From Podarcis filfolensis (lineage: Eukaryota), in the NCBI GenBank assembly GCA_964270895.1, contig OZ185439.1: 64,000 bases of DNA; one strand, given 5' to 3'. Under the pieces are notes generated by a model. That model was not told the origin of the DNA. It saw only the letters and a list, made by a program, of their open reading frames with translations, and ran no database searches. How positions within the stretch are numbered: position 1 is the stretch's first letter; each line of letters begins with the position of its first letter. The translations under genes were made by a program, and so were the position numbers. This document shows positions 1 to 64,000 of the stretch, piece after piece.

Positions 1-1144
1 TTGTATATCATAGCCTGCCTTTTGGAACTATAAAATTGCTCAAACATAAGTTAAAAGAGCATTTCCCACAACTGACGCAGATTCTTAGTCATTTTCAACA
101 GAGGTTTTTTTTTTAAAAAACCGATTGTAGCCTTAAGTTTAAAATGGGATTAAAAAATAAGGGGAAATACAATCAGCAATCATATGGGGGTGCGTCCTAT
201 TGAACCCAGTGAAGTTACTGTACTTCTGAGTAGACTTGTGTAGGATTGCACTGTAAGGCATGCTTGGCATTCTTAGAAGTTACACAATATATGCAGTCAT
301 GCTTTAAGCATAAATACTTTCTTGATCTCTGGAGTTCCACCTAGTTCTTATCAATACATTTATTCTGTTTAGTGTCATATTTTAGATAAGCTGATTTTTC
401 AGACTCCATTACTGTTGACATGGGTTTAAATATTTAGATTGTCTCAGTGATTTATCCCAAGAGCTCTTAGCAAGTAAGATTTCCCAATAGATGGCAGCTG
501 GATTCATTTTAGTTGGTGATAATCATCACATGTAAATTGGTTTGTTGAGCTTTGGAGTTTCTGTAGATGAAATTAACAGGCCATGGTTATTTACATATGA
601 TTTGGGGAAGCAGCAGGTTTTTGGTGGGGGGGGGGGAGGAGCTACTTTGTACTTGGAGCTCCGCTTGCAATAGCTTTAAAATGTAGAAGCATGGCTGGAA
701 TTACATGAAAGTCTGCAGGCTCCCATGCTCCCAGTAGTTTATAGATGTAGAAAGTGATTTCCTTATCTGTGCTATGGATTATGATAGAAGTAAGGTTTGT
801 AAACAGTGCTGTCACTGTGTGTAGAGCTGCTGCTAGTTACAGTTTTTCCAGTGTTTGCAGATGTCATAGAGGGCAGGGAGAGGCTTGCACATATATTATC
901 TTGATAGTTACAGTATAGTATCATGCTGGTTCTTGTTTTAATTGAGTGAGATGGTCAAATTTTCATTGCACAAGTGTATAATTTCTGCAACAGTTTCTGG
1001 GTATACTGATTTATGGATGTGTTCATATTTTCTGTGTGCACTCCTTCAGTTTCATTTGATGATTCTTCTAGTGAGCTCATCCATGGCAACAGTTTCATTT
1101 TGACAGATATTAATTTTGTGAGGGAATAAATTCAATATGTGCGG

Positions 1145-1480
1145 TGGTATTTATTTGTTTTATTAAAACAGTAATATCTTGTCCACCAAGGGTGGCTTAC
1201 AGCATATATAACATTACAGTTCCATAAAACAATATCAAAAAGAAACAGGATCAGCTGTCAAAAATTCATATACATTATCATGTTTCAGTTCTAAGAAATA
1301 TGTCCAAGGACTGATACGGATAAACATTCTAGATTGGATCAAAATTAATAAAGGCTTTTGTAAAATACTGTCATGAGAAGACAATTTTGCAAGAAGAATT
1401 TGAAGTGATTTTGGAATACTGTAAACACTGTAATATGCTGTGTAAGCATTGGACACAGATTAAAGGTTCAAGGCAGCTCA
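1145..1480 (-). mobile_element. Old L2-type 3' tail remnant
   Basis: Begins tatttatttgttttattaaa...tccaccaagggtggcttacagc, the typical antisense L2 3' end. Degenerate. Confidence 0.4.
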
Positions 1481-1689
1481 TATATTATTTGCTGGTTTTG
1501 CCCAAGCTGTTTGTGGTAAAGTTGATCAGATAATTCTTTTCAGATGAAAGGCAATGGCAAATAGAGGTTTTCATTTATATTCACCTATATCTTTGATGGC
1601 TCACTGCTGTTCCTTTATGTATCTTTCTCCATCAAAACTTGCTCCCTGCTACTTTTATTTCCTTCTGTGTTGATTAATGTATGACAAGC

Positions 1690-2760
1690 CAAGCTTGTGC
1701 AAGTTCTTCCTCTTGTCACGGCCATACAACGCCTTTGTGCAGTATGAATTTTGGTGCAACCCCATCCAGGATAGCCAACTGACTAATTTTTCGGACACAG
1801 GAACCCCCCCACCCATAGTGTCTCTATCTTGCCAGGGTTCAAGCTGATCTTGTTCTTCCTCAATTCATCCAGGCATTGGTCCAGGGACTGCACAGCATCT
1901 CCTGGTTCAGATGTAATAGGGCTGAGTGTCATCAGAATACTGATGGGACCTTGCCCCAGATCTCCTGGGGTCTCATGTAGATATTAAATAGCATTGGAAA
2001 TAGTACCTTGTGGCAACCCATAACACAGCTGCCGGGGCTACAAAGCACTCTGCTTATCCAGCTCTCTGGACTTGGCCCTGGAGGTAGGATTGGAATCACT
2101 GTAACACAGTGCCCCCGATTCCTGTTCCCCAGAGCAGGTCCAGGGGGATACCATGGCCAGTGTCATCAAAAGCCGAGGACAGATCACGAGGCAAGGTCAA
2201 ACTTCCCTTGCTCTGCTCTTTGCAAAGGTTATCCATCAGGGAACCCATGGGCAGGCCTGAACCCAGATTGGAATGGTTCTAAATAACCTGTGCCATGCCC
2301 CACCACAATCCTCATCACCACCTTCTCCCCGAAAGGTGTGTTTTTCATTGGTAGTTCTAGTCTAAGAAATCTAGGAGTGCTGCACCACTGTTTTCTTTCA
2401 AGGCAGGGACCCTCACGCAATGCAGTGTTTTTCATGCTCTGGACCCAACCAGTCAGACCACCTCTGCTAGATTTAATGAGCCAGGAGGGACAGGGGTCAA
2501 GAGGGCATGTGATTGGATATATTGCCGCCAGCACCTTGCCCACATCAGCTGATTGCATAAGCTGAAACTGATTCCACTTGATTCTGGGACTGGGTACTTC
2601 AACCATTTAAACAGAATAAGGGACCAGAGAGGAAAAAGGAGAATAAAAGTTTGTCTGTATGAAGAAGTAGATTGTTGCCGACCTGGAGCCCTTGAGATGT
2701 TTTTGGTGGGGCTAATAGTCCAGAACATAGGGAGGGCATCAAGTTAGCAAAGGCTGACAT
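1690..2760 (-). mobile_element. Degenerate L2-clade LINE fragment (RT region)
   Basis: The - strand gives TCPLDPCPSWL, LEPFQSGFRPAHG and HQYSDDTQ (a YADD relic), with frameshifts and stops. Confidence 0.8.
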
Positions 2761-3312
2761 GGAGGAATAAATGACAAACCCTGTTCAGTGTGTCAGGACC
2801 CAAACACTTGTCTCTGTGTTAGAATTGCTGTGGCTGATAGCTATATTATTATTTCTGTTTTAAAATTCCATTTTGTTGATATGGTAAGTGTCTATGAGTT
2901 GATAACATTGTTTCATTTACCTGCACTGCCTAGAGCTCAGTTTCCATTAGACACGCCTAAAGTACTCAATCTGGCTTGAAGCAGAAGTATTTTCCAGCAT
3001 AACATTCTTTTCAGTGTAGTATCATTGCTATGTGTTTTTCCAATCATTATCTCATGAAGCAACTGTACTGATCTTAGGCAGTTCTGTGTTAATTGTGTAG
3101 ATCTGATGTGAGGGACTGGATCTGGGGTGGGGTGGGGGCACTTACGTGTCAGATCACTGTGAAGAGGGAGCGAATTTTAAGTACATTTCTGATTCTTTCC
3201 TTTCTTCCTTTGGTCTCCCAAGATGGAACTCAAGATGGGCTGTAAAGGAAGTTGCCTTTACTTATGTTAGTTAACAGTCACATTATTTTTGAAGGCAGTG
3301 CCAAACACGATA

Positions 3313-3539
3313 CAGTGGTACCTCGGGTTACATATGCTTCAGGTTACAGACTCCGCTAACCCAGAAATACTACCTCGGGTTAAGAACTTTGCTTCCAGAT
3401 GAGAACAAAAACCGTACTCTGGCTGCGTGGCAGCAGCAGGAGGCCCCCATTAGCTAAAGTAGTGCTTCAGGTTAAGAACAGTTTCAGGTTAAGAACGGAC
3501 CTCCGGAACGAATTAAGTACTTAACCTGAGGTACCACTG
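3313..3539. mobile_element. Tc1/mariner-type MITE
   Basis: TIRs CAGTGGTACCTCGGGTTA...TTAACCTGAGGTACCACTG flanked by a TA dinucleotide on both sides. No coding capacity. Confidence 0.9.
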
Positions 3540-6500
3540 TAATTGCTTTTATCATTATCATGGTGTTGTTGTTTTTTATAATGTGCTTTCCCCCTCAGAT
3601 TGGCATTATCTCTGAAGACAATGTGTCCATGGCCTTGTGAATATGTGTGTCCTTTCTGATGCTTGTGCAAATGACCAGTTGCCGTTTCCCAGCATACGTG
3701 TGTTCAGTGGGGTAGATGATATGCATGCAGCTTGCACACTTTCATAAATGGAACTGGCTTCTATGTGGGAAGTTTGTGCAGTCTGAGGCAGCTAAGTCCA
3801 TCTCCTTTCTAACCTCATGTGGATGTCAAGAGAGACCACAAGAGAAGGGCGTGGCAGAAAGAGAAATGGGGGATGCCCTGCCCACTTTTGGCTCTGGCCA
3901 CACCCACTGCTGTCCCTATCTCCACCAAACACCAGCATGCAACCCCTGACTACTTTGAGGGAATGCAGCGCTTGACAGAAAAAGGATTTCCCACTCCTGC
4001 TATAAAGGAGCAATGCCTTTTACGTGATGCAAGTAAATTTTGAAATATCTTCTGCATTTGTACTCTCATGACTTACGAAATATTGCTTGCTGCACAGCTG
4101 AGTTCATGCTTGCTGTCTAACTGTTGATGCTAAAATATACAGTATTATGTTTATGGAGATTTGCTCAGAGCTGGCAGTGTGCTTTATTAAAAGAGGATTG
4201 TGCAGGATGTTACTGCTAATAGGCAAGGTTGCTGACAGTTAGGGAGTACAGTTTCTCTTCCATATATTCCTAATCTATGGACTAGAAAGGATGGTTGGTA
4301 CCATCTGGAAGGATTAAATGAAATGACCTTTTTTGATAGTCCATGACCCTAATAACATTATTATCCACAGTGGCCATCAGTGTGAGTAGCTTCCACCAAC
4401 CCTGCCCTCCCTTAATTGTGTTTTCTAAAAAGACAATAATATACAATTTGTTTCATACATTAAGAGAGATCAAACTGACTGGAAAGATCAATAATTATTG
4501 AAATAATTGGTGGTGGTAGTGGTGGTGTGTGTTACTGAAAAGATACAGAATTCTGTAAATTATACTTAAGAGATATACCGGTATATCTTTCTCTCTCATT
4601 TGTCCTCATTTAGCATGCTGATACTGATCAGTGATCAATCATATCTCTATTGAGGTAACATTCTTGGTGTAAAACAATATTCCCTTCTTCCTCTATCAGC
4701 ACAGTTCCTTCCAAATGCATGTGTCTTTAAACTGAGTGGTTAATACCAACTAGGTACTATTTTCTTTCCTTTTTTGTGTTAGCCTGTGCTCCTATTGTCC
4801 ATGCTGGCAATCTGTAGCCTCCACTGAACCCTTCCCCCCTTAATTGTATGTATAAAAAAGGAGATGAAAACATGTAGTACTCAGATGTAAATGCAAGGTG
4901 ACGAAACTAGGCAAACTGCGATTAGGCACAGCTCAAAGTGATTTCAAAATTATTTTGCGATCTAGAAGTGAATGTTTGTCACTGGCTTCTGCAATTCAGT
5001 ATTTCTAAGACTGTTTAGGGTTTAGTAAAAATCCTGATCATGTGAAAAAATTGGTGTGTTTTTTCAATTTCTTTCAGAAATTATGATGGTTGTAAAACAC
5101 AGAATTTATTCATGCTGAACAAGCTTAGTTTGGGAGCAGTGGAAGAAACTCATGCTTTCATAAGCAAAGAATTTGTCACTGATGACATGTCATGAAGTTT
5201 CTTCTTTTGTTTACATGGCTATTTAAAGTTGGGCCAATCACTGAAATTGCTCCTCTTGAGAATGCAGCATTAATGTTAGTTGGACTTGTACCAGCTTGCT
5301 GTTTTAAACACAAGTCTGTTGTGCTATGCCCTTTGCAATGAATGCTTGTGGAGAAATTAAAAATAACTTTGAGACTGAAAGTACTTGAAGATACATTCAG
5401 GCGACTTAAAAACAAATTTATGCAATGAAAATCATCCTGATTTGGTGATGAGAGAGAGCTAAAGCCAATTTTAGAGAGCTTTTTCTCCAGATAACTTCTT
5501 TCATATTTAGACACAGGTTATCAGTGTTCTCTTTATTTCTGATGCAAGTCTTCACATGCTCGTGCAAAGGTAGACAGAAATGCACCACCCACAAGAATGA
5601 GGTGTCAGGAGGCTCAGGATAACAGGAGTATAAAAACTTCAGGGAAATACCCCATGGTGGTTTCTCCTCTGCCCCTACCCCCCCTCCCAATATGGCCACA
5701 CATTGCTGACTAACATAGACTGGGAAAAAAACAGAAAACGGAGTGGGAGGATGATGGAATGGGGCGACTGGAAAAGGAAGCCTGAGGAAGAGGCACATAG
5801 AGATAAAAAGGGAAGAGAGAACCGTCTCATTATCTTGATATATTCTAGTTAACATGATGAATCTGTTTTAAGTGTCCCTAGGGACCGAAGTGAGAATCAC
5901 TGATAGGGATCCATGAATCTGAGCATGCTCAGTGGGCACAGAAAGCTACCTTGATTGAGGGTAGGGGTGGGGTGGGGAGATGAAATGAGTGGCTGCAACC
6001 TTGGTCAGAAGTGTTCTGCATTGCAACATTTTGTTGCAGAGCCCTGCTGGTAGTAATATCAAAAGACATGTGCTTTTAGGAATGGTTCATGCATTTAAAC
6101 GAAAGCTTGAATTCTTGGTATATAGAATCTCCTTAGATGGTACACTCTTGGAGGATATATATTATGCAAGCATAATGATTCTGGAAAAAACTGGAGACCC
6201 CCGTTCATAAACTGAGTACTGTCTAAGGCATGTCATGTTGAAAATCTCTTCCCTCAAAGTTGTCTCAGTCATTATTGTTACATATTCTGTCTGTGGGGTT
6301 TGTCTGGCAATATAGCTCCAGCATTTATCTTAAAATATTTATATGCTTTCTGTCATGTAAAACATGCAAGTGGTGTACAATACAGTCAAGCACATGTATA
6401 CAATATACTAAAAACAGCAACACAACGCAAGCAGTAGTGAGTCTTAAAATTATAGTGGCTGGCATTATGAACCATCAGATGCTGATGCAAAAAAGAACAT

Positions 6501-7970
6501 TTTCAGCATGTGCCTATGGTTCAACAAAGTCAAGGCATACTTTATTTCAGGGGGAAGCTATTACATAGTAAGGCTGCCATCATAGAAGAGGTCCTCTTCT
6601 TGGCTTTTGCCAGCTGTTGCCAGATGCAGTTGGTTACACCAGGAGGGTCTCTGATGATGACCACAGTAGCTGGACTGGTCAGTATTGCAGAAGGCATTCA
6701 CATGAATAGCCCAGCCCAAAGTTGTTTAGGCTTTGTAGGTTAATACCTGGTCTGGTAGCAAATCAGCAGCCAGTGCAGTTCTATCATTCTGCATTATCTA
6801 CAGCTTCCAGAGCATACATCAAGGTGTCTAGGAATAGCCATTGCTGATGTACTAGCCAAAGCTGTTTAAAGAAACTCCTTGCTCCAGCTGTTGGGGTTCC
6901 AATAGCAGTAAATGGCTCTAAGATGGGTGGCTAACTACTGATGCTCATTCTCCCTTCCAAGAGCAGTGCTAGAAACTGGGATAGAAAAGCTATTCACCAC
7001 ATGTTTGCTGCCTATGTAAATTGTGTGGCCAATGTGTGTGCCTATAGAGGAAAGTTTTTGCAAGCAATCATTGATTCAGTTCCTCAATACTTTAGAGTTT
7101 ACTAAAGATTCCTTGGCATGATGGTTAAAATGACTCTTACACCCTGCATACAATGTACACTCTTGGTACATAGGTTAGTTTTAGGGTCTATCAAAGTTAC
7201 CACTTTTATTGCCTTTTTTTGTGTGTGCTATGAATGAAGCTCTTATGACCAAAAAGGCAATAAAAGTGATAACTTTGATATTGAATGCTTAAAGCTCCAG
7301 TGATGTAATGGTGGGCTGTGTGTGTTGGTGTTCGGGAGACTTGTGAAACTACATCGTAGCTTCTCCCAGTTATTAATAATTAAAGCAATACAAGAAGTTC
7401 ACTTTACAAACTAGGTTGATGTGCCTTGACACAGTGGGTGGCAAGGAAGCAGAAGCCAAAATGTATGGCATTGCATAAATTGGAGGGCAGCTACGTGTAT
7501 ACTGGAAGGTCTGCCACTACATGAACACTGGAAAAAGCGGTGAATCAAGTTTTGCAGGCTGCAAGATGAATTGGTATGAGGCAGCTGACAAGTCTAATGG
7601 CTCAAGTCCCTCAGTATATGACTCTTGCTGAAATAATAGATATCCACATGCCTCAAAACATTATTTTGGATGTCTGCTATTGTTTGTGTGAAAAATTATC
7701 TTTAAGTACGTAGCAATCTGCTGCACCCAACACTTTCCTTACTCCTGCATATTGCAGCTCAGGTTATCTTGAAGGAACCAGTAAAAGTTTTTAGAACACA
7801 TATTCTGGTGTTTTGGAGCCTGGTGAAATAAACAATATTCTCAGATATCATTTATGCTAAATAGTGGAGGTAAGGCTGTCTGGTTCTAGCATGAAGTCAG
7901 ACCTGCACTCCTGCCTACTTCTCTGTGGCATTGCTGCTTGCTCCTCTGCTTAGAAGTCATTTTGGCATTA

Positions 7971-7971
<1 letters not shown>

Positions 7972-8010
<39 letters not shown>
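7972..8010. repeat. (TG)n microsatellite
   Basis: Perfect TG run. Confidence 0.98.
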
Positions 8011-8012
<2 letters not shown>

Positions 8013-8330
8013 CTACCTATCTACCTACGTGTATTCATATGTGTCTATTTTGTGTGTGTATTAAATATAACACATCAGCTTCTGTATCCCTTCCTGTATC
8101 TTAATGTTGTACTGGAATGCAGTTGGGGATCGCCCTAGCTTTGTGTTGTATTTCCAATAATTTCAGGAGGGGAGGTACTGTTGTCTCCCATGGGCTGCTT
8201 TCCAGTACTGGTATTGCCAGCCACTGTTGGGGTTAATTATGGTTGTGTGTGATATTATCCCCAGGTGTAACTCTGTTTTCTCTCATAGGAATGAATAGGA
8301 TTTTTCCCCCCATTCCTATATGGAAAAGTA

Positions 8331-8584
8331 CAGTTATACCTCGAGTTGAATGTGCTTTGGGTTGAGCGCGTTCGAGTTGCGCTCCGCGGCAACCCAGAAG
8401 TAACGGAGCGTGTTACTTCTGGGTTTCGCCGCACGCGCATGCGCTCAAAATGACGTCACACACATGTGCGGAAGCGGCAAAACGTGACCCGCACACGCGC
8501 AGACGTGCCGTTGCATCTTGTGTTTCGTTTGGGATGAGAACAGCGTTCCGGAACGGATCCCATTCGCATCCTGAGGTACCACTG
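8331..8584. mobile_element. Tc1/mariner-type MITE, CpG-rich variant
   Basis: TA-CAGTTATACCTCGAGTTG...CATCCTGAGGTACCACTG-TA, with an internal hairpin acccagaagtaac/gttacttctgggt. Confidence 0.85.
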
Positions 8585-10135
8585 TAAAGGCATGCACACC
8601 ATTGAGGAGGGGGCTAAACTTGCTCTTGGCAATTCTAGTGCTTGGAGCAAGAAGCTGATTTTGCCCCCTCTAGAGTGAGTTTGTTAGGAATTGGCACGAT
8701 ACTTTACCTTATATGTGAAATAATGTACAGAAATATGGAAAGAATAGTTATCAGTTTTATGTTTGCAGTTGCGATTGAGTTCTGCCTTGGGTGAGTGTAC
8801 TTGATCTGAACAAATCTATTAGCATGAAGCCAAAAACAGAAACCGGAACCAAGAAGTTAAAAGCTCTTACTGCAAAGTAAGGGAAGCAAATTGTAATTGC
8901 AGCAGATGGTATTTTTCAACCCACGCTAGCAATACACTATTTCACTATCGGTTTTTCTTTTGCTTTATCACAATCGGTCTAAACAAGCGCTGTCTGCTTT
9001 TTCTCACATAAGTCTAAATTAAAGTTTATTCTTTAATTTAAAAAAAGTTAATAGTGAACACAATGTTTCAAGGTATATTTGGAGTACAGTAAGCCTCAAA
9101 TTCATAGCTTGGACAGTAAAAGTTTGTTTGAAGTGTAAATACTTGCAGATTCAAAGAGAAAAACCTTAACCAAGATATAATATTGCAGTTAAAAATTAAT
9201 TCTGCAAATGATTTTACATTATTAACCTTATTGCCTGGGCTCTTTTGCCTGATCTATAAGTCATGCACAGCAGAATTTCTCCTTATTCCATGTGTGTGCA
9301 CATGTGTGTTTTCACACGTGTGTTGGGAGATGTTTAAATGAGATGCTGGAAACTTTATGAAAACAATAGTCCATTAAAAAAACACGAATCAGCCAAATTT
9401 TCCATTTAAAAACATCAGGATCAGTTTCAGGTATTCTTATAATAAAATAATGTTATTACTTTCCCACATTTGTAATGATGTTTCATTTGGCTTCCAGTTG
9501 AGGCATGTTCCATCTTAGTTTTAGAACTGTTTGTTATCCTAATAAATCTGATTTACGCTGTCCTTTTATGTGATAAGATTATTTATTTAAAATGGCCAAC
9601 ATGTTTCCCAGAGGCCAAGATCCATCAAAGTCAGTTAGTCTAGATGATCCTAACTCGACAATTCTATGATCTCAGTCTAGAATATGTTCTTCTTTAGCAT
9701 GTAATTCCAGTGAAGGTGCTGGTGGAGGGGAGTTCTTAGTATGGGATAAACTATCAAGGGAATTCTGCTGTGGTTTTGTTTGAATGGAATTGCTCTGGTT
9801 GAATTGGAAGTTGTTCTTTTAACCAGCAAAAGCATTCCTATTAGCACAATGTTTATCTTCTAAAATTATAGTGGGAACAGAGGAGAGAGTGCAAAGGTCT
9901 CCATGGCGATAAGCATCTCTGTTCACTTGCTGACGTAGCTATGTCTGTGCTAAGCTAGTTGTTTTCTGAGTTCTTAATGGATAATTGAGCTTGGGAGACA
10001 TGGGTGCGGGTGCTGTGGACTGCATTTGCAAAATGTGGAATCAGGATTTTTGTGTGTGAGAGATGGGGTTGGGGGAATGTTAGAAAGAGAAACATGAATT
10101 GTGATAGGAACATAATATGCGAAGCAGAAAGAAGA

Positions 10136-10137
<2 letters not shown>

Positions 10138-10166
<29 letters not shown>

Positions 10167-10202
10167 GTGGTGGTGGTGGTTGTTGTTGTTGTTGTTGTTG
10201 TT
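10138..10202. repeat. Compound (GT)n(GGT)n(GTT)n microsatellite
   Basis: Directly visible. Confidence 0.98.
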
Positions 10203-10744
10203 TTGCAAGAGTTTGGCTTTAGAAGTTGTGAATGCTGCAGTTCCCACCTGGCATATGCTTCAGTTGTGATGTTTTTGCACAAGGAGAAAGTTTGTGTTGC
10301 ATAATCACGGTGAGGGGAGTCAGAAATTCTCAGTTCTAAGTTCAAATATGTTAGGAAAGCCATTATATTTGAGTTAGCCCCCTGTCAGTGGTATGGGGAT
10401 AATACTGAGCAGCAGTCCACACACTTTTGCAGGACTTAGAAGCCAGACATTATTTACAATCACTGCTAACACTTTCTTTCCCCCTACCCTCACACTGGGC
10501 CCTCATTTTAACTGGTTTTGGAGAAGGCCAGGAACAGCACAGGTCTTCCTCAGTGCTTCTAGCTTTCCTGGCATGTCTTATGCAAAGTGAGACATGAGAG
10601 CCTGCGTTTTCCCCAAGTTCTCTGCATGCATGCATGTGAGGGTAGGGGTGGGCTGTGCTGCCTCTTGCTCCCAGAATAAACTGAGAGGGTTGGATCCAGA
10701 CTAAGTTGAACTTAGTTCCAGTTGAAATGAACAGAGCAATTCTT

Positions 10745-10890
10745 ACTATTGTTATTTATTACATTTCTATACCACCGTTCCTCTGAAGATCACATGGTGG
10801 TTCACAGCATAAAAACACAATAAATACATACCATAATAACAAACAAAAGCAATAACCTCCCCCCACAGTCTAAAAGACCATAGATGGTTA
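10745..10890 (-). mobile_element. L2-type LINE 3' end remnant
   Basis: ttatttattacatttctataccacc...ggtggttcacagc followed by an A/C-rich tail, the antisense L2 tail pattern. Confidence 0.55.
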
Positions 10891-13800
10891 AACATGCCTC
10901 CTGTTGATTTCAATAGGAATTAAGTTCAAGTAATTTAGGATAGGCTGCATTCAATGCAGCATTAGGCAGATTGCTCCATCAGCACACATGTTTCTCCTGC
11001 CCAAACATTTTCTCCTTCTCTTCTCCCTTTTCTGCATCCCCTGGGGTTTTACCCAACCCTCTGGAGCAGATTTGGGGTATGTGCAGGGGCAGGAGAGGAG
11101 AATCCCATTGTGGCAAGTTATAATTCTTGAGCTAGCACAACTATTCAGTAGAATACTGCTCACTGTCTCCAACCCAGTGCTTTCTGCTAGGCTTTGAGGG
11201 CTCTGTTTCTGCCTCTTGATGCTGTGGATGGTGCAATGTGATAGCCAGAATTAAATGTAACATCACTACTGGTGATCATATTTGTGGTCCTCTTATACTG
11301 ACCTGTCTTACAGGTCTGCTGTGGGCATTATTGAAAACTTGTCTTAAGGCATTTTTGAATACTGAAAACTGCTGTCTAAATGTTGAATTACATTAAGGCT
11401 AGAACTTTGTTTAAGAGATTCTGCCTGTTGTTACAGGGTTACTTTGCACTCCCTCTGGAAATTCTTATTGCTGAGTGGAAAAGTTCAATGTATGCGGTTT
11501 TAACTTCCCTGGATTTGGAGCATCTGATGTAATAATCATGCTAGCAATGTTTAGCATTGAGGTATAATATGCATTTTGTGCTGGTCATGGACCAAAATAC
11601 ATTTCTGATTAGATATGAGTCTTATCTCATCTTTTCCCAGAAAATATGTTGAGATGACAGAAAAGCAGTATTTTTGCCAGTGTTTTTTAATCCCACCATG
11701 AAGATTTATAAATTCCAGATATACATATATGAGAGAGTGAAAAAAATTGAAAATACCTATTAATGACCAAATAGGTATATATGTGTGTTTAATACAAACG
11801 GCATTGATCTGTTTAACAATAAACTGCTTGTGGCTTTGTAATAGTCAATATGTGCTTCCCTTCCTTTTTAATTTGAAAATATGGAAATCTAAAGCACTTT
11901 TATTCATGACATATAAAAACAGATCGGTATTAAATCTTGGCTTAGTTTGTTTTCTGTGGGGAATTTTGGTAATTCACATGTATAAAGCACTTATACACTC
12001 TTGCAACTTAAATGTTCTAAAGACTATAGCATCTAACTAGCATATGGTGAGAGTCTGATTTCCAGCCCCCACCCCCCACAGTAGAAATGTCATTGAGCAC
12101 ATGTGTTTAAAAACGTGATACATCATTTAAACAGACTTTGTAGAATCTGTTTGGAAAATACCTCCCCGCTTCTCCCCTCTTGCATGGATAAGATCTTCTG
12201 AAGCTGCTCAGTTTTTCATGAGATGATTTATTTTAATATGTGCAACATTTTTTATGTCACCTTTTGAGGCTGAAGGTGACACACCTCAGCTCAAATAGCA
12301 GATCAAAATAGAATATAAAAATACACTTGGAGATAAAACAGCAGTTCAAGCAAAAATAATAATAATGTAGGCTCTGTTCACAAAGAAGGTAGCAGCACCA
12401 AAGGCCAAATGAAGAGGATGCACCCCTTATTTTCATGTTCTAAGCTGCCTTGAGCATGGTTTGAACTGTGGGAAGGCGGCGCACAAATGTATCTGAAACA
12501 GTTCCGTTACAATTTATATTGCACCTGAGGTCCTTTGACTTCAGAATGCTGTTACAGTGATTTTTTCTCCTTCAATATGTTACATTTCATTCTGAGCGAC
12601 GGTTCTTGACATTAGCAAGTATCACTGTTATGAAACTGGCCACACAAACACACACAGCATTTCTCTTCTCATATTCTACAGAGTTGGCAGCAGGGACAGT
12701 TGCTGTTAAGTCAGGGAGGCTGGAAGATCTCAGTTTGTGGACAGCCTCCATATTATTACCATAAGAGAACTATTCATGGGGGTGCATGAATGATGTTCCA
12801 TCTAGTTTGGCCTAAGGAAGAACTCTTTTCTACCTGTATTCTAGGATTTGCCTCTTCCTGTCTGGATCTGTGCTGTCTTGCATTGGAATACAGAGATGTT
12901 GAACACTTTTAACCTGTTAAAAGATATGTATTGTTGTCTTAGAAGTTTCCTTATGAACTGGTGGTTAAGAGTTCCTGGTTGTTGTTTTTTTGCTGACCAT
13001 GCCTTGTGGTGTAACACTGTGACCGTCTTTGTGGTCTTTGATGTGTCCTCTAGTAAAGTGATGTAATTAACTTTACGGAAGAGTTCCAGTACTCTTGTCA
13101 GTTGCAGCATAATTTATTTTTTTTAAGAAGTGACCCTGGGATTTTATAAACCATCGTAATTAGCAATTGGTGTAGCTGTTTATCATTATTGCTGTGCATC
13201 ATCTTTAGAAGTTTGCTTTTGCTATAAATATATTTTCATATTTAAATTGCATGCACATTTTTCTGCGAGAGCAAACATTCGTATTTATAGCCTATTTTAT
13301 CAGCAAAGTTGCCAAAGCGTAGACTCTGCCGTATGTAAGTCTATGCTTGCAAATTGCTGATAGCACCAGAAATGCAGCGCTCCTGGTATCACAGAAATTT
13401 CCAAAACATCTTTGTTGTTTTCTTCCTTGCCCACAGGTTTTGGTTTGGGTAAGCCTCCCTTCTAATATACTTGGTAATTGGGTTAGGGAACATTGCTCCA
13501 CTCTTAATCTACTATAGTGTGTTAGCTTGAGCATAATTAAAACAGGATTACAGCCCTTTTCATTCTTATGTTTACAGCTCTTCATCACAGATGTAGTCTG
13601 GGGTTGTTCACCATTTGTCTTTTCCTCACCCATGTTCACATCTCTAACATTTCCTCCCTTTCCTTGCAAGGGCAAGTGATCTGCAGCGTAGGCTGCTCTT
13701 CCATTGCAGAGCTGTTTCACTCTTCACATTGCAGTCATGTTTGCCCTGGCTGTGCTGCTGATTGTTGCAGTAAACACATACTGAAGAAGGAAGACATGTA

Positions 13801-16643
13801 TATATCTATATACATACATACACACACAAGTGAGTTGCAAGTTGCCATAGTTCCCCTGGCACCAATCCACTGCATGAGTCCTTTCACAGTGTGGGCTGTA
13901 TTCAGGGGTTGTGCAAATGGAAAGCTGCTTATGCAATCAATTTTCTTTTCCTCTCCTCCTCCCCTAAGACCAACTTCAGAGGTTTGGGGAGCCCTCCTGA
14001 ACAGTGGCAGCTGTTTCGTATGGGTTGAAATGTGAAGGGGAAACCACCCAGATCAGGATAAAATAGATATCGTGGCCATTGGAGCATTATCTCCACACCC
14101 AATGGTGCTTTCCCCCTTTCATTGCAGTCTTGTGCAACACAGTTCCACTGTTAATGAGGGTCACCAAACCACAGAAGCTGCCTTCTACTCATCGAACCAC
14201 TGGATGGAAGGTTCCATGAGTGAGATTCAACATTGCAGCAGGACTTCCCTTGCTCTCTTCCTGCCTGCAACACCCACACCCTCCCAATTGGCTCTGGAGG
14301 GTCTGCTAACCCTCTGGAGCAGAGTTTGAGGAACGTAGGGGGCTGCATGGTGGAAGAGAGACAGTGTAAATCCCTTAAACAGTTGGGATGCCGTGGTTGG
14401 ATATCATCCTGTGTACTTAGTGCAGCAAACCAGGCTGTAGTAGCAAGTGAAATGCCTCTTTAGAAATGACATGGCGTTCTTGGGATTTGTGACAATTCTG
14501 ATTATGGAACTCAGCTTTGGCCTTTCAAAAATGATTTCCACATAGCCACAAAAGGAAGGACGTTAGAAATTTTGCACAGAAGATGCATTTGTGTAACATG
14601 TATGTGCTCCCAGTGTGCAAAATGGAAAGAAAATATCATTGAACTGAGTATTGACTGTTGCATTCATGTAAGTAAAACCCCAACTACTGAAAATCAGTCA
14701 GTAATAAAATACCACCTACTGTATTTTTTAAAATTGCTTAATTAAATGAAAAGCCCATATTAGCAGTACTATTATTTATTTATTTATTTTTAAAAACTGC
14801 TAACATTTAACCCTGTATAGGTGTGTTTATTTGGTAGTGTCAGCCGAGCTGCTTTGCTTTATATTAACATAAGGATACCTCCTTCTTCTTTTCTTGTTCA
14901 AGCTTGAGCTGAAAGCACTTCCTTGTTTCATTTTGAAATAAAATCAGTTTCTTCTTTCTGAGAAATACAATCCTGTGATTTTTGAGTTACTAATTGTAGG
15001 CAGAAAATGCAGAGTGAAGATCTTACACTACTGAAGCCAGAGCTGAGAAGCATAAAAGCACAAAAGCATTTAAGGGATAAAGCAGGCACAATTTGTAGCA
15101 GAGAAGATGGGAAGGCAGAGGAATAGTGGTTGTTAACCGAGTAAGTGTACTTAATTTCCTGGTAGACTTTTGTGATTCTGTGCCCTTGTGAAGCCATGGG
15201 GATGAAGAACAGCATTCTGTTTAATTCTATGCAGTCTGTGGTATTTAAGCAGCTGTTCCCTAATAAGCCTTGAGTGTACCAAAATTGACAAAATATCATG
15301 AAACATTTTTTCTGTCTTTTGTGCCTAAGACATTACATTCGCAATGCTGTTGTGACAGTAGCTTCAGGGGTGGTGGGTGAAATGCTCTCAACTACAAGAG
15401 CAGCCACGACGCATACTCACAAAAACTGTAATAACCTTCCACAGCTGATTGGCGCTAAGTTTCTGGAGGCCATTGCTTTTGCTTTCCCGACCATTGGCTG
15501 TGCTGGGTGAGGGGGGTGGGAATTGGGAGTCGAGCAACATTTGGAGGGTCAGGTTGGTCTGCTCTGCCCTGTAGGAACAGGAAGCAAGTTCAAAGTAAAA
15601 AGTTATCCATATTTTTTCTGGAATTGAGTTTCTGCTTGTCCCTGTGTTACGATTTCAGAGTCCATTAGTTACCCACGAAGCACCTCAAAATATTGACAGT
15701 TACCTGTAGAAATATACCCATCATACTTACTACTTTGTTTACATAAAAAGCAAGGGTAGCCATGCTGGTCCATAAGGAGAAAAAAACACCGCAAACCCCC
15801 CACAACTGAGCAATGACTAATGAAGTTATTGCCCTGTTAAGGATTTTGTAATTTTTGAGTTTTCCTTTCCTCCCATTCTCTCACCCTCCCAGCACCCTCA
15901 TTCTCCTGTTCTGTTATTCTAAGAATATATTTTGTATTGTGATGGTACACATGTTCTCCTTATCAACATTCCAATAATGAAACATTTGGGAGTGGGTCCA
16001 AAAACTTGCTGAGATCCTGTGGAGTAATGCCAGTGGAAAATTCTTCTTGTGATCGTGTACAGGATAAGGGAGAAACTCCTTTGGATTGTGTCAGTTTTCT
16101 CTTAGTTTTGCTCACCATACTCTTTAGCACATATTTAACTTAAACTAGTGTAACTTAGTTTCCAAAGCCATTCAACATTTGCGTATACTCCCATTTATCA
16201 ACAAACATGTCAGTAGTGCTAGCTAGCATTTTTGTAATGTGGGTGTTATCAGATGGAGCTAAGACCATCACTCAGAGCAATTTATGGCTTTCAAGATTTT
16301 ACAGATTATGCAAAATTGCAATACACCACAAATTGCCATGACAACAGTGATAAAGAACTAAAAAATGTACGTGCTGAGGAACCACATGGGCTGGTGTACA
16401 AACTGTTTCCAATCACCAGAGGTGAGATAATGCAGAATAAAAGGATTGCTATCTGAACACTGCTTCACAGAGTATTTGCTAAAGTCTAAAGTGGACATAC
16501 TGACAAAGTTTATTGTGAATGTCCTGATAAATCTTGACTGTTTTCACTTACAACTGCAGTTAAGCAGTCTCTGCTGTGATAAAATTACTTGTGTTCCTCA
16601 TAACTTGGGACTTGTAAATTTGGAGGCAGAAACTGAAGTGTAA

Positions 16644-17030
16644 CATCATCATCATCATAATCATCAATTGAATTTATATACCGCCCTATATCCGGAGGTC
16701 CCAGGACGTTTCACAGAACAAAATCAAAATATAAAAACACTAAACATATAATTAAAAGAAAAACAACAATCCAATAACCTCTCCCCCCCAAACCCCACAT
16801 TTTAAAAGGGCATAGGATGTCAATCAAATCAACCAAAGGCCTGGTTAAAAAGGAACATTTTTGCCTGGTGCCTAAAATAATGAAGGCGCCAGGTGAAGTT
16901 CCCTGGGGAGAGCATTCCACAGACAGGGAGCCGCTGCAGAGAAGGCCCATTCTTGTGTTGCCACCCTCTGGACCTCTCAAGGAGAAGGCATCTTTGTGTG
17001 TTAATATCCTGGGGACATAATGATATGGAG
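16644..17030 (-). mobile_element. L2-type LINE 3' fragment with (CAT)n tail
   Basis: catcatcat...gaatttatataccgccctat..., then gagagcattccacagacagggagcc...agagaaggccc, the antisense of L2 ORF2 C-terminal coding sequence. Confidence 0.7.
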
Positions 17031-17588
17031 ACGTTATTTGGAAGGATACACATGGCCTGATTATGGCTTAGTAGAAAAGTAGGCAGGAAAACCCCCCAGA
17101 AATATCATTGGTTAGTGTATCCTTTTAAAATGGAGCAAGATTTTAGTTTTATCCAGACTATTACTTTCTATGTACCATCCCTCCAACATTTCTTGAAATA
17201 CGCAGGTGGGAGGAAGGAACAGACAGAAAGACAGACAGACAGACAGCAGTGAGTAAAAACAACAACAAAGTGGGACATGGTTTTTCTTGTGTTCTCTCCT
17301 TCCTTTCCCAGATATATAATTTATTTGTTTGGTTTTCTTTCTCTGGTGTCTGAAATGTTTGCTCCGTATGTGTAGTAGGTATTTACATGTTTGGTTTGAA
17401 ATTGAACAATGGAGATATATACACATACATACATGTTGGCCATGTGGAATGTCTGTGAAGGTGATATTTACAGAAACCCTTAAGCATGGGATAATTAAAA
17501 TATATTTTGTTCTTACCTTTCCATGCATGGCTTCTTTTGCTCTTTTTCTGTATATAGTGAGAGGGTGGGGAGGGGTATTACTCAGAAG

Positions 17589-18018
17589 GGTGGTGGGAAT
17601 GGGCTATTGCATATTCAGTAGGATAAGTGGATTGTAGAGGGTTCTTAATTCTAAGACCCTTAGGTATAATGTCCAGGTTCTTGCATTTAGTCAGAAAGAA
17701 GATGTCTGTCTGTACCCGTGCAAGTTTCTTGGTGAGGTTGATGGACTTCCATTTCATGCGGCTCAATGTGGTGCCTTCCATAGTTCTAGTTACAGGTAGG
17801 TAGCCGTGTTGGTCTGCCGTAGTCGAAACAAAATAAAAAAATTCCTTCCAGTAGCACCTTAGAGACCAACTAAGTTTGTTATTGGTATGAGCTTTCGTGT
17901 GCATGCAGTGTATCTGAAGAAGTGTGCATGCAAACTTAGTTGGTCTCTAAGGTGCCACTGGAAGGAATTTTTTTATTTTGTTTCGACTACAGCAGACCAA
18001 CACGGCTACCTACCTGTA
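17589..18018 (-). mobile_element. Penelope-like retroelement (PLE) fragment: ORF N-terminus plus inverted pseudo-LTRs
   Basis: The - strand peptide KKLARVQTDIFFLTKCKNLDIIPKGLRIKNPLQSTY resembles the reptile PLE ORF start (recalled). 87-bp inverted arms at 17791-17877 and 17932-18018 differ at 2 positions. Hammerhead half-motifs lie between them. Confidence 0.8.
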
Positions 18019-18944
18019 TCTAGAATTTTTACTAAGAGTATAAAAAATGGTTTCCATTATTTGTTCCTAGTGTTTGGTACTTGGGTGGAGATACACTGCC
18101 CCTTAGCATGCATGTAGCAGAGGGTTTTTAAGAGTATTTAAGGAAGCAAACCTGTTTCCTAAGCATCGTAGATAAGCATATTGGTGATAAGGCATAGCAG
18201 AAGAAAGTGGTGATAAATTCTGTTGTCAAAAGAATGAAATTTGGTGTTTATACTGAGAGGCACAAAGTGCTGTTTAACATTTTCCACATTCTTTTTCTTC
18301 CATAACATCAACAAATAGTATTCTTCAACATATCCTTTATGTAATTTGATTTACAAATTTATAAGAACATTTGAAATAGGTGGTTAGGTAGCTTTTGCTT
18401 GGGGAATAAATTGTATTTATTTGTTTTTTTAATCTAACTTTAGTTGCATAACAACTTAGGCATCCCAAATATATCTGCAGTTGCCTTTTCAGATGTTTAC
18501 ATTTTTAAAGGTAGTACACCAAGCTGACTCTCAGAGCACTGTGGTACACTGTAACAGTAGGAAAGATCAGCTCAGAAAGAGGCAGGGGAACCTCCTTGGC
18601 ATTCTAGTTGATAAATCAGCTTAAGAACTGTAGATATTCGGTATTTTTCTTTGCATTTTACACCTTCGGGAAATATATTACATCTTCTTTGCCTTTAGAA
18701 TGTTTCCAAACTAATCCAATCCAAATCTTTATTATGGTCATAGATCAGCATAAGATAAAAGCACCTCCATAAATAAATAAAAGCTGCTAGATAGGCAATA
18801 GGGCAACTGCAGAAGTACACATACTCATACTCTCATTTACAGTAGACCAGTTTGAAAAAGTTGGTAATGGGGTATTATTTCATGTCTCTCATTTTTTGTA
18901 TTTCTCAACATATTACCTACCCTTTCTACCTTTTTGTTTTGCAG

Positions 18945-19221
18945 AGCTTCTAATGAAGATCCTATGATTATCTGAGCTCTAATAGCTGGATCTTCGGATA
19001 TCAAAGCTGGGAGAAAGTACTTCTGAAACCAACATGTAGCAGATAGCCACTGTTCCGTCAGATTTGCTGCTTTTGGCCAAGGTGTTTGTCTTCTAGACTT
19101 CCCTGTGTGTTCAGCAGTGAAAGAATTGTTCTAGGGATTCTTATTTCTTGGGTGGTGAATGAGTTTCGCTGACAGAAATTGAAATTGGATTTCACGTGGT
19201 TTTTTGTTAAACTGAGGAACC
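18945..19221 (+). other. SHOC2: 5' UTR part of the first coding exon of SHOC2 (equivalent to human exon 2)
   Basis: Strong acceptor ctacctttttgttttgcag| ends at 18944. No donor is needed before the ATG at 19222 (gaaccATGa, A at -3). Human SHOC2 likewise has a UTR-containing exon 2 after a long intron 1 (recalled). Confidence 0.75.
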
Positions 19222-19924
19222 ATGAGTAGTAATCTTGGGAAAGAAAAAGATTGTAAGGAGAAGGACCCAAAAGGGTCTTCAGCAAAGGAAAGGGAGAAGG
19301 AGGCCAAGACTTCTGGTGGATTTGGGAAAGAAAGCAAAGAGAGAGAGCTTAAGACCAAAGGGAAAGAAGCCAAAGATGGGAAGAAGGACTCCAGCGGTGC
19401 ACAGCCGGGTGTGGCTTTTTCAGTGGACAATACAATAAAACGACCTAATCCAGCTCCAGGTGCTCGCAAGAAATCCAGCAATGCCGAGGTGATCAAAGAG
19501 CTAAACAAATGTCGGGAAGAAAATTCAGTACGCTTGGACTTGGCCAAGAGGTCGATACACATACTCCCACCATCTGTCAAAGAGTTAACGCAGTTGACGG
19601 AACTTTATTTATATGGAAACAAACTGCAGTCACTACCGTCTGAGGTGGGCTGCCTTGTGAATCTGGTGACACTGGCCCTGAACGAGAACTCACTTACCAG
19701 CCTCCCTGACTCTCTTGATAACTTGAAGCAGCTTCGCATGGTTGATTTACGACACAACAAACTGAGAGAAATTCCTCCAGTGGTGTATAGGCTAAGGTCT
19801 CTCACCACACTTTATCTACGCTTTAATCGTATCACAACTGTGGAAAAGGATATCAAAAACTTGTCGATACTCATCATGCTCAGCATACGGGAGAACAAAA
19901 TCAAGCAACTACCTGAAGAAATTG
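19222..19924 (+). CDS. SHOC2: SHOC2 leucine-rich repeat scaffold protein, coding exon 1 (aa 1-235): Lys/Glu-rich N-terminus, GVAF PP1-binding motif, first LRRs
   Basis: Translates [17 protein letters not shown]...[15 protein letters not shown]...[15 protein letters not shown]...[12 protein letters not shown]. Donor G|gtaaga at 19925. The 703-nt length matches the recalled human c.1-703. Confidence 0.97.
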
Positions 19925-21387
19925 GTAAGAGTGATTTTAAAAATCCTGTACTAAATCTTACTATGTAACAGTGGATTGAATTGTTATCCATGGGCAAGAG
20001 CCACCTTTGCAGAAATGAACTCCTGCTCCCTAGGACCCCCAAATCTGCTCTCTAGTGTCCGCTAATGCTCAATCTGCTGTGCAAGTAATGTGGATGGGCT
20101 TCACCAAATTAATGCATGCCATTTGGCCATTAGATTCCTAAAGCACTGAACCATACCTCATATATTTGTCTGGTTTTCAGCTACTGTCCCACAAATTTTA
20201 TTCCTTCATATTGGACTCCATGAATTAGGCTTAGTTCTTGAGGAAGGAATACAACCATTTATTGGCTCCCAGATACAGTGTTATATATTAAGGATTGTGT
20301 ATTTGTGATGCCTAAGACATAAGTAGTAGTATTGTTTGGGGGTAAAGTCGAGAAAGTTAGAAAGTTAGAAATGCCTTCTTAAGAATTGGGGCACAAACAA
20401 CACTTTAGGAGAAAGCAGTTTTGGTGCTATCTAATTACTAATGCCTGCAATTAATCTTTTCATAAATGTAACACTGAATCATGAATTCACATTTTTTTCA
20501 GGAGTGGAAACTTGCTTAAGTTGCAAAAATGGCATGGCTAGTATTTTAACCAAGAATCTGAGTAAATTTAATATTTTTAAAATAGGTCAAGAGATTCCAT
20601 TATGAATTGCCTATAGAAATTCAATAACTTTCCAACTCCTTTCCTATAAACCGTAATACTGAAAAGGCTATGATCATTTGACAGTACTGTTAGGAGGGAT
20701 GAGGTTTAGGGAATATGTTGGCTGGTCTCTTGAATTAAGACCATATGGGGATAGCATAAAGACCTGAAGAAGTATCATGCAGAGCAAAAATTTCCACATT
20801 TAAACTATGTACATCTTAAACAGTTCCTAAATAACTACGTAACTATATACAAATGTATGCACCAGGATATGTGTGTGATCACCTACTTTGCTTTGTTGCT
20901 GTAATTATTCCACTTCTATTTACTTATCACTGGGGTTTTTTTGTCTCTTGTTTCCCTCTAACCTTACTCCCCTCCATTTCTTTCCACTTGCTGATGTGTA
21001 TATGTGCCTGCCACTTTCGGATTGCAGTTTATTAATTTGTTAGTCTTAAAGTGTTTCAAGATACTTCTATTTTATTTTGTTCAAGAAATTCAGCTTTCTT
21101 TCAGCTGGCCTCTTTCCTTAAAATTCTTTTATTCATTCTATTTTTCTTTTAATAAGTAAACTGGTGGTTCTGATTTAAGACAATGTTATGACACTTAAAT
21201 TTAATTTTAATCCACACAGGCAAGATACATCCCTGCACTCTATCCTGATACAGTGACAAGTAAAGCAGCGTATGCAAACAGGATACACTCCTATGGGATT
21301 TCTATTATTGAAGTCACTCAAAAAATTGCCTGTTCATGCAGTGTATGCTTCTATACAGTTCTTGTAGTTGGAAACAGTTGGAGAGGG

Positions 21388-21388
<1 letters not shown>

Positions 21389-21437
<49 letters not shown>

Positions 21438-21670
21438 TTATTATTTATACCCTGCCCATCTGGCTGAGTTTCCCCAGCTACTCTGGGCGGCTCCCAATCA
21501 AGTGTTAAAAACAGTACAGCGTTAAATAATAAAAACTTCCCTGAACAGGGCTGCCTTCAGATGTATTTTAAAGATAGGATAGCTGCTTATTTCCTTGACA
21601 TCTGAAGGGAGGGTGTTCCACAGGGTGGGTGCCACTACCGAGAAGGCCCTCTGTCTGGTTCCCTGTAACC
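21389..21670 (-). mobile_element. L2 LINE 3' end with (TAA)n tail, in SHOC2 intron 2
   Basis: Reverse complement of the copies at 30746 and 39842 (gaaggcagccctgttcagggaagttttt...gccgcccagagtggctgggga). (TAA)n at 21389-21437. Confidence 0.9.
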
Positions 21671-23899
21671 AGAAGGCTGTTTATTGCTGTAGACTCTTCC
21701 TTAGGGCAAGTTACACTCTAAAAACTCATAGAAACCTTGGTGGGGGGGGGTGCCTCCATTTTTGTGGCTGGAGTGAACTTAATATATTCACTTGTTTAGT
21801 AAAACTTTGGAACAAGTATTAGTTTTGCCAACCTTTGCCCACTGCAGCTTCTTTAAGTAAATACAGTGTAATTTTTTTTGCTGCTGAAGGGTATAAGGTG
21901 CACATCTAGTGCAAAATTAAGTAAAAATGGTTAGGTGTTAGGGGATGTTTGATGTGGCAGCAGCATATCTCAGCTTAGGTCATGTTGAATTTGTATAAAG
22001 TGTGTGAACTGATCTGTGGACAATTTAAAGAACAGTTTACTTTAGCTGTTAATCTCTGCCTTTGCGCAGTGATATCAGACTAATCTTTACCACTTTTATT
22101 GGTAGCTGCTTATATTTGTCTTGCTTTGGAACAAGACTTATTGCTGCTGCCCTTTTGACTTGTGTGATACCTTTGAGGAAAGCAATTGGAAATACTGTTC
22201 TCTGCTGTGTCTGTTGGGAGAAGGACTACACAGTGCTTGTGTATTTTTGTATATCCACTGTGGCTCCAGAGAAACCACCAAAGGAGGTTTATTTTTCTCT
22301 TCTCTGAACTGTTTAGTCTGAGGTGTCGCACTGTATTAAAAATGTGAAGTCCTGCCAACAGCTAATGCTACGAATTATGCATTCCTGAAGAAAACATTGG
22401 GGATCCCCTGTTGCCTAAGGTAGATCTAGCTTATTTTCCATATCTCTCTAGGAAATCCTCCATTCCATTGAAGCAAGGGTAAAGAGTGGGATAAAATTCA
22501 AAATTATAGTGAGTCACAGAAGAAGCATGAGAAATATGAAGAAACAAATGGGAGTGTCTCTGACTGAATCCAATGCATTCTTGTAATCCTAGGTTTATCT
22601 TATGCATTCTTTTATAGCTAGTTTGTTGTACATGTTCATTTCTAGAGGCACGCCATACAATTAGTTTTATTTTCACACAAAATAGCTTTATTATTCAATG
22701 CATGCATTCTCTAATAAAACTACTGACTGAAATGGTGACAGGTTTCTCTATTTTTCACAGATATGCACATGCAAGTAGCAAAGCAGGTGAAAGCTGATGC
22801 TTCTAAAATACTTCAATTTGGGGTGGTTTGGGGAAATTGCAGTAAAGGCTGACCTACATATTTTGAACATCCCTGTTGGACAGGTTTTTCAAGTAAGGGG
22901 TGGATGGTGTGTAATGGGAGTTGTTGGTTGCCATGCCCAAGAGATGTAAAGCTTATTTAATTTAATTAAAAGAAATTGTTTTCCGCTCTTCTATAAGATG
23001 AGCGTAACCTGTGCTACCTTCTGAGTTTTTCACAAGACAGCAATAGAATTGTAGATATGAGATATGATTGATGGGCAGTGCTACAGGTAAACCCAGAGCC
23101 AGTAAGACAGCTTGCAGTTGTATATGTTAGCAATGAGAGAAATGAGAATGGGTTTCTAAGAGCTTAGTGCACTCCTGATCAGAATACAAAAGATAATTGC
23201 TCTTACATGGGTAGCTGGCAGGAAAAGAAAAATGAAGGTTCATTGTTTTTGGTATACTCTACTGGCACTTTAAAAATCAACCAGGGAATAGAAATTCCAG
23301 TACAGTACTTACTATAAGCTTAGTAATATTTTTCAATGCCAGAATTTTAAAAAAATACTTCAAGTTTTTAAATTCTTAGGAGTTATAACAATATAATTTA
23401 GGTTACCTTTTTATGTAGGTAGAGAGTCTAGAAGAGGATTAATAAACACTGTTGCTAGCAGACATACACGTATGTCATTGACTGCTCTGTACTGACTTAG
23501 TTTGACTCATTTGTTTGTTACTAAAATTTTGTTTAATGCAATCAGTATGCTGGATAATGTGTGCAGGTCTCATAATACTCCTCAGTGGGCTAGCACAACT
23601 TAAGAAAAATGGAGGGGAGATGATTTCAGAGAAGAGGTCAGAAGACAAATGCTAACTGAAGCAAAAATCTAGAATTGCTAATATTCATAAGTTCCCTTTC
23701 CTTATGTGCCCAGGGAAAGCTCTCTATCCATTCCCTTTGTCATCTGCTGCAGGATTTATCACAATGTAAAGGGTTTTTAGAATTTTCAACCTGGTTACGG
23801 AGAGAGCTAGACTGTGCAGCCGGTCAGGAGAGTTGCATATCATCCTTGCAGTCTCAAATATTTTCCACCAAGTTAATTGTGGCAGGAAGAATACATCTG

Positions 23900-23929
23900 T
23901 ACATACATACATACATACATACATACATA
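23900..23929. repeat. (ATAC)n microsatellite
   Basis: Directly visible; ~30 bp from the LINE target site. Confidence 0.95.
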
Positions 23930-23974
23930 GTTCACAAAAAGTGAAGGTAGCCATGATGGCTGTAAGAAAAATTA

Positions 23975-26900
23975 CTTACTTATTCAAACCTTTATTAGGC
24001 ATTATACAAATAAAACGATAAAAGAAAAAGTAACATATAAAAGCCTTGAGATATATACAGAAAGGCAGCAGTTGGCTACATACATATATATATATATACA
24101 TATAAAATCAGTGGTTTTCCTTGTTAACCTGCTCCTTGGAGGACTGCTACCAAAAACTCGGCTACCCCCGCCGTTACCCTTTGGTCAACGTCGGATAGGC
24201 AGAATCCCACACATTCACCTTGTTGGGGCTCCAAACCACCCAAAAGAGGGGACAGCACGCGTTGACGGGGCGTACTGTACAATGGGCACTGAAAGAGAAT
24301 GTGCTCTACCGTGTCCGGGACATTCATAAAACATCTGCAGAATCTCTTGTTTCTAGGGATGTTTTGATATCTTCCCCTGACAAATGCTGAGGGAAAAACA
24401 TTCAAACGGGCCAGCATAAAAGCCCTACGTTGGGCTGGAATTATTAATTTGGTGACGTAATTGGCTCTGCTATCTAAGATATTTAAATCATAGAATATGG
24501 GCGAGCAAATTTTGTTTACAGCTGTCATAATATTTTGCCTCTCGACATCCTTTAGTCTAGTTAGGATATTATGGAAAATGTATTGCTCATTAGAATTGTA
24601 CAGGGGCTCCAGCTCGATGCCTAAAGATTCAATCTTTTTTTCGAGGTGCTGATACCATCTTGATTTGTAGGAGTCTTTGAGCAAATCAGCGAGCAGACTT
24701 GATGGAGGGCAGCGAAAATGGCAGCGTAACCAGTACTTTATTGAGGTGGACCAGGCCCAATATTCCATTGTGTGTATGCCTATTTCTGCACACATTGTTT
24801 CATATTTGATCACAGCTGGGAGTCCAAGAATACGTCTCAGAAAGCTGGAGTGAATCTTTTTTAAATCACTATTATATGCTTGGACCCATAGCGGGATTCC
24901 ATAGAATATCTGGGATTGCACTTTTGTTTGGAATATCTGATTGGCCGCAGGAATAAATTGATTGCCTTTCTGATAATAAAAACGGGCAACTGCTGATGAG
25001 GTGCACTTTGCCTGTTTTATGGCATTTGTGCGATGATTTGCCCACCCTAAATTGCTCTGGAATAAGATTCCCAGATACCTATAGATTTTCACTTGTTGGA
25101 TTTCCTGCCCTCTTATTTTCCATTTCTCTAATTTCCAACCATTCGAGAAGACCAAAATTTTTGTCTTCTCGTAATTTATAGAGAGCTTGTTACATTCGCT
25201 GTAAAGGATCAGAGAAGATATAAGACGTTTCAGACCCAAGCTCGTTAATGATAGTAGGACAGCATCGTCTGCGTATAATAACAGAGAAACTGGTTTCTGA
25301 TTAAGTTTAGGGGCATGTGATTCTATTTTTTGAAGGTGATCTGGCAAGTCTGATAAAAATAAATTAAATAGGAAGGGGGCAAGAATACACCCTTGTTTTA
25401 CCCCTTTCGAGTTTGGGATGTCTGATGAAAGGTGACCTTTGGTGTTAAGTTTGACTTGACAGATATTGGAAGAGTATAAATTTTTTATTAGGATCAATAA
25501 GCGCTGATCAATTTTTAATTCTGCGAGTTTCCTCCACAGCTTTGGGCGGTCAATTGAGTCAAATGCACCACGAAAATCTACAAAAGCAGCAAATATCTTA
25601 GATTGCCTTTGAGATCTGTATTTTTCAACCAAATGCATAAGTATAAGGCAGTGGTCTAATGTAGAGCAACCTTTGGAGAAACCTATTTGTTCTTTCCCTG
25701 GTAAATTTAGATTTTTCATCCAGGTAAGGAGTTTAGATAAAAGGTGCTTAGCGTAGATTTTCCCTATCACTGATAATAGGCTTATCGGTCTATAATTCCT
25801 TGGTTCTTTTGGGTCGCCATTTTTAAAAATTGGGATAATTATTGATCTTAACCATATCTCAGGTATGATCCCATATTTATCTATGAGAGTAAACAATTGA
25901 GCTAAGGGTTCTGCCCACCAATCTATATAGGTCTTAAATAATTCTATTGGTAGACCGTCTGGCCCAGGAGATTTCCCCGATTTGAAATTTTTAACTATCT
26001 CTCTAATTTCCTCTTCTTCTACCCTTGGCCACTCCTGGAGTTTATTGATTTTATTTTTAGTGGTTTCATTTCCTTTAAGTTCACTGTGTAGATTGTTAAA
26101 TACAGATGTAAAATATTGGGACCATTTGGATTCTGCAATTGGTGGTAGAGTTAGTTGATTTTCGGCTTTCAATCCTCCGTACACTAGGTTCCAGAACGCT
26201 TTGTTATTTTTACTCTGAATTGAGTCGAGTAATTGTAGCCATTTTTGGGTTGCATATTTCTGTTTCTTTTCGGCCAGAATGTAATGATATTTTCTTTTTT
26301 CATCAAGATAAGAGGGCTCTAGTTTAGTGCGATTATTTTTAAATGTTTGGCGCAGTTTTCTTTTTAGCTGGAAACATTCATCATCAAACCAAGGGCTAGC
26401 GCTATGTTTAAGTACCCAAACTTTAGGTGGAGTACTAAGTTCTACGAACATTTGGAAGATTTCATTATAAATTTTCGGAATATCGCTGTAGGAATTAGTG
26501 GTCTTTAAGTTGGATAATACTTGTTTTCTCAGGTTGGCTGTAAGTTTTTGCCCCACTACTGCACTCATTTCCTGGGACCATTTTAATTGGGTCATTTGTT
26601 TGTATTGAGAGGGTTCTATAATATTGTGCTTGGTTATTTTGGTTTCATCCTTTAAGTTAATAGACAACAATAATGGCTGATGGTCGCTTTCAGTACGCGT
26701 TCCGATTTTGAGGTCCATAATCGAATTTATAATATTATAAGGGACAAGAATATAGTCGATGACACTGCATCCTCGGGGGGAGAAGTATGTAAACTCCCCG
26801 CTTCTATCGCCTTTTGTTGAACCGTTCACAATCTGCAAATTAAAGTTGTTACATAATTCAAGTAGGCGTAAGCCTTCGTTGTTTACAGCCCTATCTCTGG

Positions 26901-27396
26901 AGAATCGTCCTATTTTCAGGGCATGTGCGATATCATTGTCAGTATTCCAATTTAGTTTGCTACATAGTTGTTCATTGTTGGTTCCCACTCTGGCATTAAA
27001 ATCACCTGCTATTATCAATGAGGCATTTGGGTATTTAGCGGTCAAATTTTCTATATAAAAGGTTAGTTGTGACCAATTTTCACTGTTGCTGTTGTTTTTG
27101 GATGGGGGGATATAGACATTTACAAGTAGCAAAGTATCTTCTTTTTGGGTTAAAAGTAGGGCTTGTGCAAGTGGCAAGCATTTTTCTAGCTGCTTGATTT
27201 CAAACCCTAAGTTGTCTTTGATCATACAACAGAACCCTGCTTTCGGCCGGCCCTTCGTGTTTGTTTTCAATGCGGGTTTCGTATAGGAGGAGAATCCATT
27301 GATTTTAATATCTCTAGTTGACCATGTTTCTTGTAGAAGTATTAATTCAAAATCTTTAAAGAAGTTCATTAGGTCTGGGTCTCCGTCTTTGTTTCC
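23975..27396 (-). mobile_element. Young, slightly 5'-truncated non-LTR retrotransposon (APE-RT-CCHC; RTE-X-like clade suspected), antisense in SHOC2 intron 2
   Basis: 13-bp direct repeat GTAAGAAAAATTA at 23962-23974 and 27397-27409. One uninterrupted ORF, then a 149-nt 3' UTR ending AATAAAGGTTTGAATAAGTAAGTAA on the - strand. Confidence 0.95.
24124..27369 (-). CDS. LINE ORF2 protein, 1081 aa: apurinic endonuclease, reverse transcriptase and C-terminal CCHC zinc knuckle
   Basis: APE motifs LQETW, NVY, GDFNAR, IDY, SDH. RT motifs KSPGPDG, YRPISLL, QIGF, FVDFRGAFDS, GVKQGC-LAP-LF, LLYADD, YLG. C-terminal CRC-x7-H-x4-C. The frame stays open upstream of the Met to the 5' junction (GNKDGDPDL). Confidence 0.95.
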   Translation of the reverse strand: MNFFKDFELILLQETWSTRDIKINGFSSYTKPALKTNTKGRPKAGFCCMIKDNLGFEIKQLEKCLPLAQALLLTQKEDTLLLVNVYIPPSKNNSNSENWSQLTFYIENLTAKYPNASLIIAGDFNARVGTNNEQLCSKLNWNTDNDIAHALKIGRFSRDRAVNNEGLRLLELCNNFNLQIVNGSTKGDRSGEFTYFSPRGCSVIDYILVPYNIINSIMDLKIGTRTESDHQPLLLSINLKDETKITKHNIIEPSQYKQMTQLKWSQEMSAVVGQKLTANLRKQVLSNLKTTNSYSDIPKIYNEIFQMFVELSTPPKVWVLKHSASPWFDDECFQLKRKLRQTFKNNRTKLEPSYLDEKRKYHYILAEKKQKYATQKWLQLLDSIQSKNNKAFWNLVYGGLKAENQLTLPPIAESKWSQYFTSVFNNLHSELKGNETTKNKINKLQEWPRVEEEEIREIVKNFKSGKSPGPDGLPIELFKTYIDWWAEPLAQLFTLIDKYGIIPEIWLRSIIIPIFKNGDPKEPRNYRPISLLSVIGKIYAKHLLSKLLTWMKNLNLPGKEQIGFSKGCSTLDHCLILMHLVEKYRSQRQSKIFAAFVDFRGAFDSIDRPKLWRKLAELKIDQRLLILIKNLYSSNICQVKLNTKGHLSSDIPNSKGVKQGCILAPFLFNLFLSDLPDHLQKIESHAPKLNQKPVSLLLYADDAVLLSLTSLGLKRLISSLILYSECNKLSINYEKTKILVFSNGWKLEKWKIRGQEIQQVKIYRYLGILFQSNLGWANHRTNAIKQAKCTSSAVARFYYQKGNQFIPAANQIFQTKVQSQIFYGIPLWVQAYNSDLKKIHSSFLRRILGLPAVIKYETMCAEIGIHTMEYWAWSTSIKYWLRCHFRCPPSSLLADLLKDSYKSRWYQHLEKKIESLGIELEPLYNSNEQYIFHNILTRLKDVERQNIMTAVNKICSPIFYDLNILDSRANYVTKLIIPAQRRAFMLARLNVFPSAFVRGRYQNIPRNKRFCRCFMNVPDTVEHILFQCPLYSTPRQRVLSPLLGGLEPQQGECVGFCLSDVDQRVTAGVAEFLVAVLQGAG

Positions 27397-28541
27397 GTAA
27401 GAAAAATTATAAAATCTGCATCATGGCAACACCTTTACTAGGCCAACCAAAGTGTCTCAAAGTAGCGTGCAAGCTTTTGCGTTCTGGAAGATGCTCCATC
27501 AGGCTAGATTGTAAACAAAATGGGATGGACAGGAAACAGGCTGACTCTATAAAAGTCTCCGTTTAGTCATAGTCTTATGATGGAACATAGGAGTGGCAGA
27601 CCTTCAGATGGGGCTCTGCTAGGTGATATGCAGGTTTCAGGTTGCATCTAAGGCTGCTGGAAAGAAAATAGGATGATTAATCCCCCTATCTTTGAAAAGA
27701 TAAAGTTGAGCAGTTACTTGCATCCATCTCCATCCTTAGGTGAAACACAAAGGTTTCATAGTAGGTGGAAAATGGGAATTAAAAGCAATCAGTTTGTTTT
27801 TATATAAGCTAAACTGGAGATTCGGTTCAAGTGAAGAAAAAAACGAACATTACTGTTTTCCACGTATCTGTGCGTCTCAATGAGATGTGAGATTCCTCCC
27901 TCCTTAAATGAAAGCATGACAGTATTAAGTAGCCTATATATAGGAGAAAGTGTGTGTGTTTTAATGAGGGAAAATGTATAAATAAGACAGGTTTTTCATC
28001 TTCATTGTGAGAAATGGTAGATTTGCTGTTTCTGCTAGAGTTCTACTTATACAGAATCCATATCTGCATCTGTTTCTATAACATTTTAAAGAAAAGCACT
28101 CGTATCAGTTGTTTTATCAGAAGTAATTAGGTTCATGGGACTTACTTCCAGGTAAGTAAGCAAAGAATTCCAGCCTCAAATTCCTGCCTTAAATTAGAAT
28201 TAATCAGTTCTTGCCAGGTTTTTAATTTAGGGAAAACTGTCCTTATAAATACCATGACAGCAAGATAATTTTAGTACTGTGAAAAGTACTAGGTATAAGA
28301 GCAGCCACGTTGGTGCAAAACAGAAAAAGAAATTTAAAATGCAGATTCTTCTATTGGGAAGAATACCAGCACCATACAATTACTATTCTTATTCCTACTT
28401 TACTACATTACATTGAGAAGAGAAATTGTGAAATTGTGTGGGTTGGGATTAGAGGTTGAAACTTGACAATGCCATGCATGCCTTAAAGGTGGCCTTTTGC
28501 GTCTGCACTGTTTAGTCCTGGGCAGAACAATGACTAATTAA

Positions 28542-28709
<168 letters not shown>

Positions 28710-29650
28710 TAAATATGTAAATATCTTTATTTTTTGGCTTCACATTTTGGGGAGTGTGACTAGTCCAGGGTAATCCAATGCAGGCATTTGGACTTATCCC
28801 TTGCCATTCTGTGCCCAAATCTCTAGCGACATTTGCTGGGAATCAATATTGAAGGCAGGTAAATATAGCAGCTAATTAGTCTAAAGATGACCAACAGTAA
28901 TGATCATTGCTTAAATACATGCTTTTAATGTAACTTTTAAAAATTAAATTTGATTTGACAAGATTTGTGATTATCTTATTCTGCAACTGCTAAAATTTAC
29001 TCATTTTGAAATTTATAAAGTTTATTTTTTTGTAAAAAATCTAGCTGTATTTCTGAAAAACCTTTTGCTACCACCTAAATGGAAATACTGTTTGTAAACT
29101 TCAACATGAATGGAATGAATATTCTTTCTAAACTGCTTTAATAACTCCATGTTACCACATGTTTGCCTGTGTAGTGAATTACAGTTATTTAGTTAATTTG
29201 TGCAATTTATTGATTTAGTACAAATTATTTCCTGTGAGTGGAAATTTATATTTCCCCAAAGGACATTTTCTCATTGCTCAAACTTGTATGTAGACAACAC
29301 GAATAACAAATCCCAAAGCTTAATGGGTGTCAAAAAATTACCCATGAACAGTATTTTGGCCTTATGGGAGAAACCCATGTCCTAGAATCCTGATCCATCT
29401 CCAGGTTTTCCATAGCCCTAGAAGGACTGTTTTTAACCGTTTCTCAGAGCTCCCTCAAGCACTAATTTTGATGAAGTCCAGCAAAGAGACTTCAGCCTAG
29501 CAACTCCAGAGACCATATCCAGAAGCCTTGCATCAGCTCTAATTATATTGAGATCTTTGACATTGTTTTTTCTGCCAAGGCTTTGGACTGCTTAATCTGA
29601 GTTTTAAATAGGTTGAGGATAACCTGCAGGAGGCTGATGTCTTCTTCAGC

Positions 29651-29653
<3 letters not shown>

Positions 29654-29687
<34 letters not shown>

Positions 29688-29712
29688 TGTGTGTGTGTGT
29701 GTGTGTGTGTGT
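29654..29712. repeat. Compound (AT)n(GT)n microsatellite
   Basis: Directly visible. Confidence 0.97.
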
Positions 29713-30299
29713 ATGAGCTCAACCCAGGTTGTTACATACCTCCCCCACATACATGGTTTTGCATCCCCTGCTCCATCTACTTTGTAGAGTAAGGGGTGGT
29801 TGACATGGTTTTGTCTCAAGAGCCACATTCACCCTTGACCAGCTCTCCAGAGGCTACATGCCAGCGGTGGGTGTGACCACCCCACGCTCATCCATGTAGG
29901 CTCTTGCAAGCATGAACACACACCATGTATACACAAACACATACACACAGACACATGTGTGTTTGGACATGGTACAAGCACACAGCTTCCCTTCCTCCAA
30001 CTCAGCTGATCCAAACAGATCAGTTGAGGAAGGGAGTGATCGACTTACTCCCTTGTAACTTTACAGAACTTTTGTTTGGCATTAGCTTTTGCAGGCAAGA
30101 TTCTGCCTGTCAGATTTAGATTTCAGCCCACACAAGGATTTTGAATAGTGAAATTGCTAATAGGTTTTGCCATTTCAGATGATTATCGTAACTTAGATAT
30201 TGACACCATCATATGTGTGTTCAGGCATCATTCCAGGTATTATTGATGTCCCATCATTAAGGTTCAACATGCCTTCCCAGAGACTTCTGTAAAGATCAT

Positions 30300-30303
<4 letters not shown>

Positions 30304-30341
<38 letters not shown>
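30304..30341. repeat. (GT)n microsatellite
   Basis: Directly visible. Confidence 0.97.
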
Positions 30342-30344
<3 letters not shown>

Positions 30345-30745
30345 ACTGACAACAGTTTTCCTTGCAACATCTAGCACTTGGCTCCAGTGGACCATAGGTG
30401 TGCATTGGATGCATGAAAATTTAATTGTTAGCAGCATGAAACATTTGCCTGAAAGTCAGTGCTTAAATCTTGAAATTAACAAACACAACAGAGTAGATGG
30501 GCTTGTGGTCCTAAAGTCTGTCTGTCTGTCTTTAACTTCAGTCTTCAGCAGAATTTTTGTTTCATTTCAATTAGAGATTAAATGTAATCATCTTCAAGCA
30601 GATTGTAGCAGTCACTCACCTCTTAGTTATTTCAAGAACTACACACCAATCTCTGAACTCAACCGACTGCGTTTTTTCTCCCCCTTTGTACCTTCTTTTG
30701 GGAATGGTTTGCTATAGATAATATAGGTTTCTAATTATTGAAACA

Positions 30746-30910
30746 GATGTCAAAGCGATAAATAACTACCTGACATTCAGAAGACATCTTAAGGCAGCCC
30801 TGTTCAGGGAAGTTTTTAATCTGTGATATTTTAGTGTATTTTTGGTTTCTATGGAAGCCGCCCAGAGTGGCTGGGGAAACCCAGCCAGATGGGCGGGGTA
30901 CAAATAATAA

Positions 30911-30957
<47 letters not shown>
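30746..30957 (+). mobile_element. L2 LINE 3' end with (TTA)n tail, in SHOC2 intron 3
   Basis: gatgtcaaag...aaggcagccctgttcagggaagttttt...gccgcccagagtggctggggaaacccagccagatgggcgggg, then (ATT)n. Confidence 0.9.
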
Positions 30958-30958
<1 letters not shown>

Positions 30959-31109
30959 GTGGAAATCAAGCTGACAGAAGCTGAGCTCTTATATAGAATT
31001 ACTGTTTGTAAAGGGGCATTTTTGGTGGTGGTTCCCTTTAAAGGATCCCTGTGTCTAAGGATGTGAACAAGTTGTTTGGAGAGCTTCAGTTTATTTGTTA
31101 GTTCATATT

Positions 31110-31960
31110 TTTATTTTTTAAATCTAAGTATTTATGTTCTGCATTCCCAAGCAAATAACCTTTACAAAGTGACTAACGAACTAAGCAAATAGTATACATG
31201 CTTTTAAAAACCATCACAATTACCACCCATATTTCCCTTAATATAAATTTATTTGCTGAATTAATATCCCACCCAAATTACCCCAGATCAGTTCCTCATC
31301 AATTTATTTTCCTTCAGTTAATTTCACTCCCAGATTCTGCTTAAAATCATTCCCTCCATAATTAATAACCTCAAATTACATCCTGATAAGCCCTACTTAG
31401 TTCCCCATACCCTATCCAGATAATCCCAAATTGATCTCTCCCCGAAGTCATTACCAACCCAGATACTGTTCTAAATTTGTTTCATTTAAATTAACCATCA
31501 ATCCTTATCTTTACTGGAGAGGTGGTTGCCTATTGCTGCAAGTCCTTCTGCATTAAAAGAGACACTTGCCCAAGTCCTGCCTCTGTAGTTCTTGTAAATA
31601 ACCTGTGTGAAAGCAAAGTTTAGAAAACATCATCTTCCTGGTTTCTTATATATATCTCCAACTAATCAAAAAGGTACGTAAATTAAAGGTTGTAGCCCAT
31701 CTTTTTAAAAAAGAGAAACGCTTCTAGGAAGAGTTTCCTATAATTAAATAGCTTGTACTGTGTGTAGACTTGCTCCTTGCAAAAAAGCCTCACACTCTTC
31801 AGGATAGCCTGGTACCTTGCTATTGCTCGAGACTCCATCATCCCTATTGCACTTATTGTGGATGACTGCTTGATGAAGATGAGAGTCAAGTAGTTCTCAT
31901 ACGAACTTATCACTGCTGTTCACTAAGGTGAACAGAGAGTTAAGGACTTCAATGGTAGGT
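31110..31960 (-). mobile_element. Possible old L1/Tx1-like 3' remnant
   Basis: Strong strand skew (G-poor on +, G/A/T-rich on -) ending in aaaaaataaaaa on -. No clear protein motif, so composition is the only support. Confidence 0.3.
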
Positions 31961-33129
31961 GGATCCCAAGCCCTGCAATATGAAATCTGGCCCACTGTAT
32001 TCGGATACATATGCTTTAACTTGAATAATTTTCAAAAGCTTTTCATAGGCCTTTTTCTGTAACCTTCACCATTTTGATCCATTGCTAGCAGGGATTCCTA
32101 AGAGGAGCTATCTTGGCAGTTTGCAAATATTAAAGAGGCTTGAGAAAACAATTGCTTACTCTTCCTACTGAGATCCACTGAGGTTACAGGAAAATAGATT
32201 TTGCTACAGACTTAATGTATCTGTTGTGCTCTTTACCCTGGCCTCTTCTTGCATTCTGGGCTACTTAATATCCTCATAGGACTTCTCTAAATGCTTTGAC
32301 TATCAGCATTATTTTTGAAAGGTCAAGTGTCACCCCCAGACTGGCTATTAAAATAGTCATTTAGGTGAATGGAGTTAAAGTTGTAGGTCCAACTTTTTAA
32401 TCTTGCCATTGTGTGTTTGTTAGACCTCGTTGACGGTGTAAGCAGTGATAATCTTCATCATTCTGGTCTTTATTAATTCAAAATTTAAGTTATGAACAGC
32501 TTACTTAGAAAAAGAAGGAGTGTTGAGCCGCTAATTCTGTGGGAAGCTTTGTGTAACAAGGAAAGTGCAGATGTAAAGTCCTGTACTTTGGAAACAAATC
32601 CAGGCAAGTTCAATACAAGCATCTTCTAAATGCCTATGAGCAAAAAGTTGTTATGGGCAAAGGTTACAAGCATCACTGTAATTTGGTACCTCGTCTATTT
32701 CTGTATTACTCATGCTGTGCTAGGTGGCTAAGCATCAATTTGTATGAAGCTTTCAGGTCCTTTGTGTTTGGGATCTGGTTCCCATAAGCCAGCCTTTATC
32801 AACCTGTGGGTCCCCAGATGTTGTTGAACTACAACTCCCATCACCCCTAGCTAGCAAGGCCAGAGCGTCTCCATTCGTCCTCATGTCTCTCTACTTTGTT
32901 TCCATTGTGGCTACAGAAAAAGGGAAATCTGTCTATCGGTCCTGTTTTTTCACCACCAGCCTGTTTGACAGAAGGCAGTTGTTTTAACTCACATGCTAAG
33001 ACGCTAGTATCCTACATTTCAGGGCTGGAATAGGGGAGAATTTCCTCCCCTCTGCAGGCAGCATGTAAACCTAGGCTACTAGCCTCTTAGCAAGCTAGTC
33101 AAAAAATGTGAAAGCTACTAACTTTTGTG

Positions 33130-33469
33130 GCGCTGTGGGTTAAACCACAGAGCCTAGGACTTGCCGATCAGAAGGTTGGCGGTTTGAATCCCCGCGACGG
33201 GGTGAGCTCCCGTTGCTTGGTCCCAGCTCCTGCCAACCCAGCAGTTCGAAAGTATGTCAAAGTACAAGTAGATAAATAGGTACCGCTCCGGCGGGAAGGT
33301 AAACAGCATTTCCATGCGCTGCTCTGGTTTGCCAGAAGCGGCTTAGTCATGCTGGCCACATGACCCGGAAGCTGTGTGCTGGCTCCCTCGGCCAATAAAG
33401 CGAGATGAGCGCCGCAACCCCAGAGTCAGTCACAACTGGACCTAATGGTCAGGGGTCCCTTTACCTTTT
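33130..33469 (+). mobile_element. Sauria SINE with 14-bp TSD
   Basis: gcgctgtgggttaaaccacagagcctaggacttgccgatcagaagg...aggggtccctttaccttt. Direct repeat TACTAACTTTTGTG at 33116-33129 and 33470-33483. Confidence 0.92.
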
Positions 33470-34702
33470 TACTAACTTTTGTGAGTTTATTTACAAGACT
33501 GTGATACTTGATAGACAAAAAATTGTCTGTGTCTTCCTTTTTGCATAGCAGAGAACAGAGCACATAAGATTAGATTGCTTTGTGTGATCTAGTTTTCCAT
33601 TGGCAAAGTAGGTAGCCAGAACTCGCTTATGTCTGTTTGCAAACTTCCCTAGAATCGTGATTAGTATGTTTTATGAGTGTGAAGCTTATGTTTCCAGGAA
33701 AAGGGAGGGATGTCATTCTGCCCAAAGGTGCTGCAGAGTGTGATGGTGGCATGCAAATTTACACTTTAAGCTTCTGTGGCAATCATTCTTCTTATTGGTC
33801 TGAGAAATAGCTAAGCTTGGTAATAAAAATGGATATGGACAAAGGTGTCATAAAAAGCCAGTATTAATTTTTTTTATAATCATGACTATAAATATATTTC
33901 TGCAGTAACAAAGTTTTTATTCTTCACCTGTGAATTCTGTTTAAACTGCCAATCCTAAGAAATTTATCTCCCACACCTAATAAGAGCACCTTGTAGCAAA
34001 AAACATTTAACTGTAATTTTGCATCTCATGAAGTTTTATAGACTGACAAGTGTTGGGGCTTTCTGTTGACGAAATGGATAGCTTGCCCTGGCAATATTGA
34101 TCTTATGCTCAGTGCACCAAGAGAGATGTATCAATTTGCAATATAGTCTCATGGGTTAAGTTCAGAAAGCATTAGGGGATGGCAGCAGGTTTTTCATTAA
34201 TTATCCGCTGGCACATGCAGCTCACATGCAAGGTTTTTATGTCCTTAATTGTATTGCTTTTGACGTCTGCTAATTTCCCCTTCCTCTGTTCTTGCAGAAA
34301 TGCTTACCCTTGTAATCTGAAATGTGTAAAGTGGTCTAAAGTACTAGAGTGATGAGTGGCCAGTAATGTTTAAAAAGAAACAAACAGAAAAACTTAGATG
34401 TATGCTTTGAGAGAATTGCTGGGCAGCTAGAGATGAAAGCAAAGCTGAGTAGTGTAAATTGATTACACCAAAATGGGACATAGCTGAAATTCTGAATCCT
34501 TCACCAGTGTTTGCATCTATACTTGGGAAATCCTTTGAAAATATGCTGCTCAAAATATGCAGAGATATTATTGTGGAAAGAATGTGTTTACTGAAAAATA
34601 AAAACTCTAGGAATTGGTTCTTTTCCAAGAAAATGCAACCAGTGGGAGTCCCCTTCTCCCAGCTTCTAAAGCAAATCTCTCTTAACCCTCTTTTGTTTTT
34701 AG

Positions 34703-34833
34703 GAAACCTGTCCAGTCTGAAAAGCCTCGGGCTGAGGTATAACCGGCTCTCAGCAATACCCAGGTCTCTAGCACAGTGCAGTAAACTTGATGAACTGAAT
34801 TTGGAGAACAACATGATTTCTGCTTTACCAGAG
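34703..34833 (+). CDS. SHOC2: SHOC2 coding exon 3 (131 nt)
   Basis: ttttgtttttag|GAAACCTG...CCAGAG|gtgagg; encodes (G)[43 protein letters not shown]. Confidence 0.97.
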
Positions 34834-37800
34834 GTGAGGCATTCTACAGTTTTTGTATGATTGCAGCTTAATGTTGTTTAAATGTTGCTCTAAAGCACTG
34901 GAACCAGCATTAGTTTTATTGAAGACAAATGCTCTGGAAATGGAAGGCTGCTGAAATTTGCCAAATTGGATGTAAACTATTAGCATTAGCACTAATTGAA
35001 TGGGAATGAATGGATATTGCTTGAAGAAGTTGCTGCTGTGAGAAAGTTGCCTGGAAGCTTTTAAGAACAAAGCTGAATTGCCCCTCCCAAGCGCATTATG
35101 AAAGTTACTCAAGTGTAATTAAATATACAAAGGAGACTGACAGCAAAACAGATTGCTTTATTATAAGATAAGTTTGGCTCCCAATCCAAAAACTCTTTTA
35201 ACAAATAAAAATGCTTTATTCAGAAGTGCTAGTCTGTGTATAAATTGTAATTGTTGCTGAAAAGAGCCACTTGCATGTTAGTGTAGTGGGGTAATCCATT
35301 AAAGCAAGTCTCTCTGGCAGCAGAAGAAAGAAAACATTTGTAAAGAAAACTGCAGAATTGCAAAATATACCAAGCTCATGATGATGCAATGCCTAATAAA
35401 CATTAGATCTTAAAAGACTAGTTTGGGAGAGGCAGCTGTCCAACAGTATTCATAAATAGTAAGTACTTTGTTTCTTTTCGAAGCAGTACATTCATTAGCC
35501 AGCCTCTTCTCTGATCCCTAAAAAAATAATAATCAGTGTGTTTGAAAATGGCTAAAAAATGTAATATCTATGTGGCTGAGTTTATTATGACAGCCTTCAG
35601 CATCAAGCTTTTGCAGATTTCAATATTCTTTGAAAAGTCGGTGGTGCCAAAGCTCCATTGCAATCTTTGGCATGAAGAACTCTCTTAAATATGATTAATA
35701 TGAAATACCTTATGAGTTTAGGGCAACATGCAGACTTTTGCTCACTCGCTGTGCTCTCCTCAAGTCTGCTCTGGAGGTACCCCAGCACTCTGGAACAGAT
35801 TTTGGGAGGGTGGGCTTGGGGCTGCAGGAGAAAGAAGAAGAAGGGGAAGTCCTCTTGTACCAGTAAAAATATGTTCTGCTGGAGGGTGGTTACTGCTGGA
35901 TATTTTGAGAGTTCACTGATGGAAATTCCTATAACTAGTACTTGATAGCATCTTGCTCTCATTTTTAAAATGATTAATGTTGTGCAAGTTTACCAGTATT
36001 CCATCATTACAGGCATCATGATGCAATATTAATTTCATCAGAAAGAAAGTTTGGCATAAGAAACCAGAAGAGGAAACTTTTAGTGATATCCCATGGTGTT
36101 ACTCTGTTGATGGAAGGCATCCCTTAGTGGAAGAGGGGAAGAGGCAATGTTCTGCAATTTCCTCCCCACCCCTTTGTAGCCACCCATGGCTCCCTATTTT
36201 GTTTCGTTGGGTTTCCATCCTGCATAAAATTGGGCCCAGCGGGCTGAGCTTGTGTCGCGTTTCCAAAAAATGGTCTCCCTTCCCCAATCTATTAATGGAT
36301 ATTTTCCATCAATCAATCTCTTTATTATGGTCAATGACCAGTAATTTCCTTTCATTGGTGGAACATTACTGTTCGATACTACTCTTTGTAATTTCTGAAT
36401 TACAAAGTAGGAATATGACACCATTTTAGTAAATAAAGGAAACCAATCCTGTCTTCAGGTGCTTTTCTTTTTCATATATAACAGCTTGCCTGGTGAATGA
36501 TATAATCTGTTTGAATCTGTTTTGTGTTTGTTTCAATCGTTACTTACAGTTATTTGTCAGAAGCGTAAACTTAAAAAATATTGAGGGTGCAGTTTAAAGC
36601 CCCAGACTTGTTAATCCTAAAAGTACGTACCTTATCTGAGCGCACAGTGTAATGGAACAAAAATTTACAGTTGCCTCATTCTCCCTGCAACAGCTGATGT
36701 CCCCCAAAAGTCCTCTTTGGGTGACACAGGCAGGTTCCTGAATACTGTGGCCTGGAGGGTGTGTGTGGAGAGGATGGGAAACTTGGTTTTCATGAACTTG
36801 CTTAAGCTAACTCCCCTTAAATCCAGCTCAATTTGGAGCAATTCCTGTGTACCTCAGCTGTCCTCTGTTCCCCATTCCACATTGTTCAGGGTATCCTTGG
36901 GCACAAATGGCTGCAGGGTGTGAAGATATAGGAAGCGTTCTTCCCGTGAAATTCCTTTTTTAGGATCCAAGCTGTTTTCTTTAAAGTAAGGCTGTCACCC
37001 AGTTAAAGATAGTTTAGTCTATTGCTTCGGCATAAATTTACATTTAAATAAAGCAATAATTCCTAAGAAACATGCATGCTTCTATTTCATGTATGGGCAT
37101 GTTACAGTGGACACCATCTTAGAACTTCCAAGATGGTGCCTGCTGCCACAGTTGTGGTAAGTTCTTACATTAAAAGTACAAGCAGTTTGCTTAAATCTTG
37201 CCAATTCAATTGGGGAAAGGGTTCTTTCTTAGTTGACTGAAAGTTTTTCATCTATTAGTCTAACAGATTACTTGACTAAAAGTTGCAACCCCACTTAAAA
37301 GTACTCTAGTTTTAGACAGCAATGGATGCAGCAACAGCTGTTTGGATGGAGAATTGATTGTGCCTATCAAATGAAACCATAGCACAGGTCTTATGGAAGC
37401 ACTGGTTTCCACAAAAATGAGATAAGCAATGCTGTGTTATATAATGCCTGTTACATGAGGATGCAACAATAAATGGTAAGGTGACTATAAGTTAAATCTC
37501 TGGCACAACCTCAGCCATGAATTACATGGCTCTCCCTTTCCATAGGCTGAGTTTGTTACAAAGTGCGAAAGTACTATAATTGGCTGAGCTATGTAGACAT
37601 TACCTCACTACTTGGAATTAATTCTAAGCTTTTCATGTTGCCCAGAGTTTATTTTCAGCCATTACTTTGGGGAAATAATTTACCGGTGTAATGAGTGGGG
37701 TTTTTTAAATGACATGCTTATCTTTTTTAAACACATGTGAATCAGCAATTACAGCACTGTATGTACAAGTTCTGTGCAAGCAGATACTTCCTCTTCCCAT

Positions 37801-37993
37801 CAGGGTTGGTGACAGTTCTGCATGCACACTCCCACTGTGCACATGAAACTGTTCCCTGGTATTGAAGTACACATGGAAGCTCTTGTGAACATTTCCATGT
37901 GCTTTAGTTCAGACTACTGGTATTTGTTTTTTTTTAAAGTGTGAAGTTAACATTTTTGCAAAAATAACAGAAACCCATATGTTGTCACACTAA

Positions 37994-38308
<315 letters not shown>

Positions 38309-39841
38309 TGACTATCAGGAACTGTTTTGCTACCAGGCTTGCCAATGTTGCCAAACATTAAGTGCAGTTAAATAAAGAGGTGCAAGATAGCCAGGTATGC
38401 ATGGCAGTAGTGGATGAGTTCGTCAGATATTAACTGGAAAAAAGCCTTCGTTGATTTGATGCTTCTTTTTTCATATATCTGATGAGAATAGCATAAAATG
38501 CAGATTTGAATATCTGTTCTTTAGAAGCTGGCAGAAGCCTTCCTTTCCCCCTACTGCTTTTGTAGCTTTTGCAAAAGACAGAGAACTGTTAAGCATAATC
38601 AGTGTTTAAAATTGACCGAGCCCAAGCGGGCAGCATGTTTACGTCTTTGCTCCTTTTTCTTGTGAAAAAATTGCACGGGGAGGTAAACAGAGAAATGGGC
38701 CCTTGCCACATACTGGGTTGTCCCCAAGGCTGCACAGGTGAAGTTTGACTCACACAACACTTGCCCCTCATCTCCTCTCCCTGCCCCCTGGAATCTGTTC
38801 TAGACTGTCTTCCAATCCTCCGGAGTGAATTCTGAGAGTGCCTGGGGAGCTGGAGAGGAGGGACAAGTTCTTTAGTACAAACAGGAGCCTGTTGCACAAG
38901 CAGAATGGCACCACTGGATACAAACAAGTATCCATAAATTACTTGTAATTAAAAATTTGTTTCAAATGTTGGCAGTCTGAAAAATGGAGGAGCTTGCTTC
39001 CATTGTTGCTCAAAGTTGTTGCTGAGGTGGTGAAATAGGTTGACTCAGATCATTGCATACTATAAATGTGGTTTTTGGTATTTGGAACAAGATGTTAAGG
39101 TGTTTCAAGCCTAGATCCATATAAGTAGACTGCTCACATTGTAGGAAACATTTTTGGTTATACTTGAATTGAATATTAAATTGCCAAAAGCAAATATTTT
39201 ATTGTCAGTTTCTTTGAAGTCTAGCTGAACTCCGTTGCAACACATAATTTCTTTCATTTAATAATGGTCTAAAACGGAGGATCTGAGTATTGCCAACTTT
39301 ATTAAATGCTGCTGCTTGTAATGCAGGTGGTGAGTCTTTTATTTGCAGAGAACTGGCTCTTATATATATATCTAAGTTGTACTTCCAGTTAACACAAATA
39401 CTAGCCACAACCTGCTTTTTTAAATAGTGTATCATCTGGGCAAGGACAATACATACTTCAAATAATATACTGTTCTGATTTGAATTCAAATAATAAGCAC
39501 AGTGTAGCAGTGCTTTAAACATTAATGAAAATGTAGACCTTGCATAAATATTGACTATTCTTTTGTATGACTTCCTAGCTATAATGCTTTAAAGAAATCC
39601 TATTTTCTTTATAAGTTATTGGTTTCTTATTAGGGTTTCCCAATAGTGCTATGATTTCCTTAGTTGCAATATTATTCTAACTTGATATTTGAGAGAACAG
39701 CCTTGCTGTATATGGAATCGGTGTGTTTATTTTTAAGTAAAAAACCCAAACTTTGTGCAAACGGATGTGTTCACATTCTGGAGAAAGACAGTATATACCC
39801 TTCAAAAGATTTTTTATTTAAGATATTGGTAGGACATTGTT

Positions 39842-40258
39842 ATGGACCTGCATTGGCTCCCAGTACGTTTCCGAGCACAATTCAAAGTGTTGGTGCTGAC
39901 CTTTAAAGCCCTAAACGGCCTCGGTCCTGTATACCTGAAGGAGCGTCTCCACCCCCATCGTTCAGCCCGGACACTGAGATCCAGCTCTGAGGGCCTTCTG
40001 GTGGTTCCCTCATTGCGAGAAGTGAGGTTACAGGGAAGCAGACAGAAGGCCTTCTCAGTAGTGGCGCCCGCCCTGTGGAACGCCCTCCCATCAGATGTCA
40101 AAGATATAAACAACTACCTGACATTCAGAAGACATTTGAAGGCAGCCCTGTTCAGGGAAGTTTTTAATATTTAACACTGCATTGTTTTTAACACTTGATT
40201 GGGAGCCGCCCAGAGTGGCTGGGGAAACTCAGCCAGATGTGCGGAGTATAAATAATAA

Positions 40259-40300
<42 letters not shown>
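39842..40300 (+). mobile_element. 5'-truncated L2 LINE (ORF2 C-terminus, 3' UTR, (TTA)n)
   Basis: ORF 39842-40174 encodes LHWLPVRFRAQFKVLVLTFKALNGLGPVYL...SVVAPALWNALP...FRRHLKAALF, a diagnostic L2 C-terminus. (ATT)n tail. Confidence 0.9.
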
Positions 40301-40302
<2 letters not shown>

Positions 40303-41461
40303 GAGAGTAGCATCACATTTCTCTCTATGAAATTTCTATGTGGCCACCATGTGAAGCAGTGAACAAGCACTTACTCTGTATTGATCCTTCTACCAGCCAA
40401 TGTTGGGGAATTGCGTCAGGTGTCAGCTGTGGTGTAATGGAAACTATCTGGAAGGAAATCCATGAGAGTAGCTGGAGTAAATTGCACACATCTTTTATCA
40501 GTGGGAGATGAGACATTGGTTGTGGGTGACTGGGTTTTGCCAGCATGTGCTATTTGCAAAACCTCTCTGTCCAGCAATTGAGAAGGAAGGACTGTGCACC
40601 CTGTAGCCCCATCTTCCCTGGCCACCTTTAAAAACAAATTGCTTATTCAAATTCTATATTATCTCCTTGTTTAGTTGGGGATGATTTCATGCCGTGTTTA
40701 CACACCAGATATGTAGCAGCAAGCATTAGGTAAATGGAGCAGTCGTTCCACACCTGATTACCCCCTTAAACTATGGCTGCGTATGTTCTGTAAATACACA
40801 GTGTGAAGCTGTTCCTTGGGCTGTACTCTAGCTGGTTTTCAGCAAAATGAAGGTTAAGGTAAATCCATACAATTAGTAGCACTTTGCATCTCGGATCCCC
40901 TTTCTTATAATTTTATATAGATGTGTATAGTCGTTAGATGTGTACAGCTGCATTGATTTTGCACACAGGTCCTGTGATGTAATGAATTTGTCCTTGTCAT
41001 GTTGACAGTTTAATATTTCTATCCTGCTTTTCTGTGAAAACAGTCAGTGGCTTATATTAAAAATAGTAAAATACAATTGGACAAGGTAAGTTAAAAGAGA
41101 TCTGTAATGTAAAGATACCTGTTAAAAATATTAATGAACAGTTGTACAAAACTAAAAAGCTTTAAAACAGATGTGGCCAATGTGGTGCTTTTTCAGATGT
41201 TTTTGGACTGCAACTCCCATAATTCCTGGCTATTGGAAGACATATCTGGGGCTGATGTGTGTTACAGTCCACAATATTTGTAGGGGAACATGTTGACTGC
41301 CCCTGCTTTAAAAGTTTTAAAGCAGCAGATCAGTCGTATTTTTTATTAAAGTCAGAATCAAAGTGATTTTATTCCTCATGTGCCCAATTAATGTCCTTTT
41401 CAAGTAGTTGTCTTTTACTTTTTCAACCACATTCCTAAACCTTCTTCATATGAAATTACAG

Positions 41462-41584
41462 GACAATCAGCTGACGTCGCTTCCCTTGGACTTTGGGACA
41501 TGGACCAGCATGGTAGAACTGAACTTAGCTACAAATCAACTCAACAAGATTCCTGAGGATGTGTCTGGACTTGTTTCCCTAGAG
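41462..41584 (+). CDS. SHOC2: SHOC2 coding exon 5 (123 nt)
   Basis: ttacag|GACAATCAG...CTAGAG|gtgagt; encodes [41 protein letters not shown]. Confidence 0.97.
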
Positions 41585-41652
41585 GTGAGTGGAATACACT
41601 GAGATCTTGTGAAGTGCCCTGAGCTCGTGTGATGAAGGGTGGTATAGAAATC

Positions 41653-41692
41653 TAATAATAATAATAATAATAATAATAATATATAATAATAT
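41653..41692. repeat. (AAT)n microsatellite
   Basis: Directly visible; ~70 nt downstream of a SHOC2 donor site. Confidence 0.95.
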
Positions 41693-42008
41693 ACAGGTTT
41701 GTTCGGAACTCACAAAAAGCTACACAGAAATTTTGTAAACATTTCCTGGGAAAGATTGCTTTTATTCTCAGTACTGTTTCTTTTTCCTAAATGGTTGCTA
41801 AAATTATTCAGTCTTTGCTCTAACTAATTTTAGAACTGAAGATTAAACTACTTTATATGTGTGTTGTTGGGTTGGTTTTTTTTTTTTTTTTGCAAAACCT
41901 GCTAAACTGTCCTAATTAAAATAAACATTGGCTGGAAAAAAATGTGAAAGTATAGCTGTCGATGAGAGAGAGCTGTTTCATGATTTTCATTTGCTGGAGT
42001 CAGTGTGG

Positions 42009-42299
42009 CAGAGGTAGGGGACCTTTTTCAGCTTGAGTGGCCATGTTCCCTTGTGCGCAACCTTTTCAGAGCCACATGCTAGCGATGAGTGGACCAGAGA
42101 CAAAAGTTAATTCTACAGTAGGCGACGTTTGATCCAATCTGCAAAACTCTGATATTTCTACACACTCCTTTCTATCCATCTTAGAGGCGTTATCACAGTT
42201 GAAGGACACATTCCCACCAGGCAGAAGCACTCAGGGAGGATGCTAAGCAGAACTAGTGAGGAGTTTGGCATAGGCCAAGGGACACTTCCTCACCCCTGA
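42009..42299. mobile_element. hAT-like MITE remnant
   Basis: Ends cagaggtaggggacct... and ...cttcctcacccctg are imperfect CAGGGGT-type TIRs. No TSD seen. Confidence 0.45.
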
Positions 42300-42427
42300 A
42301 ATATGGCATTTGTAGGCGAAATTAAGCCATCTCCAGCTTTTTAATTGAAGAACCCTTAGTTTACTGAATGTTTACTTCGCCGATAACCTGCTGGTTTATT
42401 CAAAGTTCAACATACGTCTTTCTTCAG

Positions 42428-42565
42428 GTTCTTGTCTTGTCGAACAACCTTCTAAGAAACCTTCCCCATGGCATTGGGAACCTGCGAAAGTTAAGAGAAT
42501 TGGATCTAGAGGAAAACAAGCTGGAATCCTTGCCCAATGAAATAGCGTACCTTCGGGAACTTCAG
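42428..42565 (+). CDS. SHOC2: SHOC2 coding exon 6 (138 nt)
   Basis: tttcttcag|GTTCTT...CTTCAG|gtacct; encodes [46 protein letters not shown]. Confidence 0.97.
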
Positions 42566-42639
42566 GTACCTATCTGTACCACATAAAAACGGAACCTCTA
42601 TCAATGGGTCTTTTTGCCTGATTTGGTATTACGGACTGT

Positions 42640-43250
42640 CTCTTTGTACACACGTTTCACCAGTATGTGGCATTGCCATGTAAGGAGGGTGGATAATCTG
42701 GAAGTAACTGTAGAAGTCATTGTGTGGAGATATTTTATAGACATCTCCCGGTTTCTATGTATGGTAGATAACATTGCAGAGTGCTAAAACCTAAATTCTG
42801 GGTCATGACATGTTGCATGGGGTAACTGATGGGTTATGAGACCTTGAGGTCCTAGTAGATAGCTCGATCAAGACGTTGGCCTGGTGTGCAGCCATTGTGA
42901 ACAAGACAAATTCCATGCTAGGCTTCTACTTCTCCACACAACACATAGTTAAACTATGGAACTCATTCCCACGGGAGGCAGTGATGACCACAAACTTGGA
43001 TGGGGATAAGGCTATCAGTGGCTACTAGCTACTATGGCTATGCTCTGTCTCCATGGTTGGAGACAGTAATGCTTCTGAATACCAGTTGCTGGAAACCACA
43101 GTGGGAACTGGTGGGGAGAGTGTCCTTCTGCTTGGGTCCTGTATGCAAGTTTCTTACAGGCATTTGGTTGGCCACTGTGAGGACAGGATGTGGGACAAGG
43201 TGGGCCATTGGCCTGATCCAGCAGGCTTTTCTTACATCCCTATGGTTGCC
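42640..43250 (+). mobile_element. Degenerate CR1 LINE 3' fragment in SHOC2 intron 7
   Basis: Relic aagacaaattccatgctagg (KANSMLG-like), then the squamate CR1 3' UTR ggctatgctctg...ggccattggcctgatccagcaggct...tcttacat. Confidence 0.7.
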
Positions 43251-43359
43251 GGGGAGGGGAAGGCTCTGATTCTAATGATTGGATAGTGTTACCCATCTTT
43301 GTTCTGGGTGATTGAAGATGACATTAATTTGATGCTTACATATGCATATTTCTTCCCAG

Positions 43360-43477
43360 AGGTTGATCTTAACAAATAATCAGTTGAGCACCCTTCCTAG
43401 AGGAATTGGCCACCTCATCAATCTGACACATCTTGGACTGGGAGAGAATTTTCTTACACAACTTCCTGAGGAAATTG
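43360..43477 (+). CDS. SHOC2: SHOC2 coding exon 7 (118 nt)
   Basis: tttcttcccag|AGGTTG...GAAATTG|gtatga; encodes [39 protein letters not shown]. Confidence 0.97.
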
Positions 43478-44384
43478 GTATGATATTTGTTTTACCCATA
43501 CATAGAATGATGTGGTTTTGTTTTAGCTACCAGTAAAATGCTGGAGATGTAGTCTACTGGTGTTGATTATCTGCAGTATTTGCTACATTCCAGTTGTGTC
43601 CTGCTCACAGGATTGTCCCAAGGATGCTACGCACTCTCTTAAAATGTGGGCAGAACTATATTTCTTGTAACATTTGGAAAGCACTAGGTAGATACTTTGC
43701 CAGTTTGGGGAGTCTCTTCTAGCATATCTCTCATCAGAAGACCTTTAGCATAATGAAGTCTCTTGAAGGTAGGAGTTAGGAGTTCAAGATTTTGTAGCTG
43801 GGAAGACAGTAAAGGAAGAAATAAGACAATTTTATTATCTACAATGGGCTTCAGTTGATGAGGGGAAGTCGCAATCTCTCAATTTCATACTGCTTTTCAT
43901 TTGGCATGCAAACAATAGAAAATGGCAGTAGATGAGAAATGCATCTTCAATTTAAGGCATCTGTTTGGATCCTGTGGAAAAACGGGTTGCCGTACTGTGA
44001 TAACTGACAGAAGAACAAACTATTTATGTGTTGAGAATATCTTAATGAGAGCTTCTTTCTGGGTGGTGTGTGGAGTTCTGTTGGCACCCTCACGCTCACG
44101 GGAAGGCTTTTGATCTAGCAGATGTGTCTCGTAATGCAAGAGGAAGGGAGGGAGTTTTCATTGAGTGATCCTCTCTCCTGCACCCTCCCTCCAGAAATCT
44201 GCTCCAATCAGTTGTCTAATCCTTCAGAACAGCATAGAAGGTGATATGGGGTACTGCCATGGGGAGAGGGAATTAACAACAGCAGGCTCCCGTCCTCTCC
44301 TTTAGCCGGAAAGCCCTTTCCATAAGTGCAAGGACACCAGTTGGGTCTAAATTAGTTTCAGCCAAGGGTGTTTTTAAGTGCTAA

Positions 44385-44618
<234 letters not shown>

Positions 44619-46670
44619 TGGATATCTGCTCTAATGATGTACAAAATATAAATTGCATTGAGGGTATCATTGTGTACATAATATTATCTAGGCCACACGG
44701 TGCCAGGGTTTGATAAAAGTTGGATTGTTCCATACACTGTACAAAATGCAAAGAGCATTATTGGTATTGCGTATGTGTGAATATATAATATAATATATAG
44801 GCTGTATATTATATTATATATAAAGCATAAATAATATAAAACAGGCAAATTCAAGACCATGTTTATGTGTTTCTGCTAATAGAGGAAGCATAGCCATTTA
44901 GATTTTTTTTCTTTGTAAAGTGCTTGTCTAAGTTTTCTTTGCCGAATTTGATGGATGTCTGGGTAATTGGAGATACCAGTTCACTGAAAACAATGGCCAA
45001 CTAATTGCTGAACAATTTAAGGGACAAAACATTTTTAGATGGAGCCCTCTTCCTATGGGAAAAACAAGCAACTTGATTACACAAACTTTTTTTTTTATCA
45101 TTCCCCTCTGTGCAAATTCTCTGTGTCAAAAATCCTTTCGGGTGATTTGTCCTCTAGTTGGGGAGATTCTTTAACTTATTTTAAGATTTGAAACAAATGG
45201 TGATGTATTTGTTTACAGTCAGAGTAAATCACTGGATTATTTTTATTTTTTATTATTGTTGTTGGATTTGCTCTGTTATACTCATATCTAAAATTTATAT
45301 GCTTCTGCCGAGGGCTTCTTATTGTCTGATTTTATATTAAAACAAAAGCGTAAGTAGGAAAAGATGCAGTTCAACAAAAGCTTGAATTTAGGCCTTTTTC
45401 AGTTTATCGTTCGTAAGCATATCTTATTTGATCCACTTATCTTACGGTTGGCCTCATCTAGCACAAGCACCATATTCTGATACATAAATTGACAGATATA
45501 TTTGAAAACCCGCAACATTCTGTTAAGGTCTAGTAGTGCATTGACGAGGAATGAATATATATTACACCAGGCAAGTGTAAGCGCTCCCCCGGTCTTTGTA
45601 CAATTAATGAATGTGTCTTTTAAAGCACTGCAGTATATGTAAGATTTATGATTGGTTGACAGTGTTACTCTGGCTTTATATCTTGCCTTGCCTTGTACAT
45701 CTTTCCATTGTTACGGAGCATCTGCATCCAAGCACAATATCTTCATGCTGTGCTGTTTTGCTGCTGAACTAAATGCACTTTTCCCTGCAGAAGTGGGACA
45801 CTTGCTTCAAAGTAATCAGTTCAGTACCATGGTTTATTCTCTCAGCTTCATCCTATCAATCTCAGTATTAAAGACCGGTCTGTTTTAAAAGTTTCATTTG
45901 TACTTAAAACTTGCTCTGTAAAAAAGAACAGTAAAGTGGTTCACATGCAGTTTTACTGTCATTTTCGTGGCTGTATGAAGGGCTAATAACGCTGCAGTGA
46001 AACAGAGACTTGCCACTAACACTTGCAGTGCCATTTCTAGTTTTTGTGTGCACCCATCTTGCATTCTGGGCAGTTGCTTTCAATGTCAGTTCACTACATT
46101 GGGTTTGCTTCTGAGATTGTGGAATTTAGAGAGTGCTGTGTCTTTTGAACCAGTTGTACGGACCACAGAAGCCAGAGGAATCTTGTTCATCTATTGAAGG
46201 TTTTGGAACTTTTATTTCTGGCACTAAGAGCCATTTAATCAGTACAATCCAGAGATTATCACATATGCCTGTCCCATGTAAATAAGTTAGATGCACACTC
46301 CTGGCAGTATAATTAAGAATTACTTCTGAGTAAAGATGCTTAAGAGTGCTCTGCAAGTTTCAGAGGCTGTAGTGGGATTTGGATGTGCCTGAGTTCCTTT
46401 GGCGTGAGCCCATCATAACTTACTGCCTTGCTCTGTTTTCTTTGATATGAATTATAGCTTTTATTGATTGGTTTTCTCACTAGCGAGGGAGAATTGTTTT
46501 GAAAGAAAGGCAGGTAAGATACATAAAACCTTTAACGGGCTTAAGCTGGTAGCAAAAACTAGTCTAGATGTCACTGGATATACAAAGGAATATCTACTAC
46601 AGTCTTCTGAAAAATAATAATCTAATGCTATTTCAGTTTAGATTTATAAAATTGTATAGTTTCAGCTGTG
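44619..46670 (+). other. SHOC2: SHOC2 3' UTR (3' end approximate)
   Basis: TE-free AU-rich stretch after the stop. Blocks such as GTGTTTCTGCTAATAGAGGA, TGTTTACAGTCAGAGTAAATCACTGGATT, GCTGCTGAACTAAATGCACTTTT and TAGATGTCACTGGAT match my recollection of the mammalian SHOC2 UTR. The end is placed after TTTATAAAA at ~46643. Confidence 0.6.
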
Positions 46671-49600
46671 TGAAAGCCTATCCATCTGAGCATTAAGGTG
46701 TTAAAATACAAAATGGTGGTTTAAAAGGTGAAAGTCCACTTTATGCTGAAGCTGTAAACTTGTCCCAGTAACTCAGTCTGTGTCTTTATATGCTGCCCAT
46801 ATGCACTTTTAGGGGGAGATAATCTTTTCTATAATCAATTGTCTGTACCTGTTACTTTTAAAGCCAGAGTTTAGCCATGTATTGAAAATTATTCCAGGCA
46901 AAATGAGAATAGAATCTTTGGAAGATTTTTCAGAATTGATGTAGGATAGGATGCTTCTAGTAGGTTGGGTTCTTCTGCCACTTTGTGGAGTTGTGGGTAG
47001 ATGAAGTTGAATTGCATTTATGGAACTGGTAGTTTTGTCTGTAAATATATTAATACAATTGTTCATCTTGCCAAGGATTATGTGACTGACTGTTTCTCTC
47101 TCTCTGAAAGATCACTTGCATGTTGGAAACTGGTTTTATTCATTCATTAAAACATTTAAAAAATGAACTTTTTTTTTTAAGGTGAATCAATTATACTTCA
47201 GTATCACATGTAAAGAGGAGTCAAAGTATAGTCTGTTAAGCACAGAATCTACAGGACTCCCAAATCCAAGTTTATGTTCCACAATCAGCACAGGATGCAA
47301 AATGAATAAATTTAGACAAAGGTAGCAATAAATTCTGGGCTAAAAAGAAATCAGAAAATATTTTCATAATGCAGCTGATTGTCTTCTAAATTTTAGAATT
47401 TGATTTCTCATGATAGAAAGTTATTATGTCCCAGAATAACTTTACTTTCCTTGGCAAAATGATGGATTCTAACCAATTAGGAAATGTCCACCTAAATCTA
47501 GCAAGGATATATTAACTGGAATTTAAAAACTGAATCTGTGCCAATCAGAAACTTGGGGGAAATTATAGGATTTGTGATACTGAGAAGATACATATATCTA
47601 GATAGTTCTTTTTGGGATGTCTAGTAAGTGTGCCCCTTGCTCTTGTAACACTACACATTTAGTTTCTCTACTAAGTCAGTTCTACCTTTTTACGCGAAGC
47701 TTCAGAATTAGTGACAATCCTCTCAGGTCTCTCAAGCAGTTTTGATGGGTGTCAGTGCATATCCTCCCAAGTTCATCATGGAAACAACAGCAGATATATT
47801 TGGAGAATTCTTATTAGACTGTTCCCCATAGAATCACATTCATGGGTTTCCCAGTGCAAGAACAGATGCCATGTCCATCGAGGTCATCACCTTGGCTCCA
47901 GGGCGGGTGCCACCATCAGTGCTGCTGCTCTTGTGTTGTTCTCTGGCCGCTGTATAGCAAAGGGATAAAACCTGTATGACTTTGATGTGATGCATATGGA
48001 TGTCAGTGTAGCCCTTGCTGTGCTTCGTTGGAGTAACCCTGTGCCTCTGTGTTAGAACAGAATTTTAATGGCAAGCAGGACGGAACTGCCTCATGTGCTG
48101 CTTTAGCACATGAGGCAGTTATCATGTGCTAAAGCTGCTTTAGCACATGAGCACAAACCACCCTCTGCACTGCTGAAGGAACCCCTCAGATGGGCTGCAA
48201 AGTACACTTTGTACAGCTCTGCCACAGTTAGGAAAGTTACAAAAATCTAACCTCCACTTCTTAGGACTGAGTTGCAACACTGAATTGCAAAGGAGGAATA
48301 ATTGGCATTGACTCTTTGGGAAACCAGTGTATATATCTTAGTATAATATTCATGTTACATTAATGGCAGTAAATTAATTTGGCTGCATAATTTGGCTTTA
48401 AAGATCTTTACCCAACTTCCCTGGTGGGGGCTTTCTAATGTGTTTCCTGCTAAAATTTTGCAGTGTTTGCTTTTTGATGTTTCAGACTTTATTTACACAA
48501 TTTATCTTGGCAAATATTTAAGCTTAGGAGGGATTCTAGCTCATTGAAATGTTTTTGTATAGTAGTACTAAGAAGAGAAAACTGTAGCTACTTATTGTCA
48601 AAATGGCAGGCAAAATTTAAAGTAGCATCTTTGACCTGGACAATTTTTGGAACGGGGGCATTGGGATGGTTTTGTATTCTTCACATATCAAAGGAATAAT
48701 GCCTTCCTGATTATTCAAGAACCTGAATGCAGCAGAGCATTTGTATAGTCAATATTGCACTTCCATTGTATATTTAATCAGCATGTCAGAACTTGCTTTT
48801 AATTAGGTATACACTTGGCAGTAATTTGCACAACACACCAACTTTAAAAGGCACATGTAGGGCAATTACTAATGATAATATCTGCAAAAAAATCTGATGG
48901 CTTTTTTATTCTTCAAAGATCTGAAGATTCTGTTTATTATTTCAATGTTTAGGTCTTAAGCAGGACAGTGCAGGATTCTGCCTGTTAAATACAAGACCAC
49001 ACTAATTTGTGATTGAAAATGAAAGCGTGTAAAACGGTCTACAAAAATTGTACTTTCTGAATTATTGTAATGTTGATTGTTATGTCTATAAAAGATTGCC
49101 TTGCTTTTTTACAAGTCATTCTGTATCAATGTATCATTATAAATAGTATATTTGTAAATGAGCTGCCACTGAGTCTTTTGGGCATTTTCTAGTGGTAAAG
49201 TTTAATTTAACTTTGTCTGTAAATCTGTGCAGTATCGCAGATGATTGACATTTTGGATTGCCATTCTCTCTGTCCTTTTTCAAAGAGTTTGTCCCACCCA
49301 TCCCTCCAGTATAAAATAAGGTTTATTGTATATTGATATTTATTACCAAATTTGCATGATAGTAACTGGTCTAAAAGCAAGCAAATGCAGTTGTGTAAAA
49401 ATGCAGACCTTTATAAAGGAAATCTTGGTTAAAAAACCCCCTTTACTTCCTTTTTGATCAGTAAGCCTTGAAAGTGTAAGCAATTCATTTGGTATTCACT
49501 ACATTTGGTAATCAAAAAAACAATAGTTGACAAGGAATTTTGGTGCATTTTATGTGTCCTATATTGAAAAGATGGGAAATCACCTGAGGTCAATCATTTT

Positions 49601-51082
49601 TCTTGTAGTAGTTTCTCCACTTCTCATACACATTACATCATTTCTGGTAGTTTGGATCCAGTCCATATACTACTAGCTCATGCTTTGCTTCCTGAAATAC
49701 CTATAACTACAAAACAATTCAAATAATCACAAAAGTGCAACCCTAACCCTGTATAACTGGGAATCAAGCAAACTGGATTCAACAGGACTTCTGAATGCAT
49801 GTGGGGAAGGATTCAACAGATGAGTCCCATCAACAGTAGCCCTGAGCAAGACCCTCTGCTTGTGCAGTGGAATTGCCCCCCCCCAATTGCTCTTGTAGTT
49901 GACTGGCAGGTGGGGTCCAGGAGAACCCCCAGAGCATTACGTGTGGTAGGAGAGAAGGGATTGTTTCACATGGCAAGCCAAGATGCTTGCCGGAATGTTC
50001 AGAAGGTCAAGTGAGAATGTTGCAGAACAAAGGGCTTCAACATGATTATCCATGCCAGGAACAGAATATGCAGTTAAGTTCTCCTTTTGTGTTTCCTCTA
50101 TCAAAAACACAACAAAATTCCTTGCCACTTTCGAGAGTTTCTGTGCTGCTTTAAATATTGCCCAAATGGTTTTTTCTTCTTCCTATGACCACTTTTAAGA
50201 TGAGAGCCCGTCTTATTTCTGATCTTTACACTTGCTGAGGTGTAAAGCCAGCCGACAGTGCCTGCTATTAATAGCATTGTCTTGTCTTTGCTGCCGTTTC
50301 CCTGTGCTGGTCTGACCTCCTTGGTGGCCTTTTGCAAATCTATTCTGTCAGTTTCCTCATTGGTATATAATAAGGATAATGCAGGGTTGCTGTGAGGATT
50401 TATTAAAGCTTATCAAGGACTGGAAAGATGAGTGCTACATGCAAAGGAGTTATATAAATGGAAAATAATCCTATTATGGAATTATGATTCGGATTAAAAC
50501 TATCAATGAAAAATCACCCACAGCAGTGATTTATTCTTTATGATTAAATTAGTTACAAATTACATTATTCTGATCTGTCTTCTGCATTCATTTAATATGG
50601 GGAGCTGGAGAAAGTTGAGAAAAAGCAACATCAGGTTCTTGTTTCCAGACGCCCAAGGCATTGTTAAGTATCATTACTCTTAGCGGCATGTTTCAATGAC
50701 TGCTTCTTTTCTTGTGCCTACAGCTGCTTGTTGCTCAGGCAAACTGATCATCTGATCAGTTATGTCTGTTTTGCAAACCTTAAGGTGAATTGAACATCTC
50801 TTCTGTGTGATAATCTGGCTATTATGATCGAATCTGGGTGATTTATAGGTACACTTCTTATTTTACATAATTCCCTGTTGAAGTCAGTTTGCATAGCTAT
50901 TGGATGAGAAGGTAGAACTTGAGGTACAGATGTTCCTACCATACATCTCTAAAGATAGTCCCAGTTAGGGCCACTTTACATGATTTCCCCCCATCCTGAA
51001 TATCAATTCCATGTAGTTTCATATACAGCATACAATGTGATAAATGCACACGTGTCTATCTTATCATGTGTGTTTCATGTGG

Positions 51083-51423
51083 AAGGTAAAGGTAAAGGGA
51101 CCCCTGACCATTAGGTCCAGTCGTGGCCAACTCGGGTTGCACCGCTCATCTCGCTTTATTGGCTGAGGGAGCCGACATACAGCTTCCGGGTCAGCATGAC
51201 TAAGCCGCTTCTGGTGAATCAGAGCAGCGCACGGAAACGCTGTTTACCTTCCTGGCGGAGCGGTACCTATTCACCTACTTGCACTATGACGTGCTTTCGA
51301 ACTGCTAGGTGGGCAGGAGCTGGGACCAAGCAACGGGAGCTCACCCTGTAGCGGGGATTCGGACCGTCAACCTTCTAATCAGCAAGTCCTAGGCTCTGTG
51401 GTTTAACCCACAGCACCACCCGC
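51083..51423 (-). mobile_element. Sauria SINE
   Basis: aaggtaaaggtaaagggacccctgaccattaggtccag...gtggtttaacccacagcaccacccgc is the reverse complement of the 33130 copy. Confidence 0.9.
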
Positions 51424-52300
51424 AATTGCCATCCAGTGGGTTCTCATTGCATCCATCTCATGTGTATATCCTTCTGAGTTTTGTCATGTATGCTTTCAGG
51501 CCATATTCTGACCTCAAGGCTACAGTGTACTTCAACCACTCTCCCTAACAAATGATCTCTGCACCACCAGCCAAGCACTATGTGGGTTGCTGCCATTTCA
51601 TTATCAGTCGCCATATTTCTGGTCGGCCAGCATCCCTGATAGGTGTGCGCATGAGCTTGGGGACTCACTGCAATATGGCAATGATTCAGCTGTAAATCGC
51701 TGAACGTATTTATAGCCAGAGCTTAAATTGCTTGCAATGTGGAGGCAAGTTTCTTGGGTATTTTTCCGGGTAAAATAACACCTGAACTGAAAAGTGGCAG
51801 TAGCGGACAGATACCCCACAAAAGCAGAGATCCACTGACAAAGCAGTTTCTGCCACTCTGTGATCAGGTAAGACAATGTAGTCAAGCACAGCTCTTTAAA
51901 TTAAAACACAGGCAACCAAAGAAAGAGGTATGTTTTCTGTTTTCATAAGGCTACACCAAAAGCCCACATTGAGCAGATGTGGGTTCCTTGCAATTGCAAT
52001 TGCTTTCTTCCGTAGCTGCCACCCTTACTAAACGTAGCAGCCATGCATTTATCTGGTATGCTCCCCTCTCATCAATTTGCATTCCTGAATGTGTGATTAA
52101 AAAGCAAGAACAGACCTATTCCATGTTTCAATATATTAAGACAGAAAACCATTTTCAAACATCTTTGGTAGTACAGTATTTGAAAATCCCAATTTAATGA
52201 TTGGTAGAAAATTTTCAGAACTCATTTTTTTTAAAATAAAGAGCTCTGGTCCGATCTTGTTTAAGCCCTAATTCACTATTGTATGTAACAGTCTCCCAGT

Positions 52301-52304
52301 GTGT

Positions 52305-52357
<53 letters not shown>
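52301..52357. repeat. Compound (GT)n(AT)n microsatellite
   Basis: Directly visible. Confidence 0.97.
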
Positions 52358-52361
<4 letters not shown>

Positions 52362-53625
52362 CATCTCTTGGAGGGCTGCACATAAAGTGAGGAACTTAAG
52401 GAGCTACTTATCCCTTTCCTCTCTGGTCATATCTGCACTCAAAAATGCCCCCTCCAGCTTTGAAAAAGCAGCTTTGGGTTTGGGTCATTAAAATGGTTGG
52501 AGAGGAAAACATTCAGCAGCATTTTCCTGCCACTCCTCCATGCAAATGTGCAGCCTCCTCTGACTGTTTTTCATTTCAATTTTAGGATTGCTGAATATAT
52601 ATCTGGGAAACAATGTTTGGCTCTTAGCTCTTGTAAGATTATAAACTGTTACAATATATTATTTTAAAATATGCTCAAGGAGAGCTTGTTGATGAAAGTA
52701 AGATACCACATTAGCAATTTGTAGAGGCCTATCCACCAAACAAGCTAGGAGACGTAGATTTAAAAACAGGAAAAAGAGTAGCCGTGACATCATGTGCCAG
52801 GGGAATGAGATGGAGCCCTCATAAATCCAAGAATCTGGCTGATGATTGTTGTGGTTTGCTCAGAGGCATTTTGTAGTATGCGAGTTGTTTTGACAGGACA
52901 TTTGAAAGCAATGCCATTCAAGTAATGGTGCCAGGGCTCCTTAATCTGTAAAGTGAGCAGATGGTTATTCCAGGCTGTGCCATTTAATTCTACTGCACGG
53001 CTCCTGACTATTTTCATGCGGACTGGCTTTTAACAGATCTCTGTGATCCATCCAATCTGATAGATTTCAGTAAAAGGGACAGAAGCTGCCAAGCTTCACA
53101 AACTCAACCCTTCTGCTGTTAACAGGCCTTAAACTAACATTAGCAATGACTTTTTTTTTAGCTTAATAAATGTGATTGGCCCTCACGGGCATTTATGGGT
53201 AAGTAATAAAGTCTTTAAAAGGAAAATATGCACACTGAGATAGACTTTTTCTCTTTTTGAAAGGTGATGTCTGCAAAACATTGAGTACATCTTGACATAG
53301 AAAGAAATGTCAGCAGGAGGGCTAAGGGCACACATGTAGAATGAGTTAAATGGAGCTTCTGGGTAAAGTCAGTATTGCAGCCTGAATGAAGTTTGTAGGT
53401 GCTGACCTCTTGATACTTCGAAGCCTTTTTAAACTCTCCTGGATTTTTTTGAACATTTGTTAAATGTTGCCTATTCCTCTACCATCAGGTAAGCCACAAG
53501 TAATACGTATTTTTGAAACTGAAACTTTGTGGAAGTCTCCAGTACAAATCTCCAGGATATCTCCAATACAACTGATGTTGTGAGTTATCAGGTGGTGTTC
53601 TCTGGCTAAAGCTGTCCATGTGGAG

Positions 53626-53748
53626 CAGCCTTCCCCAACCTGGTGCCCTCCAGATGTTCTGAACAACTCCTCTCATCCCTGACCACTGGGGCTGGTGGGA
53701 GTTGAGAGTCCAGTAACACCTGGAGGGGCACCAGGTTGAGGCAGGATG
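53626..53748. mobile_element. Short palindromic non-autonomous DNA element (hAT-like)
   Basis: cagccttccccaacctggtgccctccagatgtt ... aacacctggaggggcaccaggttgaggcaggatg form imperfect TIRs. Related fragments occur near 32790, 41180, 62630 and 63780. Confidence 0.65.
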
Positions 53749-54712
53749 ATGAGGTGATTTATCGTGGTCTCCACCCAACCCAATGTGCTACTGTCTCTGT
53801 GTTTCTGCCTTTCTAGCTTGATGTCAACACATTCCAAGAGGTCCGTTGCAAGAACCCTAGCCCATTGGCTTCTGTAGCTTGGAACCCTACACAGGCAGAT
53901 ATTTGCACATACTCAATTCCACTAGGGCAGCCAGATACTGACTTTAAAATCCTTTTGGAGCTGCTTTTTTTTTTTCCTTTTCAGGTGGGGGTGGGAGGTC
54001 CATCTGCCTCACTTCTCTTTTCTCTTGCAATTCTCTTCTCTGGACAAGGCTAAGGTGCAGCATGGCTCCTATGGTCTGCAGTGATGTCAGTTCCTCACAA
54101 CAGGCAGCAACAACCTGCTTTAAAGTGGTGTAGTGATCTCCCCTTCTGTGCTTTCCCCCCAGCTGCCGTCCTATCAAGAAGCAAACTTAAACTTTGCCAG
54201 CTTTTCCTGTGTACCTAGACAATGAAAAAGGAATCACTGAATGGAAGGGATTCTGAGGGTAATCTAATCCCTGCAATGCAGGGTCTAAACTCCCTGCAAC
54301 GCAGGGCCAACAGTAGCACTATTCATGCTTTCTCCAGCAGTCTACCACATCCTCCCACTCCCACTTGCAGGGCTGGCCCTACCATTAGCCAGGGCAAGGC
54401 GACCACCTCAGGCATTAGATATTGGGAGGGGTGAGGGGGGACAGTGGCAGAAAACTCCAGCCATCAGTACTGAGCTTCCCTGGTCATTCCGCTCTTCAAG
54501 AACAAAGCTGCGTGCACCACACATCCTGCCTACGCCAACTTGCTGGTCTCAGTTGTGGAGGATGCTGCCGCATTGCTGGTGTTGAGTAATAAGTTGCCAG
54601 GCTACTGGGCTTCTGTATTTGGAATGGGAGGTGCCATCTTGCCCTTTGCCTTGGGCAACAACTTGTCCTCTTGCTGGCCATTCTAGGAATTGCTGTCCAA
54701 GTGAGTACCATA

Positions 54713-54931
54713 CAGTGGTACCTCAGGTTACATACGCTTCAGGTTACAGACTCCGCTAACCCAGAAATAGTGCTTCAGGTTAAGAACTTTGCTTCAGAAT
54801 AAGAACAGAAATCATGCTGTGGCGGCGCGGCGGCAACAGGAGGCCCCATTAGCTAAAATGGTGCTTCAGGTTAAGAACAGTTTCAGGTTAAGAACGGACC
54901 TCTGGAACGAATTAAACCCGAGGTACCACTG
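54713..54931. mobile_element. Tc1/mariner-type MITE, same subfamily as 3313-3539
   Basis: TA-CAGTGGTACCTCAGGTTA...AACCCGAGGTACCACTG-TA. Interior closely similar to the 3313 copy. Confidence 0.9.
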
Positions 54932-57699
54932 TACAAGCAAAACTTGTTAGGATTTTGTTTTCAAAAATCAAAAGATCTGCCTCCCATGAGGGCTGCACAT
55001 GCGTGAGAATGCCATGCCTGGCAACACCTGAGTTCTGCCCCTCCTTGCAATGTGTGGAGAAAGGTCAAATAGTTGGGTGCTTGTCCTCTTCCGCTTCAAG
55101 TTCTTTTGTTCACAGCTTTCTCTTTTTGTGTGTGTGCTGATCACTACATATGAGAAAACCACCATGGAAAGGTGCCAGCAACCTGACTGACTCAAGAAGG
55201 ATTTGGTGATTATAGTCTGTGCAGCTGGTGTTTCCAACACTGCTCCATTTACAACAATTGCCACATGAAGCTGAGAAAATTAGTGGTTCTGAGCAAAGGA
55301 GAGCTGGAGCTTCTGCTGTGTATGAGAATAATGGAAAAAAACACAAAGCTATCCTGTCCAACCAGGTGGCTTACAAAACTTGCTGGGCAGAGTCAATATC
55401 CAGCTCATTTGCTGAGGATGAAATTAAGCGCATAATTTGCAAGGGTTGCCCAATCCTCATTGGATGGATCATGACCAGTGAAGCAAAGTTTGTCAGTTGA
55501 AACTCACCTGGCTCATCTGAACTGGCAGGTAGTTTGGATATTTCTGTTTTTATGTACTTTTCCTTTGAACTCCTGTGTGAGAGACAAGGTGGATTCCCTT
55601 TATCCTAAACATTCTTACTTACCTCTGCTACTCCCTGTCTTCTTTGTTTCCAGTGACACTTGGACAACATCTGTCAATTTCCACTCCAATACATCTGCAA
55701 TCCTGTTCACCCCTCATGTTGAACTTGCTGAAAGCTGAGTTCAGGGAAAGTTCACCTATATGCAGTTAGAGGAACGGGTTTCAGCATTTCTTGTTTTGCA
55801 TTTTCAGTCCTCTCATTAATGTGAGCTCATGGAAATGACAAAGAAGGGAAATAATGTTCGATTCGTCCCCAGAAATGTATATACTGCTTTTTTTTTTTTT
55901 TTTGCAAAAGCTCAAAGCAAATTGAGTAATAGTAAAAATATCAATACAGATTATTAAAATGACAATGCAATAGTGAGACAATAGCAACAGGGCAGCTGAA
56001 AAGCCCAGGGCAGACTAAGCAACTCTTCTTACAGGCCTGAGAGAAAAAGATATGCTCCACTTTGGTTGCTGCAGGTCAACAATTATGCTACTGTCCCTTT
56101 TAAGGAGGAGGAAATCCATTCAAAGTCTGTGTGCTGAATGCTGGAGAAACTTTTTGGTAGGTTGACTATGTAATGTGTTGGGGGTATAGAACACATTCAC
56201 ATCATGGCTCAAGAGAGGAGGAGTGGCATGTCCCCTGAAATGATAACATTTCTCAAAGGCTAATTGCTGAACGTCTTAAGACAATTCCCTAACAATTCCA
56301 GACCCCAATTAGAATATAGTGTGCGTGTGCTGAACTTTGAACATGTTTCACACAGGTCATTCTGGCATCCATTGGTGATGATCTTCTCAGAACCAATTTG
56401 AAGATAGTTTTGGGCAGGCATGCTCACACATAAAACAATATTTGAAGAGGTCCATATGCCCACATGCATGCCAGCTTTGTATTATTGGTCTGGAGGTCTC
56501 CTAGAAGAAAAGGGGGAATCATTTTCATTTGTGCAGGGCATGTTTCTTGATACTCCCCAATCTTCCTTTAGGGCCTGCAGTTCACACCATATCCTCTACC
56601 GTTCCAAAGGCTCTCCTCAACCCTTGAGAACAGTGTTTTGAGTGTCATGAGGGGCCTTCATTGGCCAGTGGGAAATTGATGAAGATGAGGGTGTCCTGTG
56701 GAAATGGCAAATAATGTTTTGCGATTCTTTCTGGCTCCACCATTTGTGGCTGAGCAACAGAGCATAGTGGCAGCCCTACAGAAGTACCCTTGGATTTACA
56801 TTGCAGAGCCCTTTTAAAGAGGTGCATTTGACAGAGTCAAGTTGTGCCTCAGCCAAATTGACAGAGGTTTCCAGGCTAGGAAGAAGTTGCTGTTTCAAAA
56901 CACTGCTGCCTCTCTGTCTTCAGAAGGTTTATTCCTATCGATTTGTGATGCAATAAACATCTGCAGGGACTCACTAATGCTGCAGCCAAGCCCAAAGCAC
57001 TGAGTCAGCCTCCAAGGCTCTTTATGGGAGAAAGTGCCGTGAAGCCAAAAAGACGATTCCCTTTTGCATGAGTAAAAAACACTTTCTATGTTCTGCCTCT
57101 GGGATGGGCGAGAACTGCTGCATTGCATTTGCTGTTCTAAGGAATTATACAGGGCAGGTCACAGATTGTTCCACCCTAGCTGGAAATGAGCAATATTGTG
57201 GTGATGTAATGCTAATACACGAGGAGCTAATGCAACAGCCAAGATGGGCTACACTGAGGCAAGACTGAAATCTTGACGTTGTGCAAGATCTTGTCACATG
57301 AGAATGTAGAGGGTTTTTTATTTTTTTAATATTCCCCCCTTTAAAAAAAAGGGTTTCTAAGCTCTGTGCTTTAAAAACTGTGAACATGTCTTCAGCTTGC
57401 CATGTTGTCATCAAAGAACTAGGCTCTCTTCCAAAATACCCGCTTTCCAAAGAAATTAAAGTGATAAATATCCAAGTGCAGATGTAATTGGTAAGAACAC
57501 ACACACCCTTTGTGGCCAAGCTCTTTCAGCTTCAACAGAGAGGGTGGCAGCCCCCCACCCTTTCATCTCCTGTGCCAAACCGTTCCAGGGTCTGATTTGC
57601 CTTCAAGTGTCCAGGCAAAGTTGGCTTGACTAGGGCTTGGGATCATTTGGATTGATTGGAACTGGGAAAGCTTTGCCTTGCCTAGCCATCTTAAGTTCT

Positions 57700-58480
57700 G
57701 CAGCTCAGTGGCTAAGCAGACGCTTTGCATGCAACCCCCCCCCCCCGCCCAGGTTCAATCCCTGAAGCTTTCAGTGTGATGGCCTGGGATTCGGACTCGG
57801 AGGCTGAACCTGAGGAATCCCAGCCTGCACAGGAGTCCCCGCCTTCAGAACCAGCTGAGCTGGGGCTGGGGCTTGAGCCTGAAGGGTCCTCACCTGTGCT
57901 GGATCCTCAGGTGCAGGCACCAGCTGAGTCTGCTCTGGCTCCTGAGGTGATGGAGGACCCATTGCCTACAGGTGCTCCACTCCCAGCCCCGTCAGGGGAA
58001 GCTGAGGTTGCCTCTGGGTCTGGTAACCCTTCAGCCTCTCTTGAGCTGCAGAAGCTCAGGGCAGAGGGAACTAAGTTCCCACAGGAGGAGTGCTCGCCTC
58101 CAGGCCAGGAGAAGCAAGTCACCTGTGGACCGGGGCCACCCTATGCCTTGGGGCAGATAAAAGCCAGCCAGCCCCAGTCCTAGGTTGCGGGAGCAACATT
58201 GTTGTTAGCCTATTCCTGCCTGCACCCTGTCCTGCTCTTCTGCCAGAGTTCCTAACCTCACCTGACTCCCTGCCTTGGACCCCGCTTCAGCTTTGATGGA
58301 CAGCCTCCATACCGCACCCTCAACCTCGGACTGGACTCGGACCTTGCTGCACGGTTAACCCTTGGGACCAGCACATTCAGGTAGGGCAGGGGTGAAAGCT
58401 GCTGCCTGAAACCCTGGAGATGTGCTGCCAGTGAGTGTGCAGACAACCTAGAGCTAGCTGGACAAATGGTCTGGCTCTGA
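57700..58480 (+). mobile_element. tRNA-derived squamate SINE split by the solo LTR (57700-57774 and 58376-58480)
   Basis: Left part gctcagtgg...gctttgcatgca...ccaggttcaatccctg (A and B boxes) continues after the LTR as gtagggc...cctgaaaccctggaga...gctgccagt...gacaa...gagctag.tggacaaatggtctg. Confidence 0.75.
57775..58375 (+). mobile_element. Solo LTR (601 bp) of an LTR retrotransposon or ERV
   Basis: Starts TG, ends CA. 5-bp TSD TTCAG at 57770-57774 and 58376-58380. TATA-like GATAAAA at 58156-58162. GC-rich relative to its flanks. Confidence 0.85.
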
Positions 58481-60300
58481 GCTTCCTGTGCTTTTCCTTT
58501 TTTCTGCTTTGTGGCTCTCTCAGCAGGCATCACACTATTGACCAGCTGGCTCTTCTTCTAAAGCTTGAACTCATTCTCATGGGCTCCTTTGTACATGGCA
58601 GTTGTGGTCTCCACCTGCCCATACAGACTGCAAGTCATGCGCCCACAAGACGAAGCAATTATGCACGTGTGAAGGATGCCTCCCCCCAAGTGAAGTCGGG
58701 ATGTATAGTCAATACAAAGCATATCAAAATAAGAGCTGCTTTTCTTACAGGGATGTGCCAGAGACTCTTGGGCAGACTTTAGTGTGAACTGCCTGTGATC
58801 ATGTCAGCCTGTGGGAGCTGTAAGGACATAACGAACTGATTGAAAACCAGTTGCACACATTTATGGAAGAAGTCCAAATGCGACATTAGGTCATATGTCT
58901 TCTAAACATTTTCTTAAGAGGGTGTGAAGAAGCAGAAGAGAAGACAGTGGCAGCCCAATAGGAGCCAGCTCCTAGAGGCCTAGGTCCCTCCCCCCCAATA
59001 AAATATTTGAGGAGGCCACCCCCCCAAAAAATTTGATGGCATTGTCATTCAAATGGTATGTGCATACCATGTCTTGTGATTGATTATGCAGAGTGGGGGT
59101 TACCTGCCCCCCATTTTATTCAAGTTGGCACCCCTGTACTGCCCTGATATCTCAGCCCCTCTATGCAGAGGTGTGGGACAAAAGGATCGCACCCAGTGGT
59201 TCAGTTGGGTACCATTGTAAAAGAATTGCAAGTGAAGTTTCTGTGTGATAGACAAAAGTAACTCTCTCCCCCCACCTCTCCCTGGCATGCTACTAGGTGA
59301 TGAAATAATAACTGGGTGCAGACAAGCCACTTCTAACAAGCTGCTAGGTCACCTCTTCAGCTCATGAAATGGCTCCAGAGCTGTCTGCTTTCTGGAAAAG
59401 CTTGCAATTTTGCACAATTATCCCAAGAAACTACCCACCCACCCCTTTTGGTCTTGGCCGTCAATGTATGTATGTGGAAGTGTCTGGTTGTGGGCTCTCT
59501 AATTGCAAAGCTGAAGAGAGCACTGACACGAGAGAGAATTTCAAATCTGTCTACCTCGCTGTGATTTGCAAGGTTGGCAAAATACTGAACAAGGAGAACC
59601 GGTATGGAAAGCTGCTTAGAATCCCCAGCGGGATGACTCATTTTCATGCTGTAAATGTACATCAGCACCCCGAGCTGGAAGGCTGTGTACAAACAGCTGT
59701 TTCCAAGAATACACAGAGCACCTAGAAAGAACATACAGGAACACGCCAGGCTTTCTAAAGGACATAGTTACATATGCAGTACCTTATGGCTAATAAGGTG
59801 ATGCTTTTTAGTGCACCAGCCTCTGTCGCGAAAGCAATACAAATTGTCGGGTCTATGAGAGCGCCTATTCCAGCTGAAAAAAGGAAACCTGTGGGAAAGC
59901 CACAGGCAGACTTTTTTCAACATATAGTCCAGAAATATTTCTCTAGCTAGTTCCTCTCCCCTCCCCACCTGTATCCTTCCACAGCTGCTTTAACTGAAGG
60001 GACTAGACTGGTTTCCTTAACCGGCTCTGCTTGTTTTACTGATTTGGCTAATGGATCCTTTGTGCCCTCTCTGCTTTCCATGGGCTTGTCAGCATCAGGG
60101 AGTGTCTATTGTCTTTTCAAGGACAACAACATGGCATTCTGATTGTCCACACATAACCGGCAAGCGGAAGGTGGGAGAATAGCTTTGGTGTGCAAGAAAG
60201 AGTAATGGTCTTCTCACATGTTACATGCAGCTAGAAGGTTTGGGTATGTGTTCTCCTGTAGTGAGACACATATGTATACCCCCCCCCCCAAAACTTACCT

Positions 60301-60385
60301 TTTACTTAGTTGGTCTCTAATTTTTCTCTGTTATTTTTTTTATATATTTCAACTGCATTAGACCAACACGGCTACCTAACTAAAT
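60301..60385. mobile_element. Short Penelope-like pseudo-LTR remnant
   Basis: acttagttggtctctaa...tagaccaacacggctaccta matches the arm at 17932-18018. Confidence 0.6.
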
Positions 60386-60546
60386 CATCTACCTACCGTC
60401 ATCTAACAGTTGCCTTGCTATGTAATTTTTTTTTTAAGTCCCCAGTGTTTCAGTAATAGTGACTATGAATCTGGGAAGGTCTTTAATTGTTTCCCAAGAT
60501 GTCACAATATTTCTCTTCTAAGGAAAGCTGAAAGCTAATGAATATT

Positions 60547-60797
60547 CATTAGTACCTTGGTTCTCAAATTTAATCTGTTCCAGGAGTCCATTCGACTCCC
60601 GAAATGGTTCGAAAACCAAGGTGCAGCTTCTGAATGGCTGCAGGAGCTTCCTGCAGCCAATCAGAAGCCACAGAAGCCGCGTCGGATGTTCGGCTTCCAA
60701 AAAACGTTTGCAAACCAGAACACTTGCTTCCCGGTTTGCGATGTTTGGGAGCCAATTTGTTTGACAACTAAGTTGTTTGACTACCAAGGTACGACTG
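60547..60797. mobile_element. Tc1/mariner-type MITE (decayed left TIR)
   Basis: cattagtaccttggtt...accaaggtacgactg-TA: related TIRs, different interior. Confidence 0.7.
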
Positions 60798-60844
60798 TAT
60801 AGGGCTGCTTTCAGGTTAGTGCCAGTGGGTCATTCAGATGGAAC

Positions 60845-61625
60845 CTTCATTCATTCATTCATTGTTTCATAAAATTTATACACCACTTGATTGTAAAAAA
60901 AGAGAGAGAAAAGCCTCGAATCAGTTTACAAAAAGATAAAATCATAAAACCAGGAAACTTTTTGCATTAAAACATACAAAAGTTAAAATACTAAAATGGA
61001 TCAAAGTTCATCTTAGCATTTCTAAGCATATTGGAAGACTTGTCTAAACAAGAAAGTTTTTAAGAAGCACCAAAAAGAGTACAGTGAAGGTGCCTGCTTG
61101 ATTTCAATAGGCAGGGAGTTCCAAAGGGCAGGTGCTGCCACACTAAAGGATTGAGTTCTTATGAATGCAGAACAGGTATTATGTGGCGTTTGTAGTAGTG
61201 CCAATTCTGCCAATCGAAGTGGTCAAGTGGGCACGTGGGGGTTAGGTGGTCTCATAGGTAAACTGGTCCCAAGTTAAGGGCTTTATATGCTAATAGCAAT
61301 ACATTGAATCTGTTCCAGCAGAGGATCAGCAACCAGTGCAGATATTTGAGCACAGGTGTTCTATGCTGACAAGGCCTTATTCCTGACAGCAATCATGCTG
61401 CAGCATTCTGCACTAACTGCAGCCTCTGGATCGAGTGCAAGGAAAGTCCCACATAAAGCGCATTGCAGTAATCCAGTCTTGAAGTAATGAATGGATGAAC
61501 TACTGTGGCCAGACTTTCCTGGTCCAGGATTGGCCGTAACTATGGAACCAGCCGCAGTTGGTAAAAGGTAGCTCTAAGCACTGCGGCTACCTGAGCCTCC
61601 GGTGACACAGTTGGATTGAGAAGCA
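60845..61625 (-). mobile_element. Old L2 LINE fragment with (CATT)n tail
   Basis: The - strand ORF relic SFSVAAPALWNSLPIEIKQAPSLYSF...LKTFLF is an L2 C-terminus. cattcattcattc at the 3' end. Confidence 0.75.
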
Positions 61626-61689
61626 AAATGAAGACTGTCAGAATAATATCTATGCATGAAACAAGACTAAAACCTTTGCCCTCAGTGCC

Positions 61690-61885
61690 TACTAGCCATG
61701 TTCTGCCTCAACTCTCAGATGAAGTATGGCTCTGGATACCAGTTCCTGAGAATCACAAGGAGGGAGAGTGTTGAGGACCTGCTTGCAGGCTTTTCATTGT
61801 CATGTGGGTTGCCCATTTTGAGAACAAATTGCTGGACTAGCCAGGTCTTTGGTATGATCCCGCCGGGCTTTCCTTACATTTCGTT
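61690..61885 (+). mobile_element. Degenerate CR1 3' UTR remnant
   Basis: tactagccatgttctgcctc...accagtt...gctggactag...cttccttacat, similar to the 43000-43250 segment. Confidence 0.55.
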
Positions 61886-63459
61886 CTCTGCCTTTAAATA
61901 TCTGTTGTCACCTCTCCTTTGCAATTGCATCGATTAAAGAGGAGTGTTTTGCAGTACAGGTTGTACAAACACCACCTGCTGGTGTGTAAATATTTTTCTT
62001 ACCTACTGTCAGAATTATGATAGCTTCCAGGGTTTATTAGCATGCTCTGTGGATTTTATTTCATTAAATTAAGATCTGTCAGACAAGCCGAGACATATTA
62101 TTTGCTATGCTCCCTTCTTCAAGGTCAGATGTAGGACAGTTGCCCTTGTTCACCTCAATTCTCTGGGAACGATCATCTGCTTGGGCTGCACTTTTAGAAG
62201 CTAGGCAACAGTGAGGAAACTCTTCATGCTGCTGAATGAGGAATAGCCATCATATTTGGTGGAACAGAGAGAGGGAACATCCAGTTAATTAATTCGTGGA
62301 AAAGACTGTCTTGTTAAATGAATGATTCTAAGCAGTGACATAGAGCTGCATTGGATTAGCTTTCCCCCTTGCACAGCTGAAAAGAGATGGGTTTAAACAT
62401 GTACACAAATTATTGGGGGAGGAAATGGCAGTCAACCTTCCTTTTTGGGCAACGTTTGTCAAAATGCTTAATTAAAAAGGAAATACAATGCTGAAGATAA
62501 TTGTTCATGATAATGGCTGGTCAGCTTTTTTTCGTAGCAACCATGAGCATTTAGAGAGTGCAAGGATGGGGTGCCTGTGGCCTTTGAGATGCTCTTGGTT
62601 TCCAGCTTATCATCAGCCCCAGCCAGCATGGAAGGTGGCCTGGGATGATGGGAATTGCAGCTCAGCCACACCTGGAGGGCCACCCTTGATACAGTGCTTT
62701 GAGCATTCATAGAATTGTAGAGTTGGAAGGGACCACACGGATCATCTCGTTCCCGCACCCTCTCTCTTTCGTAAGGGCAAATGCAAGACACTTGAACCAT
62801 CCTAAAAACAAACAAACAAAACCACTCTTTCAATAAACTATTTTAAAAAAGCAACCTTACCAGAGAAACGTATTTGAGAACAGTTTGTAAAAGCCCATCC
62901 AAAAGCTCTGCTTTGCCAAAGGCTTCTGTGAGGCTGAGCAGTTCAAATCTCACATCATTTGTTAACTCTTTCATTGCCCTGTCTCCGTCCCTACACTGCT
63001 ATAGAATAATACTGACCTACATTATAAGATTGTTGTGAGGATTATACTGCGGAGCCCCTTGTTGTGGGTTTGAGCCCCACAGTGGGCAAAAGATTCCTGG
63101 ATGTGTATAGTGTTTGTTGGCATGAGGGGTGGGGCTGTGCTCTTTTGATTCTTCTTTCCAAGGGTCTCATTCTCTGGCTGCCTCCCCCACCCCCACCCCG
63201 CAAGCTGGATTCAATTCCAATTTCAGAGTCCCCTGGTGGGGCAGGGTTGGGGATTTATTTCTGGAATTGCATTCAACACTGTATCCTTGTTGACGTTTCT
63301 AGTATTGCAGGCAATAGGTGCTAATTTGAGTAACTATCCTTTGTTAACCGCCCAACCCCATTATGCCCTTAGGAGGACAATTTCCCAATGTTACACAGGG
63401 CGTTGCTCATAAAATGGCACAGCTGATTCTTATGATCCACTGCATTGTGATGGCAGCTC

Positions 63460-63650
63460 AGGATTAAAAGTGGTTAAGCGCGTTGGACTGAGACCTGCGA
63501 GGCCAGGGTTCAATGACCTGCTCAGCCATGAACTTCACTGGGTGACCTGGGGCCAGTCACAATCTCCCAGGGTCAACAGGGTCGTTGTGAGGGGAAAATG
63601 AAGAGGATGAGAACCATGCACACCACCTTGAGCTCCTTGGGGAAAGGTGG
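63460..63650 (+). mobile_element. tRNA-derived SINE (squamate Squam/MIR-like)
   Basis: gtggttaag..gttggactgagacctg..ccagggttcaat..ctgctcagccatgaa..tcactgggtgacc.tgggccagtcac, ending gccttgagctccttgg..aaaggtgggatat. Confidence 0.65.
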
Positions 63651-64000
63651 GATATGGGTCAAGTGGATCCTTGAAGCACCAGGACAGGAGACTCTGCTGT
63701 CGCCTGGTGTTTTGTTTTCTCAGGCCCTTAATATTTCAGGAAGGATGTCTGGATCAAGTCATGGAAGTTGTAGGCCAACCTTCACCAACTCGGTGCCTTT
63801 CAGATGTTGTCGGACTACAACTCCCATCAGCCCTGGTCAGCACTGCTGGTGAAGGCTGCTTAGGCTGAAGGTTATCTTCCTGTGGCAGCATTGCTTTTCT
63901 GCATTGACGGTTGCCTTCTTGCATAGCAGTGTGGTCGAGCAGGATTCATAAGATAATGGAGGTTGGGAGGGCAGGCTGATCTAGTAGTGCAATTGGGACA

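Follow-up and report, generated by a model that had tools for sequence, protein, structure and literature searches.

RTE-X (RTEX) elements, which belong to the RTE group of non-LTR retrotransposons, have been reported in Anolis carolinensis (PMC7561263). The green-algal RTEX families listed in Table 3 of PMC3747384 all terminate in microsatellite repeats, and bivalve RTE-X elements have a mean length of 4.9 kb (PMC10294476). Vingi elements (Vingi-1_ACar; Kojima et al. 2011, cited in PMC5753468, PMC3708506 and PMC13708176) have been reported in Anolis, crocodilians and hedgehogs. We compared with these systems a LINE insertion in a window of 64,000 nucleotides, the whole stretch of Podarcis filfolensis DNA analysed here. 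The insertion proper (23975–27396, minus strand) is 3,422 bp long with 38% G+C, is 5'-truncated, and is bounded by target-site duplications (TSDs). We concluded that it very probably represents a very recent insertion by an APE-type LINE family that still propagates in wall lizards (Podarcis and relatives), the copy having lost a little of its 5' end. As a recent LINE copy in an intron, it represents an event of an ordinary kind.

Both copies of the 13-bp TSD were read directly: GTAAGAAAAATTA on the plus strand at 23962–23974, and a second GTAAGAAAAATTA at 27397–27409. They are identical and each abuts one end of the element, in accordance with the perfect duplication claimed by an earlier reading of the same DNA made from its letters (hereafter, the sequence-only reading). 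The 3' UTR comprises 149 nt (23975–24123, minus strand), with AATAAA at 23991–23996 and a (TA/TACA)n run at 24077–24104; fold prediction gave it no stability beyond that of shuffled sequence (z = −0.32). In LINE sense the 3' end is ...CCTAATAAAGGTTTGAATAAGTAAG, and the short TAAG-type microsatellite at its tip (23975–23984, minus strand; AATAAGTAAG) reads ...GAATAAGTAAG. The 3' end is thus made of short repeats other than poly(A), as had been proposed, but the tail holds only ~2.5 TAAG units. We looked for a second copy of the element within the window and found none.

An exact empty site with a single 13-mer was present in contigs of three public runs (X1, X2 and X7), which join position 23961 to 27397. 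The joint skips 3,435 bases, equal to the 3,422 bp of the element plus 13, and exactly 13 letters fit both sides; this shows the duplication to be genuine rather than a repeat arising by coincidence. On its shorter side the joint offers only 25 unique letters before contigs break at a (TACA)n repeat. Depths at the empty site, with those of the flanks in parentheses, were 7.8 (14.5) in X1, 12.8 (12.5) in X2 and 24.6 (22.9) in X7. The empty site occurred at full depth in two related species (organisms B and C), and at about half depth in X1, another sample whose same-species status is that given by the run label. The X1 empty-site contig contained the variants 27510T>G and 27561G>A, both common to X2 and X7, and a second, reference-like X1 contig overlapped position 27475. 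A fourth organism was without the element and some of its flank (skip 23510->27619). Because the read evidence consists of Logan contigs and not raw reads, the state of X1 was judged from contig depths and linked variants, on which the sample looks heterozygous for the insertion. Half depth in X1 and full depth in the two related species argue that the insertion is young and not fixed, and the presence/absence polymorphism suggested by the sequence-only reading is backed by these empty-site contigs.

We propose target-primed reverse transcription (TPRT) as the insertion route. The family endonuclease would nick the plus strand at ...AAATTA^TAAAAT..., which would release a TTA-3' end able to pair with UAA in the (UAAG)n tail of the RNA and to prime cDNA synthesis. 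Reverse transcription would then stop, or lose its template, 27 nt after the start codon, and a second nick on the other strand, 13 nt away, would give rise to the duplication. The TAA next to the tail comes from the target and extends the repeat register by three bases. This overlap is consistent with the microhomology-primed TPRT suggested earlier, but it amounts to 3 nt only, and chance would be expected to produce a 3-nt microhomology in ~1/64 insertions. Other copies of the family still match through 23972–23974, at loose contig ends in run X7.

The LINE lies antisense to SHOC2, in an intron of 8.6 kb that follows the first coding exon. The host gene was identified by exon matches to SHOC-2 structures: the first coding exon (19222–19929, plus strand; residues 1–236) matched PDB 7upi (SHOC-2, E = 5e-162), and a further exon encoding residues 280–327 (~34699–34842) matched the SHOC-2 structure as well. 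A leucine-rich-repeat pattern scan gave a single match between these two exons, placing the next SHOC2 exon at approximately 28569–28700 (plus strand; ~residues 237–279, assigned by eye).

The reading frame of the element comprises 1,090 codons plus a stop (24124–27396, minus strand) and stays open to the junction at 27396, in agreement with the ~1090 uninterrupted codons described before. The ORF listed for this frame (24124–27369, minus strand; 1081 aa) begins at the first in-frame ATG, at 27369, with 9 further open codons upstream. The name 'ORF2' that was applied to the frame presupposes an ORF1. The AP-endonuclease domain (26650–27396, minus strand) was recognized by Pfam, by alignment to P0001/P0127 and by invariant alignment columns; Pfam matched Exo_endo_phos_2 (E = 1e-11) and Exo_endo_phos, and the motifs LLQETW (27322–27339), GDFNAR (26989–27006) and SDH (26674–26691) were located. 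The reverse-transcriptase (RT) domain (25066–25812, minus strand; aa 520–768) matched Pfam RVT_1 (E = 6e-32) and contains NYRPISLL (25774–25797), FVDFRGAFDS (25555–25590), GVKQGCILAP (25375–25404) and YADD (25258–25278). That is, a single ORF encodes an AP-like endonuclease and then an RT with a YxDD active site, which is the organization of an APE-type LINE. The sequence-only reading had listed all APE and RT catalytic motifs as present. The endonuclease residues E (LLQETW), Y (VYIPP), D/N (GDFNAR), D (IDY) and D-H (SDH) were indeed found, whereas the first catalytic Asn (in MLSWN of P0001/P0127) falls inside the 9 missing codons (MLSWNIAGW), a caveat that the reading itself had entered. The C-terminal Cys/His motif was likewise present (24286–24339, minus strand; CRCFMNVPDTVEHILFQC), but its spacing is C-x-C-x9-H-x4-C and not the x7 given earlier; P0002, P0003 and the Anolis protein P0137 have it too, as a conserved motif. 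Pfam returned no RNase_H and no zf-RVT match in the ORF. Judged from its sequence, a copy without 5' UTR/promoter, start codon and first catalytic Asn is most likely inert, even though its frame is long and open, and the intactness of the frame reflects youth and not selection.

A full-length relative encodes 1,099 aa and starts with MLSWN; thus, the window copy misses only 9 codons and the 5' UTR, and the truncation does fall a few codons into the endonuclease as had been stated. Family contigs run past 27396, where their reverse complement, ATGCTGTCCTGGAATATTGCAGGGTGG, encodes MLSWNIAGW, and in X1 a further 464 letters follow. Protein P0001 is 94% identical to the window ORF, six Podarcis muralis UniRef proteins are 97–98% identical, and P0127 and P0128 (1099 aa), which begin MLSWNIAGW+GNKDGD, are 99.5% identical. 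The near-identical full-length copies looked for thus exist in public data, as intact 1099-aa ORFs. The protein cluster of the family has 13 members. The two subfamilies of the LINE, 94.5% alike, both contain intact ORFs. Contig depth was 650–2,080 over the element compared with ~14 on the flanks, and it climbed toward the 3' end, as expected from 5'-truncated copies. Together with the protein cluster, the contig depths and family contigs describe a family of many copies that has a defined 3' end and includes 5'-truncated members. The window copy showed 13 differences over ~3.2 kb from high-depth family contigs of the same species label, and its protein departs at 5 aa from an intact ORF of 1099 aa, findings which together with the perfect TSD uphold the earlier view that the insertion is very young.

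We used RT trees and approximately unbiased (AU) tests to place the family, for which cluster look-ups and the protein atlas yielded no clade name. The groups in these trees consist of unlabelled sequences that were sorted by motifs and Pfam architecture and named after the tree had been seen, and labelled Vingi, Ingi, BovB or RTE-X sequences were not among them; the tier 2 sequences are ones that we take to be RTE-like by their motifs. In both trees the family RT and the Anolis P0137 family formed their own starred clade. The reduced tree weakly grouped the family with tier 1, tier 2 and P0018/P0032 (SH-aLRT 85), and the mixture-model tree left it in an open polytomy. AU tests did not reject grouping with the sequences taken as RTE-like (p = 0.47), a sister position to the L1-like + zf-RVT group (p = 0.19), or a sister position to the whole I+Jockey group. 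Placement inside the RNase-H-bearing I-like group was rejected (p = 0.0099), as was placement with the RNase-H-less I-like P0087/P0104 (p = 2e-5). Placement inside the PQGS Jockey/CR1/L2-like group was also rejected (p = 0.0037); a starred branch separates the family from that group, and the family RT motif is GVKQGC. This result agrees with the earlier exclusion of L2 and CR1, as represented by unlabelled sequences. Membership of L1/Tx1 was discarded on the L1-like clade (100*) that excludes the family, the TAAG-type tail and the lack of a zf-RVT match. Clustering of the RT with L1, Tx1 or I, which the sequence-only reading had named as the outcome that would overturn its RTE-X call, was not found in the RT trees, since the family lies outside the well-supported L1/Tx1-like clade. 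On these comparisons of sequence, the chances appear even that the family is an RTE-like lineage that branches early, RTE-X being the most fitting name at present, and not L1/Tx1, CR1/L2/Jockey or I-like; RTE-X is a plausible clade for it.

The insertion could alternatively be fixed in the species of the window, in which case hybridisation or introgression involving a related species, or a sample under the wrong label, would account for the empty allele of X1. The linked variants 27510T>G and 27561G>A of the X1 empty contig are those of organisms B and C, which fits such an origin, but an ancestral haplotype common to sister species is also predicted by an unfixed young insertion, and flank variants such as 23455C>T and 27968G>A occur in X1 only and in neither B nor C. 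We consider fixation unlikely, and the insertion is absent from some natural chromosomes in either case. Far less probable is that the empty site arose when an older insertion was precisely deleted in a secondary event, or that collapsed contigs produced it as an assembly artefact. Recombination between two 13-bp repeats is possible in principle, and the contigs do break at the (TACA)n near the joint, leaving the 25 unique letters on one side; nevertheless, the identical joint was recovered independently in three runs from three organisms at single-copy depth, the fourth organism is without the element too, and perfect TSDs with 99.5% identity to intact relatives fit a young insertion. Under the preferred reading of a young, unfixed insertion, its absence from related lizards and from one X1 chromosome suggests that the source family is probably still active. 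The same expectation had been voiced from the letters alone, and it gains from the presence of at least 5 distinct intact 1099-aa ORFs spread over the two subfamilies.

The clade of the family has competing readings of its own. It might belong to Vingi, a clade of the I superfamily that is sister to Ingi and without RNase H, and so not be RTE-like; the literature gives Vingi a single ORF of ~1,000 aa without RNase H, in reptiles (PMC3708506, PMC5753468, PMC13708176). The window ORF has no RNase H domain and starts directly with the endonuclease, and its full-length relatives (1,099 aa, no RNase_H match) have this Vingi-type form. Moreover, the closest relative that has a name is an Anolis protein family (36% identity), I-like matches such as P0040 and P0087 have a Cys/His motif with the same C-x-C spacing, and ant proteins match its endonuclease at 31% identity. 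Vingi has been reported from insects, in a locust and reportedly in a study of Heliconius. In contrast, the three AU rejections inside I-like and Jockey-like groups disfavour Vingi, insofar as these unlabelled groups stand for the I and Jockey superfamilies. Both trees also excluded the family from a starred clade of I-like + PQGS sequences (98* in the mixture-model tree, 99* in the reduced tree), and GVKQGC replaces the PQG[ST] of that group. We judged a Vingi identity to be quite improbable. Somewhat less so, but still doubtful, is that the family represents a deep offshoot of L1/Tx1, or a lineage that at present has no name, and not RTE-X. Among solved structures the RT best matches human L1 ORF2p (E = 1e-29, compared with 1e-20 for R2), in which the RT occupies nearly identical residue numbers, and the endonuclease profile matches L1 endonuclease structures in the PDB at 1e-17 to 1e-19. 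The C-terminal CCHC is an L1/Tx1 feature, and both the sister relation to the L1-like + zf-RVT group and the polytomy under the mixture model leave room for this position. However, the structure match carries little weight because, to our knowledge, RTE-type structures are absent from the PDB. The family falls outside the L1-like clade (100*), be it alone (mixture-model tree) or joined by the zf-RVT proteins (reduced tree); a poly(A) tail and a zf-RVT Pfam match are absent; the Cys spacing is C-x-C and not the C-x3-C of L1-like matches; and the ORF is ~200 aa shorter than theirs.

Human L1 ORF2p (PDB 8sxt, 8c8j, 1vyb) resembles the lizard protein in its domain order of APE, RT and C-terminal Cys/His, and in being its closest solved structure for both enzymatic domains. 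L1 also shares the logic of TPRT and an AT-rich nick site, but differs in its place in the RT tree, in its poly(A) tail, in its Cys spacing, and in an ORF ~175 aa longer. The Bov-B/RTE-1 elements of squamates are likewise compact APE+RT LINEs whose 3' end is of the stringent type and whose tail repeats are short, inserted by TPRT with the generation of TSDs. In contrast, the window ORF did not cluster with the unlabelled, RTE-like-looking tier-2 or P0018/P0032 sequences, and the CCHC motif of the family is absent from those sequences. We know of no association of the C-x-C-x9-H-x4-C motif or the LLQETW-type endonuclease start with classical RTE/BovB. Vingi is similar in being compact, with a single ORF of ~1,000–1,100 aa and no RNase H, in lizards and at dispersed insertion sites, but the family was rejected inside the I-like/Jockey-like groups, in which a sister of Ingi would be expected, and its RT has QGC instead of PQG[ST]. 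From RTE-X, here known from published descriptions and not from labelled sequences, the lizard element (at least 3.9 kb) differs in being shorter than the 4.9-kb bivalve mean. It resembles RTE-X in its one large ORF, which has an N-terminal AP endonuclease and an RT but lacks RNase H, in a 3' UTR that is short and ends in a non-poly(A) microsatellite, and in frequent 5' truncation.

The LINE in this intron is a young, unfixed and slightly truncated copy of a lizard LINE family that is probably active. The 13-mer GTAAGAAAAATTA was found at 23962–23974 and again at 27397–27409, and because both repeats directly adjoin the element, the insert proper was 23975–27396 (minus strand), or 3,422 bp. 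This exact repetition bore out the perfect 13-bp target-site duplication (TSD) noticed in the sequence-only reading, and the empty site described below held a single 13-mer. One long minus-strand ORF in the window (24124–27369) encoded 1081 aa counted from the first ATG; nine further open codons (GNKDGDPDL) lay 5′ of this ATG up to 27396, for a total of 1,090 sense codons plus the stop. Pfam placed RVT_1 at ORF aa 520–768 (minus strand, E 6e-32) and detected an AP-type endonuclease within the ORF on the same strand (Exo_endo_phos_2, E 1e-11; Exo_endo_phos, E 1.5e-4), in agreement with the intact 1081-aa ORF with endonuclease and RT reported earlier. Neither RNase H nor zf-RVT was found in the ORF by Pfam. 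The catalytic landmarks, all on the minus strand, were LLQETW (27322–27339), VYIPP (27103–27123), GDFNAR (26989–27006), IDY (26746–26766), SDH (26674–26691), FVDFRGAFDS (25555–25590), GVKQGC (25375–25404) and YADD (25258–25278). The C-terminal CRCFMNVPDTVEHILFQC (24286–24339, minus strand) reads C-x-C-x9-H-x4-C, correcting the x7 spacing given previously. The 3′ UTR comprised 149 nt past the stop, held a (TA/TACA)n run and AATAAA, and terminated in ...GGTTTGAATAAGTAAG. We claim no stem-loop for it, because its fold was no better than that of shuffled sequences (z = −0.32). Neither a second copy of the LINE nor a partner SINE with a common 3′ end was found within the window, and an Rfam search of window positions 19–35 kb gave no match.

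We looked for the empty site by aligning Logan contigs (contigs, not reads) from four public sequencing runs to window positions 22962–28409. In runs X1, X2 and X7, representing three coded organisms, a contig joined 23961 to 27397 and skipped 3,435 bases. Exactly 13 letters at the joint fit both sides, which is the unoccupied target with one 13-mer. The shorter side of the joint held only 25 unique letters, followed by a (TACA)n repeat at which all contigs broke; this is a perfect (TACA)7.5 microsatellite at 23900–23929, 32 bp upstream of the insertion site, and it limited the reach of the empty-site contigs into the left flank. The depth of the empty-site contig was 12.8 in X2 (single-copy flanks, 12.5), 24.6 in X7 (single-copy flanks, 22.9) and 7.8 in X1 (flanks, 14.5), the last being about half. 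Run X1 shares its organism code with the best holders of the window sequence. Its empty contig carried the linked variants 27510T>G, 27561G>A and a 1-base deletion at 27475, the two substitutions being common to X2 and X7. Because a second, reference-like X1 contig overlapped 27475 beside the empty one, X1 looks heterozygous, carrying both alleles. The presence/absence polymorphism suspected earlier was supported by the empty-site contigs of three runs, the X1 one being at about half the flank depth. In X13, the fourth organism, the element was absent along with some flank (23510 to 27619). A single X13 contig skipped 4,108 bases, so that, besides the LINE, about 450 bp on the left and 210 bp on the right were missing from the flanks, and small indels were present at 23257–23472. 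The skip reflects either a deletion specific to this lineage or, at the same spot, a divergent haplotype of the intron.

Thirteen proteins clustering at ≥90% identity were returned by the word search; five of these were distinct 1,099-aa ORFs from Logan assemblies. These ORFs start with MLSWNIAGW and continue directly with GNKDGDPDLMNFF..., as in the window copy. Because they add only those nine residues, the window copy is missing exactly 27 nt of coding sequence and the 5′ UTR. That is, the 5′ truncation previously placed a few codons into the endonuclease removed nine codons, including the first Asn. High-depth family contigs extended past 27396 in all four runs, and their reverse complement there encoded MLSWNIAGW. 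One X1 contig ran 464 letters beyond 27396, and hence the full-length element is at least ~3.9 kb and the window copy at most ~88% of it. The window copy has no promoter, 5′ UTR, start codon or first catalytic Asn (the N of MLSWN), and it was most likely dead on arrival.

Near-identical full-length copies, which the sequence-only reading had advised seeking, were found. Two of the intact 1,099-aa ORFs (P0127 and P0128) were 99.5% identical to the window ORF, with five differences, three of them private to the window copy. Identity to the window ORF was 98% for P0131, 97–98% for six Podarcis muralis UniRef proteins and 94.4% for a second subfamily (P0001, P0132), likewise intact. Against the X1 high-depth contigs the window copy differed at 13 of ~3,240 aligned bases (0.4%). 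Summed contig depth, which is not a copy number, was 650–2,080 on the element vs ~14 on the flanks and increased toward the 3′ end, as expected for a family of 5′-truncated copies. The TSDs are perfect, the copy is 0.4% diverged and not fixed, and several full-length ORFs that are nearly identical to it are intact; on these grounds the family appears to have been active very recently, and we infer that it probably still is; the same observations upheld the earlier view of a very young insertion from a probably active source. Four other members of the family (P0123, P0125, P0129, P0130) were also exactly 1,081 aa long and began at the same internal Met (MNFFKD or MNFLKD). Either many copies were truncated near one point, or gene callers chose an internal ATG.

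The anatomy fits target-primed reverse transcription. Since the cDNA strand is the plus strand of the insert, the priming nick would fall on the plus strand immediately after the last base of the 13-mer, at the AT-rich site ...GAAAAATTA^TAAAATC..., and the second nick would fall on the other strand 13 nt away. The primer end, TTA-3′, is complementary to UAA of the RNA tail. The LINE-sense tail reads ...TAAGTAAG and is followed by the target’s TAA, such that the repeat register carries on into the target. At loose ends in X7 (23972), contigs from other family copies matched on through these three bases, indicating that longer tails contain ...TAAG-TAA. The microhomology priming on the tail repeat proposed earlier fits these data, and a three-base match is weak evidence for it, being expected by chance in about 1 in 64 cases. 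The short, non-poly(A) tail suggests ‘stringent’ 3′-end recognition with tail slippage, the latter as described for UnaL2 (review PMC3747384).

The host gene was identified as SHOC2: an ORF at 19222–19968 (plus strand) matched human SHOC2 residues 1–236 (PDB 7upi, E 5e-162), and further exons lay at ~28569–28700 (about residues 237–279) and ~34699–34842 (residues 280–327). These positions place the LINE antisense in the 8.6-kb intron that follows the first coding exon, with 4.0 kb separating it from that exon and ~1.2 kb separating it from the next one. There is no indication that this intronic, antisense copy, ~1.2 kb from the nearest exon, affects SHOC2. On the SHOC2-sense (plus) strand the insert contained seven AATAAA/ATTAAA hexamers, starting at 24009, 24952, 24975, 25358, 25363, 26839 and 26995. 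The possibility that the LINE ORF is an exapted host gene was considered and rejected, since the element is flanked by TSDs, belongs to a multicopy family and is polymorphic. Two short ORFs elsewhere in the window also drew our attention. One of 110 aa at 39842–40174 (plus strand; MDLHWLPVRFRAQFKVLVLTFKALNGLGPVYL...) resembles the conserved C-terminus of ORF2 from an L2-type LINE, or a repeat derived from L2, and probably belongs to an old, fragmentary repeat within a SHOC2 intron. The other, of 125 aa at 2229–2606 (minus strand), contains ...PCPSWLIK... and ...FQSGFRPAHG..., motifs typical of L2/CR1-type LINEs in the stretch immediately before the RT and running into it, and the ORF is probably part of a degraded LINE.

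We built an RT-domain tree from 114 word-search matches (IQ-TREE, LG+C20). The window copy, P0127, P0001, P0002 and P0003 formed a starred clade, and this family shared an open polytomy with two further groups. The first of these, tier 1, comprised proteins of ~1,000–1,230 aa with a common GxxQGC motif and a C-terminal CCHC. The second was a starred 45-row clade holding all but one of the RNase-H-bearing proteins, all PQG[ST]-type proteins in the tree and the sole ‘jockey’-named match. Two starred clades lay outside the polytomy: one L1-like, with a CWRxC-type CCHC and flanked by zf-RVT proteins, the other tier 2, whose N-termini are of SWNVRTL...SETR type and which has no CCHC. We take tier 2 to be RTE-like; none of its endonuclease word-search matches bore a BovB-linked name such as ‘craniofacial development protein 2’, the names being uninformative. 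A reduced tree of 55 rows (LG+G4) resolved three superclades: L1-like with zf-RVT (100, starred), I-like with PQGS (99, starred), and the family with tier 1, tier 2 and P0018/P0032 (SH-aLRT 85). An Anolis protein of 1,068 aa (P0137) lay inside the family’s clade (100, starred), its cluster representative P0004 being at 36% identity. Group labels, assigned once the tree had been inspected, are based on Pfam architecture and motifs.

AU tests on the same 55 rows rejected the family as one clade with the RNase-H-bearing I-like group (p = 0.0099), with the PQGS group (p = 0.0037) and with P0087/P0104, I-like proteins having no RNase H (p = 2e-5). Not rejected were a position as sister to the whole I + Jockey supergroup (p = 0.43), a clade with tier 2 + P0018/P0032 (p = 0.47) and a clade with the L1-like + zf-RVT group (p = 0.19). 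We read the family as an APE LINE lineage that branched early and lies outside the I and Jockey superfamilies. In these trees the RT clustered with no known L1, Tx1 or I family, and the RTE-X call of the sequence-only reading was not refuted in this way; the call is plausible, and we regard RTE-X as the best available name, with about even confidence. The clades listed for Anolis are CR1, L2, L1, RTE1, R4, RTE-BovB, Vingi and RTEX (PMC7561263), among which the RTE-group ones would be the candidates left. Vingi shares the compact single-ORF architecture with no RNase H and is present in Anolis. However, Vingi has been described as a sister of Ingi within the I superfamily (PMC13708176, PMC5786205), whereas we place the family outside I/Jockey and the AU tests reject it within the I-like and PQGS groups, so we consider a Vingi assignment improbable. 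An L1/Tx1-related or unnamed lineage is a less likely reading than RTE-X and more plausible than Vingi. The endonuclease profile matched L1-EN structures (1e-17 to 1e-19) far better than TRAS1-EN of the R1 clade (0.02).

In the word search of 5.8 billion protein clusters, no ORF of at least 595 aa fell between 42% (P0002, an unlabelled ENA protein) and 94% identity to the window ORF, a gap that leaves room for horizontal arrival or long ‘stealth’ persistence. Searching with the endonuclease only also brought in an Anolis protein (32%) and ant proteins (31–36%). No near-identical copy from a distant taxon turned up in either search, and there is therefore no evidence for recent horizontal transfer; given the gap, vertical descent too is only a possibility. 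We consider it rather unlikely that the lizard family and its relatives in Anolis, with two ENA proteins at ~40% identity that bear no label, make up a distinct, so far unnamed deep APE LINE lineage that branches between RTE-like elements and the I/Jockey supergroup, is marked by a C-terminal C-x-C-x9-H-x4-C and may have reached the Podarcis lineage recently. Separately, the tier 2 LINE family (P0020–P0030, P0241–P0355; ~1,065 aa, N-terminus of SWNVRTL...SETR type) had endonucleases 53–77% identical between teleosts (Alosa, Cyprinus, notothenioids), amphioxus, tapeworms (Spirometra, Sparganum), a shrimp and many metagenome contigs. Such cross-phylum conservation could reflect repeated horizontal transfers between aquatic animals.

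These results document a currently or very recently active, compact wall-lizard LINE family whose full-length ORF starts directly with the endonuclease. The SHOC2-intron insertion is a concrete, genotypable presence/absence marker, and such markers are useful in Podarcis population genetics and introgression studies. Naturally intact compact LINE families are also of practical interest, because active compact LINEs of similar size, Vingi-1 from Anolis and RTE-1 from opossum, are under development as gene-insertion tools (PMC13708176).
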